This document shows positions 1-64,000 of a DNA stretch of 64,000 bases, one piece after another (position 1 is the first letter of the stretch; every line of letters starts with the position of its first letter). This DNA is from Candidatus Atabeyarchaeum deiterrae. GTDB taxonomy: Archaea; Asgardarchaeota; Atabeyarchaeia; Atabeyarchaeales; Atabeyarchaeaceae. Below the pieces are notes generated by a model. It had not been told where the DNA came from, searched no databases, and saw only the letters and a program-made list of their open reading frames with translations. The DNA lies in contig CP147780.1 of the NCBI GenBank assembly GCA_037310415.1, positions 1,216,001-1,280,000 of the forward strand, written 5' to 3'. The position numbers and the translations under genes were made by a program.

Positions 1-110
1 GCATGAAAATAGTTCAGATTATCTTTCACCGGCTTGGAGAACCAGCTGGAACTGGCTACGATGAGAGAAAATCATCGAAATTCGTGGGGCTGGATCAGCC
101 AAGCATCTAA
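1..110 (+). CDS. dcd: dCTP deaminase, 3' end only (runs off window)
   Basis: Manual translation from nt 3 gives MKIVQIIFHRLGEPAGTGYDERKSSKFVGLDQPSI*, resembling the dCTP deaminase C-terminus (GM+IxQ++F..L..P...Y..RKxSKY.GQ..P). Confidence 0.7.
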   Translation, partial: MKIVQIIFHRLGEPAGTGYDERKSSKFVGLDQPSI

Positions 111-182
111 GTAACCCTGAATGCCTTCCGACTAGTTTCTGTGCGGGTGCTCAAGTAATCATCGATCTTGAAAACACTGCCT

Positions 183-354
183 TCATTGGTGAGTCGCGAG
201 ATTGATCTGCAGATCACTTAAAACACTACCTAGTTGGCGTCTCTCCTCATCATTCAGTCTTTCCTCAACCTGCTTCAGCATAAACCAGAAGCAATCTATT
301 TCTACCCTAGCTTTGATCCGTATTCTTCTCAATTCTGTTCTGACAGAGGCCTAG
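183..354 (-). pseudogene. Degenerate duplicate of the 3' end of the DUF1844 gene
   Basis: Manual minus-strand translation NRIEKNTDQ/(+1 nt)/ARVEIDCFWFMLKQVEERLNDEERRQLGSVLSDLQINLATHQ* aligns without gaps to the C-terminus of 1636..1995 (30/51 identical by hand count). It has a frameshift and no 5' part. Confidence 0.9.
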
Positions 355-1800
355 CGTGAGCTTTTTAGAGCATAATAGGATAACTATGAAATTGAGGCGA
401 TGAATCAGCGTGGTCGGCCGTCCCCGCGAACTAAGGATCGAAGCACTTTCGCCTGCGGAAAGAGCTTACCTGCTTGGCTTATACCTCGCCGATGGACGCG
501 CTGATGTTACTAACCTTCGGAATGATTATAGAGGATATCGCGTCAGGCTCTTCCTACAGTGGAATGAGGAAAAGATAGGAGAGAAGGTAGTGGAGATGCT
601 GAGGAGGACTGGCTTGAACGCGCACTTCGATAGACCCGAACAACGTGTAGACAGGATGGTAACCGTTCTTGCTTACTCCAAGGTCCTATTTGACTTCTTG
701 CCAAATGCGAAAGCTCTCTTGGACGACGTGGCGGTGAGGAACACGTTCTTTGAAATGAATCGCTTGTTTGAGGTTGAAAATGCAATTCCATTCTTGAGTG
801 GTCTTCTTGATGGCGACGGTTTTTGTGGTGCTAGTGTCAGGAGAGAGTATGGTCTTAGGAGCGTACGCAAGGAATGGTACTTCACCCAAACTAGGTATCC
901 ATTTCTGGTCGACTATGTCAAGTGTTTTGTCGTGTCTCTTGCCGCGAATAGTGTGGGAGTGGCAGAAGTATCTAATGGCGGGAAACGAGTTCGATTCCGT
1001 AGGTCTGGTATGCAAGCACTGCTCGATGCTGGTATAGCTAAATACTCGTGGAAGATCCAGAAAATGTTGGAGGTAATTGCTGCAATTCAGCGGGATGCCG
1101 AGAGATTCTACACTGTAGGTGAAGTTGCCAAGATGCTCGGAGTAAGTCCGGGACTTGTCTTGCGCTGGGTGAAGACTAACAGGTTGGGTCATCTGAAGAG
1201 ATCAAAGATAGCACTAGGAAAAACAAAGCCAGACAAAACTCACCTCTGGCACTACATTCCTGCTAATGAGGTGGAGAGGTTAAGAGAAGGTGTTACGAAG
1301 AATAGAGAGGAGATAGAGAGAATCAAGAAGGATGGAATGAAGCTGTTGGATGCCGCCAGGGCGCTTAGAATCTCCCCGAATACGATGCGCGGATGGTATC
1401 GGCGTGGAGAGCTTCGAGCCACACTGATTCACGAACCGACATGGAAGGGTAGAGGATATTTGGTGATATCTAAAAACGAGGTTCAGAAGCTCAAAAAGAG
1501 GGTCGGTTGGACAGATGACTGAACATGTGTGGAGGAGATACCTTTTTCTCAGGAGCCTCCCTTCATGGACCCAGCCCTGACGAATTCTGCATATGCCTGC
1601 GCTCGCTTTTGACCTCAAGTTTGACAGCAAAAGAGTCATGATTGATGTGTCACAAAATTGATTTTCAAGTCGCTCAGTAGGCTGTTCAGCTGGCGCTTTT
1701 CTTCTTCCGCCAGTTTTCCTTCGATCTGTTTGAATATGAATTCGAAAATATCAATCGCTACTCTAGCTTGATTCATGTCTTTCTCTATCTTGCTCGTGCG
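355..1800. mobile_element. Putative intron-less homing element: endonuclease plus replacement 3' end of DUF1844 gene (boundaries approximate)
   Basis: Endonuclease flanked by two diverged copies of the same gene tail in the same orientation. Confidence 0.55.
410..1522 (+). CDS. Free-standing double-motif LAGLIDADG endonuclease with two C-terminal excisionase/MerR-like HTH domains
   Basis: Motifs YLLGLYLADG and FLSGLLDGDG; HTH-like segments FYTVGEVAKMLGVSPGLVLRWVK and MKLLDAARALRISPNTMRGWYRRG. Confidence 0.85.
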   Translation: MVGRPRELRIEALSPAERAYLLGLYLADGRADVTNLRNDYRGYRVRLFLQWNEEKIGEKVVEMLRRTGLNAHFDRPEQRVDRMVTVLAYSKVLFDFLPNAKALLDDVAVRNTFFEMNRLFEVENAIPFLSGLLDGDGFCGASVRREYGLRSVRKEWYFTQTRYPFLVDYVKCFVVSLAANSVGVAEVSNGGKRVRFRRSGMQALLDAGIAKYSWKIQKMLEVIAAIQRDAERFYTVGEVAKMLGVSPGLVLRWVKTNRLGHLKRSKIALGKTKPDKTHLWHYIPANEVERLREGVTKNREEIERIKKDGMKLLDAARALRISPNTMRGWYRRGELRATLIHEPTWKGRGYLVISKNEVQKLKKRVGWTDD

Positions 1801-1995
1801 CGGATTGACGACCAAACCCAAGTTCCTCCATGCCGTTCCCGCGAGTACGCCCATGAAGAGCTTCAGTGTAGTATATGTATCGAGAGACGATATGTCAACG
1901 GCTTGCGGGCTTCCTTTCTCTTCCCCTTCGACTTCCTTTTCCTTTTTTTCCTCACTAGTATCTTTTGGTTGGCTCAAGCTTGCATGCTCCTCCAT
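1636..1995 (-). CDS. DUF1844 family protein
   Basis: AWRNLGLVVNP..KIEKD..QARVAID...L++LLSDLKINFV pattern; start set at the ATG of MEEHAS (track ORF extends to 2046). Confidence 0.75.
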   Translation of the reverse strand: MEEHASLSQPKDTSEEKKEKEVEGEEKGSPQAVDISSLDTYTTLKLFMGVLAGTAWRNLGLVVNPRTSKIEKDMNQARVAIDIFEFIFKQIEGKLAEEEKRQLNSLLSDLKINFVTHQS

Positions 1996-2056
1996 CCGAT
2001 GTCTTATCCTGTTATTCTTACTAATGGATCTGTGCGGGCTATTCACGATGCTCTGA

Positions 2057-2554
2057 TCAATACTTTTCGTAGTGCATTAACTGTTTTAGTGGTTTTCGAG
2101 GAATAGGTGGAAACTTTCCTTCAGGATATCCAAGCGGTAGAACCGTTAACAGATACCTGTCTTTTGGAATGCTCAGCAGCTCTTTGACCTTGTCTCTGTT
2201 CATGCTCCCAACCCAACATGTTCCGAGTCCGAGAGCATGAGCTGCCAACATAAAGTTCTGTGTGAGTATGCCTCCATCTGTCATGTACCAGTTCTCACTC
2301 ACCGCAGGATCGACGACTATCGCGATGGCCATCGGAACACTGGCCAAAAACTGTCCGTAAGCGCACTCCTTGGAGATCGTCCTCAACATATCTTTATTCT
2401 TAATTATGATGAAATCCCAGGGTTGACCATTGTGGGCTGAAGGGGAAGCCACACATGCTTCAAGCACTTTATGAAGCTTCTCTTCTTCTACTGGCTGATC
2501 TTTCTTGAATCTTCTTACACTTCTCCTGCCGTTTATTGCCTCAAATACATCCAT
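2057..2554 (-). CDS. Nitroreductase family protein
   Basis: RRSVRRF, SPSAHNGQPW and GLGTCW motifs; AAGGAGG RBS. Confidence 0.92.
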   Translation of the reverse strand: MDVFEAINGRRSVRRFKKDQPVEEEKLHKVLEACVASPSAHNGQPWDFIIIKNKDMLRTISKECAYGQFLASVPMAIAIVVDPAVSENWYMTDGGILTQNFMLAAHALGLGTCWVGSMNRDKVKELLSIPKDRYLLTVLPLGYPEGKFPPIPRKPLKQLMHYEKY

Positions 2555-2709
2555 TTAGTTAGTCCCTCCTTTATTGACAAGACAAAAGAAATATGTTCTC
2601 TTAAGGATATATATCAAAAGATCGGTCGAGCTGAAGACACAACCAGCTGTCATGTTGATCAACGTACGTAATTACTCACAAATCAAGGGATTAAGGGGAT
2701 GTTCGAGAA

Positions 2710-3693
2710 TTGCCATCTACTGGGAGTTCAGAGAGAACGAGGCTCGGATATGCTTACACCTTAGTGGCTGGCATATCTTTCAGTTTCACTGCATTGTTTT
2801 CGACTTTCCTGAAAAACCTGGGTGTCCCGTCAATCGAGCAAGGATTCTTCAGAATCTCCTTCACAGCAGTATTCTTCGGAATAGTCTTGTTGCTCAGATC
2901 CTCGCTACGTCACATAGATAGAACTGATGTCAAATTCTTCGTTATCAATGGGCTCTTCGGAATATGTCTTTCCATAACCGCTTACTTGTCTTCGATAGCA
3001 CTGGGCACACCCCTTGCAGTTGCAATCACTCTATCCTATCTCCAACCGATGTTCTCGGTTATACTTGCGAGAGTGTTTCTGAGTGAAACAATCACCAGAA
3101 TGAGAGTTGTCGCTGTTGTCACTTCCATTATCGGAGCATCCATAGTCAGCGGTATTTGGGAAGTCTTCAGCGCTGCGATGCAGATCAACATAGTTGGAGT
3201 GCTCTTGGCAACGTTGAATGGGTTCTTCTATTCGGTATACGTCATAGTCGGTAGACTCTCAGGCTCAAGCAAGAGCTACCATTTCGAGACAACAATGTTC
3301 TATTCATTCTTCTTCGGTCTGTTGTGGATGGCCCCAATCTGGCTGTTAATTAGCGAGTTCATCAAAGAACCAATAGTGACAGGTTTTGTAGTGGCTTTCT
3401 TACCTGAAGCTTGGACTTATCTAGTGCTAATCGCAGTTGTTGCGACAATCATTCCATACGGTCTTCTTGCCCTTGGACTAAGAAACCTCAAAGCTTCCAA
3501 AGCTGGTATTCTCCTTCTGATCGAACCTGTGTGCGTCATGATCATGCAAGTATTCGTACTCGGTCAGCCTCTCGCGCCATTGGCACTCGTTGGGGCAGCA
3601 CTGGTGCTGAGTGCCACGATACTTGTAAGCTTCGAAGGAAGATCTAGCAAGTTCAGCGCCAAGAGAGCCAAAGGTAGAGAATGCAAGAGTTGA
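2710..3693 (+). CDS. DMT/EamA family transporter
   Basis: About 10 hydrophobic helices in two EamA repeats (LQPMF..ILARVFLSE; LIEPV). Confidence 0.85.
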   Translation: MPSTGSSERTRLGYAYTLVAGISFSFTALFSTFLKNLGVPSIEQGFFRISFTAVFFGIVLLLRSSLRHIDRTDVKFFVINGLFGICLSITAYLSSIALGTPLAVAITLSYLQPMFSVILARVFLSETITRMRVVAVVTSIIGASIVSGIWEVFSAAMQINIVGVLLATLNGFFYSVYVIVGRLSGSSKSYHFETTMFYSFFFGLLWMAPIWLLISEFIKEPIVTGFVVAFLPEAWTYLVLIAVVATIIPYGLLALGLRNLKASKAGILLLIEPVCVMIMQVFVLGQPLAPLALVGAALVLSATILVSFEGRSSKFSAKRAKGRECKS

Positions 3694-3708
3694 AAGCAGT
3701 TGGAATAG

Positions 3709-4344
3709 GTGTGGTTTATGGACTCTTTGTTTTTCAGACAATTGAAGTCACTTGGGCTCGACAACTTCTCCTACATAGTTGGTGACGGGGAGAGCAAATT
3801 GGCTGCCGTAGTGGATCCACCCGCGAACCCCAATGAAGTGCTTGACATAGTAGCCGAGTATGACCTGAAGGTGCTCTACATCATAAACACCCACGGACAC
3901 TTTGATCATACAGCAGGCAACGAGAAACTGAAGAAGGCAACGGGAGCAAAGATCGTTTCGCATGAGAGCAGCACAGTGAAGAAAGACATGTCTGTTAAAG
4001 ATGGAAACATCATCAAGCTTGATGGAGTGAGAATAGAAGTCATGCATACTCCTGGGCACACGCCTGACGGCATCTCATTACTAGTTCAAGACAGACTAGT
4101 CTTAACTGGAGACACGCTGTTCGTTGGCGAATGCGGAAGAACAGATTTGCCAGGCAGCGACCCTAGAAAGATGTATGAAAGCCTCTTCGGGAGACTGATG
4201 AAACTGAACGACAGTATTGAAGTCTACCCTGGTCACGATTACGGAGTTCTACCATACTCGACAATAGGATACGAGCGAGAGCACAACTATACTCTTAAAT
4301 TGAGAACCAAAGAAGAATTTGTTAGGTTCATGGCCCAACCCTGA
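3709..4344 (+). CDS. MBL-fold hydrolase, glyoxalase II-like
   Basis: THGHFDH, HTPGHT, TGDTLF, GRTDLPG and YPGHDY motifs. Confidence 0.9.
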   Translation: MWFMDSLFFRQLKSLGLDNFSYIVGDGESKLAAVVDPPANPNEVLDIVAEYDLKVLYIINTHGHFDHTAGNEKLKKATGAKIVSHESSTVKKDMSVKDGNIIKLDGVRIEVMHTPGHTPDGISLLVQDRLVLTGDTLFVGECGRTDLPGSDPRKMYESLFGRLMKLNDSIEVYPGHDYGVLPYSTIGYEREHNYTLKLRTKEEFVRFMAQP

Positions 4345-4479
4345 CCATGCAACGGAGAACCCTCCATAAGAGGATCTCCCCACTTCACATCATCTTAATA
4401 TCTCTTACATTGTAGTTTGGAGGAGTCATGAATCGTAGTAGATTACAACCCTGCAGAGTATGTAACGGCGAGGTGCTGA

Positions 4480-5928
4480 TTGATGAGGAATGCATCGAGT
4501 TTCCAAGCTTCCAAAGACAAGATTGACAAAATTCGCTGTGTTTTCGACCCCAAGTCAATAGCAGTGGTAGGAGCTTCCAGCACACCGATAACTTGGGGTA
4601 ACTGGATCGCTAAGAATGTTGCCGAGGGTGTCAACAGACGAAAGGTTTTTTTCATCAATCCAAAATTGAAGATGATTCTCGGACTGCAATCCTATCCGAG
4701 CATCAAGGAAGTTGGCGATGAAGTTGAACTTGCTGTAGTAATAGTTTCTTCTGACAAAGTCCTTCCTGTGGTGGATGAATGCGTGTCAAAGGGCGTCAAA
4801 GTCATTCAGATAATTAGCGGAGGATTTAGAGAGGCCACGGAATGGGGAAAGAGAGCTCAGGAAACGCTGACGGCGATCTCCCATGAAACTGGTGTGAGAA
4901 TTCAAGGGCCTAACTGCAATGGTGCACTCAATGTCTCTGCTAACCTGAACACTTCCTCGGCGCCGAATCACTTTTTGAAGGATAGCCCAATAGGATTTGC
5001 AACTCAATCAGGGTACATTGGCAACACTTTCCTTTATAATGGGCCCGCCACAGGAATATCCTTCGGCAAATATGCTAGCGTAGGAAATGAGGCTGACCTC
5101 ACCATTACAGACTTCATAGAGTACTTCGGAGAAGACCCTTCTGTCAAGGTCATAATGTCATACATCGAGGGCGTGAGGAGTGGGAAGCGTTTCAGAGAAG
5201 TGGTTGAGAAGGTCTCAAAGCGGAAACCGATTGTCGTGTTCAAAGTTGGGGAATCAGAGTCAGGATCGAGAGCTGCATTATCCCACACCGCTTCTATTGC
5301 AGGGTCCTGCCCTGTTTTCAAAGGATTATTCAAGCAGCTTGGGGTAATTCAAATCTCGGAACTCGATATGTTACCACGGATAGCAAATGCACTTGCCAAG
5401 TTTCCGCTCATGAGAGGCAAGAAAGTCACCGTCATAACGATCGGAGCCGGTTGGGCTGTTGCCCTAAGTGACGCATTGCCTAGGGGAGGGCTCCAGGTTC
5501 CAGAGTTTTCATCTGAACTTCAATCAAAGATAAGGAAGTTCATTCCGTCAGAGAGAGCTTCGGTCAGAAACCCGATAGACTTTGGTGCTGGTGGCGTGTA
5601 TGATCCAGTTCTTCTCAGCAGACTGATTGAGCTACTATTCTCAGAAAACGAAGTGGACGCCATCGTCATCTCAGGGATCGGCGAAATGGCTCCCATAGAA
5701 CCTTCGTCCGTCGAATGGGAGGTCGCACTAGGATCAAAAGCATACGAGAACAGCCTAAAGTACAGCAAGCCTATCGTATTCTTCACACCGCTTACGAAAA
5801 TGAGCAGTATCTCAGTTGAAAAACTCATAGACCAAGGTGTCCCAATCTCTCACAGTATCTCTGAGGTAGTAACTACTCTCAGTAGCCTTCGCCAGCGTTG
5901 GAACTCCCCAAAACGTGAGACTAGATAA
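4480..5928 (+). CDS. ADP-forming acyl-CoA synthetase alpha subunit (CoA-binding; no ATP-grasp domain)
   Basis: PKSIAVVGAS, GPNCNG, TQSG, SVGNEAD, SHTASIAG (phospho-His) and NPIDF motifs. Confidence 0.85.
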   Translation: MMRNASSFQASKDKIDKIRCVFDPKSIAVVGASSTPITWGNWIAKNVAEGVNRRKVFFINPKLKMILGLQSYPSIKEVGDEVELAVVIVSSDKVLPVVDECVSKGVKVIQIISGGFREATEWGKRAQETLTAISHETGVRIQGPNCNGALNVSANLNTSSAPNHFLKDSPIGFATQSGYIGNTFLYNGPATGISFGKYASVGNEADLTITDFIEYFGEDPSVKVIMSYIEGVRSGKRFREVVEKVSKRKPIVVFKVGESESGSRAALSHTASIAGSCPVFKGLFKQLGVIQISELDMLPRIANALAKFPLMRGKKVTVITIGAGWAVALSDALPRGGLQVPEFSSELQSKIRKFIPSERASVRNPIDFGAGGVYDPVLLSRLIELLFSENEVDAIVISGIGEMAPIEPSSVEWEVALGSKAYENSLKYSKPIVFFTPLTKMSSISVEKLIDQGVPISHSISEVVTTLSSLRQRWNSPKRETR

Positions 5929-6076
5929 GCCTAAAAAGGATAACATGTCACAAAATGAAGAAAGAATAGCGAGAAAGCAACTTTCAAACAGACATCTTGT
6001 GTCCTCGATGATAAGGATTACACGTCTAGAATTTGGGCCTTCAAGTAATAGCAGATGACTCCGGAAGAGAAGATCG

Positions 6077-7579
6077 ATGAATAGAACATCTCTAAGAGAT
6101 AGATACTCTGTAATCCTAGTTTTGATGTTTGTGTGGGCTGTGATCTACAGAGTAATCATCATGTACCCGTTCTACGCTAACGGGTACCCCGCTGGCTTTG
6201 ACTCCTACCTTCATGCGGGCATGATCTACAACATCGCTAACAATGGTTTTCAAATCCCGACAGCGATTATCTATCCACCGTTCTTCTACCTTACCCTGGG
6301 GGATCTCTACGTTGTCACAGGTGTCCATCCGCTTTGGCTAATTGCGCCATACGGCATAATAGTCGATTCTCTCGCAGTTTTTCCGATGTACTACATCGCA
6401 AAGAAGATAGCAGACAATAATAGGGATGTGGGGTTACTGGCTGCTTTTTTCCAATCGTTGAATCCGATTACCCTAGATCTGCTTTGCTCTGGCACCATTC
6501 CAAACATAATCGGGTTTCTGTGGCTTCTCCTACTGATTTCTGTTCTTGTAAGCGACCTACGGAATAAGCCAGTGGGAATAATCATGATGGGCATACTTAC
6601 TAATCTGCTCTTCCTGACGCATATATTGGTAGCCGGTTTCTATGGCTTCCTGTTCATCATGATCTTCTTTTGGGAGGTAGCACTCAGAAAAGGCAATCTG
6701 TACTTCAAACCAATGCTTTTCTCCATACTGATCGCAATTCCTATGACAGTCCTATACTATTTACCGAGGGTAGTCTTCGTCTCTTTGGGAGGCACGGGTA
6801 CTGCCGAGGACATTCTCGCATGGACGTTTCCGATCCTGTTCCTCACTCCAATCCTTTGCTCACCCTGGATCTTCCTTATCAAACGAGAGTGGAGCAAAAG
6901 GTACGTGTCAAGAACACCTCACATAAACCTTCTGAAACTTTGGTATGCCGCGCCCCTCGTCATTACCTTCGTGTTCTTGTGGCAGATAGCAATCTACCCG
7001 CGAATGTGGTATTTCTTCACCTTTCCAGACATAGTCATTCTGGCAGCAATCCTAACCAGAAAGTTTGTCATGATGAGGAAGGTACGTGGACCAAGATCTA
7101 CAAAGAAGATTGTGGCAGCTTTCATAGCCGCAACTGTCATCTGCACTTTCATTGGTGGCACGGTAAATTTCAATGGATTTTTCAATGCTACACCAGAGAG
7201 ACTTGCACTAATACAATGGACAAGGACCAATACTCCTCCGAATGCAGTGTTTTGCACAGAGGAGGAACACATTCCTACCCACTTGGGCTGGTACATTACT
7301 GCCCTAACTGGGAAGTCGGCCCATGAAAGTCTCTCGGCTTTCTCGGCAGTACTCGAAGTCGGCTCGGCATCAGTATTCGATCTTAGGAACTCAAGGAACA
7401 TAACGACACTAACTGCGAGATCGCAGGACTGGAATAGCTCTGTCAGAGCACTTCAGGTTACCTATGTCATCCTTCTTGTGAGCGTATCTCATCCTAACTA
7501 TGCACCAATTGCTAGCGAGATGGTGTACAGTGATGGGGTTTACTTCATTTACAACGTTACCGCATATACTTACGGTTGA
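6077..7579 (+). CDS. Polytopic membrane protein, GT-C glycosyltransferase-like
   Basis: Many TM helices; GFDSYLH and YPPFF in first loop; soluble C-terminal domain. Confidence 0.55.
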   Translation: MNRTSLRDRYSVILVLMFVWAVIYRVIIMYPFYANGYPAGFDSYLHAGMIYNIANNGFQIPTAIIYPPFFYLTLGDLYVVTGVHPLWLIAPYGIIVDSLAVFPMYYIAKKIADNNRDVGLLAAFFQSLNPITLDLLCSGTIPNIIGFLWLLLLISVLVSDLRNKPVGIIMMGILTNLLFLTHILVAGFYGFLFIMIFFWEVALRKGNLYFKPMLFSILIAIPMTVLYYLPRVVFVSLGGTGTAEDILAWTFPILFLTPILCSPWIFLIKREWSKRYVSRTPHINLLKLWYAAPLVITFVFLWQIAIYPRMWYFFTFPDIVILAAILTRKFVMMRKVRGPRSTKKIVAAFIAATVICTFIGGTVNFNGFFNATPERLALIQWTRTNTPPNAVFCTEEEHIPTHLGWYITALTGKSAHESLSAFSAVLEVGSASVFDLRNSRNITTLTARSQDWNSSVRALQVTYVILLVSVSHPNYAPIASEMVYSDGVYFIYNVTAYTYG

Positions 7580-7747
7580 TAACAACAATTGGATAATAGT
7601 CAGACTATTGACTACTGTCTAAACCACCTTGGATGAACTTCGTCAAGTCTGATGTACCAAGGCAATGGAACGGTTGACCAAAATGGTCGGAAAATTCGAC
7701 TTCTCCAGCTGCTCAGTCTGGACCCCGCAAGTGCAGAGCGCTTCTTG

Positions 7748-8455
7748 CTAGACTTTATGGATACCTTTTTTGAACAAGAAAATCGGAAAGGAGACTCTTA
7801 GAAATGGGATTATTCTGGCCACTCTAGGTACAACTTCTTTGGGGTAATGAAAAATCATTTCATGCGCAAGTCTGAATCCCGCTTTCTGGCATAGACTTTT
7901 GAGAAAATCCTTTTTTATCGTGAAATAGTCAATTTTCTTCCGATACAGTAAGCCAGCATACATTTCCTGCAAGGTTCGCGGAAGGTAATTGAAAAAAGGC
8001 AAAAGGCTATGTGCGTCTATAAGGGATTTTGCATTCGGAATTTGGATGATCAAAATCCCCTTATCGGATAATACACGGTAGATTTCTTGAAGTGAAACAA
8101 ACCTCTTCTCTGGCTTTATGTGTTCAAATACTGAGATCAATGTTATCATATCGTAGCTTTTGTCAGCAAAGGGCAATCTATCCGCATAAGCTGGGACTAT
8201 TCTAATGCCACCACTATTCTTGGGAGGAGATGGATCGACCCCCACAAATTTGATTCCTGTCCTTTCACTAAATCGTTTTGTAAATTCCCCAGTTCCACAG
8301 CCTACATCTAACCCCCTCCGAAATTCTGTCCCAAAAAGTGAAGAAGCATTCTTTATGTATCTATGAATGATATCTGCCAGGAATCTCTGGCGCTCTTCAT
8401 AACATGCTTTTTGATCTTTTGAAATCGCCCAAAACAGTTTCTGAAAATCAGCCAT
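7748..8455 (-). CDS. Class I SAM-dependent methyltransferase
   Basis: LDVGCGTG, LPF.DKSYD, SVFEHI and EIYRVL..G motifs. Confidence 0.85.
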   Translation of the reverse strand: MADFQKLFWAISKDQKACYEERQRFLADIIHRYIKNASSLFGTEFRRGLDVGCGTGEFTKRFSERTGIKFVGVDPSPPKNSGGIRIVPAYADRLPFADKSYDMITLISVFEHIKPEKRFVSLQEIYRVLSDKGILIIQIPNAKSLIDAHSLLPFFNYLPRTLQEMYAGLLYRKKIDYFTIKKDFLKSLCQKAGFRLAHEMIFHYPKEVVPRVARIIPFLRVSFPIFLFKKGIHKV

Positions 8456-8807
8456 TTTGCTTACTCACCTATGACATTCCCTGTCTATATGAGAACTTCC
8501 CCGAAGGCAGGGTCGGGACGAACTGCGTCGCTCGCTATGTTAGAGCACTTCGGTTCCTTTACGGTCATGGTTTTCTCTCATACATAAGAAGTGGCTGTAC
8601 ATAAGGGTTCGCACTTAGTTAGTGACGGGCCAGATGTATTTGGCTGGTGAGTGCAGCTCCAAAAAACCTTAAACGAGTTCCTATTGCATGTGTAGCTTAC
8701 TTTCTATTGAGAACAACAATGAATAAGAATAAGACCCTCTAGCTTCTTTTGTTGAAGTCGCTCGATCGCGCTTCAATCAAAATCCATACATAGGTACAAC
8801 GGAGCGG

Positions 8808-11456
8808 TTGGCCATAATGGTCGCAAAACTCGACTTCTCAAACTACTCAATTGCCGTAAGCGAAGTACTTGGAGAAGGCGGCAACAGAATCAGAGTGTTA
8901 TTGATAAAAGATAAGCTTAGACCAAGCTTGAAACTAAGAGCATCAGTTGTCTTCCTCGTCGAGATGGAGGAAGAGAAGGGTTACTCCAGACCAGGCAAAT
9001 TCTGGATTGAAGACAAGGAACGCAAATTCCTCCAACCTAGAGAATTCATACGATTACTGAGAGAATGCATCCAAATATGTCTCGCAAAGAATTCCACAAA
9101 ACTCTTCCGCAAGAATTTCGCAGCGCTACTCAGTACATTCCAAATATCCTCAAGGAAAGTCTTCGAGTGCGACCTATGTGACTACTGTTTGGTTGAAGGC
9201 AGCGTCTCGATGCTTGATCAAAGCAACAAGTACACTCTCGAAAACTCAACTCTTTGCCGAGAATGCGCAGGATCAGAAGTTGTTAAAGAGATCGAGTTTG
9301 AAGGGGACAAAAAAACTACAAAGGCCACAAGGAAACAGATTGCGAGAATCCTAGACAGTGTGAAACGTGTCGACAAGGCGATCAGATTCGCCTTCTACAA
9401 GAAAGATCTCATCTCCCACCCAGAGTTGACACTCGTCGACACGATAGAGGCGGAACCGCCAAGACCAACCACACCCATAGACAAGCTCGAGATCCTACCG
9501 GAGCTGAGGCAAGTTCTCTCCAACGATGGAGTCAATTTTCTCCTGCCAGTTCAAGAGGCGGCAATCAAAGCGGGGCTCTTAAGGGGAACCAGTCTTCTGA
9601 TCGTCTCAGCAACTTCAAGTGGAAAGACCTTAATCGGAGAACTCGCAGGAATCGTAAGGGCGCTAAGAGGAGAGAAGATAATCTACCTGGCCCCGCTAGT
9701 CGCGCTAGCGAACCAGAAGTATGAAGAATTCAAATCACGGTACTCAAAAATGGGACTAAGGACGGCCGTAAAGGTTGGAATGAGTAGAATCAACGTTGGC
9801 GACGAAGAACTAGTGCTGGTAGATGGAGACATAAGAGCCGCCAACATAATCAGCGCAACTTACGAAGGACTAGATGTTTTACTCAGATCTGGCAGAGCGA
9901 CTGACATAGGCAAGGTCGGCGTCATTATCATTGACGAAGTACAGATGATAGCGGACTCAGAGCGTGGACCAGAGTTAGATGGCCTCATAACTAGATTCAA
10001 AAAGCTGTTCACTGGATGCCAATTCATATGCCTGTCAGCCACGGTGGGAAACCCTGAGGAACTCGCAAAAGATCTTCAACTGACTCCAGTGTCTTATCCA
10101 GGCAGACCAGTTTCACTTGAAAGACATCTGATAATCTGCTTCTCCGAGAACGACAAACTGCAAGCACTAGCCCAACTAACGAGACTCGAAAGAAGGATAA
10201 TGAGCAGCACGGGCTTCCGAGGGCAAACAATAGTATTCACGAACTCAAGACGAAGAACACATGAACTCTCAACGTTCTTGGAGACTAACGGGTTGAAGTC
10301 CACACCATATCATGCGGGAATGACCTACAAAATGAGGAGAACCATTGAGCTAGCATTCGTGAGAGGTGTTTATGATGTCGTTGTTACAACCTATGCCCTA
10401 GGCGCAGGATTCAATGCTCCTGCAAGCCAAGTTATCTTCGAATCTTGCAGCATGGGAAACAGATACTTGACAAACAGCGAGTTCGAGCAGATGATGGGTC
10501 GCGCAGGAAGGCTCGGTATGCATGACAGAGGAAAGGTAGTTCTTCTCGCTGAGCAAGGCAGGGTGTCGCATGGTGAAAAAGAGGAGACCGAAGACAAAAT
10601 AGCTTTGGATCTCCTTGAAGGGACACCTGAAGATGTCGAGCCAGAATATGACGAAGACCAGTGCGAAGCGCAATTACTGAGTGATATCTCAACTTTTGAT
10701 CTGACAGGAGTAGCTCCCAACAAACTTGGCGAGATGTATGACCTACTTCTCGGCAGAACAACACGCTTCGATGACGCACTAAAGAAGCTAATGGACCAAG
10801 GATTTGCAGCAATGAGAAATGGAGAAGCTGGCGAAGAGCAGCTCTGTTTCACGACAAGTCTGGGCAAGGCAACGGCAACATCATTCTTCACAACAAACGA
10901 AGCCATCCTCGTGAGGAATAGCATTGGAAGACTAGATCCACTGGGCATGTCATTGAAATTAAACCCATTCCACCAAGTTTACATCTCACCCAGGCTCCAA
11001 TCAGAACTGGAGCAAGCTTTCAATACGCGCTTCTCCTCAAACCTATTCTCAGGCGCAGTCCTGGATGTAATGAGTGTCTCGAAAAGCGGAGGACATAAAT
11101 CCCTTCCATCTTGGGTTCTAGACCTCCTCGTAAGATGGGCAACAGAATTCTTCAACTGTAACTGCAAGGAAAACCCTTTCTGTGATTGTGGATCCGAAAA
11201 GGTCTGTCGAGAGATTGTCACCCTGAGACTGACAGGACTAACTCCCAAAGAAATAGCAGAGAAGCTCCAAGAGGACTACAGTTTTCAAGTCTACCCAGGA
11301 GACCTATTCGATTGGTTCGAACAAGAGATACACAGACTTCGAGGGATAGAAAGAATCATGAAAGCACTCGGAAAAAGCGATTTAGCAGAAAAAAGCAAAG
11401 AACTTGCCGAACAAATTGAGGCTCCAAGTCCTGACCACAAAACAACAGATAAATAA
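8808..11456 (+). CDS. Archaeal SF2 DEAD/DEAH-box helicase with C-terminal Cys cluster (DUF5814-type)
   Basis: Q motif LLPVQ, SATSSGKT, DEVQ, SAT, QMMGRAGR; CNCKENPFCDC. Confidence 0.88.
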   Translation: MAIMVAKLDFSNYSIAVSEVLGEGGNRIRVLLIKDKLRPSLKLRASVVFLVEMEEEKGYSRPGKFWIEDKERKFLQPREFIRLLRECIQICLAKNSTKLFRKNFAALLSTFQISSRKVFECDLCDYCLVEGSVSMLDQSNKYTLENSTLCRECAGSEVVKEIEFEGDKKTTKATRKQIARILDSVKRVDKAIRFAFYKKDLISHPELTLVDTIEAEPPRPTTPIDKLEILPELRQVLSNDGVNFLLPVQEAAIKAGLLRGTSLLIVSATSSGKTLIGELAGIVRALRGEKIIYLAPLVALANQKYEEFKSRYSKMGLRTAVKVGMSRINVGDEELVLVDGDIRAANIISATYEGLDVLLRSGRATDIGKVGVIIIDEVQMIADSERGPELDGLITRFKKLFTGCQFICLSATVGNPEELAKDLQLTPVSYPGRPVSLERHLIICFSENDKLQALAQLTRLERRIMSSTGFRGQTIVFTNSRRRTHELSTFLETNGLKSTPYHAGMTYKMRRTIELAFVRGVYDVVVTTYALGAGFNAPASQVIFESCSMGNRYLTNSEFEQMMGRAGRLGMHDRGKVVLLAEQGRVSHGEKEETEDKIALDLLEGTPEDVEPEYDEDQCEAQLLSDISTFDLTGVAPNKLGEMYDLLLGRTTRFDDALKKLMDQGFAAMRNGEAGEEQLCFTTSLGKATATSFFTTNEAILVRNSIGRLDPLGMSLKLNPFHQVYISPRLQSELEQAFNTRFSSNLFSGAVLDVMSVSKSGGHKSLPSWVLDLLVRWATEFFNCNCKENPFCDCGSEKVCREIVTLRLTGLTPKEIAEKLQEDYSFQVYPGDLFDWFEQEIHRLRGIERIMKALGKSDLAEKSKELAEQIEAPSPDHKTTDK

Positions 11457-11541
11457 TGGTAATATGACAATAATGATCAATTCCTTCTGAACCCTTGAAT
11501 CAATATCTAACCGCTTTTCGATGAGGAGATGGAAAACTGAT

Positions 11542-12132
11542 ATGACTAATGGTGTCAAACCAAAGATAATCGCTTTTATCGGGAGCCCAAGAAAGGACGG
11601 AAACAGCGAACTGTTGACAAAAGAACTCCTGAAGATGGCTGAACAGGAGGGAGCCGAGACAGAAGCAATCCGACTCGCCGAATACAATCTGAAACCATGC
11701 GATGCTTGCATGGTATGTCGCAAGACAAAGAAATGCAAGATAGACGACGATGGTGGTAAATTATTCAGCAAAGTCTTGGAAGCGGACGGTGTGGTCTTAG
11801 CAACACCAGTCTATTTTGGTTCATCATCACCTGAAATGAAAATATTCATTGATAGAATGGGTTATCAGGCGAAAGCACTGGGACAACCTCTTAACAACAA
11901 GGTTGGAAGCGCCCTAGTAATCGCTAGGAGAGCTGGTGCAAACTTCACGTACGCTCAACTCCTATTCTTCTTTCTGCTCAGCGGAATGATAGTTCCAGGC
12001 GTATCATACTGGACAATAGCATACGGAAGAGAAAAGGGAGAAGTTCTCAACGACAAAGAGGGCGTGGAAACCGCACGCGAGATGGGAAAGAAGCTAGCAT
12101 GGCTAACAAGGCTTATCAAAAAAGGAGCCTAA
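11542..12132 (+). CDS. Iron-sulfur flavoprotein (Isf)/flavodoxin family
   Basis: GSPRKDGNS, CxxCxxCxxxxxC (CDACMVCRKTKKC) and TPVYFG motifs. Confidence 0.88.
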   Translation: MTNGVKPKIIAFIGSPRKDGNSELLTKELLKMAEQEGAETEAIRLAEYNLKPCDACMVCRKTKKCKIDDDGGKLFSKVLEADGVVLATPVYFGSSSPEMKIFIDRMGYQAKALGQPLNNKVGSALVIARRAGANFTYAQLLFFFLLSGMIVPGVSYWTIAYGREKGEVLNDKEGVETAREMGKKLAWLTRLIKKGA

Positions 12133-12327
12133 CATACAGAATAACGGGATGCGCATGACACCTGTCACTTCTTTTTGCAGCTCTCTTCTTTCACAGCAGA
12201 TTTCTTTCGTGCTGCCAAATAGGGTTTACTGAGATATGCAGTAACCTGGTTCATGATGCTGGGATTGCGTCGCACGAAAGCATTTACAGAGAGTGTAACG
12301 CTTATATATCGGAGATTCAGATAATTA

Positions 12328-12385
12328 AATTGGAGGCCTCTTGGAGGGGGGTGGGGATCTTCACCACTCGCTCTAGTCTCCAATT
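12328..12385 (+). ncRNA. Candidate small structured RNA (long hairpin)
   Basis: AATTGGAGGC/GTCTCCAATT closing stem plus inner G-rich/C-rich stem, about 25 nt downstream of CTTATATAT (12301). Confidence 0.3.
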
Positions 12386-12434
12386 GAGGGTTCTCATCTC
12401 ATTCCGCCTCCACTTATGGCAGATGGATCCGACT

Positions 12435-13301
12435 TCATTTTGAGGCTAGTAGTATTGAAACAAGGATGAGCGCCGCCCCTATTGCAGCTAGCGACGTGAA
12501 GCTTTCGCCCAAAAGTGTGAATGAGAGGAGCAGCGCCCAAAGGACTTCGAGTAGAAGCACTATGGCTGAAGTTGTTACGGTCAAACCTTTCAATCCCAAA
12601 GTGAAAAGGAAGTAAGCAACAGTGGAGCAGAACACTCCTGTGAAGACTAGGGTAGCCCAGCCCAGTGCAGGAATCGCTGTGACACTGGTGGTTCCCAAGA
12701 GGATTGTGAATGGAAGTAAGAAAACGGACGTCAAGACCTCGACGCTCACTGTCATCGCAACTATATCGGTTCCCTTTGAAACCATCGCTTTGTTGCACAC
12801 CATGAAGAATGCCCAAGAGACACCTGCTAAGAAAACTAGAATGTCCCCCATGAGTTCGCCACCTAGCAACTCATTGAGGTTTCCGCTTGTCGCCAAAAGC
12901 GCAGCCCCAAGAAACCCCATGGCCACCGCCGCTTTCTTCGGATTTGAGAAATGCTCTTTGAAGATCAGCCAACTTAGAAGTGCAACAACAATTACGTCAG
13001 AGTCCACGAGGAGAGAGGACTTCGAAGCTGTGGTATAGGTCATACCAACATACTGGAGTATGAAACCCGCCGCGTTAAATATGCCAAGCGCCCAGACAGT
13101 CCTGTTTTTGAACAGCGAAACCTGAACTCTTCTCATGGGAATAGCAACAACTATTACTGCAATCGAGGCGATTAAAAGGCGCAGGAATGAAAACGTGTAC
13201 GCGTCAACGTACGATAATCCAATCTTGTTGACAACAAAACTCGTTCCCCAGAGTAGACTTGCCATAACAGTCAGCGAAATGGCATATGTCTTACTTTTCA
13301 T
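12435..13301 (-). CDS. DMT/EamA family transporter
   Basis: LWGTSF, LQYVGM.YTTAS, two EamA repeats. Confidence 0.9.
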   Translation of the reverse strand: MKSKTYAISLTVMASLLWGTSFVVNKIGLSYVDAYTFSFLRLLIASIAVIVVAIPMRRVQVSLFKNRTVWALGIFNAAGFILQYVGMTYTTASKSSLLVDSDVIVVALLSWLIFKEHFSNPKKAAVAMGFLGAALLATSGNLNELLGGELMGDILVFLAGVSWAFFMVCNKAMVSKGTDIVAMTVSVEVLTSVFLLPFTILLGTTSVTAIPALGWATLVFTGVFCSTVAYFLFTLGLKGLTVTTSAIVLLLEVLWALLLSFTLLGESFTSLAAIGAALILVSILLASK

Positions 13302-13401
13302 CGAGGTGACCTGCCTGCAGAGAAAATGTGAGTCTTATCTCATGCTCTATGTGTTGCACCGTCGCCGAAGGGAGCGATCTTGAATTATGTTCATGACTCT
13401 T

Positions 13402-14166
13402 CTATATGTTATGCCTCTGCAAGAACCTCATTATCGCTACAGAGAGTTCTCTTGGTTTCTCCACCACGCTTGAGTGGCCGGCTCCTTTGATGATCTCGAC
13501 TACTGACCCTTTGATTCCCTTGTTCAATGTGTCAGCCATTGGTTTAGGGGTCAATATGTCGTCGCTACCCATTGTTATGAGAGTCGGAACCTTGATCCTA
13601 TGTAACCTGTCGGTAGCATCAAATCTACTCGTGGCACCAAAATCCCTTAGGACAGTCTCTTTTGGAACATCCAAGTTATACTTCAGGGCGTCTTCAACCA
13701 CATTCTTTGGGGTGTTCTTTGAGTAACCCATGCTTGCTGCCATTCTCGTTGTTCCCTCGCAGTCATCCTCGAACAGTTTCAGGATTCTTTCGTCGATAGG
13801 TATCTTTGCGCCACTGTCAATTAACACCAAAGCAAGAGTCATCTCCGGATGGTCATAGCAGAAACTTAAGCACACCAACCCGCCCATTGAACTCCCAGCT
13901 AGAACTGCTTTCTTAACATCAATCTTTGTGAGGAGATATGCAATGTGGTTGGCGTAGTGCTCTATTGTAACATCGCCGCTAAGGTTCTCTGATCCGCTTC
14001 GCCCAGGAAGGCTGGGAGTGATAACCCTATATTTCTCTTTCAGGACTCTGACCATTCCATCGAATCCTTCCACGGTTCCTTGAGCGCCGTGCACAAGCAC
14101 AATGGATGTTCCCTCGCCACATTCCTCATAATGAGTTATCAGCCCATCAACCTCGACGATTGGCAT
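13402..14166 (-). CDS. Alpha/beta hydrolase
   Basis: LVHG, GSSMGG nucleophile elbow, G.DD and GAGH motifs. Confidence 0.9.
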   Translation of the reverse strand: MPIVEVDGLITHYEECGEGTSIVLVHGAQGTVEGFDGMVRVLKEKYRVITPSLPGRSGSENLSGDVTIEHYANHIAYLLTKIDVKKAVLAGSSMGGLVCLSFCYDHPEMTLALVLIDSGAKIPIDERILKLFEDDCEGTTRMAASMGYSKNTPKNVVEDALKYNLDVPKETVLRDFGATSRFDATDRLHRIKVPTLITMGSDDILTPKPMADTLNKGIKGSVVEIIKGAGHSSVVEKPRELSVAIMRFLQRHNI

Positions 14167-14342
14167 CTTGTATCAAACACACTCCACACGCTTTCCATGT
14201 AGGAATATCTCAATGGAAACTCGCCGAATCCTGCGTCGTGTTCTTATCTCTCCACTAGCACGAAGAAAACAGAAAGATCGTAGGATAAATAACCATGGTA
14301 GCCAACTCATGAGTGAAGCGTCAAGGGTCTCGCACATGCCCA

Positions 14343-15116
14343 TCACCGCATATGCAACTTGACAGGTACGGTTGCTAAGAATACAGCAAGCCCTGAGAGA
14401 ACCACCATGGGACCAGGCGGCAAGCTCAAGTAACCCCATAACAAGATTCCCGCCAACGAGCTAACCGCAGCAAAGACTGCACTTAGAATCGCATACCTGA
14501 ACGAGTTTAGGCTCAAATTCTTGGCAGTCGCTGCAGGCACCACAACCAGGAATCCTACAAGTAGCGTACCAGTGATTCTTATGCCCAACGCTACAACGGC
14601 TGATACCAGCAAGAGATACAATAGATTTATCCTTCTAATCTTGATGCCTTTGGAGATTGCAAGATCTTCCGAAATCATGCCCAGAACCATACTTTTGTAG
14701 ATAATCCTCGTCAGAACTATTGCTACAAAGGACACGATTACTGCGACGATCGTATCCAGTAAAGTCACGCTTGATATGTCTCCAAACAGTGCCTCAAGCA
14801 AGTCTACCTGAGGTATCATTAGGACTCCTACTGCCAACGCTGTCGTGAACATTGCGCCTATTAGTGCCTCATATGAGAGTTTGGTGACTTTTCCAAGATA
14901 CCAGACTATTATTGCTGCTGCAAAGAGGACTGCAAAAGCTCCCATGAAACGATCGAAGTTGAACAGGATGCCTAAGGCGAGACCTGGCAAAGCGACGTGG
15001 GACATCGCGTCGCCAACAAGTGCCATCTTCTTCAACACCATTAGAGAGCCAAGGTAGCCAGCTGCAAGGCCCACAAAGATCCCTATGACCAAGCTGTATG
15101 TCAAGACTTCTGTCAT
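14343..15116 (-). CDS. Metal (Zn/Mn) ABC transporter permease, ZnuB-like
   Basis: MALVGDAMSHVALPG, LFGDI and PPGPMVV motifs. Confidence 0.9.
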   Translation of the reverse strand: MTEVLTYSLVIGIFVGLAAGYLGSLMVLKKMALVGDAMSHVALPGLALGILFNFDRFMGAFAVLFAAAIIVWYLGKVTKLSYEALIGAMFTTALAVGVLMIPQVDLLEALFGDISSVTLLDTIVAVIVSFVAIVLTRIIYKSMVLGMISEDLAISKGIKIRRINLLYLLLVSAVVALGIRITGTLLVGFLVVVPAATAKNLSLNSFRYAILSAVFAAVSSLAGILLWGYLSLPPGPMVVLSGLAVFLATVPVKLHMR

Positions 15117-15829
15117 GGAGATCTCCTCTCATCGTCCAATCCCTTGCACACAGTTTCTCCACAGATCATTTGTTGTATGGTGGGATTCATTATTTCCTTT
15201 GATTCCCCGAAGAATGTAGCAGATCTGTTTAGAGCAAGCACGTAATCTGAGTGCTCTCTGACGATGTGGACGTCATGCGATATCAGAACCATCGTTATTT
15301 TCTTCTTCTGTTTCAGTTCGCCAAGCATTAAGTAGATTGGTTCTTCGCTCCCCATGTCGACCCCACTCGTAGGTTCATCGAATAGAAGAACGCTTGGGTT
15401 ATCGATTAGAGCCCATGCGATTAATACCCTGCGCAATTCGCCACCAGACAGGAGACCCAAGTTTTTGTTCGGTATGTTCTTGTCGACCAGTTTAACTAGG
15501 CTGAGGTATTTCCCAACGTTTTGGCGGCCCTTGACCGAGAGAAACTCTTTCACCGAAATCGGTATGTCGCTGACGGTGATATTCTGAGGCACATAACCTA
15601 TTTTCACTTTTTCTTCCCATTCAATAGTCCCATCATAGGGCACAAGGTTAAGTAGCGCCCTCACCAGTGTTGTTTTTCCTGCGCCATTTGGTCCGAATAC
15701 TGCCAAGGTTATTCCTTTCTTCAGATTGAAGCTCAAGTTGTCTATGATGACTTGATCTTGCAGCTTTACGGTGAGATTTGAAACCTTCAATATGTAGCCA
15801 TTATTGTTGCCCATAAACAAAGATCCCAT
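15113..15829 (-). CDS. Metal ABC transporter ATPase, ZnuC-like
   Basis: GPNGAGKTT, GYVPQ, LSGGE, FDEPT and SHD motifs. Confidence 0.9.
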   Translation of the reverse strand: MGSLFMGNNNGYILKVSNLTVKLQDQVIIDNLSFNLKKGITLAVFGPNGAGKTTLVRALLNLVPYDGTIEWEEKVKIGYVPQNITVSDIPISVKEFLSVKGRQNVGKYLSLVKLVDKNIPNKNLGLLSGGELRRVLIAWALIDNPSVLLFDEPTSGVDMGSEEPIYLMLGELKQKKKITMVLISHDVHIVREHSDYVLALNRSATFFGESKEIMNPTIQQMICGETVCKGLDDERRSP

Positions 15830-16054
15830 TCCGTGACAGAGTTTTCGCTCATAAAGAGGCTAGGGTGAACTTATTAGTTTTCACACTTTTTAATAACTCT
15901 ATCCCTCTCATTCTTCTCTTCTGCCCAAATTCTCCTCTATGACCACAAGTGAGAGTGAATCGTGTTAGATTAAGGGAGCATGAGGAGAGTATGTTTGTAC
16001 CAAGATTCCTGAATCAGAAAAAAAGTAAGGGTGTGTCGCCAAGCACTCCCAGAT

Positions 16055-16792
16055 TCACGCGACTCTCTTTCTTCCGACAACAAGTCCAGCAACCAGTCCC
16101 ACAGTAGCACAAATTCCAACCACCCCGACAAGGAATAATGTCGAGATAGGCTGCGTAGGCTGAGCAGCAGTATTGACGTTGGGAATATTGGTTTCAACTA
16201 TCCGGAGATCAGTGATCTGTGTCTGGTGCGATGTGACATTCAAAGATGAATCAGTGAACCCAACTACAACCCCCGTGTCTTTGTCTATTGAGCCAGCGTA
16301 CGTCTCGTTAATCCCGCCGTGCTGCCAGAACCAGGTAACGTCAACCATGTCAGCACCTATTGTGACCCTGTTATATACGCTCAGGTTCTCTGCATAAGAC
16401 TTCAATAGGTTCCACCACGCGCCTGAAGTAGGTGTAATCAAAAAGCCCATCGGAAGATCCATATCCCCAGAAGAAGCAAACTCGTCGAACGTGCCATTGA
16501 TGTAGAATATGAAAAACGCCCCTTCAATCCTGTGCGTGTCACTTGCATAGCTAACGTCGTATCCCCATGTCATGTTGACATCAGCCACAATATACGAAAA
16601 AGTTGATCCTGTTCTGAACAGACCACTTGTGGTGTTGCTGAATACGCACTGGTACTTTGTGTACGCTCCTTTCCCAACTACGAGGCTGTATGTGTATGTT
16701 GCTGCCGACGTGCTAGTAATGGCGATCGAGAAGAATGTTAGAGCGATCAGCGATATGCCAACCAGTTTGTTTAGATGTCTCATTGTTCTCAT
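16055..16792 (-). CDS. Secreted/surface protein with C-terminal membrane anchor (paralog of 16812..17576)
   Basis: N-terminal signal peptide, several NxS/T sequons, C-terminal TM followed by GRKR. Confidence 0.75.
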   Translation of the reverse strand: MRTMRHLNKLVGISLIALTFFSIAITSTSAATYTYSLVVGKGAYTKYQCVFSNTTSGLFRTGSTFSYIVADVNMTWGYDVSYASDTHRIEGAFFIFYINGTFDEFASSGDMDLPMGFLITPTSGAWWNLLKSYAENLSVYNRVTIGADMVDVTWFWQHGGINETYAGSIDKDTGVVVGFTDSSLNVTSHQTQITDLRIVETNIPNVNTAAQPTQPISTLFLVGVVGICATVGLVAGLVVGRKRVA

Positions 16793-16811
16793 CTACCTCC
16801 ATGAGTTGCGG

Positions 16812-17576
16812 TCACTTCTTGGACCCCCTTCCTGTCTTTGAACCAATGAAGTACCCTGCGACCAGTGATACAGTCAATCCGCCTACAGCTGCAACACCAA
16901 GGAAAAGTGCTGACGAAGGTGGTGATGGAAGTGGTTGTGGGTTCTGCGGAATATTCGGTACACTATACTGGAGCATCTCGTACTGATAGTACTGTCGATT
17001 GGTCGCATTTGCAATTTCTACCGACAGCACGCTGAGCTTGGACGTAACGCCAGTATAACGATCAACTGTCAGCCAGATGGTACCATTGTAACCAGAACCT
17101 AGCATGAAGATAGTCACATTGACTTCAGATGGGTATATCGTGATTCTGTTCAATCCAGTCACGTTCAACGACGGATCTGCGAGAAAGGTCTCCATGAAGT
17201 TCCACCAGGCATCTGAGGCTGGGAAAAAGACAAGCCCGAAAGGTGGTCCAGTCTCGATATTGACCTCACCAGCATCCTCCAGAGTTTCATTGAGGTAGAG
17301 CCCAACGTAGGCTCCCTCTAAAGTCGTGTCGTTGTAGGGATAGGGCATCGCAGTTCCGTAACTCATGTTCTTGTCCCACAGCATTAGTCCGAGGGTGGTT
17401 CTATTGTTAATGTAAGACTCCGTAGAGTTACTGAAGAGGCACTTGTAGTCTACGTACGTTCCTCTGTCCGCCGCTAGTTGATACTGAGTTGTTGCCGCTG
17501 ACGTGTAACATGTGCCTAGCGAAAGGATCATCAATGTCAGAATCGATGCGCCAACTATTTTGGATAGCTTATTCAT
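16812..17576 (-). CDS. Secreted/surface protein with Pro-rich linker and C-terminal membrane anchor
   Basis: Signal peptide, TSAAT..Y.L...G.Y..Y.C.FSN.T shared with neighbour, PQNPQPLPSPP linker, C-terminal TM. Confidence 0.75.
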   Translation of the reverse strand: MNKLSKIVGASILTLMILSLGTCYTSAATTQYQLAADRGTYVDYKCLFSNSTESYINNRTTLGLMLWDKNMSYGTAMPYPYNDTTLEGAYVGLYLNETLEDAGEVNIETGPPFGLVFFPASDAWWNFMETFLADPSLNVTGLNRITIYPSEVNVTIFMLGSGYNGTIWLTVDRYTGVTSKLSVLSVEIANATNRQYYQYEMLQYSVPNIPQNPQPLPSPPSSALFLGVAAVGGLTVSLVAGYFIGSKTGRGSKK

Positions 17577-17831
17577 ATTCGTGTTTCCTCATTTTCTAAC
17601 GCGATTGTTCAACGCATTTCGCACTGGATACGGGAAAGCTACTTATCCAAATATCTTTTTCCTAGTACAGCCAGTCGACGAATTGCCAGCGGGGAATGTT
17701 CGCAATTCTTATTAGACCAAAGCCTTCGAGTAATGTACATTCTCCTGATATCACATGCGTCATATCCACTGGAATGTTGGTTGCGCGGTTAGCTGCGATC
17801 TCCATCATTTATCATAAGTGAGAGGAAGAGT

Positions 17832-20800
17832 ATGAGTCGAAAATGTGGTTGCTCAAAAGATGAGGGCGGTCAATCATGCAGTTGCAGTTCTGCGACGCCT
17901 TCGAAGAAAGTAATGAGAAACGTGACAAAGCCCCTTTCTGGTATCCCGCTCGGAGGGATCGGCACGGGTTCCGTTGAGTTGAGAGCGGACGGTCGCTTCC
18001 ATGAATGGCAGATCTTCAACAACCCTCCTTGGAGCGGAGGTTCCCTTCTCGTAGACTGGAAAGGTGAGGAGTTCTTGGAATCAGACGATTTCTACTTTGC
18101 CATCCGTGTCAAAGCACCGGACAGCGAGCCGAAAGTAAGGCTTCTTGCGTCAAGAGAGAAGAATGAGGTGAATAGGCTCTATGCCATCCCGTTTCTCAGG
18201 AACGTTGACGATATTGAGTACGTCGGGGAATTTCCATTCGTTAAGATCAACTATCAAACTGATCTCCCTCTTGATCTTCGACTCAATGCCTTCTCACCGT
18301 TCATTCCCACTGACATCAAGAACTCGTCACTGCCAGCAGCTATACTTACATTCACGCTTAAGAATACCTCAAAGCAAAAACTGGAGATATCCATGCTTGG
18401 GGGAGTGGTGAATCCTGTCGGTAGAGACGTTCGTAAGAGCGAAGCTACCAACAGTCTAACCGAAGTCGATGGTTCTATTACAGTTGAAATGAGCGCGAAG
18501 AATATCCCACAGGACCATTGCCAGTATCAAGGGTCGCTCGCACTAACCTGTTTGACCATAGACCAGCAAAGAGTATCTTATCGTGCATCTCAACCCGTCG
18601 TGGTCGAGCTTGAAGGATCGGGTCAAAGCGGAGAAGATTACTGGCGAATATTCCAGACCGAAGGTGAACTGGACAACAAGGAAAAAATCCAACCACCATT
18701 CGCAGCAACCGCAATCCTAGGCCTACCTGACATGTTTCAAACCATGAGTAAGATTGGAAGCGCTTACGTCGCGTTTCCGAAAGACGTTCAACGGATAATA
18801 GAGTCATCTTTGGTTGTTAATGTTCCTGAGTTCGAGGAAGCAATCGCATCAGATCTCGTTCTGCAAGCTGACCCAAAGAAAAGGTGGCTTTTCATACTTG
18901 AGCAGAGACTGAAGCAGAACCCGCAGGCTGAGAAGCAGTATGAGGAGATTGTGTCTCAGAAACCCGAAGTGGCCAAGGATCTCCGGGAGAAACAGAGGGT
19001 CTTGGAGAGAATACTTCCTGCGCCCAAGATGCCGATCTCTGCTCCTAAACCAAAGGGACCACATGGATTATTGTGCAGCAAACTCACTTTGCCTCCGAAT
19101 GCCGAAGCGAAAGTCACATTCATTCTGACATGGTTCTTCCCTAACCACACGAGTCCAGATGGATCCGAGAGAATGGGGCACATGTACGAAAACTGGTTCT
19201 CAAGCGCCCTGCAAGTGTCTGAGTACGTCGTGAGGAATCTCGAACAGCTGAACAAGCGAAGTAAGGCTTTTCACGATGCCCTCTACGAGTCCAGCTTCAA
19301 CTATTGGCTGGTCGACGCGGTCAACGCTCAACTCACAACCTTCGTTAAAAGTTCCTTCTATGTGAAGAACGGACGATTCGGAATATGGGAAGGAATAGGA
19401 TGCTGTGGGCTTCAAACCTTGGACGTGACGTACTATGGCTCATATCCTATCCTGTTGTTCTTCCCTGAGCTTCAAAAGTCGCAGATGAAGCTGACTGCAG
19501 AATTTCAGTTAACTCCAGAGTCAAGGAGGTACCACGAGTATTTCGTAGCTTTCCCAAAGAACAAGAAGCTCTTCCAAGAATATGCTAAGCTGGATCCATC
19601 ACTATTAACGAACAAAGAGAAGAGAATCAAAGTCTACCGTGACATAGTCGCCGAGACTGGTCAAGATGCAACAGGCCGCATTCCACATATGTTTCCTGGA
19701 ACCTTCAATGCCGTGGATGCGTATCACATGATTGACCTGATGCCAAAATTCGCTCTGCTTGTTTTGCGGGACTACATGTGGACGGGAGACAAAAACAGCC
19801 TTGAGGAGATGTGGCCACATGTCAAAGCAGCGATGGACCACAACTTGTCCTTGGACGAACATGGTGTCTTTCTACCATATCACTATGACCGCTCATTGAC
19901 AGACACCTATATAGCGTCACAGACCTATGACATCTGGGACTTCCTAGGATATTCTGCATATGTAAGTTCAATATGGCTTGCCGCTCTCCAAGCCACGAAG
20001 GAAATCGCCCGAATTATGGGGGACGAGATCTATGCAGCAAGAATGGATGAAGTATACGAGAAAGCCCAGAGCAATATGGAGAAGCTTCTCTGGAACGGAG
20101 AGTACTACAACTTGTGGAATGACCCCCCGTCTGGAAAGATGAACTACTACTGTATGGCAGATCAATTAAACGGACAGTGGTTCGCCAACTTCCTGAAGTT
20201 GGGCGACATCTTAGATAAGAACCATATCAAATCAGCATTAGAGGCGATATTCAAGTATAACTACGACCCTGAGGTGGGGCTTCTCAACGGAGCCTTGCCG
20301 GAAAAGTTCAAAGGAAAAGGCGCTGACACATCTGGAGGTTACGGAGGGTTTGTCAATCCGTCTCTGCAGAGAGACAACCCCTGGACAGGAACAGAGTATG
20401 CAGTAGCCTCCCTGCTCATCCAAGAAGGATTCATTGATGAGGGATTGACGGTTGTTAAGAATGTTTATGACAGATATCAGCAGGCTGGGCTCACTTGGAA
20501 CCACATAGAATGCGGCGGGCACTATTACCGCGCGATGGATATCTGGGCGGTACTGACGGACCTTGCAGGATTCGATTACAGCGCGCCTCAAGGATCACTA
20601 AGCTTCGAGCCAAAAGTGAACCGAGAAAATTTCAAGTCAGTCTTCGTCGTTCCCACCGGATGGGGAATAATCACTCAGAACCAGGGAGAAGAGGCGCCGA
20701 GGCAAGTCGATACAATAGGAGTTCGCGAGGGAGCGCTCACAGTTGCGAAACTAAAGTTTAGCACATCAGTCGAGAAACCACAAGTCAAAGTCCAGAAAGG

Positions 20801-20924
20801 ATCAAACACGATCTCTCTAAAAGAAACCAAATTCGAAGAGGGATCTCTACTCATAGAGTTCAAAGAACAAATAAATGTCAAAGCTGGAGAGACACTCCGA
20901 GTCGAAATCACATCGAGTCAGTAA
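17832..20924 (+). CDS. GH116 family glycoside hydrolase (GBA2-like)
   Basis: GIPLGGIGTG, FSPFIP, SSLPA, TLDV.YY, QTYD.W, LWNGEYY, ADQL.GQW, WTGTEY and Y.RAM motifs. Confidence 0.9.
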   Translation: MSRKCGCSKDEGGQSCSCSSATPSKKVMRNVTKPLSGIPLGGIGTGSVELRADGRFHEWQIFNNPPWSGGSLLVDWKGEEFLESDDFYFAIRVKAPDSEPKVRLLASREKNEVNRLYAIPFLRNVDDIEYVGEFPFVKINYQTDLPLDLRLNAFSPFIPTDIKNSSLPAAILTFTLKNTSKQKLEISMLGGVVNPVGRDVRKSEATNSLTEVDGSITVEMSAKNIPQDHCQYQGSLALTCLTIDQQRVSYRASQPVVVELEGSGQSGEDYWRIFQTEGELDNKEKIQPPFAATAILGLPDMFQTMSKIGSAYVAFPKDVQRIIESSLVVNVPEFEEAIASDLVLQADPKKRWLFILEQRLKQNPQAEKQYEEIVSQKPEVAKDLREKQRVLERILPAPKMPISAPKPKGPHGLLCSKLTLPPNAEAKVTFILTWFFPNHTSPDGSERMGHMYENWFSSALQVSEYVVRNLEQLNKRSKAFHDALYESSFNYWLVDAVNAQLTTFVKSSFYVKNGRFGIWEGIGCCGLQTLDVTYYGSYPILLFFPELQKSQMKLTAEFQLTPESRRYHEYFVAFPKNKKLFQEYAKLDPSLLTNKEKRIKVYRDIVAETGQDATGRIPHMFPGTFNAVDAYHMIDLMPKFALLVLRDYMWTGDKNSLEEMWPHVKAAMDHNLSLDEHGVFLPYHYDRSLTDTYIASQTYDIWDFLGYSAYVSSIWLAALQATKEIARIMGDEIYAARMDEVYEKAQSNMEKLLWNGEYYNLWNDPPSGKMNYYCMADQLNGQWFANFLKLGDILDKNHIKSALEAIFKYNYDPEVGLLNGALPEKFKGKGADTSGGYGGFVNPSLQRDNPWTGTEYAVASLLIQEGFIDEGLTVVKNVYDRYQQAGLTWNHIECGGHYYRAMDIWAVLTDLAGFDYSAPQGSLSFEPKVNRENFKSVFVVPTGWGIITQNQGEEAPRQVDTIGVREGALTVAKLKFSTSVEKPQVKVQKGSNTISLKETKFEEGSLLIEFKEQINVKAGETLRVEITSSQ

Positions 20925-20942
20925 AGGAGGGTTGCGTGGTAA

Positions 20943-21845
20943 ATGGAATCGAATGTCAAGTTCAATGATTACTGCTACCAGATTGACATAAAGCAATGGG
21001 GCCTACCGCAAGTAGGAACCGCATATGTAGCCAAAAGTGAGAAGACTGCTCTCGTAGATGCTGGAACGGGTCACACAGTCAGAGACATTCTGAAGGCCTT
21101 AGCTAATTTCAAGATTGATCCAGCCAAGATAGACTATATGATTATAACACACGAACACTACGACCACGCAGCAGGAGCGGCGCTGCTTCTGGAGAAAATG
21201 CCGAAAGCGAAGGTATACGCGTCCGAAGCAACAGCAAAGGTGCTCGGGGCGCCACAGGAAATACAAGAGAAAACCAAGCAATACTATGGAGAAGCAAAGG
21301 CTCTAGTAAGTCCGTACCCACCAGTTAAAGAAGTCAACATAGTGAAAGAAGGATACAAATTCGACGTAGGTAATGGGGTGACTCTTGAGGTGAAAGACTT
21401 CAAGGGACACACGCCTGGTAGCATTGGGCTCTTCGAAGCAAAAACGAAAACACTTTTCGCAGGAGACGCTGTATGCGTCTACAATGAGGAGTTTGATTTC
21501 TACCTGCCGCCGTCGTACCCAGACCTATTTGACTATCAAGCCTACTTGAATTCACTTAAGAAGATATCAGCGGTCGATTTCAACCATCTTTGCATAGGGC
21601 ACTTCGGAACACTGAAACCGCCAAAAGCGAAACAGGTCATCAAGAAAGCAGGGGAAATAGTGCAAGACTGGAAGGAAATAATCAGCAAGACATACCGAGA
21701 AACGAAAGACGAAAACAAGGTGTATGAAGCGATAATGTCCAAGTACGGTCAAAACAAATACATTTCAAGATTCCCAGAAATGATCCGAAGATCCACGTTA
21801 GGTCAAATGATTAAAGGATACATGCTGTCACTGAAACTCCAGTAA
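20943..21845 (+). CDS. MBL-fold metallo-hydrolase
   Basis: THEHYDH, GHTPG, FAGDA and GHFG motifs. Confidence 0.88.
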   Translation: MESNVKFNDYCYQIDIKQWGLPQVGTAYVAKSEKTALVDAGTGHTVRDILKALANFKIDPAKIDYMIITHEHYDHAAGAALLLEKMPKAKVYASEATAKVLGAPQEIQEKTKQYYGEAKALVSPYPPVKEVNIVKEGYKFDVGNGVTLEVKDFKGHTPGSIGLFEAKTKTLFAGDAVCVYNEEFDFYLPPSYPDLFDYQAYLNSLKKISAVDFNHLCIGHFGTLKPPKAKQVIKKAGEIVQDWKEIISKTYRETKDENKVYEAIMSKYGQNKYISRFPEMIRRSTLGQMIKGYMLSLKLQ

Positions 21846-21964
21846 GTACATGCCAGTTTGCCAGTTCTCAACGAGCAAGCTCTACTTTGCAGAGTATGTT
21901 TCCGCCTCAAGTGTTTTGTATTTCCACCTTCTCTTGTCCTTCCAATTGTTGGGTGATTGTTCGT

Positions 21965-22333
21965 ATGGAAACCGATTCGCTATATTGTAGCAACTGCGGA
22001 GCCAGACTTCAACCTGGCTCCAGATTCTGTAGTCAATGTGGACAATCCGTTGCATCTGGCGAAGCCAAAGGGCAGCCAGGTACTCCGTTGGATCGGTCTG
22101 CTTGGCGTCTTAGGAGGAGACAGTGGATTCTAAGGCTTATTGAGAAGTTTCGTGAGAAAGGTGCCGTCAGCCCAGATAAGGCTTTGGCCGCCCCTCAGCT
22201 TGGTCTCGGTCCGAGATTCGAACTGGCAATGCACAGGCGCCTTGGCAAAGAAGGCATTTTCGTGGAAATGAATGGCAGATATTACTTATCTGAGGAGAAG
22301 CTGAAAGGATTTAGAGACCGAATGGCAACCTGA
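21965..22333 (+). CDS. Zinc-ribbon domain protein
   Basis: YCSNCG...FCSQCG; start set at ATG 21965. Confidence 0.75.
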   Translation: METDSLYCSNCGARLQPGSRFCSQCGQSVASGEAKGQPGTPLDRSAWRLRRRQWILRLIEKFREKGAVSPDKALAAPQLGLGPRFELAMHRRLGKEGIFVEMNGRYYLSEEKLKGFRDRMAT

Positions 22334-22459
22334 CGGGATTAATGATTAGGCAGCAAAATTTTCCTCATGAAACGAACCTGAAGATGCCGTCTGCTTCACG
22401 GTCAAACGAATTGAATACAGCAAGACATAAGTATGAAGCGACCTAAAACTAATTGTTGT

Positions 22460-22535
22460 AGCCCCGTGGTCTAGCGGCCAATGATGGCGGGCTCTGGACC
22501 CGTTGACGGGAGTTCGAATCTCCCCGGGGCTACCA
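22460..22535 (+). tRNA. tRNA-Gln(CUG), intron-less, CCA encoded
   Basis: Acceptor AGCCCCG/CGGGGCT (A1:U72), anticodon arm GCGGG-CT-CTG-GA-CCCGT, T arm GGGAG-TTCGAAT-CTCCC, ACCA end. Confidence 0.97.
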
Positions 22536-22593
22536 CTTACTTAACGATACTAGGCGAGGTTCTTCCCCAAATCGGCTCTTCTGGAGGAGAGGG

Positions 22594-23061
22594 TTGTTGG
22601 GCAAGCTTCACGAAGAAGATGAGCTTCCACACGGGCATCTGCTTCAAGTCTCCTGTTTTATGCTGTTCTTGACTGTCTGGTTTCTAGACTCATTTATCTT
22701 CTATTACTCAACGTTCTTAGCTGAATATCTCCCTTGGCTAGTTCGCCTAGCGCTTGCTTTGGGCGTCTTTGTTATCGGGCTTGCAGTATTGGATTTGGCT
22801 CACAGACACCTGCACAGTATGAAGTCAGGGAAACTCATGACCACAGGCATCTATGGGCATGTAAGGCATCCGCTATATCTGGGGATCTTGCTTCTCTATC
22901 TCCCTTTCACCTTATGGAGTTTTTCATTATTGAGCCTCGTACCGTGGCTGATTGCAGCAGTCGCCTACAACAGGATGGCTGACTATGAGGAGCAATTGCT
23001 AAAAAGAAGGTTCGGAAGAGGGTATCTTGATTATGAGAAGAAGGTTCGAAAATGGATCTGA
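22594..23061 (+). CDS. Isoprenylcysteine carboxylmethyltransferase/PEMT-like membrane protein
   Basis: L.TTGIYGHVRHPLY, EEQLL..RFG..Y..Y...VRKWI. Confidence 0.85.
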   Translation: MLGKLHEEDELPHGHLLQVSCFMLFLTVWFLDSFIFYYSTFLAEYLPWLVRLALALGVFVIGLAVLDLAHRHLHSMKSGKLMTTGIYGHVRHPLYLGILLLYLPFTLWSFSLLSLVPWLIAAVAYNRMADYEEQLLKRRFGRGYLDYEKKVRKWI

Positions 23062-23096
23062 GAATAGATGAATCCCTAAATCGAACGTCTCCGAAC

Positions 23097-23576
23097 TCAT
23101 GGTTGGAGGATTTTTTCTCCCAGTTTCCTTCCAAATTCTACGCACTTATCAATTTCATCTTCATCAATCGGTCCTTTCATTCCTTTCACCCTGATCGATA
23201 AACTGAGAGACATCAATTTCAGCTTACCGACCACTCTTGTTAGCTTTTCCTCTATTTTCTTTGCGGTCTTCTGGAAGTCCTTGCCAATGTAAGTATCAAA
23301 AGCTGCGGTGACTTTGTTCTTCAAGTCGAGTTCACTAAGTTTGTCGATGAATTTCCTGATCGGTCTTGAAGGTCCACCCATATGGTTGGGGGAGCCTATT
23401 ACTATCAGATCGTATTTGGGCATGTTGTTTATTTCAACGTCCTGAACTTTCTCGAGTTCCACTTGTATTCCTCTGACGGTCCTCAGGCCTTCTGAGATTT
23501 TCTCTGCTACGATCTTTGTGTTGCCATATTTCGAGTCGTAGACTATGATTCCCTTCATCAATTTCGTTTTCACCAA
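23097..23576 (-). CDS. Flavodoxin
   Basis: YDSKYGNT, GSP.H and AAFDT motifs. Confidence 0.88.
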   Translation of the reverse strand: MVKTKLMKGIIVYDSKYGNTKIVAEKISEGLRTVRGIQVELEKVQDVEINNMPKYDLIVIGSPNHMGGPSRPIRKFIDKLSELDLKNKVTAAFDTYIGKDFQKTAKKIEEKLTRVVGKLKLMSLSLSIRVKGMKGPIDEDEIDKCVEFGRKLGEKILQP

Positions 23577-23803
23577 CGTTTGGGCTTGGCGATCTTCTCT
23601 TGGACGGATGGTCTAGATTGTCGGTTAACTTGCTCATTAACTCGCTGGTTGCGTCTAACTGTCGATTATTGTCGTGCACCTGGAGACTAGGTGACTGTCT
23701 CTGCTACCTTTGTCTGAATTGATCTGTGATAGAATGTTAATCTGACTTGCAGCAAGACATGTACCAGAATAGCATTAAGAAAAAAAGGGGATGAGATAGT
23801 CTC

Positions 23804-24016
23804 CTAATCCTCAATGAGATATGTGCGATCCATCCACCATAAGGCACCGCCGAAGAAGAGCGCGGAGCCAATGGCTAGAACGATCCCTGCGCCGCCAGCG
23901 TTGCCTAGCACGAACAGTAGCACAATTCCGACTATCAAAAGCAATGCTCCGAATAGTAGGAAAATGAGCCTAATCAGCTTTTCAAAGCCTGCAGTCTTTT
24001 CGTCAATCTTTACCAT
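23804..24016 (-). CDS. Small two-TM membrane protein
   Basis: 70-aa ORF with AGGTGA RBS and two hydrophobic helices. Confidence 0.65.
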   Translation of the reverse strand: MVKIDEKTAGFEKLIRLIFLLFGALLLIVGIVLLFVLGNAGGAGIVLAIGSALFFGGALWWMDRTYLIED

Positions 24017-24335
24017 TGCTTTTCACCTTGCAGAGAATAATCGCTTAGGAAAGTTATAAGCATTACTAACTGTAATGACTAGTCGAAGTCTCGGTAAAGC
24101 GCCATTTTTCGCAAGTGGATCGATGAATTTCTTTAACAATACCATTTCAAGGCATTGATTGATGCGATACTTGAAGGTGAAGGCAAACTCGATCATAGAG
24201 AGTCACGGTTCTGATTGTGGATACTATAAGGAGCTTTGTCTTCGATAGTATGTTCAAGCGAACTTTCTTGGGTCGCCATCGTTCTCCGTTGTTGCTCTGT
24301 TGGAGTCGCCGACCATATTTGGCATGGTGCCGTGG

Positions 24336-26480
24336 TCAACTCAAGTCTCCTTTCAGAATAACTCTGGCATCCACTGTTATTGCCCCATCCGGATAACAAA
24401 TGACTGGATTGAGGTCCATCTCCTTGATCGCTGGGTTCTGTTGAACAAGCATCGATACTTTTTTCAAGATGGAGACTAGGGCCTCCTTGTCTATTGGTTT
24501 GAGGTTACGGTAGCCTTCCAGAAGTTGGTGAGTTCTGATCTCATTCATCATCGCCTCAGGATCTTTCTGGCTTATTGGAACTAACCTCAGAGAGAAATCC
24601 TTCAGTAGTTCTGTGAGTATCCCACCGAGTCCAAACATTATCACGGGTCCAAACTGCGGGTCATCTTTCACTCCTACGATTACCTCTATTCCTTGAGGAA
24701 CCATTTTCTGAACGGAAACCCCCGAGACAGATGCGCCGGCTTTGTAGTTCTTTGCATTCCGGATTATTTCGTCGAATGCGTCAATGACTTCGCTCTTGTT
24801 TCGGAGGTTCAGTTTTACCCCTCCAGCATCTGACTTGTGTACTATATCCCGAGATACTATTTTCAAGACGACCGGGTATCCGATTTTCTCTGCGACTCTG
24901 ACCACTTCGTCTTTATTCCTAGCTAGTTCCATTGTTGTTGTAGGTATCTGGTATGAAGAGAGCATCTGTTTTGACTCTATCTCTGTTAGGTCAGTTCTGC
25001 TCTCGTTGAGTGCATTCTCAATTATCTTCTTGCAGGCACAATTGTCTACTTTCAGGTCGACTGGTTTCTCAGTGAGTTTGCTTCGTTCGAGAAATCCTCC
25101 ATATCTGACAAGACCCGAAAGCGCTCTGATTGCTCTTTCAGGGGTAGAATAGAGAGTGACCCCAAACATTTTCTGCAGAATAGGTCTGATCAGCTTATCA
25201 TCTTCATCCATAGAGCCGACGCGAGGAACGGTGACTCCTTCCATCATAACTGATGAGTCAACTTGGTCAAGCATCGGTCCAAAGTTGCCCAAGATCTCAT
25301 CTATTCCTGAAATGCCTGACCCCGTAAATCCGAAGAACCAAGAGTCAACATTGGGATCCGCGAAGACTTGTTTGAGCACATCAACATTCGTGAATAAGCC
25401 AATCGATCCAGATGCGGTGAAATCTATTGGATTCTTGTAAGATGCGAATTCTGGCAGGATCTCCTTTAGCCTCTGCTTGTTCTCATCACTTATTGGAGGA
25501 ACCTGCAGACCGAGTTCGACAGCTTTGTCAACGGCAGCAGCACCAAGTCCTCCGCTGCCCACAAGCATGCCAACTCTGTTTCCCTTTGGCAAGGGCTGAG
25601 CCGAATATGCCTTCACATAATCGAAGAGTTCTTCAACATCATACGCTCTAACTATTCCAGCTTGCCTGAATGCGGCATCAAACACTTCATCTTCTCCAGC
25701 CATTGCCCCTGTGTGAGACTTCGCAGCAGCGCCGCCTGCTTTCGTCCTTCCTATCTTAATTGCAAAAATGGGCTTCCTTTTCGTTGTCTTCCTAGCTATA
25801 TCGTAGAATTGTCTACCATTTTCGATTCCTTCCATATACATCATGATGACCTTTGTATGTGGATCGGCATACAGATATTCCAAGTACTCATTGTCCTTGA
25901 CATCGGTCTTGTCTCCAACACTTATGAATTTGCTAAAGTTTATGCCCCGCGCCATTCCTGTTCCAAATATGTCGAGACCATAGCCTCCACTCTGTGTTAT
26001 GAAACCTACTTCGCCTTCCTTTTCAGCAGAAAGAATAGTAATGTTGAGACCAGTTGCACCATTGTAGATGCCCATGCAGTTTGGTCCAACTAATCTGATG
26101 TTTCCTCTCCTAGCTATCTTGAGTATTTCTTGCTCTCTCTGCACTCCTTCTTCACCGATCTCTCTGAATCCCGCCGAGAATACTATTGCACCCTTGACGC
26201 CTTTCTCGACACATTCTTCCATGACCTTTGGAACGACGTTAGCTGGGACTATCACTGCTACTAGATCTATTTCTGCTGGAATGTCGAGCATGCTGGAATA
26301 AACCTTGGTGCCATGGAATTCCCTTGTTTTCGGGTTTACTAAGTAGATTTCTCCTTTGTATTTGCTTCTCAGAGCGGTGAGTGTCACCCAATTCCCGAAT
26401 TTTAGCGGGTCATCTGATGCGCCTATTATGGCGACTGACCTCGGCTTGAAAATCGGATCAAGTTGTTCAACAATATCCAT
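24336..26480 (-). CDS. ADP-forming acyl-CoA synthetase, fused alpha-beta
   Basis: PRSVAIIGAS, GPNCMG, SHTGAMAG, then ATP-grasp GYPVVLK, HKSDAGGV, DPQFGP and DLNP. Confidence 0.93.
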   Translation of the reverse strand: MDIVEQLDPIFKPRSVAIIGASDDPLKFGNWVTLTALRSKYKGEIYLVNPKTREFHGTKVYSSMLDIPAEIDLVAVIVPANVVPKVMEECVEKGVKGAIVFSAGFREIGEEGVQREQEILKIARRGNIRLVGPNCMGIYNGATGLNITILSAEKEGEVGFITQSGGYGLDIFGTGMARGINFSKFISVGDKTDVKDNEYLEYLYADPHTKVIMMYMEGIENGRQFYDIARKTTKRKPIFAIKIGRTKAGGAAAKSHTGAMAGEDEVFDAAFRQAGIVRAYDVEELFDYVKAYSAQPLPKGNRVGMLVGSGGLGAAAVDKAVELGLQVPPISDENKQRLKEILPEFASYKNPIDFTASGSIGLFTNVDVLKQVFADPNVDSWFFGFTGSGISGIDEILGNFGPMLDQVDSSVMMEGVTVPRVGSMDEDDKLIRPILQKMFGVTLYSTPERAIRALSGLVRYGGFLERSKLTEKPVDLKVDNCACKKIIENALNESRTDLTEIESKQMLSSYQIPTTTMELARNKDEVVRVAEKIGYPVVLKIVSRDIVHKSDAGGVKLNLRNKSEVIDAFDEIIRNAKNYKAGASVSGVSVQKMVPQGIEVIVGVKDDPQFGPVIMFGLGGILTELLKDFSLRLVPISQKDPEAMMNEIRTHQLLEGYRNLKPIDKEALVSILKKVSMLVQQNPAIKEMDLNPVICYPDGAITVDARVILKGDLS

Positions 26481-26497
26481 GCTTCGAGGCCTTCCGT

Positions 26498-27106
26498 CTA
26501 AGCTTGCTTAACTGTTTTCTTTCCCAAATCAAAAGCCTTTAGATTCAGGTCGACCGCTTTCGGGAGCCTTTCCTTGATTGCATTCTTCAATTGCTCCTCC
26601 TTAACAGGGATTACTCCAGCGCCGAACGCTGCACCCACCATCACAATGTTAGATGAGAGAACATCGCCGGCATCTTTGGCTATTTGACTTGCATCAAGCA
26701 GGTACAGTTTCGAAGGAATTTTCTTTGCGAAGTCATATATCCTGTCTTGCGCTGGGTAGTTACCATCCGGTGGCATCACGGGATGACTGTTTGTTACAAT
26801 CACTCCATTCGGCTTTAGGAAAATTGTCGCGTACCTTAGTGATTCGAGCGGTTCAAGCCCTATGACAATGTCTGCACTGGCTTCAGGAATAAGTGGTCCA
26901 AACATCTTCTTCCTGCCAAGTCGGAGGTGGCTAGCAACGGATCCTCCTCTTTGACTCATGCCAAATGTTTCACCGATTGTTACATGGTAACCTGCTTCAA
27001 TGGCCGCATCAGCTACTATTCTAGAGGCAAGGATGTTTCCCTGCCCACCCACGCCAGCTATGATAATGTCAAAGTTTTCCTTCTCGTTCTCTTTTTTTTC
27101 CTTCAT
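26498..27106 (-). CDS. iorB: Indolepyruvate:ferredoxin oxidoreductase beta subunit
   Basis: GVGGQG, GMSQRGGSV; ATGA overlap with iorA stop. Confidence 0.92.
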   Translation of the reverse strand: MKEKKENEKENFDIIIAGVGGQGNILASRIVADAAIEAGYHVTIGETFGMSQRGGSVASHLRLGRKKMFGPLIPEASADIVIGLEPLESLRYATIFLKPNGVIVTNSHPVMPPDGNYPAQDRIYDFAKKIPSKLYLLDASQIAKDAGDVLSSNIVMVGAAFGAGVIPVKEEQLKNAIKERLPKAVDLNLKAFDLGKKTVKQA

Positions 27107-29025
27107 TTTTTCACTCCGCCTTTGATTGCTTTCTGCCTGCAGATCTGCACGCAAGCACCACATGCGCAACAGAGGGCATAGTCTATTCTCGCTTTTGAGT
27201 TCTTGTCGTCCCAGATTATTGCAGGACAACCAAACTCACTCGTGCATGCCATGCATCCATTGCACAGATCAGGATCGACCATCAGCGGTTTTGGTGGAGG
27301 TAATCCTTGCGCTCTCCTCTGCTTCAACATCTCAGTCGAGCATACTCTTCTGAATATTATGACTGATGCTTTTGGCTGCGATAGCGTCCTTTTGGCAGCG
27401 TCGATAGATTTTCGTATATTGTACGGGTCGACGATCTCTACGTTCTCAATCCCGCAGGCCTTCACAATGTCCTCTATCTTCACTTTTGAAGTTTTTTCTC
27501 CCATTGCAGTGTATCCGCTCCCAGGGTGTGGCTGGAAACCAGTCATACCAGTCACTTCATTGTCTAGTATGACAGTGGTAAACTTGGCATTATTGAATGT
27601 GGCGTTTATCAACGAAGGAATTCCAGCGTGGTAAAAAGTCGAATCTCCTATGAAAGCTATCACTGGCAAGTTGACTCCAGTCTTTGCTATACCGTTTGAT
27701 ATTCCAATGCTACCGCCCATGCAGTTTGTAAGCATGAAAGATCTTAATGGTGGTAGCCCCATCATGCCGTAGCAACCGATGTCTCCGACTCCAATGTAAT
27801 CACCATAGCTGAGCTCCTCAATTGCCTTCTTAATCGCGTATCCGGAAGCTCTGTGAGGGCACCCTGCACACAAAGTTATCATCCTCATTCCTTTGTATTC
27901 GTCAAGCATTTGCTTGATCTCATCCCTTGCAGGAGGCGCCGGAAGAGGCTTCTTCAAGGCTTTTGATAGTACTTTCACGACATCAAGTGTGTTCAATTCA
28001 CCAGAGACGGGCGTGTATTCATTCATTTTGCCCAAGATCTCTACGCTCGATGAATCGTCTTTTGCAAATGCCCTTAGATTCAGTTCGATGATCGGATCCG
28101 TTTCTTCAAAGATTACCACTCGCTTCACGGATTTGATCAGCTTAGATACTTTCTCAGTTGGGAGAGGAAAGGACATCCCTAGTTGCAGAAATGCGACACT
28201 GGCACCCAGCTTGTCCACAGCTTCTTCAACGTAATGTCGGGTTACGCCAGATGCGATTACCCCTAGCTCCTCGTCTCCATTCATAGTCAGTGTGTTTCCA
28301 GGGTAGATGTTTGATACTTCAGCTGCTTCCTTCAACCGTACCTTGTGGATCTTTTCATGTAGGTATCCCATATCAACCCAGCCACGCTCTTGGATCATCT
28401 CGAATCCAAGTTCAGCTGAAGTTGGAACAAACTCGGGAATCCTTTTCTCTTTTGGGAGCTCTCCTAATATGACATCTCCAGTGGCATGGCTTGTTCTAGT
28501 GGTCATTCTAACGTAGATGGGAGACTTCAGTTTCTCAGAGAATTCAAATGCTTCTTTGGTAAAGTCTTTGGCTTCTTGTGGATCCGCTGGTTCAAGAATT
28601 GGTATCTCAAAGACTCTCGCCGCTAGATTCCTCGAGTCGTACTCATTTGATGAGCTATGCCCTTGCGGATCGTCTCCTATCGCAACGACAAGCCCTCCGT
28701 TGCCGATCCGCCAGTGCGCAAAATTAATAAGAATATCGGTCATCCAGGCAACTCCATGATGCTTGGCTGAGCAAAGCGATCTCAAACCACAATAAGATGC
28801 TCCCGCAGCGCTCCATATGGCAACCGCTTCATTCGTTGACCACTGAGCATAAACACCTAGATCCCTTCCGACACGAGCTAAAGTCTCCAATACCTCAGAT
28901 GATGGAGTTCCTGGATAGGAAGAAGCGAACTGGCAATTTCCTTCGATCGCCCCCCTTGCCACCGCTTCGTTACCCATTAAGAGAACTTTCTTTCTAGGAG
29001 CGTCTAACGCGACAAAATCTTTCGT
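27103..29025 (-). CDS. iorA: Indolepyruvate:ferredoxin oxidoreductase alpha subunit (start uncertain: ACG 29025 or ATG 28977)
   Basis: LLMGNEA.ARG, YPGTPSSE, CAGCPHR, GDIGCY, GDSTF.H and C-terminal 2x[4Fe-4S] motifs. Confidence 0.92.
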   Translation of the reverse strand, partial: TKDFVALDAPRKKVLLMGNEAVARGAIEGNCQFASSYPGTPSSEVLETLARVGRDLGVYAQWSTNEAVAIWSAAGASYCGLRSLCSAKHHGVAWMTDILINFAHWRIGNGGLVVAIGDDPQGHSSSNEYDSRNLAARVFEIPILEPADPQEAKDFTKEAFEFSEKLKSPIYVRMTTRTSHATGDVILGELPKEKRIPEFVPTSAELGFEMIQERGWVDMGYLHEKIHKVRLKEAAEVSNIYPGNTLTMNGDEELGVIASGVTRHYVEEAVDKLGASVAFLQLGMSFPLPTEKVSKLIKSVKRVVIFEETDPIIELNLRAFAKDDSSSVEILGKMNEYTPVSGELNTLDVVKVLSKALKKPLPAPPARDEIKQMLDEYKGMRMITLCAGCPHRASGYAIKKAIEELSYGDYIGVGDIGCYGMMGLPPLRSFMLTNCMGGSIGISNGIAKTGVNLPVIAFIGDSTFYHAGIPSLINATFNNAKFTTVILDNEVTGMTGFQPHPGSGYTAMGEKTSKVKIEDIVKACGIENVEIVDPYNIRKSIDAAKRTLSQPKASVIIFRRVCSTEMLKQRRAQGLPPPKPLMVDPDLCNGCMACTSEFGCPAIIWDDKNSKARIDYALCCACGACVQICRQKAIKGGVKK

Positions 29026-29822
29026 ATAAATGCACCTCCATTAGGATTACTGTCTGCTCTTTGTGATTTGGTCTGCCGTTCTTTTCTCAATATTACCACA
29101 TTGTCATTACTAATCTTCGTTAGCGGGTCAAGTTTCAAATGCTGGAACCATCCTATGAATCCGAATCTCCCGTTCAGCTCTATTATCAACTGGAGTTCTT
29201 GAGGAGCGAAGTTCTTCGTATGATATGTGCTAGAGTATGTTTTCTTCTCTCCATGATCTTTGACTTCGAGGGTGATTCTGTCTTCGTATAGTTCTTGAAG
29301 CTCGTTCTCAACATTGGTCTCATAAACGGTTTTGACTTCTATGTCGCCCTTGCTTGATTTCCACTCTTCTCTGCGACTCGGCTGTAGGCTTAGGGGAAAG
29401 TTCTCCAGTAAGTATATGCCGCCTTTTTTCAATGCATTTGCGACGCAGTTGAGATGTTGAAGGAATTGCATATTGGAATCAACAAAGACTGACCCCGAGA
29501 GCAGAAACGCGAAATCACATTTCACCTTGAGTTCAAAGTCGTTCATGTCGCCTTCCACTGTTTCTATTTTCAAGTTTTCTTGTTGCGATTTTGACTTCAG
29601 ATAATCCAGCATCCTTTCGCTGACGTCTAGCCCAACTGCTTCGTAACCTCTTTCTGCAATTTCTCTGAGTTGCGGGCTCGGTCCGCAACAAATGTCCAAG
29701 AAACGCTTCACGGGGACATTGCTATACTTCTTAGCCACCTCTTCGAAGAAATCGATTTGTCTTCTGACATCTTGATAGCTGAATGCTATCTCATAGTAAT
29801 GTGGTTGTTCATACACGCCCAC
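29004..29822 (-). CDS. Class I SAM-dependent methyltransferase
   Basis: LDICCGP, GLDVS..ML, GDM.DF motifs; start set at GTG 29822. Confidence 0.82.
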   Translation of the reverse strand: MGVYEQPHYYEIAFSYQDVRRQIDFFEEVAKKYSNVPVKRFLDICCGPSPQLREIAERGYEAVGLDVSERMLDYLKSKSQQENLKIETVEGDMNDFELKVKCDFAFLLSGSVFVDSNMQFLQHLNCVANALKKGGIYLLENFPLSLQPSRREEWKSSKGDIEVKTVYETNVENELQELYEDRITLEVKDHGEKKTYSSTYHTKNFAPQELQLIIELNGRFGFIGWFQHLKLDPLTKISNDNVVILRKERQTKSQRADSNPNGGAFIRKILSR

Positions 29823-29914
29823 GAAACCACGCACCTGCTCACTGTAGAACCAAGACGGATGTCTCATATAGAAAGTGTTTCTCTCTATTAATCATAGTAG
29901 GCTGCATTGAAGTG

Positions 29915-30694
29915 ATGTTCGTGTTTGGCGCTATCATCTTCGACCTTGGCGACACTCTAGTCAAAGTCCCGTGGGGTGTCAGGCATTTGGAAAAACGTTC
30001 AGGTGGAGAGATCTCTAGGTTTGAATCGATACTGAGAGTTGCCCACGATTCTCTTATGAAAAGTGGAGTCAGCACCGATTGGAACTCTTTCTATGACAAG
30101 TACATGACAGTTCGCGCGGAACAGCTCCAATGGCAAAAGCTGACGCTGAGGGAATACGACATGGGTGAGAGATTGTCCAAAACGCTGAACGCACTTGGAT
30201 TCAGAGTTTCTTCGGATTCCGCTCTAGTTAAGAAAGCTTTGGAGGATCAATATGCGGTGTACATCAATCAGGTTGAGCTAGAGGAAGAAGTACCATTAGT
30301 CCTTCGAGATCTGCGATCGAGGTACAGGCTCGGATTAGTGACGAATTTCGCCTACACGATTTCTATTTACCAGATACTAGATAGGTTTGACCTCAGACAG
30401 TTCTTTGATGTGATCGCCGTCTCCCGTGAAGTTGGATGGGTTAAGCCAAGTCCAACGATATTTCAGTTTGCCCTTTCTTCCTTGAAACTGAGGGGTAGCC
30501 AATGTGTCTTTGTGGGAGACGACATTGAAGCGGATATTAAGGGGGCAAAGGGCGTCGGTATGAGAACTGTCCACCTCTCAAAGGAAGGGTCGACGTGCCG
30601 CGATGCAGATGTCACGATTCATCGCATAGGAGAACTGCCAAGAGTCATCCGAGAACTGGAAGGCGTCAAGAATGAGTTCCATCAGAATTCGTGA
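29915..30694 (+). CDS. HAD-superfamily hydrolase
   Basis: FDLGDTL, VTN, KP.P.IF and VGDD..AD motifs. Confidence 0.88.
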   Translation: MFVFGAIIFDLGDTLVKVPWGVRHLEKRSGGEISRFESILRVAHDSLMKSGVSTDWNSFYDKYMTVRAEQLQWQKLTLREYDMGERLSKTLNALGFRVSSDSALVKKALEDQYAVYINQVELEEEVPLVLRDLRSRYRLGLVTNFAYTISIYQILDRFDLRQFFDVIAVSREVGWVKPSPTIFQFALSSLKLRGSQCVFVGDDIEADIKGAKGVGMRTVHLSKEGSTCRDADVTIHRIGELPRVIRELEGVKNEFHQNS

Positions 30695-30716
30695 CTGTTC
30701 CCAGCATCCAGTAGTG

Positions 30717-31250
30717 TCAAGATCCCTTCCTTTTATCCCTCTCTTGATTCTCCAGGTCTGAGAGAATCCCCGGAAGTTCCTTCAGAGAACTGATAGTGTA
30801 GTTTGGCTTTTCCAGTGGTGAGTCAGCTTTTTCTGGGTATCTATCATTCCACTTGAAATAGATCGTCTTGATACCGAGTCTATTTGCCCCCAAGACATCA
30901 GTCTTTATCCTGTTTCCTACCATTATCGCTTCGTTTGCTTTCACGCCAAGTTTTTTCAATGCAACGCGAAATATCTTTTCATGGGGTTTCTCGTGGCCCA
31001 CGTCAACAGATGTCACGATTACGTCGAAATAGGCTTCCAGTCCAACTTTTTCCAAGGCCTTTCTGACATCTTTCTCCTCCGAAACACTCGTGTTGGTCAC
31101 AACTGCAAGCTTGTACTTCCCTCTTATCTTCTGCAGAACCTCGTCGACAAAAGGAACCTTCTCTAGATCGGCTTCCGACGTGTGTTTAGTACCCACGCTT
31201 TCTTCTGATACGAGAGTGTCTCCGAGATCGAAAAGTACTGCTTTCGTCAA
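30717..31250 (-). CDS. HAD-superfamily hydrolase (short cap)
   Basis: FDLGDTL, VTNT, KPH..IF and VGN...TD motifs. Confidence 0.88.
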   Translation of the reverse strand: MTKAVLFDLGDTLVSEESVGTKHTSEADLEKVPFVDEVLQKIRGKYKLAVVTNTSVSEEKDVRKALEKVGLEAYFDVIVTSVDVGHEKPHEKIFRVALKKLGVKANEAIMVGNRIKTDVLGANRLGIKTIYFKWNDRYPEKADSPLEKPNYTISSLKELPGILSDLENQERDKRKGS

Positions 31251-31463
31251 TTTTGGCTGACCCTCAGGAATCTGGAAGCAGTTACACCATATAAAACACG
31301 AAACAGGGATTTAACAAGGTATGGAATCGCTCACTTGAAGCACAATATGACGCGCTTGGTCATGAGTTATGCTGCCGCGTTGCGGTGAGTTCTTAGAATC
31401 CAGCTAGCCAAAGTGCTTCTTGATACATGCTCGATGGCATTCCCTAACATTTAAGTAGTACGA

Positions 31464-31520
31464 ATGATACATGATTGGTATGATTAATATGATTTACATG
31501 ATTTGAATGATTAGTATGAT
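31464..31520 (+). repeat. ATGAT repeat array with 9-bp period in the AbrB promoter/leader
   Basis: ATGAT at 31464, 31471, 31480, 31489, 31498, 31507 and 31516, just after TATA-like TTTAAGTA (31450). Confidence 0.85.
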
Positions 31521-31537
31521 GCTTGCGGGTGGGAAAC

Positions 31538-31786
31538 ATGACCGAACTTGCAAAAGGGAAATTCCTTTATGGAACCGTTACAGTCGGTGAAAGAGGTCAA
31601 ATAGTCTTGCCGATTGCAGCAAGAAAACACTTCAACATTAAGGCTGGCGACAAGCTCCTTGTGGCTGGAGACTTGAAGAAAGGGTTAGCGATCCAGAAGG
31701 CGAGCATCATGAAGGACGTGGCGATGAAGATCTTGGGAGTCGTGAGCGGCAGAACTAGGGAGGAGGAATTGGAGAAGGAGGAATAG
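31538..31786 (+). CDS. AbrB/MazE/SpoVT family DNA-binding protein
   Basis: GTVTVGERGQIVLP..ARK.F.IKAGDKL. Confidence 0.9.
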   Translation: MTELAKGKFLYGTVTVGERGQIVLPIAARKHFNIKAGDKLLVAGDLKKGLAIQKASIMKDVAMKILGVVSGRTREEELEKEE

Positions 31787-31792
31787 ACCACA

Positions 31793-32587
31793 TTGGAGAC
31801 GGCGAAAAAACCGAGCTACGGCTTTGTAGCCTGGAAGTATTTCGCTTCGATGGCCGTTATTGGCTTAGGTGGGCTGACCATAGTTCTCGCGAGCTTCTTG
31901 TTTCAATTAAGCCCGCTTTTCAACTGGCTACTGCGGCTTGCGGGAGCATCCATCGCCTTCATTGGGTTATACATTGGGACTGCGTACATATTCCTGTATG
32001 AGAAGACTTTCAAGGCAAAGCGCCAGGGTGACAACTGGTCTAAGATTGCTGAGTCTTCGGGTTTGAAAGGAGATGAAAAGGTTCTTGATGTTGGATGCGG
32101 AACTGGCAGAGTCTCAATCAGTCTGGCTAAGAAACTCCCAAGAGGCAGGGTCGAGGGCATAGACATATTTGAAGGGGTCAGTGGCAAGTCTCCGGAGACC
32201 GCCATGAAGAATGCCGAAGCAGAGGGAGTAGCTGGTAGAGTAAATTTCAGATATGGAAATGCCTTGAGAATACCGTTCGGGGACAAGACATTCGATCTTG
32301 TAACCATGGGGTCAGTGTTGCATGAACTACACAGCGAGAAGGACAAAGAAAAAGCTCTACGAGAGGTCTACCGTGTCCTGAAACCCGGAGGCAAGTTTGC
32401 GACAATTGAAATCCTGAGAAACAAGAAGTTGGCACTGTCTGTGCTCTTGTTCGCCTTTGTCTGGAAGCCCAAGGAATACTGGTCGAAGCTAATTGAGAGA
32501 AGTGGATTCAGAAACCTGACTATGCGTTCCTTCAGATCGCTAATCAACTTGGGTCTTTTCGTGGGAGAAAAGCCGACCACCCGTTGA
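31793..32587 (+). CDS. Membrane-anchored class I SAM methyltransferase
   Basis: Two N-terminal TMs; VLDVGCGTG, IPF.D.TFD and RVLKPGG motifs. Confidence 0.88.
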   Translation: METAKKPSYGFVAWKYFASMAVIGLGGLTIVLASFLFQLSPLFNWLLRLAGASIAFIGLYIGTAYIFLYEKTFKAKRQGDNWSKIAESSGLKGDEKVLDVGCGTGRVSISLAKKLPRGRVEGIDIFEGVSGKSPETAMKNAEAEGVAGRVNFRYGNALRIPFGDKTFDLVTMGSVLHELHSEKDKEKALREVYRVLKPGGKFATIEILRNKKLALSVLLFAFVWKPKEYWSKLIERSGFRNLTMRSFRSLINLGLFVGEKPTTR

Positions 32588-32667
32588 ACTGGACATATGG
32601 AGCTGCAACCCGCAGAAAAACCCGCTGGACATGCATCAAGATCCAAGAAACGCTCTAGGAATCTCGA

Positions 32668-33495
32668 CTAAGCTTCTGGCGAGGCCAGTAGGCTGCCCGT
32701 TCTATATCCTTCGAGATCCATGGTGATGAACTTATAGCCTAGCTTCTTGAGTTCCCTTGCGATCTCGTCCATGGTCCTCATGTTGAATAGAAGGTCTCGC
32801 TCTCCTTTCCCTACTTCTATTCTCGCTAAAGTCCCATGATCCCTAACTCGGATCTCCTTGACTCCAGTAATACCCTTTACTGCCTTCTCTGCTAGCTCAA
32901 TTCTCCTGAGCCTCTCTTCCGTGATTCTTTCACCATAGGGTATTCGTGAGGCTAGGCATGGTGATGCTGGCTTATCATGGACTGAGAGTCCAAGTTCGCC
33001 TGCCAGTTCTCTAATGTCTTCTTTTGTGAACTTCGCTTCTACCCACGGGCTGAAGACGTTCTCTCTTTCTCCGACAGCTTTGAATCCAGGTCTATGTCCG
33101 CTAAGATCACTAGAGTTGGTTCCTTCAAAGATGGCTTTGAAGTTGAGCTTAATGGCGAAGTCTCGGAATACGTCAAGTAACTCACCCTTACAATAGTAAC
33201 ACCTGTTCTCCGGATTGCACACAAAGTTCTCATCAGAGAGTTCGTGGGTCTCAACAACGTAGTGCTTCATTCCTATTTCCACTGCCACTCTCTCAGCATC
33301 ATCCAACTCCTCACACGGATATGTTGCAGATTTGGCTGTCAAAGCCACAACATGGTCTCCCAATACATCGAAGCACACAGCTGCCAAGGTCGAGCTATCG
33401 ACTCCCCCAGAAAAGGCAACTATTGCGCCTTCTTTTCCCTTCTCCTTGATGAATCGCCTAAGTTTATTGTATTTCGCCCGCAAAGCAACGTTCAA
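32668..33495 (-). CDS. larE: ATP-dependent sacrificial sulfur transferase LarE
   Basis: AFSGGVDS PP-loop, NP.NRCYYCK, RPG, PCLASRIPYG, RVRDHG..ARIE and DLEGYRTGS motifs. Confidence 0.92.
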   Translation of the reverse strand: MNVALRAKYNKLRRFIKEKGKEGAIVAFSGGVDSSTLAAVCFDVLGDHVVALTAKSATYPCEELDDAERVAVEIGMKHYVVETHELSDENFVCNPENRCYYCKGELLDVFRDFAIKLNFKAIFEGTNSSDLSGHRPGFKAVGERENVFSPWVEAKFTKEDIRELAGELGLSVHDKPASPCLASRIPYGERITEERLRRIELAEKAVKGITGVKEIRVRDHGTLARIEVGKGERDLLFNMRTMDEIARELKKLGYKFITMDLEGYRTGSLLASPEA

Positions 33496-33641
33496 CGTGA
33501 CTCAACACTCCAACAGACAAATGACAATAGCATTCTCATGCCAAAAAACTTGTTAACTAAGAACAATCCTCGTCAAAAAAGGAGGAATTTGCTGAAAGGA
33601 TTAGAGAGGTGTTTGTCCTTGCTTGTGAGTACGTCTCCTTG

Positions 33642-33788
33642 TTACTTCTTTACGTATTTCTGTGGCTCAGAATCAAACCGATCCTTGCATCCTTTCGCAC
33701 AGAAGTAGTAAGTCTTGTCCTTGTAAGCCGACTTGAATTTGGCAGTTCTCTCTTTCACTTCCATTCCGCACACTGGGTCTCTCGCCAT
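33642..33788 (-). CDS. YHS/TRASH domain metallochaperone, 48 aa (not in ORF track)
   Basis: Manual translation MARDPVCGMEVKERTAKFKSAYKDKTYYFCAKGCKDRFDSEPQKYVKK*; GGAGGTGA RBS. Confidence 0.93.
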   Translation of the reverse strand: MARDPVCGMEVKERTAKFKSAYKDKTYYFCAKGCKDRFDSEPQKYVKK

Positions 33789-33906
33789 TCAGTTTCACCT
33801 CCCTACCCTTATCTCAAAAAGCCGTGTCCACAATGTTAATGCACCGCTCCACCTAGGTCTTACGGTTCTCCGAACCTTTACTTATAGCCTATCCGCTATT
33901 TTTACT

Positions 33907-34512
33907 TTAAGTCTGAAGGTCACAACATCCACTTGCTTCTTTGGCTTTTGCCATATTGAGCTGATCGCTACCTTCTTTTATCTTACGACGATGTTCAGGA
34001 ACCACCACATACAAATTACCTGCTAAGTGCCTTATTATCTGCCAAACGCTTGCTCCGATGCCCCAGCAAAAGATTCTCTCATCCGGTGTGATTCGGATGA
34101 AGACGGGTTTACCAAGCGTTTTAGTGTGCTCCAGACTGTGTCTCAAAACTCTTGAACTATTGAATATTTCGATAGCAATTCGATCATCTGCAGGAAGCAT
34201 TTCCGCTGTTCCTTGAAACTGAACACATGACGGAGGTACAAATCTCAGAAAATAGTGAGGAACGGGAACAACGAAGGAGACGTTTGGATTCATTTGAATA
34301 TTCCTTGCCTTCCTGAGGTTAGGTCTTGTTATTAGATAGAGAGAAAATGGCAACTTCGGAGGTGTAACTCCATAGACGACTCCAACCGAATGTGCTCTTC
34401 GTTGAGGTGTCACGGTGCTGAGTATCCCAAAGTTCTTACTACGCAGCGATCGCTCCACATAATCAAACGAAAACTGCGCCGCGACCGACGCAGCCTCGTC
34501 TTCATGATGCAA
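33907..34512 (-). CDS. Pyridoxamine 5'-phosphate oxidase-like (split-barrel) protein
   Basis: GILSTV.P...H, RKARNI..NPNVSF, VQFQG.AE; TTG start after GAGGTGA. Confidence 0.78.
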   Translation of the reverse strand: MHHEDEAASVAAQFSFDYVERSLRSKNFGILSTVTPQRRAHSVGVVYGVTPPKLPFSLYLITRPNLRKARNIQMNPNVSFVVPVPHYFLRFVPPSCVQFQGTAEMLPADDRIAIEIFNSSRVLRHSLEHTKTLGKPVFIRITPDERIFCWGIGASVWQIIRHLAGNLYVVVPEHRRKIKEGSDQLNMAKAKEASGCCDLQT

Positions 34513-34568
34513 AGCCTTCACCTCTTTTTTTGGAAAGTTCCATGGCATCCGCGAAACGTGAGACGGTC

Positions 34569-34715
34569 TCATCTTTCACGAATTCTTTCGAGTTTGGATC
34601 TTCTTACCGGAAGGCGGTGTATCTTCTTTCTGAAGGGAATAGATATTATGAAAAGGCCAAAGACAGCAATGTTCAATATTACGAGGCCCCAGTACCCATA
34701 CCCATAGTCATCCAT
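34569..34715 (-). pseudogene. Truncated N-terminus of an ICMT-family membrane methyltransferase
   Basis: MDDYGYGYWGLVILNIAVFGLFIISIPFRKKIHRLP resembles the start of ICMT-like proteins of copper clusters; it has a GGTGA RBS but stops after 48 aa. Confidence 0.6.
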
Positions 34716-34725
34716 CTTCGATTTC

Positions 34726-35217
34726 TCACCGCTTTCTTTTCGCGAATTTCTTTTCCTCATTGTAGGAATGTGCGCAGTGCATGCAACAGAAGGTTGTCTC
34801 CTTCCCGTCGATCACTTCCCGGTAGCCCCCTTCATAGACCTTACAGCCGCAGTGAGCACAAACATAAAGGCTGGGTTCAATGGCAACGGAGACGAGACCT
34901 GCAAACCGTTTAAACAGTCCCTTGCAGAGTTCCCTGCCTTCTACAGTGAGTTCGAAGACTTTCTTTTCTTTCTCGCCAACTAACTTGATCGTATGGTTCA
35001 CCAAGCCTTTTTCTTCGAGCTGTTGAAGAAACGGGTAGACTAAGCTTGGGCTAATTTCCTTTCCCATTCTTTTCTTGAAGCGGTTCATAATACTGTAGCC
35101 GTGAGCTGGTCCTTCATAAAGAATTGTCAGCATGTAGAAGCGGCTGAAATCTGACAAAAACTCATCCATTTCCTCTGGTTTCACATCAGTTACCATTTCA
35201 CACCCTTCCGACGACAT
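34726..35217 (-). CDS. PadR-family regulator with C-terminal TRASH (metal-sensing) domain
   Basis: L.EGP.HGY.IM, ISPSLVYPFL..LEEKG, FELT.EG; CAHCG...FCCMHC. Confidence 0.88.
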   Translation of the reverse strand: MSSEGCEMVTDVKPEEMDEFLSDFSRFYMLTILYEGPAHGYSIMNRFKKRMGKEISPSLVYPFLQQLEEKGLVNHTIKLVGEKEKKVFELTVEGRELCKGLFKRFAGLVSVAIEPSLYVCAHCGCKVYEGGYREVIDGKETTFCCMHCAHSYNEEKKFAKRKR

Positions 35218-35250
35218 GATAATGACAGCAAAGATATAAATGTTTACTTG

Positions 35251-35313
35251 AGATATATCTGTGCAAAATATTCACATAACAGATATATCGCATGGAGATA
35301 TATTTATATATCT
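35251..35313. promoter_or_regulatory. Palindromic (A)GATATATC(T) boxes in the divergent PadR/copA promoter
   Basis: AGATATATCT 35251, AGATATATCG 35281, AGATATATTT 35296 and TTATATATCT 35304. Confidence 0.65.
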
Positions 35314-35361
35314 GATATACACCAATTGCTTTAGTGAATCACAATACTGGAAGAGATCAAG

Positions 35362-37473
35362 TTGCCAAGAGATCCTGTGTGCGGAATGACTGTTGACGCT
35401 GATAAAGCAATAAAACGAAAGATTGGAGACAGAACTTACTATTTTTGCAGTGAATCATGTGCGAGAACCTATGAACAACCAGAACAAGAACTGAAGAACA
35501 TGAAACGCCGAGTCGCGATAGCCCTACTGGGGGTTATCGCGGTTGCCGGATTACGGGTCGTGGTAACGTTCGGTCTAGTTGCGGCAATAATGACTTTGAC
35601 GATTTTCGGCATTTCTGTATACAGCTTCGCCATATTCGTAGTGTCGACTCCAATTGTTTGGCTCGCCGGCTGGGGGATCATATCAGGTGCATACAAATCG
35701 CTCAAGAATCGAGCAATAAACATGGACGTACTGGTGTCTGCTGGAGTAGTTGCTGGCTGGGGTTATGGTGCGATCAACGCCTTCTTCCCAAAGATGGCCG
35801 TTGGCGGAGAAGGCTACTTAGAGGTTTCAATAGCAATCCTCGCCTTCGTTCTGCTGGGCAAGTACATTGAGGAGAGTATTAGAAGGAGATCTGCAGCTTC
35901 AATTCGGAAATTGCTTGAGCTTCAACCAACGATCGCTAGAGTACTCAAAGACGGCAAAGAATGTGAAGTTCCAATTGACCAAGTTCAGGTCAATGATACT
36001 ATAATCATAAAACCTGGGGAGAAGATCCCCACAGACGGAGTTGTAATTGCAGGTTATTCTTCAGTTGACGAGAAAATAATCACAGGGGAAAGCATGCCAG
36101 TCGAGAAGGACGTTGGTAGTGAAGTAATAGGTGCTACAATGAACAAACGTGGGCTGCTGAAGATAAGAGCCACAAGAGTCGGCGAAGACACGGCGCTGTC
36201 ACAGATTGTTCATCTGGTCGAGGAAGCCCAAGCCTCAAGCGCACCTGTTCAAAAGTTCGCTGATCGGGTCGTCGCGAAGTTCGTACCGATAGTTTTCACT
36301 GTTGCAGCAGTTTCCTTTACCTACTGGTATATCATAAGTGGTTTCTCAGCTGCTTTCTTCGTTCTTCTCGCTGTCCTCTTGATTGCTTGTCCATGCGCAC
36401 TGGGCATAGCGACTCCAACGGCAATTCTGGCAGGAGTTGGCAAGGGTGCAGAATACGGCGTGTTGCTTAGAAGCGGTGAGTATGTTGAGAGAGCTAGGAA
36501 GCTGGACACGGTTGTTTTTGACAAGACAGGCACTTTAACGAAAGGAGAACCATCAGTAACCGACATTGTACCGTATGGCGGCTACGCAGAAAACGATGTG
36601 CTGAGATTTGCAGCCATTGCGGAGAAAGGTTCAGAACACCCGTTGGCAGAGGCAATAGTGAATGCTGCACAGCAATCTGGATTAGGTATTCCTGATGCTG
36701 ACTCGTTTGAGGCTGTCCCTGGACATGGAGTCCGATGTGCCTCTGAAGGCAATATAATACTTCTTGGAAACCGAAGGCTCATGGAAAAGGGAAGAGTGTC
36801 AATCAAACGGCTAGAAGATGATCTTCAGAAACTTGAGAAACATGGCAAGACTGCTATGATACTCGCTGTTAATGGAAAAGCCGCAGGCATAATTGCCGCT
36901 ATGGACACGATCAAAGAAAACGACATCGAAGCTATAGCAATGCTGAAAAGCATGGGCTTGCAGATAGCGATGCTTACAGGTGACAACGAGAGAACTGCAA
37001 AGGTCATTGCTGAACAACTGGGCATCGACAAGGTGATTGCGAATGTTCTGCCATGGCAGAAAGTTGATGCCATCAAAAAGCTGCAACGCAAAGGCAAGAC
37101 CGTTGCAATGGTTGGCGACGGTATAAACGACGCTCCGGCACTAGCGCAAGCCGACATCGGCATAGCAATCGGTAGCGGAACCGACATTGCCAAAGAGACT
37201 GGGGGAATAGTGCTCATCAAAGACGATCTGAGAGATGTCGCGCTTGGTATCGAGCTAAGCAAGAAAACGATGAAGAAGATCAACTCCAACCTATTCTGGG
37301 CATTCATCTACAACACAGTCATGATCCCAGTCGCTGCTCTTGGCCTGCTAAGTCCAATACTCGCAGCAGGAGCAATGGCGATCAGTTCGCTAACAGTAGT
37401 CAGCAACTCAGCATTGCTGAAGAGATCCAAGTTCGCTTTCCAGAAGTTCAGCGAGGGAACACCGAAGCGCTGA
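35362..37473 (+). CDS. copA: P1B-1 Cu(I) ATPase with N-terminal YHS domain
   Basis: DPVCGM..YYFCS, TGES, CPC, DKTGT, HP, GDGIND, YN and MxxSS motifs. Confidence 0.9.
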
Positions 37474-37549
37474 AATTCTGTCTGGATGTCGAAACCGTAT
37501 TCCAGTAAAAACGCAACCGAGACGCAATCGTGGAGGTGAAAAAGCAAAC

Positions 37550-37747
37550 ATGGCAGAGGATCCAGTTTGTGGAATGGATATAGACGAAACAACAGCCAAT
37601 TACAAATCTGAGCATATGGATCAAACATACTATTTCTGTAGCCCAATGTGCAAAGCAGCGTTTGACAAAAAGCCAATGAAATACACAGGCTCAGGTGGAA
37701 ACTCAGAACATTCGGGCCACTCAAATCACGGTTGTGGCTGTTGTTAA
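37550..37747 (+). CDS. YHS/TRASH metallochaperone with His/Cys-rich tail
   Basis: DPVCGM...YYFCSPMC; ends [12 protein letters not shown]; GGAGGTGA RBS. Confidence 0.9.
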
Positions 37748-37761
37748 ATCCTGGAACAAAG

Positions 37762-37814
37762 GCCGTACACAAAAGACCAGACCGGATGTTCAAACTTTAA
37801 CTTTTGTGCACGGC
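37762..37814. repeat. 14-bp inverted repeat (13/14), 25-nt spacer
   Basis: GCCGTACACAAAAG ... CTTTTGTGCACGGC. Confidence 0.6.
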
Positions 37815-37956
37815 TCACGGGCATTTCGGAAGAACGGAACAATCGGAAATTCGGGATTCTGATCACGAATGGCTATACCTACAATGTTTGGCTTCACACT
37901 TGGTACATGCTTTTAAAAGCTTGATCGAGTTCTGTTAGAAGAGGAAGATTGGAGGT

Positions 37957-38394
37957 GTGAATTTGGAAGAGAGACCGGATGTTGCGATGATTCTGTCCCT
38001 TATTGGTGGAATATTGATAGTCATAAGTAGCTTCATGATGTTCATGATGATCGGGTATGGTTGGATAGGACACGGTATGATGGGTCCTTTTGGCGATATG
38101 ATGGGTTCTCTTGGGGGTATCATGGGAGGCTACATGGACATGATGGAAAGCTTTGGTATTCCTTTTGGCTTCATGGTTGGTTGCTCGCTCATAGGAATTG
38201 TATCGGGAATACTCATAATTGTAGGAGCATCGATGCTTAATGCTCGTCCCCAAGACCATTATGCATGGGGTATCGTGATTTTGGCCTTCTCTGTGATCAG
38301 TTTTCTAGGCATGGCAGGTTTCTTCGTGGGAGCGATATTGGGGATCATAGGTGGAGCACTTGCGATGAGCTGGAGACCGGAAGCCAAGGAGTGA
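37957..38394 (+). CDS. Met/Gly-rich membrane protein (DUF6114-like)
   Basis: ILSLIGGILI, GHGMMGPFGDMMG loop, WGIVILAFSVISF...GF.VGAILGIIGGAL. Confidence 0.75.
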   Translation: MNLEERPDVAMILSLIGGILIVISSFMMFMMIGYGWIGHGMMGPFGDMMGSLGGIMGGYMDMMESFGIPFGFMVGCSLIGIVSGILIIVGASMLNARPQDHYAWGIVILAFSVISFLGMAGFFVGAILGIIGGALAMSWRPEAKE

Positions 38395-38885
38395 AAAAGT
38401 CATCTCCCGAACCGAATGACTTTGCTGGGGCTTTTCAAGCAGCAAGGTTAACAACAGTGCCTACTCAGTGCAAAGATTCGCTATCCAGCTGTCTGCATTA
38501 TATTAGGGCAAAGAACGCCAGAATCTTCTGTCTATGGTTCTACCTTACCCGTTTTCTAGTGCCCTAGGCTCCTAGCAGACTTTCTGGTTCTTCCGCAGGG
38601 TTTAGAGTTCTATTCCAGAAGCGCTCAACAACAATATGGCGAAGCGTGTTCTCTCCAAAACTTCTACAGTGAGCCCGTGCTTCTCACGAACCTGGAGAAC
38701 GAACTAATAGCAGTTGAGGGGGGAATAGGTAATCTCACTAATCCATTCAGGTTTTCGTGAGCATGGGCATCCAGACGATTTCACCGTTAGCTGCTCTCGG
38801 TCTTCTGGCTCATGAGTATCCTGAGTAGATGTGGGTGATATTCTTCTCTCAGAATTACCTTTCCGTCATTGTCTATCTATCCTTC

Positions 38886-39056
38886 TCAGTGACAACCTCC
38901 CTCTTGTTCGTCTTCTTTGTGATGTCCCATATGCATTAGCCTCATGTCTAAGACTAATCCCAGTCCAAATCCTGCGATTGGTCCTATTAATGTCCATGGG
39001 CCGCCCAGCAATGCGCCTAGATAGAGTCCGACAAATAGTCCCAAACAACAAATCAT
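38886..39056 (-). CDS. 56-aa membrane protein with Cys/His/Met termini (not in ORF track)
   Basis: Manual translation MICCLGLFVGLYLGALLGGPWTLIGPIAGFGLGLVLDMRLMHMGHHKEDEQEGGCH*; GGAAGG RBS; operator-like boxes upstream. Confidence 0.75.
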   Translation of the reverse strand: MICCLGLFVGLYLGALLGGPWTLIGPIAGFGLGLVLDMRLMHMGHHKEDEQEGGCH

Positions 39057-39103
39057 TTTGTGCTACCTTCCTTTCTGACTTGTTTCAATTATAATTCGAG
39101 CCG

Positions 39104-39186
39104 AGATATGTCTAATGCGGATATATCTGCACGAGCGTGTTGGTTGCGATAACTAATATATAAATATATCTGTCTGTGATATATCC
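39104..39186. promoter_or_regulatory. Two pairs of GATATATC-like boxes in a divergent promoter
   Basis: AGATATGTCT 39104, GGATATATCT 39119, AAATATATCT 39162 and TGATATATCC 39177. Confidence 0.65.
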
Positions 39187-39192
39187 AATGGA

Positions 39193-39843
39193 GTGATAAT
39201 TCTGAGGCAAATAATCGACGAAGAATGGGAGCAGAAGAAAGGAACAGACAAGATGAGATACGATATGGTCGCCAAGTTCTACGATCAATTCGAATCGCCG
39301 ATGGAGTTTTTCACCTTCGCGAATTGGAGAGATCATCTGTTCGATAAGATGAATCCCAAGAACGGTGACCTTGTTTTGGAGATTGGGGTAGGAACCGGTA
39401 GGAACATACCGCATTATAGAAGGGGTAGATATGTAGCTTTTGACATTAGTGCGAAAATGATTTCGCGCGCGAAAACGAGGAAAGACAGTAAAGATGTATC
39501 TCTTCTCATCGCCGATGCTGAATCCCCACCGTTCAGAAACAACATGTTCGACGAACTTTTCTCCACTTTCGTATTCTGTTCGGTTGAGAATCCATTGAGA
39601 GGATTAAAGGAAGTCCGTAGAACGCTGAACCCCACTGGGAAGGCGCTATTCCTTGAACACATGCTACCAAACAGCAAAATCCTGCGACCAATCTTTCACT
39701 TCTTGAATCCCGTAGCCAAAGTCATCGGCCCAGAAATTGATAGGAGAACCGACGAGAACATTAAAGAAGCTGGGTTTGAGATAGCTATGCAAGAGAATCT
39801 ACTCCTCACAGTCTTTAGGCTCATTGAATCGAGGAAACCATGA
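39193..39843 (+). CDS. Class I SAM methyltransferase (PmtA/UbiE-like)
   Basis: LEIGVGTG.N, FVFCSV.NP and FLEH motifs. Confidence 0.87.
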   Translation: MIILRQIIDEEWEQKKGTDKMRYDMVAKFYDQFESPMEFFTFANWRDHLFDKMNPKNGDLVLEIGVGTGRNIPHYRRGRYVAFDISAKMISRAKTRKDSKDVSLLIADAESPPFRNNMFDELFSTFVFCSVENPLRGLKEVRRTLNPTGKALFLEHMLPNSKILRPIFHFLNPVAKVIGPEIDRRTDENIKEAGFEIAMQENLLLTVFRLIESRKP

Positions 39844-39890
39844 ATCAGCGATGAGTTTATTCCTCAAAAGTCTGGTTATGCCTAACCTAT

Positions 39891-42176
39891 GTGTGCTCTG
39901 GCAGAAAACTCCTTCCGATGGTCTTGGAAATGGAAAGCGGGTACGAGACAATTGAACTTGATGTCCGCAATTACATATCTCCAGAATGTTCCTGCAAGAT
40001 AGAAGATATAGTAAACGCTGTTGAACATGTCGTGGACGCTAGCTTTGATCCTGTCAACAACTTGCTCAAAGTCCGAGTTCACAGAGGCATGATTTCTGCC
40101 AAAGATATAACAAGAGAATTAGGGCGATGCAGGGTTAGTTGCGAAGAACGTAAATCTGTTCATGAAATGGCACACATGGAACATGAAGCCATGAAGATGA
40201 AGAAGCCTGCCGCGCATGATCACCACGCCATGATGGAGGCTGAAATGAAAAGGCATTTCATCGTGGCGGCGATTTTCACGATTCCGGTTCTGATCCTCTC
40301 ACCGTCGATTCAGATGTGGCTTCGCTATACCCTGCCTCCATTTTCTTACTGGAGTCTTCTTCTTGTTCTCTGCGCTTCTGTTGTGATCTTGTATGGAGGC
40401 TTTGTCTTCTACAGGGACTCGATTAGAGCTCTTAGGATGCGCAGTCTTGACATGAATGTTCTAGTGAGCATTGCACTTTTGTCGGCATACTTGTACAGTT
40501 TGGGGTCAACTTTCCTATTCGTTGCCCCTGATTTCTACTGGGAGATAAGCACGCTAGCAACTTTCATTCTATTTGGTCATTGGATGGAAATGAAGGCCGT
40601 GAGAAGCGCTTCGGGAGCCTTAAAAGAACTTGTGAAATTGATTCCACCAATGACCAATGTGATGCGAGATGGTGAGATCTTTTCAGTACCTACCTTCAAG
40701 GTCAAGGTGGGCGACATCGTTCTCATTAGGCCTGGAGGGAATATTCCAGTGGACGGCCAAGTGATAGAAGGAGAGACCTCGGTGAACGAGGCTATGGTGA
40801 CCGGTGAGTCAAAGCCAGTTGAGAAGCGGAAAGGAAGCGAAGTTGTTGGGGGTACAATAAATGTTGAAGGCGCTATCCAGGTTCGGGTCACGAAGACAGG
40901 AGAACAGACAGCTATAGCCCAAATTATCAGACTTGTGGAGCAAGCCATTACATCCAAGCCCAAAGTCCAGAAACGTGCAGACCGGGCAGCTAGCTATCTC
41001 ACCCTAACGGCAATCATTGTAGGCGCTGGAACATTCTTCTTCTGGTTTTGGGTCAGAGCGGATAGCCTTTTTGCCCTAACACTGGCAATAACCGTAATAG
41101 TCATTACCTGTCCGCATGCTCTGGGTTTAGCCATCCCCACGGTTACGTCAGTATCCACAACAATTGCTGCTAAGAAGGGAATCCTCATCAAGAATGCCGA
41201 TGCCCTAGAAATCGCAAAAACAGTTGATATCATAGTTTTCGACAAAACAGGAACTTTGACGAAGGGTGAATTCGGCGTTACAGACATCGTTAAGCTGGGA
41301 GACTGGAGCGAAAAAGAAATCATTGAAACTGCTGCCGCCATAGAGATAAATTCAGAGCACGTTATAGCAAGAGGAATAGTGAATAAGGCAAAGGAAGCGG
41401 GCTTACACAGAATGAGAGCTGAGAGTTTTACAGCTATCCCCGGAAAAGGCGCCAAAGCCATCATTAACAAGGACGAGGTATACGTCGGCAACATGAGTCT
41501 GCTGAAGGATCTGAAGCTAGCTGCCGAAAAGTATAGCGACATAATTACGAAGCTTTCATTTCAGGGCAAGACAGTCGTGTATGTGGCCACCCACAGGAAA
41601 CTTCAAGGCCTAATAGCAATGGCAGACCTGATAAGAGACGAATCGAAAGAAGCAGTCAACACTCTCAAACAACTTGGTTTGGAAGTAGCCATGCTCACCG
41701 GGGACAATAAACAGACGGCTGCGTACGTCGCCAAAGAGTTGAATCTAGACACTTACTTCGCTGAAGTCCTACCCGAACAAAAAGCGAACACAATAAAGAG
41801 ATTGCAGAGTCGAGGGAAGAGAGTGGCTATGGTTGGTGATGGCATAAATGACGCGCCTGCATTGGTCCAAGCGAATGTTGGAATAGCGATCGGGGCAGGT
41901 ACGGACGTTGCAGTGGAATCAGCAGATGTTGTCCTAATCAAGAATGACCCTAGGGATGTCTCCAAGCTGATTAACCTCAGCAAGAAAACAATGCGCAAGA
42001 TGAACGAAAACCTGGTGGGGGCTACCGGCTACAACGTTCTAGCAATTCCAATTGCTGCTGGCATACTCATACCGTTTGGACTAGTCTTGAGACCGGAGTT
42101 TGCCGCTATAACCATGTCCCTAAGCTCAATAACTGTGGTTCTCAATGCTCTTCTTCTGAGAAGAGCGAAGATCTAG
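39891..42176 (+). CDS. copB: P1B-3 copper ATPase (CPH type) with HMA-like and His/Met-rich N-terminus
   Basis: TCPHALGLA, GHW.EM, DKTGT, GYN and MSLSS motifs. Confidence 0.88.
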   Translation: MCSGRKLLPMVLEMESGYETIELDVRNYISPECSCKIEDIVNAVEHVVDASFDPVNNLLKVRVHRGMISAKDITRELGRCRVSCEERKSVHEMAHMEHEAMKMKKPAAHDHHAMMEAEMKRHFIVAAIFTIPVLILSPSIQMWLRYTLPPFSYWSLLLVLCASVVILYGGFVFYRDSIRALRMRSLDMNVLVSIALLSAYLYSLGSTFLFVAPDFYWEISTLATFILFGHWMEMKAVRSASGALKELVKLIPPMTNVMRDGEIFSVPTFKVKVGDIVLIRPGGNIPVDGQVIEGETSVNEAMVTGESKPVEKRKGSEVVGGTINVEGAIQVRVTKTGEQTAIAQIIRLVEQAITSKPKVQKRADRAASYLTLTAIIVGAGTFFFWFWVRADSLFALTLAITVIVITCPHALGLAIPTVTSVSTTIAAKKGILIKNADALEIAKTVDIIVFDKTGTLTKGEFGVTDIVKLGDWSEKEIIETAAAIEINSEHVIARGIVNKAKEAGLHRMRAESFTAIPGKGAKAIINKDEVYVGNMSLLKDLKLAAEKYSDIITKLSFQGKTVVYVATHRKLQGLIAMADLIRDESKEAVNTLKQLGLEVAMLTGDNKQTAAYVAKELNLDTYFAEVLPEQKANTIKRLQSRGKRVAMVGDGINDAPALVQANVGIAIGAGTDVAVESADVVLIKNDPRDVSKLINLSKKTMRKMNENLVGATGYNVLAIPIAAGILIPFGLVLRPEFAAITMSLSSITVVLNALLLRRAKI

Positions 42177-42377
42177 GATCTTACATTTAAACTTGGTTGC
42201 TCGGGTCTAGCTGCCGCTGATGAGGCGATTCTGAAAGCAAGGACAAAGGACGTAGTTCCAGACACCCTTAGACTCCACGGATACGATCTGCTGGCTGTGA
42301 TTGTGGGACATCATCAATCCGTCGCTACACCTGAGTCTCGGTTCTCCAGTCGTTTTCCCATAGTTCCTCAACTATTT

Positions 42378-44897
42378 CTACTTTAGGTATGATGGTTGTA
42401 TGTTTGTTCTTCTCAATAGATTAGCATTGGAGACTACAGATATGGAGCTTAAGGCCATGCTTAACTCTGCCAAAACTGGATGCAAAAGACCAAGAATCGC
42501 AAGTGGAATCATTACAGTGTTATAGATCATCGCCCAGAAGAGGTTCTGCTTTATTTTCCTAAATGTGGCTTTTGAAAGTTTTATAGCACTCACGAGGCCA
42601 GAGATGTCTCCTCTAACTAGGATTATGTCTCCAGCTTCTATTGCGATGTCTGTTCCTGTGCCAATAGCGATTCCCACATTAGCCTCGGTGAGTGCCGGTG
42701 CATCGTTTATTCCGTCGCCAACCATCGCAACCATACCATACTTCTTCTGCACTTTCTTAACTACATCAACTTTCTGGTCCGGCATTACCTCTGCATGAAC
42801 CTCGCTGATGCCGACTTGTTTAGCAATGGCTTCGGCTGTTTTGCGGTTGTCTCCCGTGAGCATTATTGTCTTCAAACCAATTCTGCCGAGCTCTCGCACC
42901 GCATCAGCAGTGTCATCTTTAAGAGTGTCGGCAATCCCAATTATCCCAATGATCTTCTTCTTTACTGCTACGACTACTGTTGTCTTCGCTTCTCCCTGCA
43001 ACTTCTTGAATCTCTTCTGAACATTCGGGGTATCCGTGTCTGCTTCAAGCATCTCAGGTTTGCCGACCAGAACTTCAGCACCGTTCACTGAACCTTCTAC
43101 CCCCATTCCCTTCACTGCTTTGAAAGATTTGGGCTCGTCTAGCCGTATGCCTTTCTCTCGCGCCTTGTTGACAACAGCTTGAGCTAGAGGGTGTTCGGAT
43201 CCTTGCTCGAGACTTGCTGCGTAGTACAGCACTCTCTCTTCGCCGTCTGGGTTGTTGCCAAAAGCTACAATATCTGTGACTTCCGGTTTGCCCTTGGTCA
43301 AGGTTCCCGTTTTGTCTAGTATCACTGCTTTTACTTCCTTAGCTGTTTGAATAGCTTCCCCTTTCCGTATCAAGATTCCACGTTCTGCGCCCATGCCAGT
43401 GCCCACCATGAGCGCAGTAGGAGTTGCTAGACCCAACGCGCAGGGACAAGCAATAACAAGGGTCGCAACGGTGGCAGAAATTGCGAGCATAAGAATCCCT
43501 TGGCCTAAATTAACCCAAGGCAAGTAAGGAGCAGCTGCCTTAGCTACGATCTCAATAGCTTGGGTGACGACAATCCACGAGATGAACGTAGACAAAGCGA
43601 CTAACAAAATCACAGGGACGAAGTATCTAGTGACCTTGTCAGCGAAGGCTTGAATAGGAACTTTCGTTCCTTGAGCTTCCTCAACCATCTTTATGACTTG
43701 CGAAAGGAAAGTATCTTCGCCAATCTTCGTAGCTCTTACTTTCAACAGCCCTTCTTGGTTGACTGTTGCACCAATGACCTCATCGCCAGTTTTCTTGAGA
43801 ACTGGCATTGATTCTCCTGTTGCCATTGATTCATCAATGGAGCTCTCCCCTTCAACGACTACACCATCCGTCGGTATCTTCTCACCGGGGCGAACAACCA
43901 TTATATCGCCAATCTTCACATCCTGTATGCGAACCTTCTTCTCTCTACGCTTAACGAGGATCCTAGCAGATTTGGCCTCCAGAGTCATTAACCGTTTAAT
44001 AGCTTGGGAACTCCTTCCCCTAGCCTTCGCCTCAACATACCTACCCGTCAGATGGAAGGACATGATCATGCCACCGACGCCAGCATAGTTTAGGATCGAT
44101 GTGAAGAAGACAGGGGGTCCAGTAAGGAACGATATGATAGTTCCCATCATGATGAGAACATCCATGTTAGCGTCCTTATGGATAATCGACTTCACAGCAG
44201 ATCTCTGCGTTGTGAACCCCGCCCCAAAAACCACTGGTGCAGCCAGCAGTATAATGCCAAAATTATATATCGTGAAATCAGGCCACATCAAACCCAGAAA
44301 CATGTCTGGAATCATCCAGGCAATAATAGGTATCGTGAACAACCAAGCAACAAACATTCTTCTGCGGGCACGCTTCATCTCCTCAACAGACCTATCAACT
44401 TCCTCCTCCGATTCAACCCCATAGCCCGCGTTTTTGATAGCCTTCCGAAGATCAAATAGTGAGACTTCATTTGGATAGTATTCCACAACCGCCTTTTCAT
44501 TCGCGATACTGACGTTGGCCGACTTTACACCTTTGACTCTCTTTAGAGCCCTCTCTACTGTTGCCGAACAAGAGGTGCAAGTCATGCCAGTTACCTTAAT
44601 GATGATCTTTCGAGTTTCCTTTTTCTCTCCTTCCTTAGGGATTCCTATTGGCTCGTAACCAGCATCCCTTATTGCTTTGCCGATTTTTTCAAGGCTCACC
44701 TTGGTAGGATCATATTCTACGATTGCTTTCTCGGTAGTAAGACTTACGTTGGCTACCGCTATTCCTTTCTCGCGTTTTAGACGACTTTCGATCGTCTGTG
44801 CGCAGGAAGCGCAGTGCATTCCGCCAATTCTGACGCTCGTTTTCTCTTTCGTTTTATCATCTTGTTTGGTCATATGGGGAGCCTCTACTGTCACCAT
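42378..44897 (-). CDS. copA: P1B-1 Cu(I) ATPase with two HMA domains
   Basis: GMHCASC, GMTCTSC, CPC, DKTGT, YN and MALSS motifs. Confidence 0.93.
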
Positions 44898-45120
44898 ATC
44901 TTCAGTGCATCAGGAATCTTCAGAATTCACTTCCACTAATTAAGCTTCATGTCTGTCATAACAATTGTTGTAAGTGGAGGTTGTTACTAACTTGTTCATA
45001 TCGTTCTTGCTTTTGGAAGTTTCATTTCTCTCTCCGTATGCGTTGAGAACTCGTTAGAGTTATCTATGAGGATAACTAGACTACTCGATTGTCTACGATT
45101 CGCATCAGAAGGTTGGAACA

Positions 45121-47085
45121 ATGACAACTGTAGGGGAGAATCAGTTTTCGCATGAAGCATGGTGTGTCTGCAAGCTCAAACATGACATCCGGGTGGAGAG
45201 CAAGATTGAGCTTGCAAAAAGAGAGGTTGAAACATCTCTAGAAACGAGTGTCCAGACTCTTACCACCTTGCCAACCCTGTTCAAGAGCGATCCGTTCTCA
45301 AAGCTTGATGACAAGGTCATTGATCGAATGACAAGACTACTCTACTTGGGGAAAGCGCATGGCTTTGTGACTCGAGTGCGAGATCTGACTTTACTAGCCA
45401 GACTTGCAAGAATGGCTACCTATCTGAGAGAGATTTACGGCATCATCAACACATCCAAGAGCAATCTCACCAAGATAGTAAGAACGCTGAGTCCTCGCAG
45501 TGTGAAGCCGGAAAATGCACTCGAAGTGGATCGCTTCCTTACTCTTTCGCCAACCATCCAGATGTACAATCAGCCACCTGAACGCGGTTCATTCTTGACA
45601 ACAATATTCTTCACCCCTCTGCAAACATTGCTAGAGTACGCTTCAGAGGTTACAAAACTACCCTACGTGACCTTTACCAAACAATTCACCAACATCAGCG
45701 AAAAGCTAGACAAGATGGAAGAAGGTGTGGAAAGAGGTATACAGAACCTCCTCCATCATCTGATGTCTAACTCTAAGAGAATGCCTTGGCTTGGTCTGTT
45801 CAAAGAACACATTGGAGACTATATTGACTGGGCTTTCTCAGATTTCAGAACATGGGGACTACATTTCATCCACAAACATGAGGGAAAAGCTGACCCTTGG
45901 CTAGCGAGATCAGCCTTGAACCTCCTTCAAGTTAGAGAGGGAGCCAACGTCCTTGACCCATTCTGCGGTTCAGGGTCGTTCATAGCAGATGCACCACTTC
46001 TGAACATTAATGCAATTGGCGTAGACGTTAACCCCCTATCAGCTATGATCGCTAGAACAAAATGCAACCTCTCCAACATTCCCCTTCATCAGCTTAAAGA
46101 GTCTCTACTGAAGGCTCTGAAAAAGTCGTCCGAAGCTAACAACACAAGCGGTAGAATCGAATCCCTCGAACTTGATGATGATAGTGTAAAGAAGTTTCCA
46201 TGTGTCAGAGACGTGATTCCTGAGTTCTTATCGATCAAAGACGCGATTGACGACGTATCCGGAGAGGGACTAGTCAGAGACTTTCTGTATTCGATGCTCA
46301 GTCGATCGATAGTCGAGGCCAGCGCCAAGCAGGAGAAGAGATCAATAATAAGGAAAAACTTCGAGAAGGACGCCATTGCCTTCTACCTGTACGCATACGC
46401 TTCGCAGGAAATCCTGCGCACATTGAACATTAACGTTGAAGGCAAAATCACAATATTCACCGCGAATGCTCTCGACATTAAGTCGCTATTGGATAGTGAG
46501 ATTGATGGGATAGTCACTTCGCCACCTTACTTCGATGCACTAGACTATGTGGGCTTCTCCAAATTGCCGATTGCGATTCTTGGATTGAAAGGCAATAACG
46601 AGCGTCTTGAAACTGAGACAATAGGATCCAAAGATAGAATGGCAAGTGATGTTGACCCGAAGTCGTTGGGCAACCAGTTGCCTGAATCGAGCAGATCACT
46701 CGTGGCAGAGCTCGCCAGATCTGGAAGAAGGAAGAAAGCGAGAGTTGTGCTTCAATATCTAACTGACATGGAAAAATCGCTCCAAGTATTCTCGGAAGTA
46801 TTGAGAGAGAAGTCTAGGATTATATTCGTAGTTGGCAAATACCATCAATGGAAGATTGGCAACAGTATCATGCAGATGGATGGCGCGCAAGTACTGATAG
46901 ACATCGGAGAACACATCGGGCTCGTTCTCGAAGAAGAGTTACCCCATGATATTTCCAAGATAGAAGCGGGTAAGAGAATAAAGGAAGAATCGATAATCAT
47001 ATGGAGAAAAGATGACAAAGCAAAAAGCAAGCGGGACCCCGCTAGATCAAAGAGCATTCTCAAGAGCATTAGTGAAAGAAGCTGA
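45121..47085 (+). CDS. DNA methyltransferase, probably N4-cytosine (alpha-type order), long N-terminal extension
   Basis: Motif I VLDPFCGSG precedes motif IV VTSPPY. Confidence 0.75.
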   Translation: MTTVGENQFSHEAWCVCKLKHDIRVESKIELAKREVETSLETSVQTLTTLPTLFKSDPFSKLDDKVIDRMTRLLYLGKAHGFVTRVRDLTLLARLARMATYLREIYGIINTSKSNLTKIVRTLSPRSVKPENALEVDRFLTLSPTIQMYNQPPERGSFLTTIFFTPLQTLLEYASEVTKLPYVTFTKQFTNISEKLDKMEEGVERGIQNLLHHLMSNSKRMPWLGLFKEHIGDYIDWAFSDFRTWGLHFIHKHEGKADPWLARSALNLLQVREGANVLDPFCGSGSFIADAPLLNINAIGVDVNPLSAMIARTKCNLSNIPLHQLKESLLKALKKSSEANNTSGRIESLELDDDSVKKFPCVRDVIPEFLSIKDAIDDVSGEGLVRDFLYSMLSRSIVEASAKQEKRSIIRKNFEKDAIAFYLYAYASQEILRTLNINVEGKITIFTANALDIKSLLDSEIDGIVTSPPYFDALDYVGFSKLPIAILGLKGNNERLETETIGSKDRMASDVDPKSLGNQLPESSRSLVAELARSGRRKKARVVLQYLTDMEKSLQVFSEVLREKSRIIFVVGKYHQWKIGNSIMQMDGAQVLIDIGEHIGLVLEEELPHDISKIEAGKRIKEESIIIWRKDDKAKSKRDPARSKSILKSISERS

Positions 47086-47111
47086 GTGACCATTACCTGA
47101 ATATATCTCTA

Positions 47112-49244
47112 CTATCTTAGCTCTAGCTCCAGTGATGACTGGAGACCGTTCATTATATCTTCTGATTCGATTTCTCCCATTGCTTCAAGCAGCGTCGTAT
47201 CAATGCCTCTTCTATAATCTGACCCCAACTGAGACTTTACAGGTGGGAGCTTAAGTTCTGAGAAGTGATCAACAGACTCCCCAAGCGCCAGTAGGGTTTC
47301 TCTTTCGAGCGAGTTGACGTTGATTATTGGCATCTTCAAGTAGTCTTCTATGAGAAGCCGCGTCCAGTTCTTGCTTATTCTCCTACTTCCAATTACGAAA
47401 TATGCTATGAATAGTGTGCTGTTGAACCACGCCGCTAATGCCTTGTCCTTGAGTTGATCGTTTAGTGATACGATATGGAAGTCCTTTGAAGCGCTTAGAG
47501 GTGCGCGCGAGTAACATGCAAACACTCCACGGTTCCTAAATGAAGGATCAATCTTGTCTGGCAAGAAGACTCTTCCGAATGGTTTCTTGACATTGATCTG
47601 TTTATGAACGTGACTGTACCATTTATCCCCAAGCGCGTTGATAGCAGGGAGAGCCGTTTGACTTCGCTTACCCCAATCCATGTACTTCACGAGGTCGTTC
47701 GGTGGCCTCCCAGCGAAATCAGGAGGAATGCATAAGAGGTAATGTGACACGCGTGGACTCATCGTTTCAAAATAAAGCTTAGGTCTTCTCAATGCAGGCA
47801 CAAGGTACTCCCTTGGTATCTCGAGGTCAACTCCATCTTCACTACTTTGCACAGCTACTGTTTCAACGGTTTCTTGAATGATGTTCCAGTATCTGTTTGG
47901 AACAAAGAAGAAGTCTGGGCCATACATCTCAACCCCCCGCATGATGCTGTTCTTGCCGAGGATATCTTTCCAGAATCCAACTGTCCCCCTCTCCATAGCA
48001 TTGGCAAGTATCTTTGTCAATAGTTCTCTCAATCCTTTTTTGCCAAAGAAAGCCAGCCAATTCTGTTCCCAGAACGCGGATCTTGTAGTCAGATCAATCC
48101 AATTTACGCCATCATTACTAGATGCGTACTGTGAGATCAATTCTTCCGTCAATCGAATAGGGCTCTGACCATCAGCTTTCATTGTGATGAATGCGGTCTC
48201 ATTTCTCGATACAGATCCAGCCTTTGTTGCCACAAGGATGATCTCTTTGAACCCGCTGTACGCTGAAAAAGATGTTTCGATTGTACCTTCGATGAATGCA
48301 TTGAGTCGATATTTCTCAAGCAACATACTCTTGGCTGCTTCACCATAGACCGTGTAGAAGGTCGAAGCAGGTAGGACGGATACCATCAAACCGTTTCTAT
48401 CTAACAAGTAGTCCATTAAGAAGAGTGATACCAGCTGAAGGTTAAGCTGTTGTCGTGTCAAGTACTTGCTATAACCCAGTAAATCTACTGTGTCTCTGAG
48501 AAGATCTCTGTAGTCAGGTTCCAGAAGCTCCCATCTGGTGAATGGAGGGTTTGTGACCAATACATCAACCAAATGACTATTCATGCTAGTTTTTGTCCTT
48601 CGCGAGGTGGAATTAGTGAGTAGATCTCTGCGTACGTTCTCGAATATGTCTCCAACCCTTACACTAATCTTGCTCCGATCTCCTCGCAAGTAGTAGAGGA
48701 TTGCAGAGTAAGCGACCAGTGCAGATAACGGATGAGGTTCGACACCCCATACTCTCTTCACCAGAGAGGAATCCAGATGTTTCAGCGTCTCTGTAACAGT
48801 AAGCCCAGAGCCTAGAAAAGGATCGGCAAGTCTAACTGGGGCTCCCCGCTTCTTGACCGAGTCGGCAACTGTCTGAGCCATCAACTGCAAACCACTAGCC
48901 TTCGTGAAGTAGGCCGCGAGTCTTTTTCTCCTTTGCCGATTAATCAGCTTTTGCACTCCAACTTGATTCTCATATATGTCATTCTCAACAAGTATAGCTT
49001 CCTTATTCTGGACAAGCCTGCTCAGGAGCGCAATATGGTTGGTGGATAACCTTCCCAGCGACTTCATCTGAGGGAAATCTGCGTCTCTGATGATGGATCG
49101 TAGGTTTCTGCTCGGCAGAGACTTGCATATCGCTGCTAACGCTGTAACAGTAGCTTCGAAGGCTTTCTCTCTATCTTCTACGTCACCAACGCCCAACAAG
49201 GATAGCGCTTTTGCTTTGAGGTCTTCTACAGCTACTTCATACAT
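47112..49244 (-). CDS. N6-adenine DNA methyltransferase (gamma-type) with large C-terminal TRD; no nuclease domain seen
   Basis: RKRLAAYFT (motif X), DPFLGSG, TNPPF, VLP..F...YG. Confidence 0.78.
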   Translation of the reverse strand: MYEVAVEDLKAKALSLLGVGDVEDREKAFEATVTALAAICKSLPSRNLRSIIRDADFPQMKSLGRLSTNHIALLSRLVQNKEAILVENDIYENQVGVQKLINRQRRKRLAAYFTKASGLQLMAQTVADSVKKRGAPVRLADPFLGSGLTVTETLKHLDSSLVKRVWGVEPHPLSALVAYSAILYYLRGDRSKISVRVGDIFENVRRDLLTNSTSRRTKTSMNSHLVDVLVTNPPFTRWELLEPDYRDLLRDTVDLLGYSKYLTRQQLNLQLVSLFLMDYLLDRNGLMVSVLPASTFYTVYGEAAKSMLLEKYRLNAFIEGTIETSFSAYSGFKEIILVATKAGSVSRNETAFITMKADGQSPIRLTEELISQYASSNDGVNWIDLTTRSAFWEQNWLAFFGKKGLRELLTKILANAMERGTVGFWKDILGKNSIMRGVEMYGPDFFFVPNRYWNIIQETVETVAVQSSEDGVDLEIPREYLVPALRRPKLYFETMSPRVSHYLLCIPPDFAGRPPNDLVKYMDWGKRSQTALPAINALGDKWYSHVHKQINVKKPFGRVFLPDKIDPSFRNRGVFACYSRAPLSASKDFHIVSLNDQLKDKALAAWFNSTLFIAYFVIGSRRISKNWTRLLIEDYLKMPIINVNSLERETLLALGESVDHFSELKLPPVKSQLGSDYRRGIDTTLLEAMGEIESEDIMNGLQSSLELELR

Positions 49245-49459
49245 CCTTCTATCATCTTCGACAGTCGGTTAGTCGTGCAGGCTCTTCCCGTATCTCTTGA
49301 TATAGACGTTTCAGAATTATAAAGTGATTCGGAGCTCGTTCATCACCCGACTTTACAGGAGAAGGGAAGCCCACCAATCAGACGGTCTACCGGAGATTGG
49401 AAAGAAAGCGATGGATTGCAGGCTATCTGAGCCTGCACTTCCATTTGAAAAGACTCTTC

Positions 49460-50713
49460 TCACGGGAACAGCCCGAGTTTCGACATCGCGTCGGAAATTC
49501 TCTTAACAGCGATCATGTATGCCGCAATCCGCATTGGCACAATGTACTTCTGAGCCATGTCGTAGACGCCATTGAACGCCTTTACCATCTTGTCTTCAAG
49601 TTTGTCATTGAACTCCTCTTCCTCCCAGGTCTCTCGGTGAAGGTTCTGAACCCACTCGAAGTACGAGCCTAAGACTCCTCCCGAGTTCACTAGAACGTCA
49701 GGAAGGACTAGAATCTTGTTTTTGTTGAGAATCTCATCCGCCTCAGGAGTGGTTGGGCCGTTAGCACCCTCTGCAAGAATTCTACATTTGATCTTCTGGG
49801 CGTTCTCGTCTGTGATCTGGTTTTCCATTGCAGCAGGGACCAGAATATCGCACTTTGTGGTGAGCAGTTCCTCGTTACTTATACTCTTGGTTCCCGGATA
49901 GTCTACCACCGAGCCGGTTTTCTGAGTGTGCTTCACGAGCTCGTTAGCGTTTATTCCATTAGCATTGTGTACCCCGCCTTTCACGTCGCTCGCTGCGATC
50001 ATCTTGGCTCCCATTTCTTGCAGTATTACTGCTGTCCATGTTCCGACATTACCGTAGCCTTGCACGGCGAAGTTCACCTTGGTCAAATCGATCCCGAGTT
50101 TCTTGCAGGCTTCACGAATACAAATGGCTACTCCTCTCCCAGTTGCGGTTGTTCTGCCCACGCAGCCCCATAGCTCTAAGGGTTTTCCTGTAACGACCTC
50201 TGGAACCATGTGTCCAACTGCCATGGAGTAGGTGTCCATTATCCAAGCCATTTCTCGCGGACCAGTGTAGACATCCGGAGCTGGGACATCAACATAAGGA
50301 CCAATGAAATCTCTAATTTGGAAAGCATACCGTCTAGTCATCCTCTCAAGCTCACCGACCGACATCCTTGTTGGGTCGCAAGCTATGCCTCCTTTAGCTC
50401 CTCCGTAGGGAATGTCGATTACAGCGGTTTTGATCGTCATCCAAGCTGCCAGCGCCTTGACCTCGTCAAGGTTTGCGTTAGGATGATATCTTATCCCGCC
50501 CTTGTAGGGACCTCTTGCATCGTTGAACTGTATCCTGTAGCCTGTGAAGACCTTTATTGTTCCGTTGTCCATTCTTACAGGTAAGGAGATTTGCAGGGTC
50601 CTCTTTGGATGTTTAAGCCATTCTACCAAACCAGGATCCAGTCTCAGCTTTTCAGCACACAAATCAAGATTCTTAACATACGTGTCAAACGGGTTGATTT
50701 CTTGTTGCGACAC
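49460..50713 (-). CDS. gdhA: Glutamate dehydrogenase (Glu/Leu/Phe/Val DH), copy 1
   Basis: GPYKGGIRYHP, GGAKGG, DVPAPD, GYGNVG and EGANGP motifs; GTG start after AGGAGGTG. Confidence 0.93.
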   Translation of the reverse strand: MSQQEINPFDTYVKNLDLCAEKLRLDPGLVEWLKHPKRTLQISLPVRMDNGTIKVFTGYRIQFNDARGPYKGGIRYHPNANLDEVKALAAWMTIKTAVIDIPYGGAKGGIACDPTRMSVGELERMTRRYAFQIRDFIGPYVDVPAPDVYTGPREMAWIMDTYSMAVGHMVPEVVTGKPLELWGCVGRTTATGRGVAICIREACKKLGIDLTKVNFAVQGYGNVGTWTAVILQEMGAKMIAASDVKGGVHNANGINANELVKHTQKTGSVVDYPGTKSISNEELLTTKCDILVPAAMENQITDENAQKIKCRILAEGANGPTTPEADEILNKNKILVLPDVLVNSGGVLGSYFEWVQNLHRETWEEEEFNDKLEDKMVKAFNGVYDMAQKYIVPMRIAAYMIAVKRISDAMSKLGLFP

Positions 50714-51155
50714 ACAAACACCTCCTGCTATCACGAGGGAATGACTGGCCATGTTTAGACTGCTGGTAGCTCGGTTATCCCCTCGCTTAGAAGTACCTCC
50801 ATTCAGGTTGTTCTCTATGAATTTACATGTCACAACAATTTGTGGATAGGAGTTCTTATCTTTGTCTGGTCCCGAAATTGACAGAAAAAATCAAGTGCTG
50901 TGCCCAGCCTTGCTGAGACAGGTGGTCATCAGCTTGCAGGAATGCCCTCTCGACGAGTTCGAAGAGTTGACTAGGAATCATCCAGATAGGGTCGAGAATG
51001 GAACTTTTGAGAAGTGGCAGCAAGATCGTTTTATAGCTATTTCGTGAGAATTATCTGCGGGAATAGTCTGTCTCTTGGACATTGCATCGGCGGCTTGCTT
51101 CGTCTGATTGTAGTTGGTCGCCAATATTGGTCAACATCTTTGGCTTGCAGCAACT

Positions 51156-51638
51156 TCAAATCATGAAGTATCTTGGGCAGACTTCTGTTTTTTCAACCCA
51201 GAAAGATATCTGGACATCCTTAACTCCTGGTATGCCTGTGATTTCGTTTCTCAGGTTCGTCAAGTGTTCGAAATCGATGGCCACTCCGATGGCCAACACA
51301 TCGTGGTCTCCGACTGTCTTTGTGGCTACGATTATGCTTGGTATCCTAATCAGTTTTTCCAAAACCAGCGACGAATCGGTGGGGATGGATTCTTCTGCTG
51401 AGATCTGTGTGGGGGAGGTGTCAACCATGAATACAGCCATGGCTTGATAGCCGATTTTCTTTGGGTTGATTACAATTGTTGACCCGCGGATCACGCCCTG
51501 CTGTCGTAGTGCTGCGTACCTATTTATCACCGTGTCAGGTGAAATGCGAAGTTCTTCTGCGATTCTTCTGAAGGACATGCGAGCATCTTGAGTTAATCTA
51601 TTGATGATGGAGATGTCCGTTTCATCCATGTCTTTCAC
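51156..51638 (-). CDS. Lrp/AsnC family regulator
   Basis: MDETD..II..L.QDAR.SF..IAEEL HTH plus RAM domain. Confidence 0.9.
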   Translation of the reverse strand: MKDMDETDISIINRLTQDARMSFRRIAEELRISPDTVINRYAALRQQGVIRGSTIVINPKKIGYQAMAVFMVDTSPTQISAEESIPTDSSLVLEKLIRIPSIIVATKTVGDHDVLAIGVAIDFEHLTNLRNEITGIPGVKDVQISFWVEKTEVCPRYFMI

Positions 51639-52114
51639 CTTTTTTCAACGTTTTTGAACTCGAAATTCTCCGGGCATAGAAGTATCTCTTCGACCCAGAT
51701 GCTTGCTGTCACCTCTTCTACCATCGGGTGCCGTTTCACGTACTCTTTTACCTGTCCCAGCCTTCCGACGTTTCTTAGAACTGCTAGAGCAAATATGTTG
51801 TGCCTTCCCATGCATGGAGTGCAAAAAACCACTTCTGGCAGTTTTCCAACAAAATCAATTACGTCTCTCACATGGGGGTGATCGACACGGATTCCGAAGG
51901 TTGCAACACAATCGTAGCCAAAGCTTTTGGGGTTCAACAGTACCGTTGTTCCTCTGGCGACACCGTTTCTTCTCAATCTTTTGAATCGTTTACTTATTGT
52001 ATCAATTGACACCCCGCAATCCTTTGCAATATCCGCAAAGCTAGTGCGAGCATCTTTCTGCAGGGCCCTTATGATACTTAGGTCAATTTCATCGATTTTC
52101 GCTGGGGAAGCCAT
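51635..52114 (-). CDS. Lrp/AsnC family regulator
   Basis: IDEID..II..LQKDARTSFADIAK HTH plus RAM domain; overlaps neighbour. Confidence 0.9.
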   Translation of the reverse strand: MASPAKIDEIDLSIIRALQKDARTSFADIAKDCGVSIDTISKRFKRLRRNGVARGTTVLLNPKSFGYDCVATFGIRVDHPHVRDVIDFVGKLPEVVFCTPCMGRHNIFALAVLRNVGRLGQVKEYVKRHPMVEEVTASIWVEEILLCPENFEFKNVEKR

Positions 52115-52325
52115 CTCTCCATCCCTTATTCGAATAATAAGTTTCCTAGGTCTTAAACTCTATTGTTTTGGCTCAGAAATCTTACAATGTAGAACCAACG
52201 TCATGAGGGGTTGCACATCACTGGGCAGTATATACATCCTAATACTACCAGCTTATATTGTCCGATTTGTAACTAATTAAATAGACAAAATCAATTATGG
52301 GAGCTGCCAATACTTAGAATGTGGG

Positions 52326-52652
52326 ATGATAAAGATGATGCTAAAAGAAGTGCTTCAAGAGATTGAAAAGGGCAATCCAACCGAACAGCTCGAAAAGAAG
52401 AGATTTGCCTGCGCTCATTGTGGGAGCACGTGGGCCGAAATCGTCGGACTGGTCGTAGCGCACAATAATGGCGGCGAGGAGCTTTGCCTCAGAATCGGTA
52501 TGGAACCAGAAAGCTGCCAGATGTGTAGGTTACAAGCTAGAGAATGCCAAAAATGCGGTTCGAGAGAAGTATATGAAATAGACTTTGCAAAGAATGTTCC
52601 TCAAGGAGTTCCACTGAGCTTTAAGGGCATTAGGACGGTTAGCAGACGCTAA
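52326..52652 (+). CDS. Small Cys-rich (zinc-ribbon-like) hypothetical protein
   Basis: CAHCG, CQMC and CQKCG motifs. Confidence 0.65.
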   Translation: MIKMMLKEVLQEIEKGNPTEQLEKKRFACAHCGSTWAEIVGLVVAHNNGGEELCLRIGMEPESCQMCRLQARECQKCGSREVYEIDFAKNVPQGVPLSFKGIRTVSRR

Positions 52653-52973
52653 GGATTCTGATGCGGTCAGCGGCCATCATATACCGTCTTTTGTGTACTG
52701 TTCGCTTCTGCTCTTGTACTTCGGGAGCCGCTCACTTCTACTTCCTTTTTCTGAAATTGTCGAACCAAGATACTCTTTTTTCGCTCATTCTCGCTCGGGG
52801 GAGATGGCTAGCTATTTAAGGAGGACCCAATGACTCCCAAATAAGAGCATGGGCAAAAGAAGGGGACTCAAACTAGTGCGAGCCACGCATTCAATTCAGC
52901 ATAGCCCATCGCTTGAGTCGATGAGGGAATGGCGACCTAAAGCAAAAAGAATAACCAGGAGGAGAAATCAAAG

Positions 52974-54581
52974 ATGAGTGAAAGAGTTCATAGGAACTCA
53001 TCATATTTGAATGGTAAGTCAACAGCAGGAACTTCAACCAGAGTGAAGGACACTAGTTGCACTAGTGGCATGTGTCCGATTTGTATACGCGAATGCGCTT
53101 TCTTATGCGAGATAAGCTTATCAGCTTTCAGAGGAAGAGAGGCGCTTTACCCTGAGCCAACCTACTTTGGGTTGAGCACATCTGGAGCACTGAAAGACTT
53201 CGGATTGGACTGGTCACATTTCAATATCCATGCTGGCTTAATCGGAGCTGAAGGTATCGAGGCGGATTCCGACCGTGCCATATTTCCAAACGTTGACATC
53301 GAAACAAGTGTCGGTGGAATTCCTCTCAAGATCCCTGTCCTGATAGGTGCATTTGGCTCTACGGATGTTGCGCGCCTGAACTGGCGAGGACTGGGTGTCG
53401 GTGCGGCTCTCTCAGGTGTCGTCTTGACCGTCGGTGAGAACGTTTGTGGCATGGATGCTGACGCTGAATTCACCGATGGGAAGGTGACGAACTCTCCGGA
53501 GCTCAAGCGCCGAGTGGATATCTTCAGAGAGTTCTGGGATGGAAAGCATGGAGACATCGCAGTGCAGACGAACGTTGAAGACGATAGGTTTGGTGTTCAC
53601 ACCTACGCTTCATCAAAGCTTGAGGTTAATGTCATAGAGCGAAAGTGGGGCCAAGGTGCCAAAGCCATAGGAGGAGAAGTCCGAGTCTCAGACCTTAACA
53701 AGGCAATTCTACTGAAGAAGCGCGGCTACGTGGTCATCCCAGATCCTGAAGACAAGAATGTCCAAGAAGCTTTCAAGGCAGGCGCTCTACGAACATTCGA
53801 AAGACACAGCAGGGTCGGCATGCCAAACGAAAAAGACTTCCTTGAAGACATCGACTCCTTAAAGGAACAGGGTGTAAAACATGTCACACTGAAGACAGGA
53901 GCGTATAGACCGTCCGCCGTAGCCTTTACGATGAAGCTTGCCTCTGAAGCCAAGATCGACTACATAACTTTCGACGGTGCTGGAGGAGGAACAGGTATGA
54001 GCCCGGTGCCCATGATGGATGAGATGGGTATACCAACAATTTACCTTGAAACTCTGGTCTTGAAGTGTGCGGAGTTCCTTAAGAAGAAAAGAAGACGCGT
54101 GCCCGACATCGTGATGGCTGGTGGATTCATATCTGAATCACAGATCTACAAAGCTATCGCTTTGAGCAACTTTGGCGAAGCACCATACGTGAAGGCCACG
54201 CTGATGGCTAGGTCACCCCTTACAGCGGTCATGAAATCCTCATACTTCACGGAACTCTTTGAAAAAGGTCAACTTCCAAAAACCTTTGTCAATAGATATG
54301 GTAACACACCCGAAAACTTCTTCGTGAACGCGCCAGAGTTAAAGGCGGCGTACGGAGACAGATTCAAGGAGATACCGTGGGAAGCTGTTGGCTTATACAG
54401 CTACTTGCACGAAAGAATCGGAGTCGGATTGCGCCAACTTCTTGCAGGATCGAGGAAGTGGAAGTTAGCCGCAGTAAGCAGGAATGACCTAATTGCCTTG
54501 ACGGAGAGGGCTGCAAAGGTTACCGGAATACCGTTGCCAGAAGAATCCGAAATGGATGCTGTGAAGACCATACTATCATAG
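52974..54581 (+). CDS. FMN-binding glutamate synthase family protein
   Basis: KWGQGAK.IGGE, LKTG.YR, DGAGGGTGMSP, AGG; N-terminal Cys cluster; AGGAGG RBS. Confidence 0.88.
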   Translation: MSERVHRNSSYLNGKSTAGTSTRVKDTSCTSGMCPICIRECAFLCEISLSAFRGREALYPEPTYFGLSTSGALKDFGLDWSHFNIHAGLIGAEGIEADSDRAIFPNVDIETSVGGIPLKIPVLIGAFGSTDVARLNWRGLGVGAALSGVVLTVGENVCGMDADAEFTDGKVTNSPELKRRVDIFREFWDGKHGDIAVQTNVEDDRFGVHTYASSKLEVNVIERKWGQGAKAIGGEVRVSDLNKAILLKKRGYVVIPDPEDKNVQEAFKAGALRTFERHSRVGMPNEKDFLEDIDSLKEQGVKHVTLKTGAYRPSAVAFTMKLASEAKIDYITFDGAGGGTGMSPVPMMDEMGIPTIYLETLVLKCAEFLKKKRRRVPDIVMAGGFISESQIYKAIALSNFGEAPYVKATLMARSPLTAVMKSSYFTELFEKGQLPKTFVNRYGNTPENFFVNAPELKAAYGDRFKEIPWEAVGLYSYLHERIGVGLRQLLAGSRKWKLAAVSRNDLIALTERAAKVTGIPLPEESEMDAVKTILS

Positions 54582-54643
54582 ACTGCGAGAAGACGAACGT
54601 AAGAAAATTATGAATGAACTCCTATAAGAACTGGGGGTAGATT

Positions 54644-54874
54644 ATGAAAGCCTATGTGGAAATGAGTATCGCTCCTGGAAAGATCAAGGATATTCTAAGA
54701 GCGCTGAGGCGGATTGGTAACATAAAAGAAGTTAGTGCTGTAACTGGACACTGCGATGTCATAGCATCGATCGACGCGGGCGACATGGAAACCTTTTCGA
54801 AAATCTTACTGGAAAAGGTCCAGTCGCTGGACGGGGTTACCCGCACCGAAACACTAGTGTGTGTTCCAGCCTAG
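54644..54874 (+). CDS. Stand-alone Lrp/AsnC ligand-binding (RAM) domain protein
   Basis: VTG..DVIA, GVTRTET. Confidence 0.85.
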   Translation: MKAYVEMSIAPGKIKDILRALRRIGNIKEVSAVTGHCDVIASIDAGDMETFSKILLEKVQSLDGVTRTETLVCVPA

Positions 54875-54971
54875 TGAATTCCTGTGAATCTCTGCAGTGA
54901 CGGCAGTGGGCATGACGTTAGCGCCATTGAACAATGCGTCGTTGGGGGCGAAGGATGGGCAGACGATCAAG

Positions 54972-55000
54972 TGGGGATCCTAACTCCCCATACCTTTTTT
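54972..55000 (+). terminator. Hairpin plus T tract
   Basis: TGGGGA-loop-TCCCCA followed by TACCTTTTTT. Confidence 0.5.
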
Positions 55001-55408
55001 GCCGGCTGCCAGCCTACAGGTGTCTTTAGCTGTGACTATGTCAACCAAGCATTTAGAGTTTTGAGGAACTAGCTCTCGAATCGGGAAGGCAGGATCAACG
55101 ACCCTTGCTCCGACAACCCAACCAGAAGGTCGGAGAGTGAAAGCAAATCTCATCCCAAATACAAGCACAGGTTGAAATAGAAGTGGGGTTTTCCTAGGGG
55201 CGGCTTTTTTTCTGGGATCTCCGTCCTGCAGATCCCTTGCCATTTCCTAACTCTATGGAGATCCACCGCTACATCATGTTGATTAGGATGACGCGGACAT
55301 TCGGAGACCATGCTCCGAAGAACAAAGATCTGTTCAGTGTAAACAATCTGGCAATCTGATCCTGATCAGCCCAGGAAATAAGTCAACCAAATTCATTCCA
55401 GCATTGTT

Positions 55409-55461
55409 AAGAAAATAGAGAGGTGAGGAACGCAAAACATACTTGCTGCGTTCTCAACTCT
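55409..55461 (-). terminator. Hairpin plus T-rich tract downstream of gdh copy 2
   Basis: GAACGCA/TGCGTTC core stem with flanking pairing, followed on the minus strand by ATTTTCTT. Confidence 0.45.
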
Positions 55462-55487
55462 ATAAGCGGAACCAATTCAGAGTTTCT

Positions 55488-56744
55488 TTATGGGAACAGT
55501 CCTAGTTTCTCTGTTGCATCAGCGATTCTCTTCACTGCGATCATATATGCTCCAGTGCGCTGGTTAACCTTGAACTTCTGTGACATTTCGTAGACACCGT
55601 TGAACGCCTTCACCATTTTTTCTTCGAGTTTCTTATTGAATTCGTCCTCAGTCCAGCTCTCTCGGTCAAGGTTCTGTAGCCACTCAAAATATGAGCCTAG
55701 CACTCCACCAGAGTTTGCAAGAACATCAGGCAGAACCATTATCCCTTTCTTGAATAGGGTCTCATCTGCTTCTGGTGTAGTTGGACCGTTAGCTCCTTCA
55801 GCCACTATTCTGCAGCTGATCTTCGAAGCATTTTCACCTGTGATCTGATTCTCTAGCGCACAAGGCAACAATATGTCACATTTCGTGATAAGTAGTTCCT
55901 CATTAGTTGTGTTTTTCGTCCCGGGGTAGCCTTGCACTTTGTCAGTCTTTTCCTTGAATTCTAGGAGTTTCTTAGGGTCAATCCCCTTGGGGTCGATGAC
56001 TCCTCCTTTTGAGTCGCTAGCTCCAATCATCTTAGCGCCCCAACCAGCAAGTATCTGAGCTGCCCAAATCCCCACGTTTCCATAACCTTGAACTACGAAG
56101 GTTGCGATCTTCATGTCAATGTTGAGTTTCTTGCATGCCTCACGGACACAAAAAGCCAAGCCTCTTCCAGTGGAAGATTCCCGTCCTAGAGAGCCACCTA
56201 TTTCAAGTGGCTTGCCAGTGACTACTTCTGGAACCTTGTGTCCAACTGCCATAGAGTAGGTGTCCATTATCCATGCCATTTCTCTGCCGCTTGTGTAAAC
56301 ATCTGGAGCAGGAACGTCTATGTAGGGTCCTATGAAGTCTTTTATCGCGAAAGCGTAGCGTCTTGTCATTCTTTCGATCTCGCCTGGCGACATTTGCAGA
56401 GGGTTGCAAGTAATGCCTCCTTTTGCTCCACCATAGGGTATGTCGATCACCGCAGTCTTGATTGTCATCCATGCTGAGAGTGCTTTGACTTCGTCTAGAT
56501 TTACGTTCGGGTGGTACCTTATTCCGCCCTTAAATGGTCCTCTTGCGTCATTGAACTGCACCCTGTATCCCGTGAATACTTCGATTTGACCATTGTCCAT
56601 TCTCACGGGCAATGAGACTATGAGAGTTCTCTTGGGATATTTGAGTCGCTTTACGATTCCTGGGTCTATCTTCAGTTTGTCGGCACATAGATCAAGATTC
56701 TTGGTGTATGCATCAAAAGGATTCTTACTTTCTTTCGTAGACAA
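55488..56744 (-). CDS. gdhA: Glutamate dehydrogenase, copy 2
   Basis: Same motifs as copy 1; TTG start after AGGAGG. Confidence 0.93.
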   Translation of the reverse strand: MSTKESKNPFDAYTKNLDLCADKLKIDPGIVKRLKYPKRTLIVSLPVRMDNGQIEVFTGYRVQFNDARGPFKGGIRYHPNVNLDEVKALSAWMTIKTAVIDIPYGGAKGGITCNPLQMSPGEIERMTRRYAFAIKDFIGPYIDVPAPDVYTSGREMAWIMDTYSMAVGHKVPEVVTGKPLEIGGSLGRESSTGRGLAFCVREACKKLNIDMKIATFVVQGYGNVGIWAAQILAGWGAKMIGASDSKGGVIDPKGIDPKKLLEFKEKTDKVQGYPGTKNTTNEELLITKCDILLPCALENQITGENASKISCRIVAEGANGPTTPEADETLFKKGIMVLPDVLANSGGVLGSYFEWLQNLDRESWTEDEFNKKLEEKMVKAFNGVYEMSQKFKVNQRTGAYMIAVKRIADATEKLGLFP

Positions 56745-57020
56745 CTGGTTATCCTCCTTGCAGAATTGTCTGAATTACGGAAAAGGGTAGTTCCCTTTTT
56801 AACTTAATTGTTTACTTGGCACACCTATGTACTTGAGATGCTAGCGTTTTCCCAACCGTATAGCACGCTTTTCTTCACATTATTCGCAGCCTTGATAGAC
56901 TTTCTCGTAATTCACCTGAATCGGCAATGTTATCCCGAAAAGAAGAAAAGTGTCAAGGCAACAAACCCAAGGCTGACTCTTTATCCGCATGGATATAAGA
57001 AGGATCGTGCAATCGGAATC

Positions 57021-57479
57021 ATGCTTCGAAACTTCGGCTGGCTTGTCAAAGGTAAGATCGCAGGAGCCGCGCTTCCGGACTCACCTGACAGTTTCTCTGA
57101 ACTCTGGAACTCCGGAATCCGCGCTATCGTTAGTCTTGTGGAATGGCCCGTGGATGAACAACTGATAAGGAGCATTGGCTTCGAATACCTCCATCTGAAG
57201 ATTCCTTCCTATATGCCGCCAACACAAGAACAGATTGACAAGTTCATTGATTTTGTCGAGAGAATGGAGGAGCGAGATAAACCGATAGTTGTCTGCTGCA
57301 GGATGGGATGGGGGAGAACGGGATCCATGCTAGCTTCGTACTTAGTAAGGAAGGGATTCGGCTCCGGTGATGCGATCAGAGAAGTCAGAAAGAAACGACC
57401 TCGCTCCATTGAGTCGGCTGAGCAAGAAGCAGCAGTTCGAGAATACGCTACAAGGTTGAAGACACTAGGAACGGAATAA
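57021..57479 (+). CDS. Dual-specificity protein phosphatase
   Basis: CX5R motif CCRMGWGRTG, NFGW, VRKKRP.SIE..EQ; start set at ATG 57021. Confidence 0.88.
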   Translation: MLRNFGWLVKGKIAGAALPDSPDSFSELWNSGIRAIVSLVEWPVDEQLIRSIGFEYLHLKIPSYMPPTQEQIDKFIDFVERMEERDKPIVVCCRMGWGRTGSMLASYLVRKGFGSGDAIREVRKKRPRSIESAEQEAAVREYATRLKTLGTE

Positions 57480-57777
57480 GTCTCGCGAAAAACACTCAAC
57501 TTTGACGTTTTCAAAATCAATTTGTTTCTCTTGTTCCCACCGTACTTTCTACTTCGTAAGGAGCGAGTGAGTTACAGCAGGATGGAGTTTATGGCATAGT
57601 ATAATACTCTGAATGGAAGTGTCTCGTTGCATATGATTCGACTCGAATTCCCTATTCCTCCCTCGGTCTCGCCCCTCTCCCTCGTCTTGGAAAGCCAGCT
57701 ACTTCGTTGGTGAGAAAACTATTTTAGAGGGATAGCGGAAACTGGGTTTCAATTCATTGTAGGAGGATTGAGAAGTC

Positions 57778-58119
57778 ATGGTGTTTGATTGGTATCGACG
57801 AAGGAAGCGAGCTTTCGGCAATAAGCGAAGTTCCCACTGGGGTGATGTAAGGAAGACGTTCCTAAAAACACACGGTTCTTGCGTGGTATGCGGCTCAAAG
57901 GATCATCTTGAGGTTCACCATATAGTTCCGTTTCACATTAACCCAAGCAAAGAGTTACAGCAAAGCAACCTGATAACACTTTGCCAGTCGAAGAGTCACA
58001 ATGACCACCTGATTTTCGGTCACCTGTTAGATTTTCATGCCATGAATACGAAAGTTGTCATCGATTCGAAGAATTACCACGCGGAACTTGCGAAGCGCAA
58101 GATTGTGAAAGGAAAATAG
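57778..58119 (+). CDS. Small HNH endonuclease
   Basis: CVVCG, EVHHIVP, SNLITLC...H; AGGAGG RBS. Confidence 0.87.
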   Translation: MVFDWYRRRKRAFGNKRSSHWGDVRKTFLKTHGSCVVCGSKDHLEVHHIVPFHINPSKELQQSNLITLCQSKSHNDHLIFGHLLDFHAMNTKVVIDSKNYHAELAKRKIVKGK

Positions 58120-58361
58120 GATATTGAGGGAGGAAGCAAGGAAAAGAAGATAATATGCCTACGCAAGGGGGAAAACCAGACTCAGCACGGGTACGGAAAA
58201 AAGCATGCAAGTCTCTGAGAGGGACTCGGAACCGGTCTCTCATTCCCTTTTTCTTCTATCTACGCTCGCCAAAGAGCGCCTTGTTTTCGATCCTGAAAAA
58301 CAATGACATTATAAATATCTTAACCGTGATAGAAGATCAATGTTTCTCTAAGGTGATATAC

Positions 58362-59534
58362 ATGAGTAGCATCTTTCTGACAGATGAGGAGGTGAAGTAT
58401 CAAGTCCAGACAAGGGACTTTGTTAGGAGGGAGCTTACCGGTGTTGCCGAGGAAATTGAGAAGACAGGTCGATACCCACGTGAGGTCTTCAGAATTCTCA
58501 GACCGACGGGAAACTTGGGTAGCTTGATACCTAAGGAGTATGGCGGAGCTGACCAAGGTCCGGTAATAGCTTCACTTTTCGCTGAAGAGATGGGTGCCGT
58601 AAGCCCCGCAATAGGAATGTGTATTGGAGCCTCTTCAGTTCTCTTTACTTGGCCAATGGTGAGATTTGGCTCAAAGCAACAGAAAGCGAGGGTTCTTCCG
58701 CAAATAGCACGAGGAGAAAAAATAGGTTGCATATGTATAACTGAACCGAATGTGGGATCAGACGTGGCTGGAATGAAAACCAGCGCCAAAAAAGAAGGAG
58801 ACTACTATGTGCTGAACGGAGAAAAGCGATTCATAACTAATGGTGGAGAGGCAGACTACCTGCTCGTTTTTGCGATAACTAATCCAAAGGTTCATGCGCA
58901 TCAAGGTATGACCGCATTCTTAGTCGAGAAGACCATGCTAGGATTCAAGCACACCAAGGACTACGATCTAATGGGCAACCGAGGAGCCAAATCAGCCCAC
59001 CTGAGATTTGAAAATGTCAAGGTTCCCAAAGAGAACGTCGTTGGTCCAGAGCACGGCGGTTTCCTCGTAGTCATGGACGAACTCGACATAGAAAGAACGA
59101 TGATCGCAGGTCAGGCGATAGGTTGCGCTCGAACGCCATTCGAGGCGGCGGTCAAGTATTCAACTGAGAGAGTTCAGTTCGACCAAACCATAAGTAGGTT
59201 TGAGGGAGTAAGTTTCAAAGTCGCGGACATGGGAATGGCGATAGACGCCGCGAGGTTGCTCATGCTGAGAGCAGCCCGCATGATTGGCAAAGGACTAAGC
59301 GCTACTAAAGAAGCATCAATGGCGAAACTCTTTGCCGTAGAGACAGCCAACAGTGTGACTTATAATGCACTTCAGATACTTGGAGGAATCGGGTACACAA
59401 AAGAGCATAATGTCGAGCAATTCGCGAGAGATGCAAGACTCATGCCAATCGGAGGAGGCACATCTGAAATACTACGCTACTTGATCCAACGGGAAATCTA
59501 CAAGGAGTTCAAGGAGAAAAAGGAGAAGTCCTGA
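58362..59534 (+). CDS. Acyl-CoA dehydrogenase
   Basis: TEPNVGSD, LNGEKRFITNG, R.QF, QILGG.GY, IGGGTSEI; ATG after AGGTGA. Confidence 0.95.
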   Translation: MSSIFLTDEEVKYQVQTRDFVRRELTGVAEEIEKTGRYPREVFRILRPTGNLGSLIPKEYGGADQGPVIASLFAEEMGAVSPAIGMCIGASSVLFTWPMVRFGSKQQKARVLPQIARGEKIGCICITEPNVGSDVAGMKTSAKKEGDYYVLNGEKRFITNGGEADYLLVFAITNPKVHAHQGMTAFLVEKTMLGFKHTKDYDLMGNRGAKSAHLRFENVKVPKENVVGPEHGGFLVVMDELDIERTMIAGQAIGCARTPFEAAVKYSTERVQFDQTISRFEGVSFKVADMGMAIDAARLLMLRAARMIGKGLSATKEASMAKLFAVETANSVTYNALQILGGIGYTKEHNVEQFARDARLMPIGGGTSEILRYLIQREIYKEFKEKKEKS

Positions 59535-59651
59535 ACCTCAGCTTCATCTCTTCGAATACAGCAAGTGACGAAAACAAATGTTTTATCTACATGATGACGT
59601 AGAATACTGTACCAATAGTCCAAACTAAGAGAGAGGAGAAATGGCTGGAAT

Positions 59652-60668
59652 ATGTCCGCTAAAAAGGCAACTACGCCTGCCAAACAGGCAGAAGTAGCTC
59701 CGAAGAAACCTCCACGCAAAGTGATAATCACTTGTGCGCTCACTGGAAGCGCTGTAGGTCCAAGTCAGACCCCATATCTACCAATCACACCCGACCAACT
59801 TTCAGATGATGCCAAGGCTGCCTACAAAGCCGGTGCTTCAGTAGTTCACGTACATATCAGAGATCCCAAGACGGGAATACCATCATCTGACATGAACGTT
59901 TGGAGAGAAACGCTGACGAAGATCAAGCAGAAATGCGATGACATAATAGTGTGCACTACTACAGGTGGCGGCATGGGCATGACACCTGAGCAGAGAATAG
60001 CAGTAGTTCCAGAGTTCGAACCCGAAATGTGTAGCTTCGACGTTGAGTCAATGAATTTCTCCGTGTTCCCCTTAGCCGACCGGATAAAGGAGTGGAAGAC
60101 CAACTGGGAGAAACCCATGTTCATCTCTAGCAAAGACATGGTTTTCCGAAACACATTCAAAGACCTTGACGTCTTCGCCAAGGCGATGAAGGATCATAAG
60201 GTCAAACCCGAAATAGAGATCTATGGCACTAATGGTTTATGGAATACCGCCGCCATGCTCCGTTTCGGCTGGGTTGAATTTCCTCTTCACATCCAATACG
60301 TGCTGGGAGTACTAGGAGGAACAGGTGCTACCGTTTACGAGCTAGCTCACCTTCAAACAGAGACCGATCGAATTGCACGCCAAGCATCACTTATGATCGG
60401 AAAGAACGTAGAATATACTTGGTCGGTAATTGGAATAGGGTACCCAGCAGAGTTCTATCTTGGTGCGGCTGCGATGGCTATGGGTGGACACGTTAGAGTC
60501 GGGCTTGAGGACAACATTTTCATAAGACGCGGCGAACTCGCAAAAGGAAATGGCGAGCTTGTTGAAAAAATAGTTAAGATTGCTCACGACATAGATCTCG
60601 AGATCGCAACACCGAAAGATGTCAGAGAGATGCTTAAACTTAAAGGAATAGACAAGGTCAAGTTCTGA
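59652..60668 (+). CDS. Beta-keto acid cleavage enzyme (BKACE/DUF849, Kce-like)
   Basis: IITCALTG, HVHIRDP, TTGG and GHVRVGLEDN motifs. Confidence 0.92.
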   Translation: MSAKKATTPAKQAEVAPKKPPRKVIITCALTGSAVGPSQTPYLPITPDQLSDDAKAAYKAGASVVHVHIRDPKTGIPSSDMNVWRETLTKIKQKCDDIIVCTTTGGGMGMTPEQRIAVVPEFEPEMCSFDVESMNFSVFPLADRIKEWKTNWEKPMFISSKDMVFRNTFKDLDVFAKAMKDHKVKPEIEIYGTNGLWNTAAMLRFGWVEFPLHIQYVLGVLGGTGATVYELAHLQTETDRIARQASLMIGKNVEYTWSVIGIGYPAEFYLGAAAMAMGGHVRVGLEDNIFIRRGELAKGNGELVEKIVKIAHDIDLEIATPKDVREMLKLKGIDKVKF

Positions 60669-60792
60669 CCAGAACCGGCAATTGATGTCCAAGCATCGCG
60701 TTTTTTCTTTCGCATGGAATTGAACTCTCAAGATCACCTTCTTCCCCTTTTTTTGGGAACCTTACCTGCAATAATAGTGTCTAGATGTTTGC

Positions 60793-60837
60793 TCAGGATG
60801 TTATATTATCCTGATATAAGGAAAACATAATATTCCT
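60793..60837. promoter_or_regulatory. Tandem inverted repeats upstream of radical SAM gene
   Basis: TCAGGAT-N8-ATCCTGA and AGGAA-N9-TTCCT. Confidence 0.4.
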
Positions 60838-60920
60838 ATTTCAATTCTACATAACGAATGATAGCAGAGTCTTCTAACGCAGAAAAGTCAGCATCAGTTA
60901 TGAGTAGGGCGATTCTCTAG

Positions 60921-61745
60921 ATGGCTTCAACTAAGGAGATAATGTCCAAGTCGGTCTTAAGTGACTCGGGGATCGAACCTTTCGACTACTCGATAAGTCC
61001 GTATGTTGGTTGCTCCCATGCCTGCGTCTACTGCTACGCAAGATTCATGCTAAGATTCAGAGCAGCGTCCGAGGACAAACCGTGGGGCCAGTTTGCAGAT
61101 GCGAAGATTAACGCCCCAACCGTGTTGCTTCACGAGATACGAAGAAAACCCAAGGGACTGACTTGGCTGAGTGCTGTAACTGACCCATATCAACCCATAG
61201 AGAAAAAGTATGAGTTAACACGCAAATGCCTCGAAGTACTCGAGGCTCACAGGTTTCCAATCTGGGTACAGACAAAGTCCTCACTCGTCACCAGAGACGT
61301 TGATATCATAGCGAAGTTCCCCGATAAGGATGCCGGTTTCACGATACTCACTCTCGATGATGACCTCAGAAAAGAAATAGAGCCTGGCGCCTCACCCGTT
61401 GGCGAACGCATCTCAGCGCTTGCCCGTCTATCTGAAAAAGGAATACGCACATTTGCTTTTGTAGGTCCAATACTTCCCTTCCTATCTGACTCAGAAGATT
61501 CTCTGAGACAGCTGATGAAGGAGTTGAAGAAAGCTGGAACCGATCAGGTGCTGTTTGACCGACTGAACCTAAGGTGGGGAGTCTGGTCTTCCATGAAAAG
61601 CTTTCTTGAAAAGCGCTATCCAGCCTTGCTCCCGAAATACCAAGAAGTCATGTGGCACCACACGAACTACTTTGAAGACCTGAGTAAGTTGATCCGAAGG
61701 GTATGCAAAGATGAAAGGGTTCTGAAGTATGAGATCTGCTACTAA
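60921..61745 (+). CDS. Radical SAM protein, SPL/Rv2578c-like
   Basis: PYVGCSHACVYCYA, TDPYQP.E, TKS.LV.RD, EPGA and GPILP motifs. Confidence 0.9.
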   Translation: MASTKEIMSKSVLSDSGIEPFDYSISPYVGCSHACVYCYARFMLRFRAASEDKPWGQFADAKINAPTVLLHEIRRKPKGLTWLSAVTDPYQPIEKKYELTRKCLEVLEAHRFPIWVQTKSSLVTRDVDIIAKFPDKDAGFTILTLDDDLRKEIEPGASPVGERISALARLSEKGIRTFAFVGPILPFLSDSEDSLRQLMKELKKAGTDQVLFDRLNLRWGVWSSMKSFLEKRYPALLPKYQEVMWHHTNYFEDLSKLIRRVCKDERVLKYEICY

Positions 61746-61835
61746 GAAGGTAAACGCACAAACCGTATTCTTATATACACCTAGCAGAAATAAACTATAA
61801 GTGCTCATAGCCAGAATCAAATTCAGGTAGAAAGG

Positions 61836-62384
61836 GTGTTTATTGAATTGGGGAAGTCAAGTCGCTCTGAGGAGCCGCGATTAAGTCGCGTATTTGAATT
61901 TGCAGTATCTGTGACATTTGGTGCAGAGCTAGTATCGATTCTTGTAATCATTGGCTCACTGGTCTCCTTCTTCATTGCGAGGTCAGGTCTACTAGAAGTC
62001 ATATCGTTTGACATACAGCTATTCCTACTTCTGATAGCCACTGGAATAGGATTCCTTATTCTGATAGTATTTGCAGGATTGTTCATAAGAATGAATGAAG
62101 GTCTCAAGACAAGAATCCTAAGCGCCAGAATGTTGAAACTAGTTAGGGTGACCTCCGAGGCGAAGGCGTTCTTGGCGCTTTTCGGTTTAGCCCTGATTTT
62201 CCTTTGTTTCGCTGGTGTTTACGGGTACTACCTACTGTGGAGATACGTGCTGGTCTATTACGTGGGTGAATATCTTTCGCTGACAACGCTGTTCTTTGCT
62301 TTGGGAATAATCCTAGTGCAGATTCTTGCTCAGCTAATCATAGCGTTAGTATCAAGATTCGTATCAAGGACAGTGAAGTCGTAG
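61836..62384 (+). CDS. Four-TM hypothetical membrane protein
   Basis: Hydrophobic helices; fills the intergenic gap. Confidence 0.65.
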   Translation: MFIELGKSSRSEEPRLSRVFEFAVSVTFGAELVSILVIIGSLVSFFIARSGLLEVISFDIQLFLLLIATGIGFLILIVFAGLFIRMNEGLKTRILSARMLKLVRVTSEAKAFLALFGLALIFLCFAGVYGYYLLWRYVLVYYVGEYLSLTTLFFALGIILVQILAQLIIALVSRFVSRTVKS

Positions 62385-62448
62385 GGATCAGACGCGAAAC
62401 CGGACAGAAATAGAAGTTGCGAGGGACCTATGTCTTTCTCAGGTCTCC

Positions 62449-63663
62449 TCATTTTCCCATTTTTCTGTGCATGTATTCGCCCAACTTGTCCATCGCGTCG
62501 TTAATCATGTCGACTTGCGGCAATGTTACCGACCTAAAGTGCTTTGCGCCATATTTTTCATCGAAGCCCGACCCGTAAACAAACAGGATCCCAGTCTGCC
62601 TAAGCAAATCTATCACGAAGTCCTTGTCATCTTTCCACGTCTTCCCGTCTATCTCGACTTTCGGAAAGACGTAGAATGCGCCTCCGGGTTTCACGCAACT
62701 TATTCCAGGGATCTCATTAAGCCTCTTGACCATCGCATCCCTTCTTTTCCTTAGCTCGCCCACGAATTTCGGTATGTGGTCCTGTGGTCCACGTAGCGCC
62801 TCGGCTGCAGCATATTGGCATGGAGCGTTTGCGCTCAGCCTGATTCTGGCTTCCTTCATCAAAGCTTCTTTCAGCTCGTTTAGCTCTCCATGCGGTTGGT
62901 AGAAGTACATCCAGCCAAGCCTCCATCCAGGTGCTATGTAGATCTTGGACATTCCATTGAATCCTAAGACGGGGACGTCCTTAGCCACGGACGCAGTGCT
63001 GAACCCTTTTCTCTCGTACACAATTTGGTCATATATCTCGTCAGAGACTAGGAGCACCTTACGCTCTGCACATACGTCAACGATCTCTCTTACACTCTTT
63101 TCATCGACATGTGCACCGGTCGGATTGTTGGGGTTGATCAACACGACGCCTCTTGTTTTCTTTGTTATCTTCTTCCTAAGATCGTCTACGTCAGGTCTCC
63201 ATCCTTCTTCTTCAATGTTTCTGTAAGTGACAGGTTTACCACCATAGAACCTTGTGACCGCGAGATACTGCGGGTAAGTTGGTCCAGGGAGAAGCATTTC
63301 ATCCCCGGGCTCAATTATGGCTCCTAACAAGAAGTTGATTCCTTCAGCCGTGCCCGAAGTGACCATGACATTGTCCGGGGTTATATCGACTCCATTCAGC
63401 CTCTTCTCTCTCTCACCAACAGCTTGCCTTAGGGTGAGAACGCCTTGTGTATCTGCATAGCCGTTGTAACCTTTGCTGGTTGCTTCGAACAGTGCGCGCT
63501 TCACAAAATCAGGCGTATCAAATCCATAGGTAACGGGATCACCAATGTTGAAATAGAGAACTTTCTTACCTTGCTTCTCTACTTCCTTTGCAGCAACAAT
63601 GACATCTCTGATTGCGTACTCAATGCCCTTGGCCCTTTCAGTTATCCTAATCATGTTGATCAT
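62449..63663 (-). CDS. Class I/II PLP aminotransferase (alanine aminotransferase-like)
   Basis: EYAIRD, NIGDP, INPNNPTG, SDEIY, SK...PGWRLGW and P.GAFY motifs. Confidence 0.9.
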   Translation of the reverse strand: MINMIRITERAKGIEYAIRDVIVAAKEVEKQGKKVLYFNIGDPVTYGFDTPDFVKRALFEATSKGYNGYADTQGVLTLRQAVGEREKRLNGVDITPDNVMVTSGTAEGINFLLGAIIEPGDEMLLPGPTYPQYLAVTRFYGGKPVTYRNIEEEGWRPDVDDLRKKITKKTRGVVLINPNNPTGAHVDEKSVREIVDVCAERKVLLVSDEIYDQIVYERKGFSTASVAKDVPVLGFNGMSKIYIAPGWRLGWMYFYQPHGELNELKEALMKEARIRLSANAPCQYAAAEALRGPQDHIPKFVGELRKRRDAMVKRLNEIPGISCVKPGGAFYVFPKVEIDGKTWKDDKDFVIDLLRQTGILFVYGSGFDEKYGAKHFRSVTLPQVDMINDAMDKLGEYMHRKMGK

Positions 63664-63947
63664 CTTCCTTCCCATGCGAAATACGAGGTCATTTAGATTA
63701 GAAATCAATACTGAGCTGCAGCTAATGGGCGTAACCGTATCAACTTTCGGTTAGCATCAAGTTAAAGCTTATCCTTCTGAAAGGAGTCAACGTCGCCCAC
63801 GAATTCTTCAAGTTAACGCTAATATTGAATTAAGATTATCAATATTCTGAAGATCTTCCCACTTTAGTCTTACTTTCACGCTCACTCGGGCGTGGGTAAA
63901 GATGTGTACGAAGGAAATTTCTACGATATTCGGTAGAGGTCACAGCC

Positions 63948-64000
63948 ATGAATGGTGGCTTGAGTTGCAGCAAGGAAATTCGGCTCGGCAGGATATTTAG
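63948..64000 (+). CDS. 5' end of a gene, possibly DhnA-type class I aldolase (runs off window)
   Basis: MNGGLSCSKEIRLGRIF resembles the GK.IRL.RIF start of archaeal class I aldolases; only 17 codons visible. Confidence 0.35.
   Translation, partial: MNGGLSCSKEIRLGRIF

Follow-up and report, generated by a model that had tools for sequence, protein, structure and literature searches.

The locus at the start of the window (the whole analysed stretch of 64,000 nt) raised the question of how a protein-coding gene could stay whole beside a homing endonuclease gene and a second, broken copy of its own end. The arrangement claimed by the earlier note, namely an intact DUF1844 gene, a LAGLIDADG gene on the opposite strand and a second DUF1844 tail, was recovered with all of its parts in place (Table 1). 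The DUF1844 gene was an intact ORF of 119 aa (1636..1995, minus strand) matching PF08899 in Pfam (E=4.8e-15). The layout was spanned entirely by one contig of the probable source run, and contigs from an independent study showed an identical arrangement at ~96-99% identity.

Table 1. Features of the DUF1844 locus, in window coordinates.
Feature	Position	Strand	Remarks
3' end of dcd (dCTP deaminase)	1..110	+	native convergent neighbour of DUF1844; gene start upstream of the window
Remnant, displaced native DUF1844 tail	183..357	-	~57 codons and a stop at 183-185; +1 frameshift
Left edge of the insert with the endonuclease 5' region	358..409	+	A/T-rich TATA-like motifs (CTTTTTAGAGCATAATAGG, 361-379)
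Free-standing homing endonuclease gene, 370 aa	410..1522	+	frame intact; Pfam, AF2, Foldseek, motif conservation
113-bp spacer, part of the insert	1523..1635		lies between two converging stop codons, one of the endonuclease gene and one of hybrid DUF1844
'K-type' DUF1844 tail, imported as a replacement	1636..1845	-	residues ~51/54-119 and a stop; reading frame continuous with the native 5' part
Native 5' part of DUF1844	1846..1995	-	residues 1 to ~50

The frame of the hybrid DUF1844 was intact, while the remnant read 'TLGLCQNRIEKNTDQ' in one frame and 'ARVEIDCFWFMLKQVEERLNDEERRQLGSVLSDLQINLATHQ*' in the next. Its frameshift was caused by one extra A within the run 312-314 (GAT CAA [A] GCT AGG), exactly the +1 shift at CAA-A-GCT noticed before. 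Nevertheless shifted, the remnant alone matched PF08899 (E=5.5e-4), and similarity to DUF1844 tails ended at ~357, the left edge of the insert. The remnant was also said to adjoin the convergent dcd stop; the two stops were 72 bp apart, the same distance as at the Q-type empty sites on contigs L049 and L051. The TATA-like motifs at the left boundary may serve as the promoter of the endonuclease gene. The spacer was 86% identical in contig L058, which resembles the genome carrying the full element (G000), and it was weakly alignable with the spacer of one of the compared genomes (G002; the other was G001). It had no similarity to the DNA downstream of endonuclease-free K-type genes, and the idea that it contained a piece of donor dcd was dropped.

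The product of the endonuclease gene comprised a two-domain LAGLIDADG nuclease (residues ~15-206) and two winged HTH_17 domains (~233-284 and ~309-354), with Pfam matches to LAGLIDADG_3, to HTH_17 twice and also to HTH_Tnp_1. Both catalytic Asp motifs were present, LLGLYLADG (D28) and LSGLLDGDG (D134/D136). Among 40 homologues D134, G135, D136 and G137 were invariant, and D28 and G29 were at least 90% conserved. The AF2 model built with these homologues reached a pLDDT of 91.1 and a pTM of 0.81, and its order of helices and strands fitted LAGLIDADG domains at residues 15-96 and 122-206; a single-sequence model (pLDDT 44) was uninformative. A sequence search of the PDB returned no significant match. 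The Foldseek matches listed from the PDB included the LAGLIDADG homing endonucleases E-DreI, I-MsoI, I-AniI, I-DmoI and I-OnuI and one LAGLIDADG maturase (E ~1e-7), and the I-DmoI chains had the highest target-normalised TM-scores among them (0.68-0.75). The predicted fold and the acidic residues are those of a monomeric double-motif LAGLIDADG homing endonuclease. The gene lay on the opposite strand, past the stop of its host gene, and the remnant was out of frame, hence it was neither intron- nor intein-borne. An Rfam search found no intron in four related loci (L004, L005, L023 and L043) and no family for the conserved leader.

The earlier note had further proposed that the current tail was foreign and that the cut lay near 'NLGLVVNPRTSKIEK'. 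A junction was indeed found within DUF1844, but a few codons further upstream, at L51-L59 ('LAG TAWRN L', ~1845-1819). The foreign origin of the tail was most evident in G002. Between this genome and its close relative P0017, nucleotide identity was 86% in the nitroreductase gene, 87% in the 5' half of DUF1844 and 95% in dcd, against 64% in the tail (third positions 40%); with P0019 included, the values were 86-88%, 84-87%, 94-95% and 63-64% (third positions 37-40%), respectively. The tail of G002 was thus incongruent with its own 5' half. The reverse was seen between G000 and G002, where the tail was 84% identical (third positions 74%), compared with 71% for the nitroreductase gene, 55% for the 5' half and 75% for dcd, and where the flanking genes and the 5' half were saturated (third positions 43-51%). 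The G000 tail showed 78-88% nucleotide identity (third positions 53-77%) to K-type tails of otherwise divergent lineages, whereas its native 5' part reached no more than 38-47% amino-acid identity in any other lineage, apart from the G000-like contig P0011 (92%). Judged from these comparisons, the current K-type tail (~200 bp) is a horizontally shared patch.

The breakpoints of the patch were coincident. In G002 the switch fell between 'ATT' and 'CTG GCG GGC ACA', within about 10 bp after "…SILAG". The same breakpoint was observed in P0012, which combined a 5' half of group B with a group-D-like tail and dcd, the latter 98% identical in amino acids to that of P0014. P0012 had no endonuclease gene, and neither did the K-type loci of group D (P0014-16), so the exchange of the tail can occur, or persist, without the gene.

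The search for empty sites suggested before, with dcd and DUF1844 directly convergent, was successful in G001 and in metagenome contigs L049/L050, L051 and L057; at the empty sites of all relatives, the dcd orthologues were 0-72 bp from the DUF1844 stop. The full element was carried by G000 and probably also by contig L058. In G002 the element was decayed: 66 aa of the endonuclease C-terminus were left (61% identical to that of G000, with one TGA), together with the last 19 codons of the native DUF1844 tail. One homologous site was therefore polymorphic for presence and absence and included a decayed copy, as in a homing cycle.

The prediction that the remnant would group with empty-site DNA held for G002: in its empty-site relatives, the tail and the 72-bp spacer matched the remnant and intergenic DNA of this genome at 68-72% nucleotide identity. 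Overall identity of the G000 remnant (47-53% aa, 61-65% nt) was alike to both K and Q tail types and did not separate them. By blastn the G000 remnant matched the Q-type tails of G001 (66% over 157 nt) and P0020 (71.5% over 172 nt), and its diagnostic marks were mixed, with C, L, Q and THQ* as in the Q-type and RQL as in the K-type. Among the genomes and contigs compared, none was a close relative of G000 with an empty site. Contigs from the same populations contained no joint for an empty allele; contigs drop rare variants, and runs X7 and X8 cover only parts of the stretch.

Two copies of one segment in the same orientation, 1.3 kb apart, could also have arisen by a local tandem duplication of the DUF1844 tail, with the endonuclease gene inserted later between the copies and one copy decaying. 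This course of events was considered scarcely credible. Decay from an identical start predicts a dN/dS of at least ~0.5, but the two tails shared 26/43 residues (E=4e-16, tblastn within the locus) at a pN of 0.21 and a pS of ~1.0 over 43 ungapped codons, which agrees with the claim that they are alike in protein and diverged at synonymous sites. Moreover, the current tail was far closer to the tails of other genera than its own flanks were, and the close relatives of G002 had an empty site with a different tail. A duplication, and a recent one in particular as argued before, was contradicted by the divergence, the shared tail and the empty-site relatives together.

Further, the flanks of homologous endonuclease genes were scanned for duplicated gene ends, which the earlier note had expected there. 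Partial gene duplicates were found at 8/28 loci. Of 150 randomly chosen genome positions scanned in the same way, 4 (2.7%) reached E<1e-5, the best three with E<=1e-17, and the difference was significant (Fisher p=4.6e-5). About two thirds of the family copies had no detectable flanking duplicate. The ten loci that could be resolved divided equally into tail and head replacements, five each. At every one of them the remnant was on the 5' side of the endonuclease gene, with the live fragment on its 3' side (9 independent sites, binomial p=0.004). The endonuclease gene was convergent with the host gene in the tail cases, and upstream and co-directional in the head cases. The duplicated segments were 55-80% identical at the protein level with saturated synonymous sites (pooled pS 0.83 and pN 0.21, 10 segments), which indicates divergence under selection, and hence they were not att repeats. 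On this evidence the family appears to replace the starts or ends of about ten other genes. The mosaic test had no resolving power for the other host genes, as the three genomes were too divergent: when it was applied to the tail of the peptidase gene in G001 and to the head of GlcD in G000, third positions were saturated. Separately, the crotonase locus (L040/L089) showed two inverted tail fragments, an arrangement for which the model does not account.

From 4 to ~20 diverged copies of the family were present per genome. The copies within one genome were site-specific and only ~30-45% identical; some enzymes had two and others three extra winged HTH domains, and several copies contained stops. 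In the endonuclease tree the lineages were old and tied to particular sites, each site being shared by orthologues from different genomes, and there was no recent burst.

Such copies could belong to a transposon or an integrative element that inserts by transposition or site-specific recombination. One homologue is annotated by JGI as a transposase and another as a Pin-like recombinase, and the HTH_17 (excisionase-like) and HTH_Tnp_1 matches would suit such an origin. Integrative elements such as tRNA-gene islands are established carriers of a replacement 3' end of their target gene; as at DUF1844, the element-borne end keeps the target whole and the displaced end stays at the far junction. 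Those islands, however, use tyrosine or serine recombinases and an identical att core. No integrase, recombinase or transposase catalytic domain was detected in the endonuclease by Pfam, AF2 or Foldseek, the fold being that of a LAGLIDADG nuclease with winged HTH domains, and the ends of the element had no terminal inverted repeats, target-site duplications or att-like exact repeats. The divergence of the copies and their site specificity were also unlike those of IS families, and the duplicated segments were too diverged for att cores. An element of this kind was rejected on its catalytic domains, ends and copy divergence as very unlikely.

It was also considered that the endonuclease gene might be a passenger, an inactive or domesticated DNA-binding protein sitting in recombination scars, with the K-type tail spread by ordinary homologous recombination. 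The endonuclease-free K-type tails of P0012 and group D and the stops in several family copies speak for it. Nevertheless, a passenger would not account for an identical architecture and polarity at 10 loci in different host genes, for breakpoints coinciding with the insert boundary in G002 and P0012, or for catalytic Asp motifs conserved across 40 homologues. Decayed copies fit the usual homing cycle, and repair of cut alleles from whichever resistant donor is at hand would itself yield endonuclease-free recombinants with the same breakpoint. This explanation was therefore regarded as improbable.

In support of the interpretation in the earlier note, we proposed instead that DUF1844 very probably harbours a mobile cassette of ~1.47 kb (window ~358-1821) that homes by gene-end replacement and consists of the endonuclease 5' region, the gene for the LAGLIDADG enzyme with two winged HTH domains, the 113-bp spacer and the foreign DUF1844 tail. 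The target of the enzyme, placed from the breakpoints, would be the '…LAG QAWRKMGL…' codon region of the native allele, and the break there would be repaired from an occupied allele. The 5' half of DUF1844 would act as the upstream homology arm, and the displaced native tail with dcd as the downstream arm, so that everything between the arms, the replacement tail and the endonuclease gene, would be copied in. The old gene end would then be unexpressed and decay. DUF1844 would stay whole because the end brought by the cassette is diverged, presumably resists cutting and includes a stop codon. The same endonuclease family would apply this design to other genes, at the 3' or the 5' end, with the replacement fragment always 3' of the endonuclease gene.

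A wider reading was held with about even confidence. In Atabeyarchaeia (Asgard archaea), a whole guild of LAGLIDADG-wHTH endonucleases encoded by free-standing genes may behave as natural 'cut-and-rescue' drives against ordinary genes of the chromosome; the substitute 5' or 3' segment carried by each lineage would invariably lie 3' of the endonuclease gene. The cassettes would carry gene ends from one genus to another, leave behind chimeric genes and hotspots of breakpoints and at times bring extra genes, and the strict polarity would reflect asymmetric repair tied to enzyme-target binding rather than chance. On the loci resolved, gene-end replacement is a family habit and not a one-off in this lineage, with starts replaced as readily as ends. 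By creating chimeric genes and moving segments of roughly 100-300 bp between genera, the cassettes would provide a testable source of fine-scale mosaicism and phylogenetic conflict within single Asgard genes. The enzymes are paired with natural, putatively cleavable and resistant alleles, which makes their specificity directly testable, and the family offers new candidate long-site nucleases with added HTH modules.

The novelty claimed for gene-tail replacement was upheld in part. The design is known from fungal mitochondria, the only setting for which it has so far been found documented in print; no description for archaeal or bacterial chromosomes was found in the literature searched, and a paper on mobile elements of Atabeyarchaeia does not mention LAGLIDADG. 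To our knowledge, the 5'-end replacement seen in this archaeal family is not known from mitochondria.

The closest parallel appears to be the 'gene hybrids' made by fungal mitochondrial mobile endonuclease ORFs (mORFs) in atp6 of Allomyces macrogynus, atp6, atp9, cox2 and nad3 of Glomus sp., atp9 of Rhizopus and cox2 of Mortierella (PMC3630166 and references in it). There, too, a free-standing LAGLIDADG (or GIY-YIG) gene lies in a protein gene together with a C-terminal segment of foreign origin, by which the frame is restored, and the native C-terminus remains downstream as a duplicate; in the window the endonuclease gene was likewise located between an inserted in-frame gene end and a displaced native end. 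The inserted mitochondrial end is far more diverged in DNA than in protein and the native end groups with close relatives, a pattern that, in sequence comparisons, was clear for G002. Unlike these hybrids, the archaeal cassettes reside on a chromosome and target ordinary cytoplasmic genes, not the respiratory genes of an organelle; their enzyme has two or three additional winged HTH domains, and each genome contains 4 to ~20 diverged copies. The endonuclease gene of the tail cases is convergent on the opposite strand, whereas the mORFs of mitochondria run in the direction of the host gene and are described as being in phase with it in two of the four Glomus hybrids (PMC3630166).

Intron-less homing is also performed by the free-standing phage T4 endonucleases SegB and MobE (PMC2330249, PMC2790892, PMC2988022). 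As here, the endonuclease gene is outside an intron or intein, the donor allele differs at the target, and cutting of the endonuclease-less allele would co-convert flanking gene sequence. The phage enzymes, however, are of the GIY-YIG or HNH type and replace the recipient flank without a displaced remnant, whereas the displaced gene end is kept in the archaeal cassette, where it probably serves as the downstream homology arm. SegF is a further free-standing T4 endonuclease with intron-less homing. The LAGLIDADG enzymes of archaeal rRNA introns and inteins (I-DmoI, I-Tsp061I, PI-PfuI) share the monomeric two-domain fold but lack the extra C-terminal HTH domains, and their host genes are saved by RNA or protein splicing, in contrast to the gene-end substitution proposed here. 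Beside introns and inteins, a spare gene end would give homing endonucleases a third means of residing inside a working gene of a free-living archaeon.

The layout proposed in the earlier note, an intact DUF1844 gene, a LAGLIDADG reading frame and a second DUF1844 tail, was located in all its parts in the 2.76 Mb single-contig genome of Candidatus Atabeyarchaeum deiterrae (G000), in agreement with Pfam (Table). The second tail, the remnant of a displaced gene end, read 'TLGLCQNRIEKNTDQ' and, past an additional A in the run at window positions 312-314 corresponding to the frameshift claimed there, continued as 'ARVEIDCFWF…LATHQ*'. It matched the intact tail at 26/43 residues.

Table. Features of the DUF1844 locus and of related endonuclease loci
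Feature	Sequence	Position	Strand	Remarks
dcd 3' end	window	stop at 110	+	leftmost in window
Partial DUF1844 tail (remnant)	window	~357 to 186, stop 185-183	-	Pfam DUF1844 E=5.5e-4
Endonuclease ORF, 370 aa	window	410..1522	+	Pfam LAGLIDADG_3, two HTH_17
Spacer, 113 bp	window	between 370-aa ORF and intact DUF1844 gene
Intact DUF1844 gene, 119 aa	window	1636..1995	-	Pfam DUF1844 E=4.8e-15
Nitroreductase gene	window	right of intact DUF1844 gene
~200-nt upstream element	G000 genome, outside window	1081514-1081733	+
~200-nt upstream element	G000 genome, outside window	2557243-2557014	-
455-aa ORF	L081 (G002 contig C84)	1428-2795	-	between remnant and endonuclease gene
115-aa and 265-aa ORFs	L077 (G002 C267)	1234-2455		dehydrogenase-fragment-like and acetyltransferase-like (read from ORFs)
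Two 92-aa tail fragments	L040/L089 (G002 contig C258)	L040 1013-1288; 2785-3060	-; +	enoyl-CoA hydratase-like (read from sequence by eye)
Short direct repeat	L022 (G001)	1082-1117; 3041-3076
Same direct repeat	L029 (G002)	1082-1117; 3056-3091
Family member split into two ORFs	L061	4705-6078 (G001 genome ~1635705-1637078)

The site was compared with G001 and G002, two other genomes of the same archaeal family, and with nine metagenomic DUF1844 homologues (P00xx) and their contigs. The Q-type tail (…QAWRKMGLVVDP…IDCFQ.ILK…DLQ.NFVTHQ*) was carried by G001, P0017, P0019 and P0020, and in all of them the empty dcd/DUF1844 locus sought among relatives was present; in G001 the two genes were convergent with 28 bp separating their stops. 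The K-type tail (…NLGLVVNPRT…IDVFEFIFKQIEGKL…DLKINFVTHQ) was found in G000, the G000-like contig P0011, G002, P0012 and the separate lineage P0014-16. Between dcd and the intact DUF1844 gene of G002 lay a decayed element, in which a second tail was reduced to its final 19 codons and the endonuclease to a C-terminal stretch of 66 aa (61% identical to that of G000, with one TGA). Soil/wetland contigs from the sequencing runs X6 and X8, with loose ends at window 1636-1641, passed from a K-type tail into other downstream DNA, similar in type to that of P0012 and G001; hence, K-type alleles lacking the endonuclease share samples with the occupied allele.

Nucleotide identity (third-position identity in brackets, values near 40% meaning saturation) between G002 and its close relative P0017 was 86% (71%) in the nitroreductase gene, 87% (77%) in the DUF1844 5' half and 95% (90%) in dcd versus 64% (40%) in the tail, in line with the claim that the current tail is foreign. 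Between G000 and G002, which belong to different genera, the tail was 84% (74%) identical, while the nitroreductase gene (71% (46%)), the DUF1844 5' half (55% (43%)) and dcd (75% (51%)) were near saturation, from which we infer that the ~200-bp K-type tail is a patch horizontally common to lineages with long-diverged surrounding DNA. The nucleotides of G002 tracked P0017 to '…ATT' and were K-type from 'CTG GCG GGC ACA' onward. The breakpoint of P0012 coincided with this one; its 5' half resembled the group of G002, its tail and dcd belonged to the P0014 lineage (dcd 98% aa to P0014), and the endonuclease was absent.

The expectation that the remnant would match empty-site tails was borne out in G002, where the remnant and the following spacer aligned with the tail and 72-bp spacer of P0017/P0019 at 68-72% nt identity. 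The G000 remnant, situated 72 bp from dcd, aligned with the Q-type tails of G001 and P0020 (66-71% nt), an overall identity that does not place it, and its marks were mixed, with Q-type C, L, Q and THQ* beside a K-like 'RQL'. The endonuclease-linked K tails had an extra last codon and 'TGACTC' in common, which suggests that the cassettes of G000 and G002 are one lineage.

Ten duplicated segments at eight loci gave a pooled pS of 0.83 and pN of 0.21. Decay of one of two identical copies predicts non-synonymous change of at least half the synonymous change, and local duplication followed by such decay was rejected on these values. As pN was below half of pS, the live and dead copies are judged to have diverged mostly as homologues in different lineages, both under protein-level selection, as the earlier note had argued against a recent tandem duplication. 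The pooled synonymous difference also exceeded the 0.75 expected at saturation, which may reflect counting-method bias, unequal codon usage or selection favouring replacement ends that are recoded.

The 370-aa protein was modeled by AlphaFold with 40 homologues, obtained by searching 1.84 and 5.8 billion proteins. The confident model (pLDDT 91, pTM 0.81) had two winged helix-turn-helix domains C-terminal to two alpha-beta-beta-alpha-beta-beta-alpha halves. The Foldseek PDB matches listed were LAGLIDADG homing endonucleases and one LAGLIDADG maturase, the highest target coverage among these being that of the archaeal monomer I-DmoI (TMt up to 0.75). The catalytic Asp of each LAGLIDADG motif was kept across the 40-homologue alignment. 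Since the window copy has neither a stop nor a frameshift, it may be active. The split member L061 showed several C-terminal motif repeats, apparently three tandem HTH rather than two as read from the ORF; if correct, family members differ in how many DNA-binding modules they have.

The endonuclease family was expanded in these relatives, with four copies counted in G000, ~7 in G001 and ~20 in G002, 30-45% identical to one another. None was found in ~395 other genomes of the phylum apart from two weak matches, and only ~125 clusters at 50% identity exist worldwide. In the tree the lineages were deep and each was tied to its site, which orthologues from different genomes shared. A ~200-nt conserved non-coding element was observed immediately upstream (-217 to -13) of some endonuclease genes, including those at L023, L043, L037, L021, L035 and L026, and was absent at the window copy. 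Its copies were 77-93% identical where alignable and 67-72% identical to the most divergent ones. The element had two strong hairpins (AAAGAACAAGTGGCG…CGCCTACTTTGTTCTTT and AAATCACCTC…GAGGTGATTT), its MFE was -70 kcal/mol over 160 nt, and compensatory changes occurred in 3/42 pairs; Rfam gave no match.

Further, both endonuclease flanks were scanned by six-frame comparison (E<1e-5) for the duplicated gene tails anticipated beside homologues. Partial duplicates of neighbouring genes were detected at 8/28 endonuclease loci vs 4/150 random positions (Fisher p=4.6e-5), and wider flanks plus one metagenomic contig added three loci. Tails were duplicated for DUF1844 (G000 and G002), a 411-aa probable peptidase and a 67-aa dodecin-like gene (G001), and a 371-aa aminotransferase-like gene (G002). 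Heads were duplicated for a GlcD-like oxidase (G000, empty site in G001), a P-loop GTPase, a hydrolase-like gene and a 245-aa ORF (G002), and DUF2284 beside a distant family member (L097). At 10/10 resolved loci (9 independent sites, binomial p=0.004) the endonuclease gene had the dead remnant 5' of it and the live fragment 3'. The endonuclease gene was convergent with the host gene in tail cases; in head cases it was upstream and co-directional, so that remnant, endonuclease and gene could be transcribed jointly from the native promoter.

Several loci had additional features. Extra genes separated the remnant from the endonuclease gene at L081 and L077 and may be cassette cargo or later insertions. 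The L040/L089 fragments, 65% identical and inverted around the endonuclease gene with no adjacent intact gene, are unexplained by a simple cassette model and may reflect nested events or an inversion at a later time. The direct repeat bracketing the orthologous insertions L022 and L029 encodes 'PPEIDRETC' (12 aa, 75-83% identical) and may be the final trace of a displaced gene end.

Homing without splicing was considered the best reading of the DUF1844 element. We proposed that the enzyme would cut the native allele near the junction, whereupon the recipient 5' half would pair with the donor 5' half, and the native tail and dcd with the donor remnant and dcd. The replacement tail and endonuclease gene would be copied in between these arms, and the remnant in a newly invaded genome would be largely its own former tail, as G002 shows. 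The hybrid would be immune to cutting, because K-type and Q-type differ at 13/33 positions across the putative target site. A recombinant of the P0012 type would be expected if repair of a cut allele drew on a resistant donor lacking the endonuclease, and could also result from subsequent loss of the gene by an invaded allele. The original cassette assembly would require one illegitimate join. A transposon or integrase island was ruled against by the endonuclease tree and by the absence of terminal repeats, att cores and a recombinase at the element. A cassette replacing gene ends, with predicted nuclease action, is regarded as very probable.

It was concluded that the DUF1844 feature is real and that the first reading of it as gene-tail replacement is supported, the action of the enzyme being predicted. 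The literature search found no description of this design in archaeal or bacterial chromosomes, and the published account of Atabeyarchaeia mobile elements leaves LAGLIDADG genes unmentioned. Phage free-standing endonucleases co-convert flanks and leave no remnant (PMC2790892, PMC2330249), unlike the archaeal cassette. The fungal mitochondrial parallel drawn in the earlier note was apt: mobile endonuclease ORFs make 'gene hybrids' of the same design in Allomyces atp6 and in Glomus atp6, atp9, cox2 and nad3 (PMC3630166). As far as can be told, what is new is an Asgard host, the form that replaces heads, a strict polarity, the placement on opposite strands, the presence of added winged HTH domains and how many diverged copies a genome contains.
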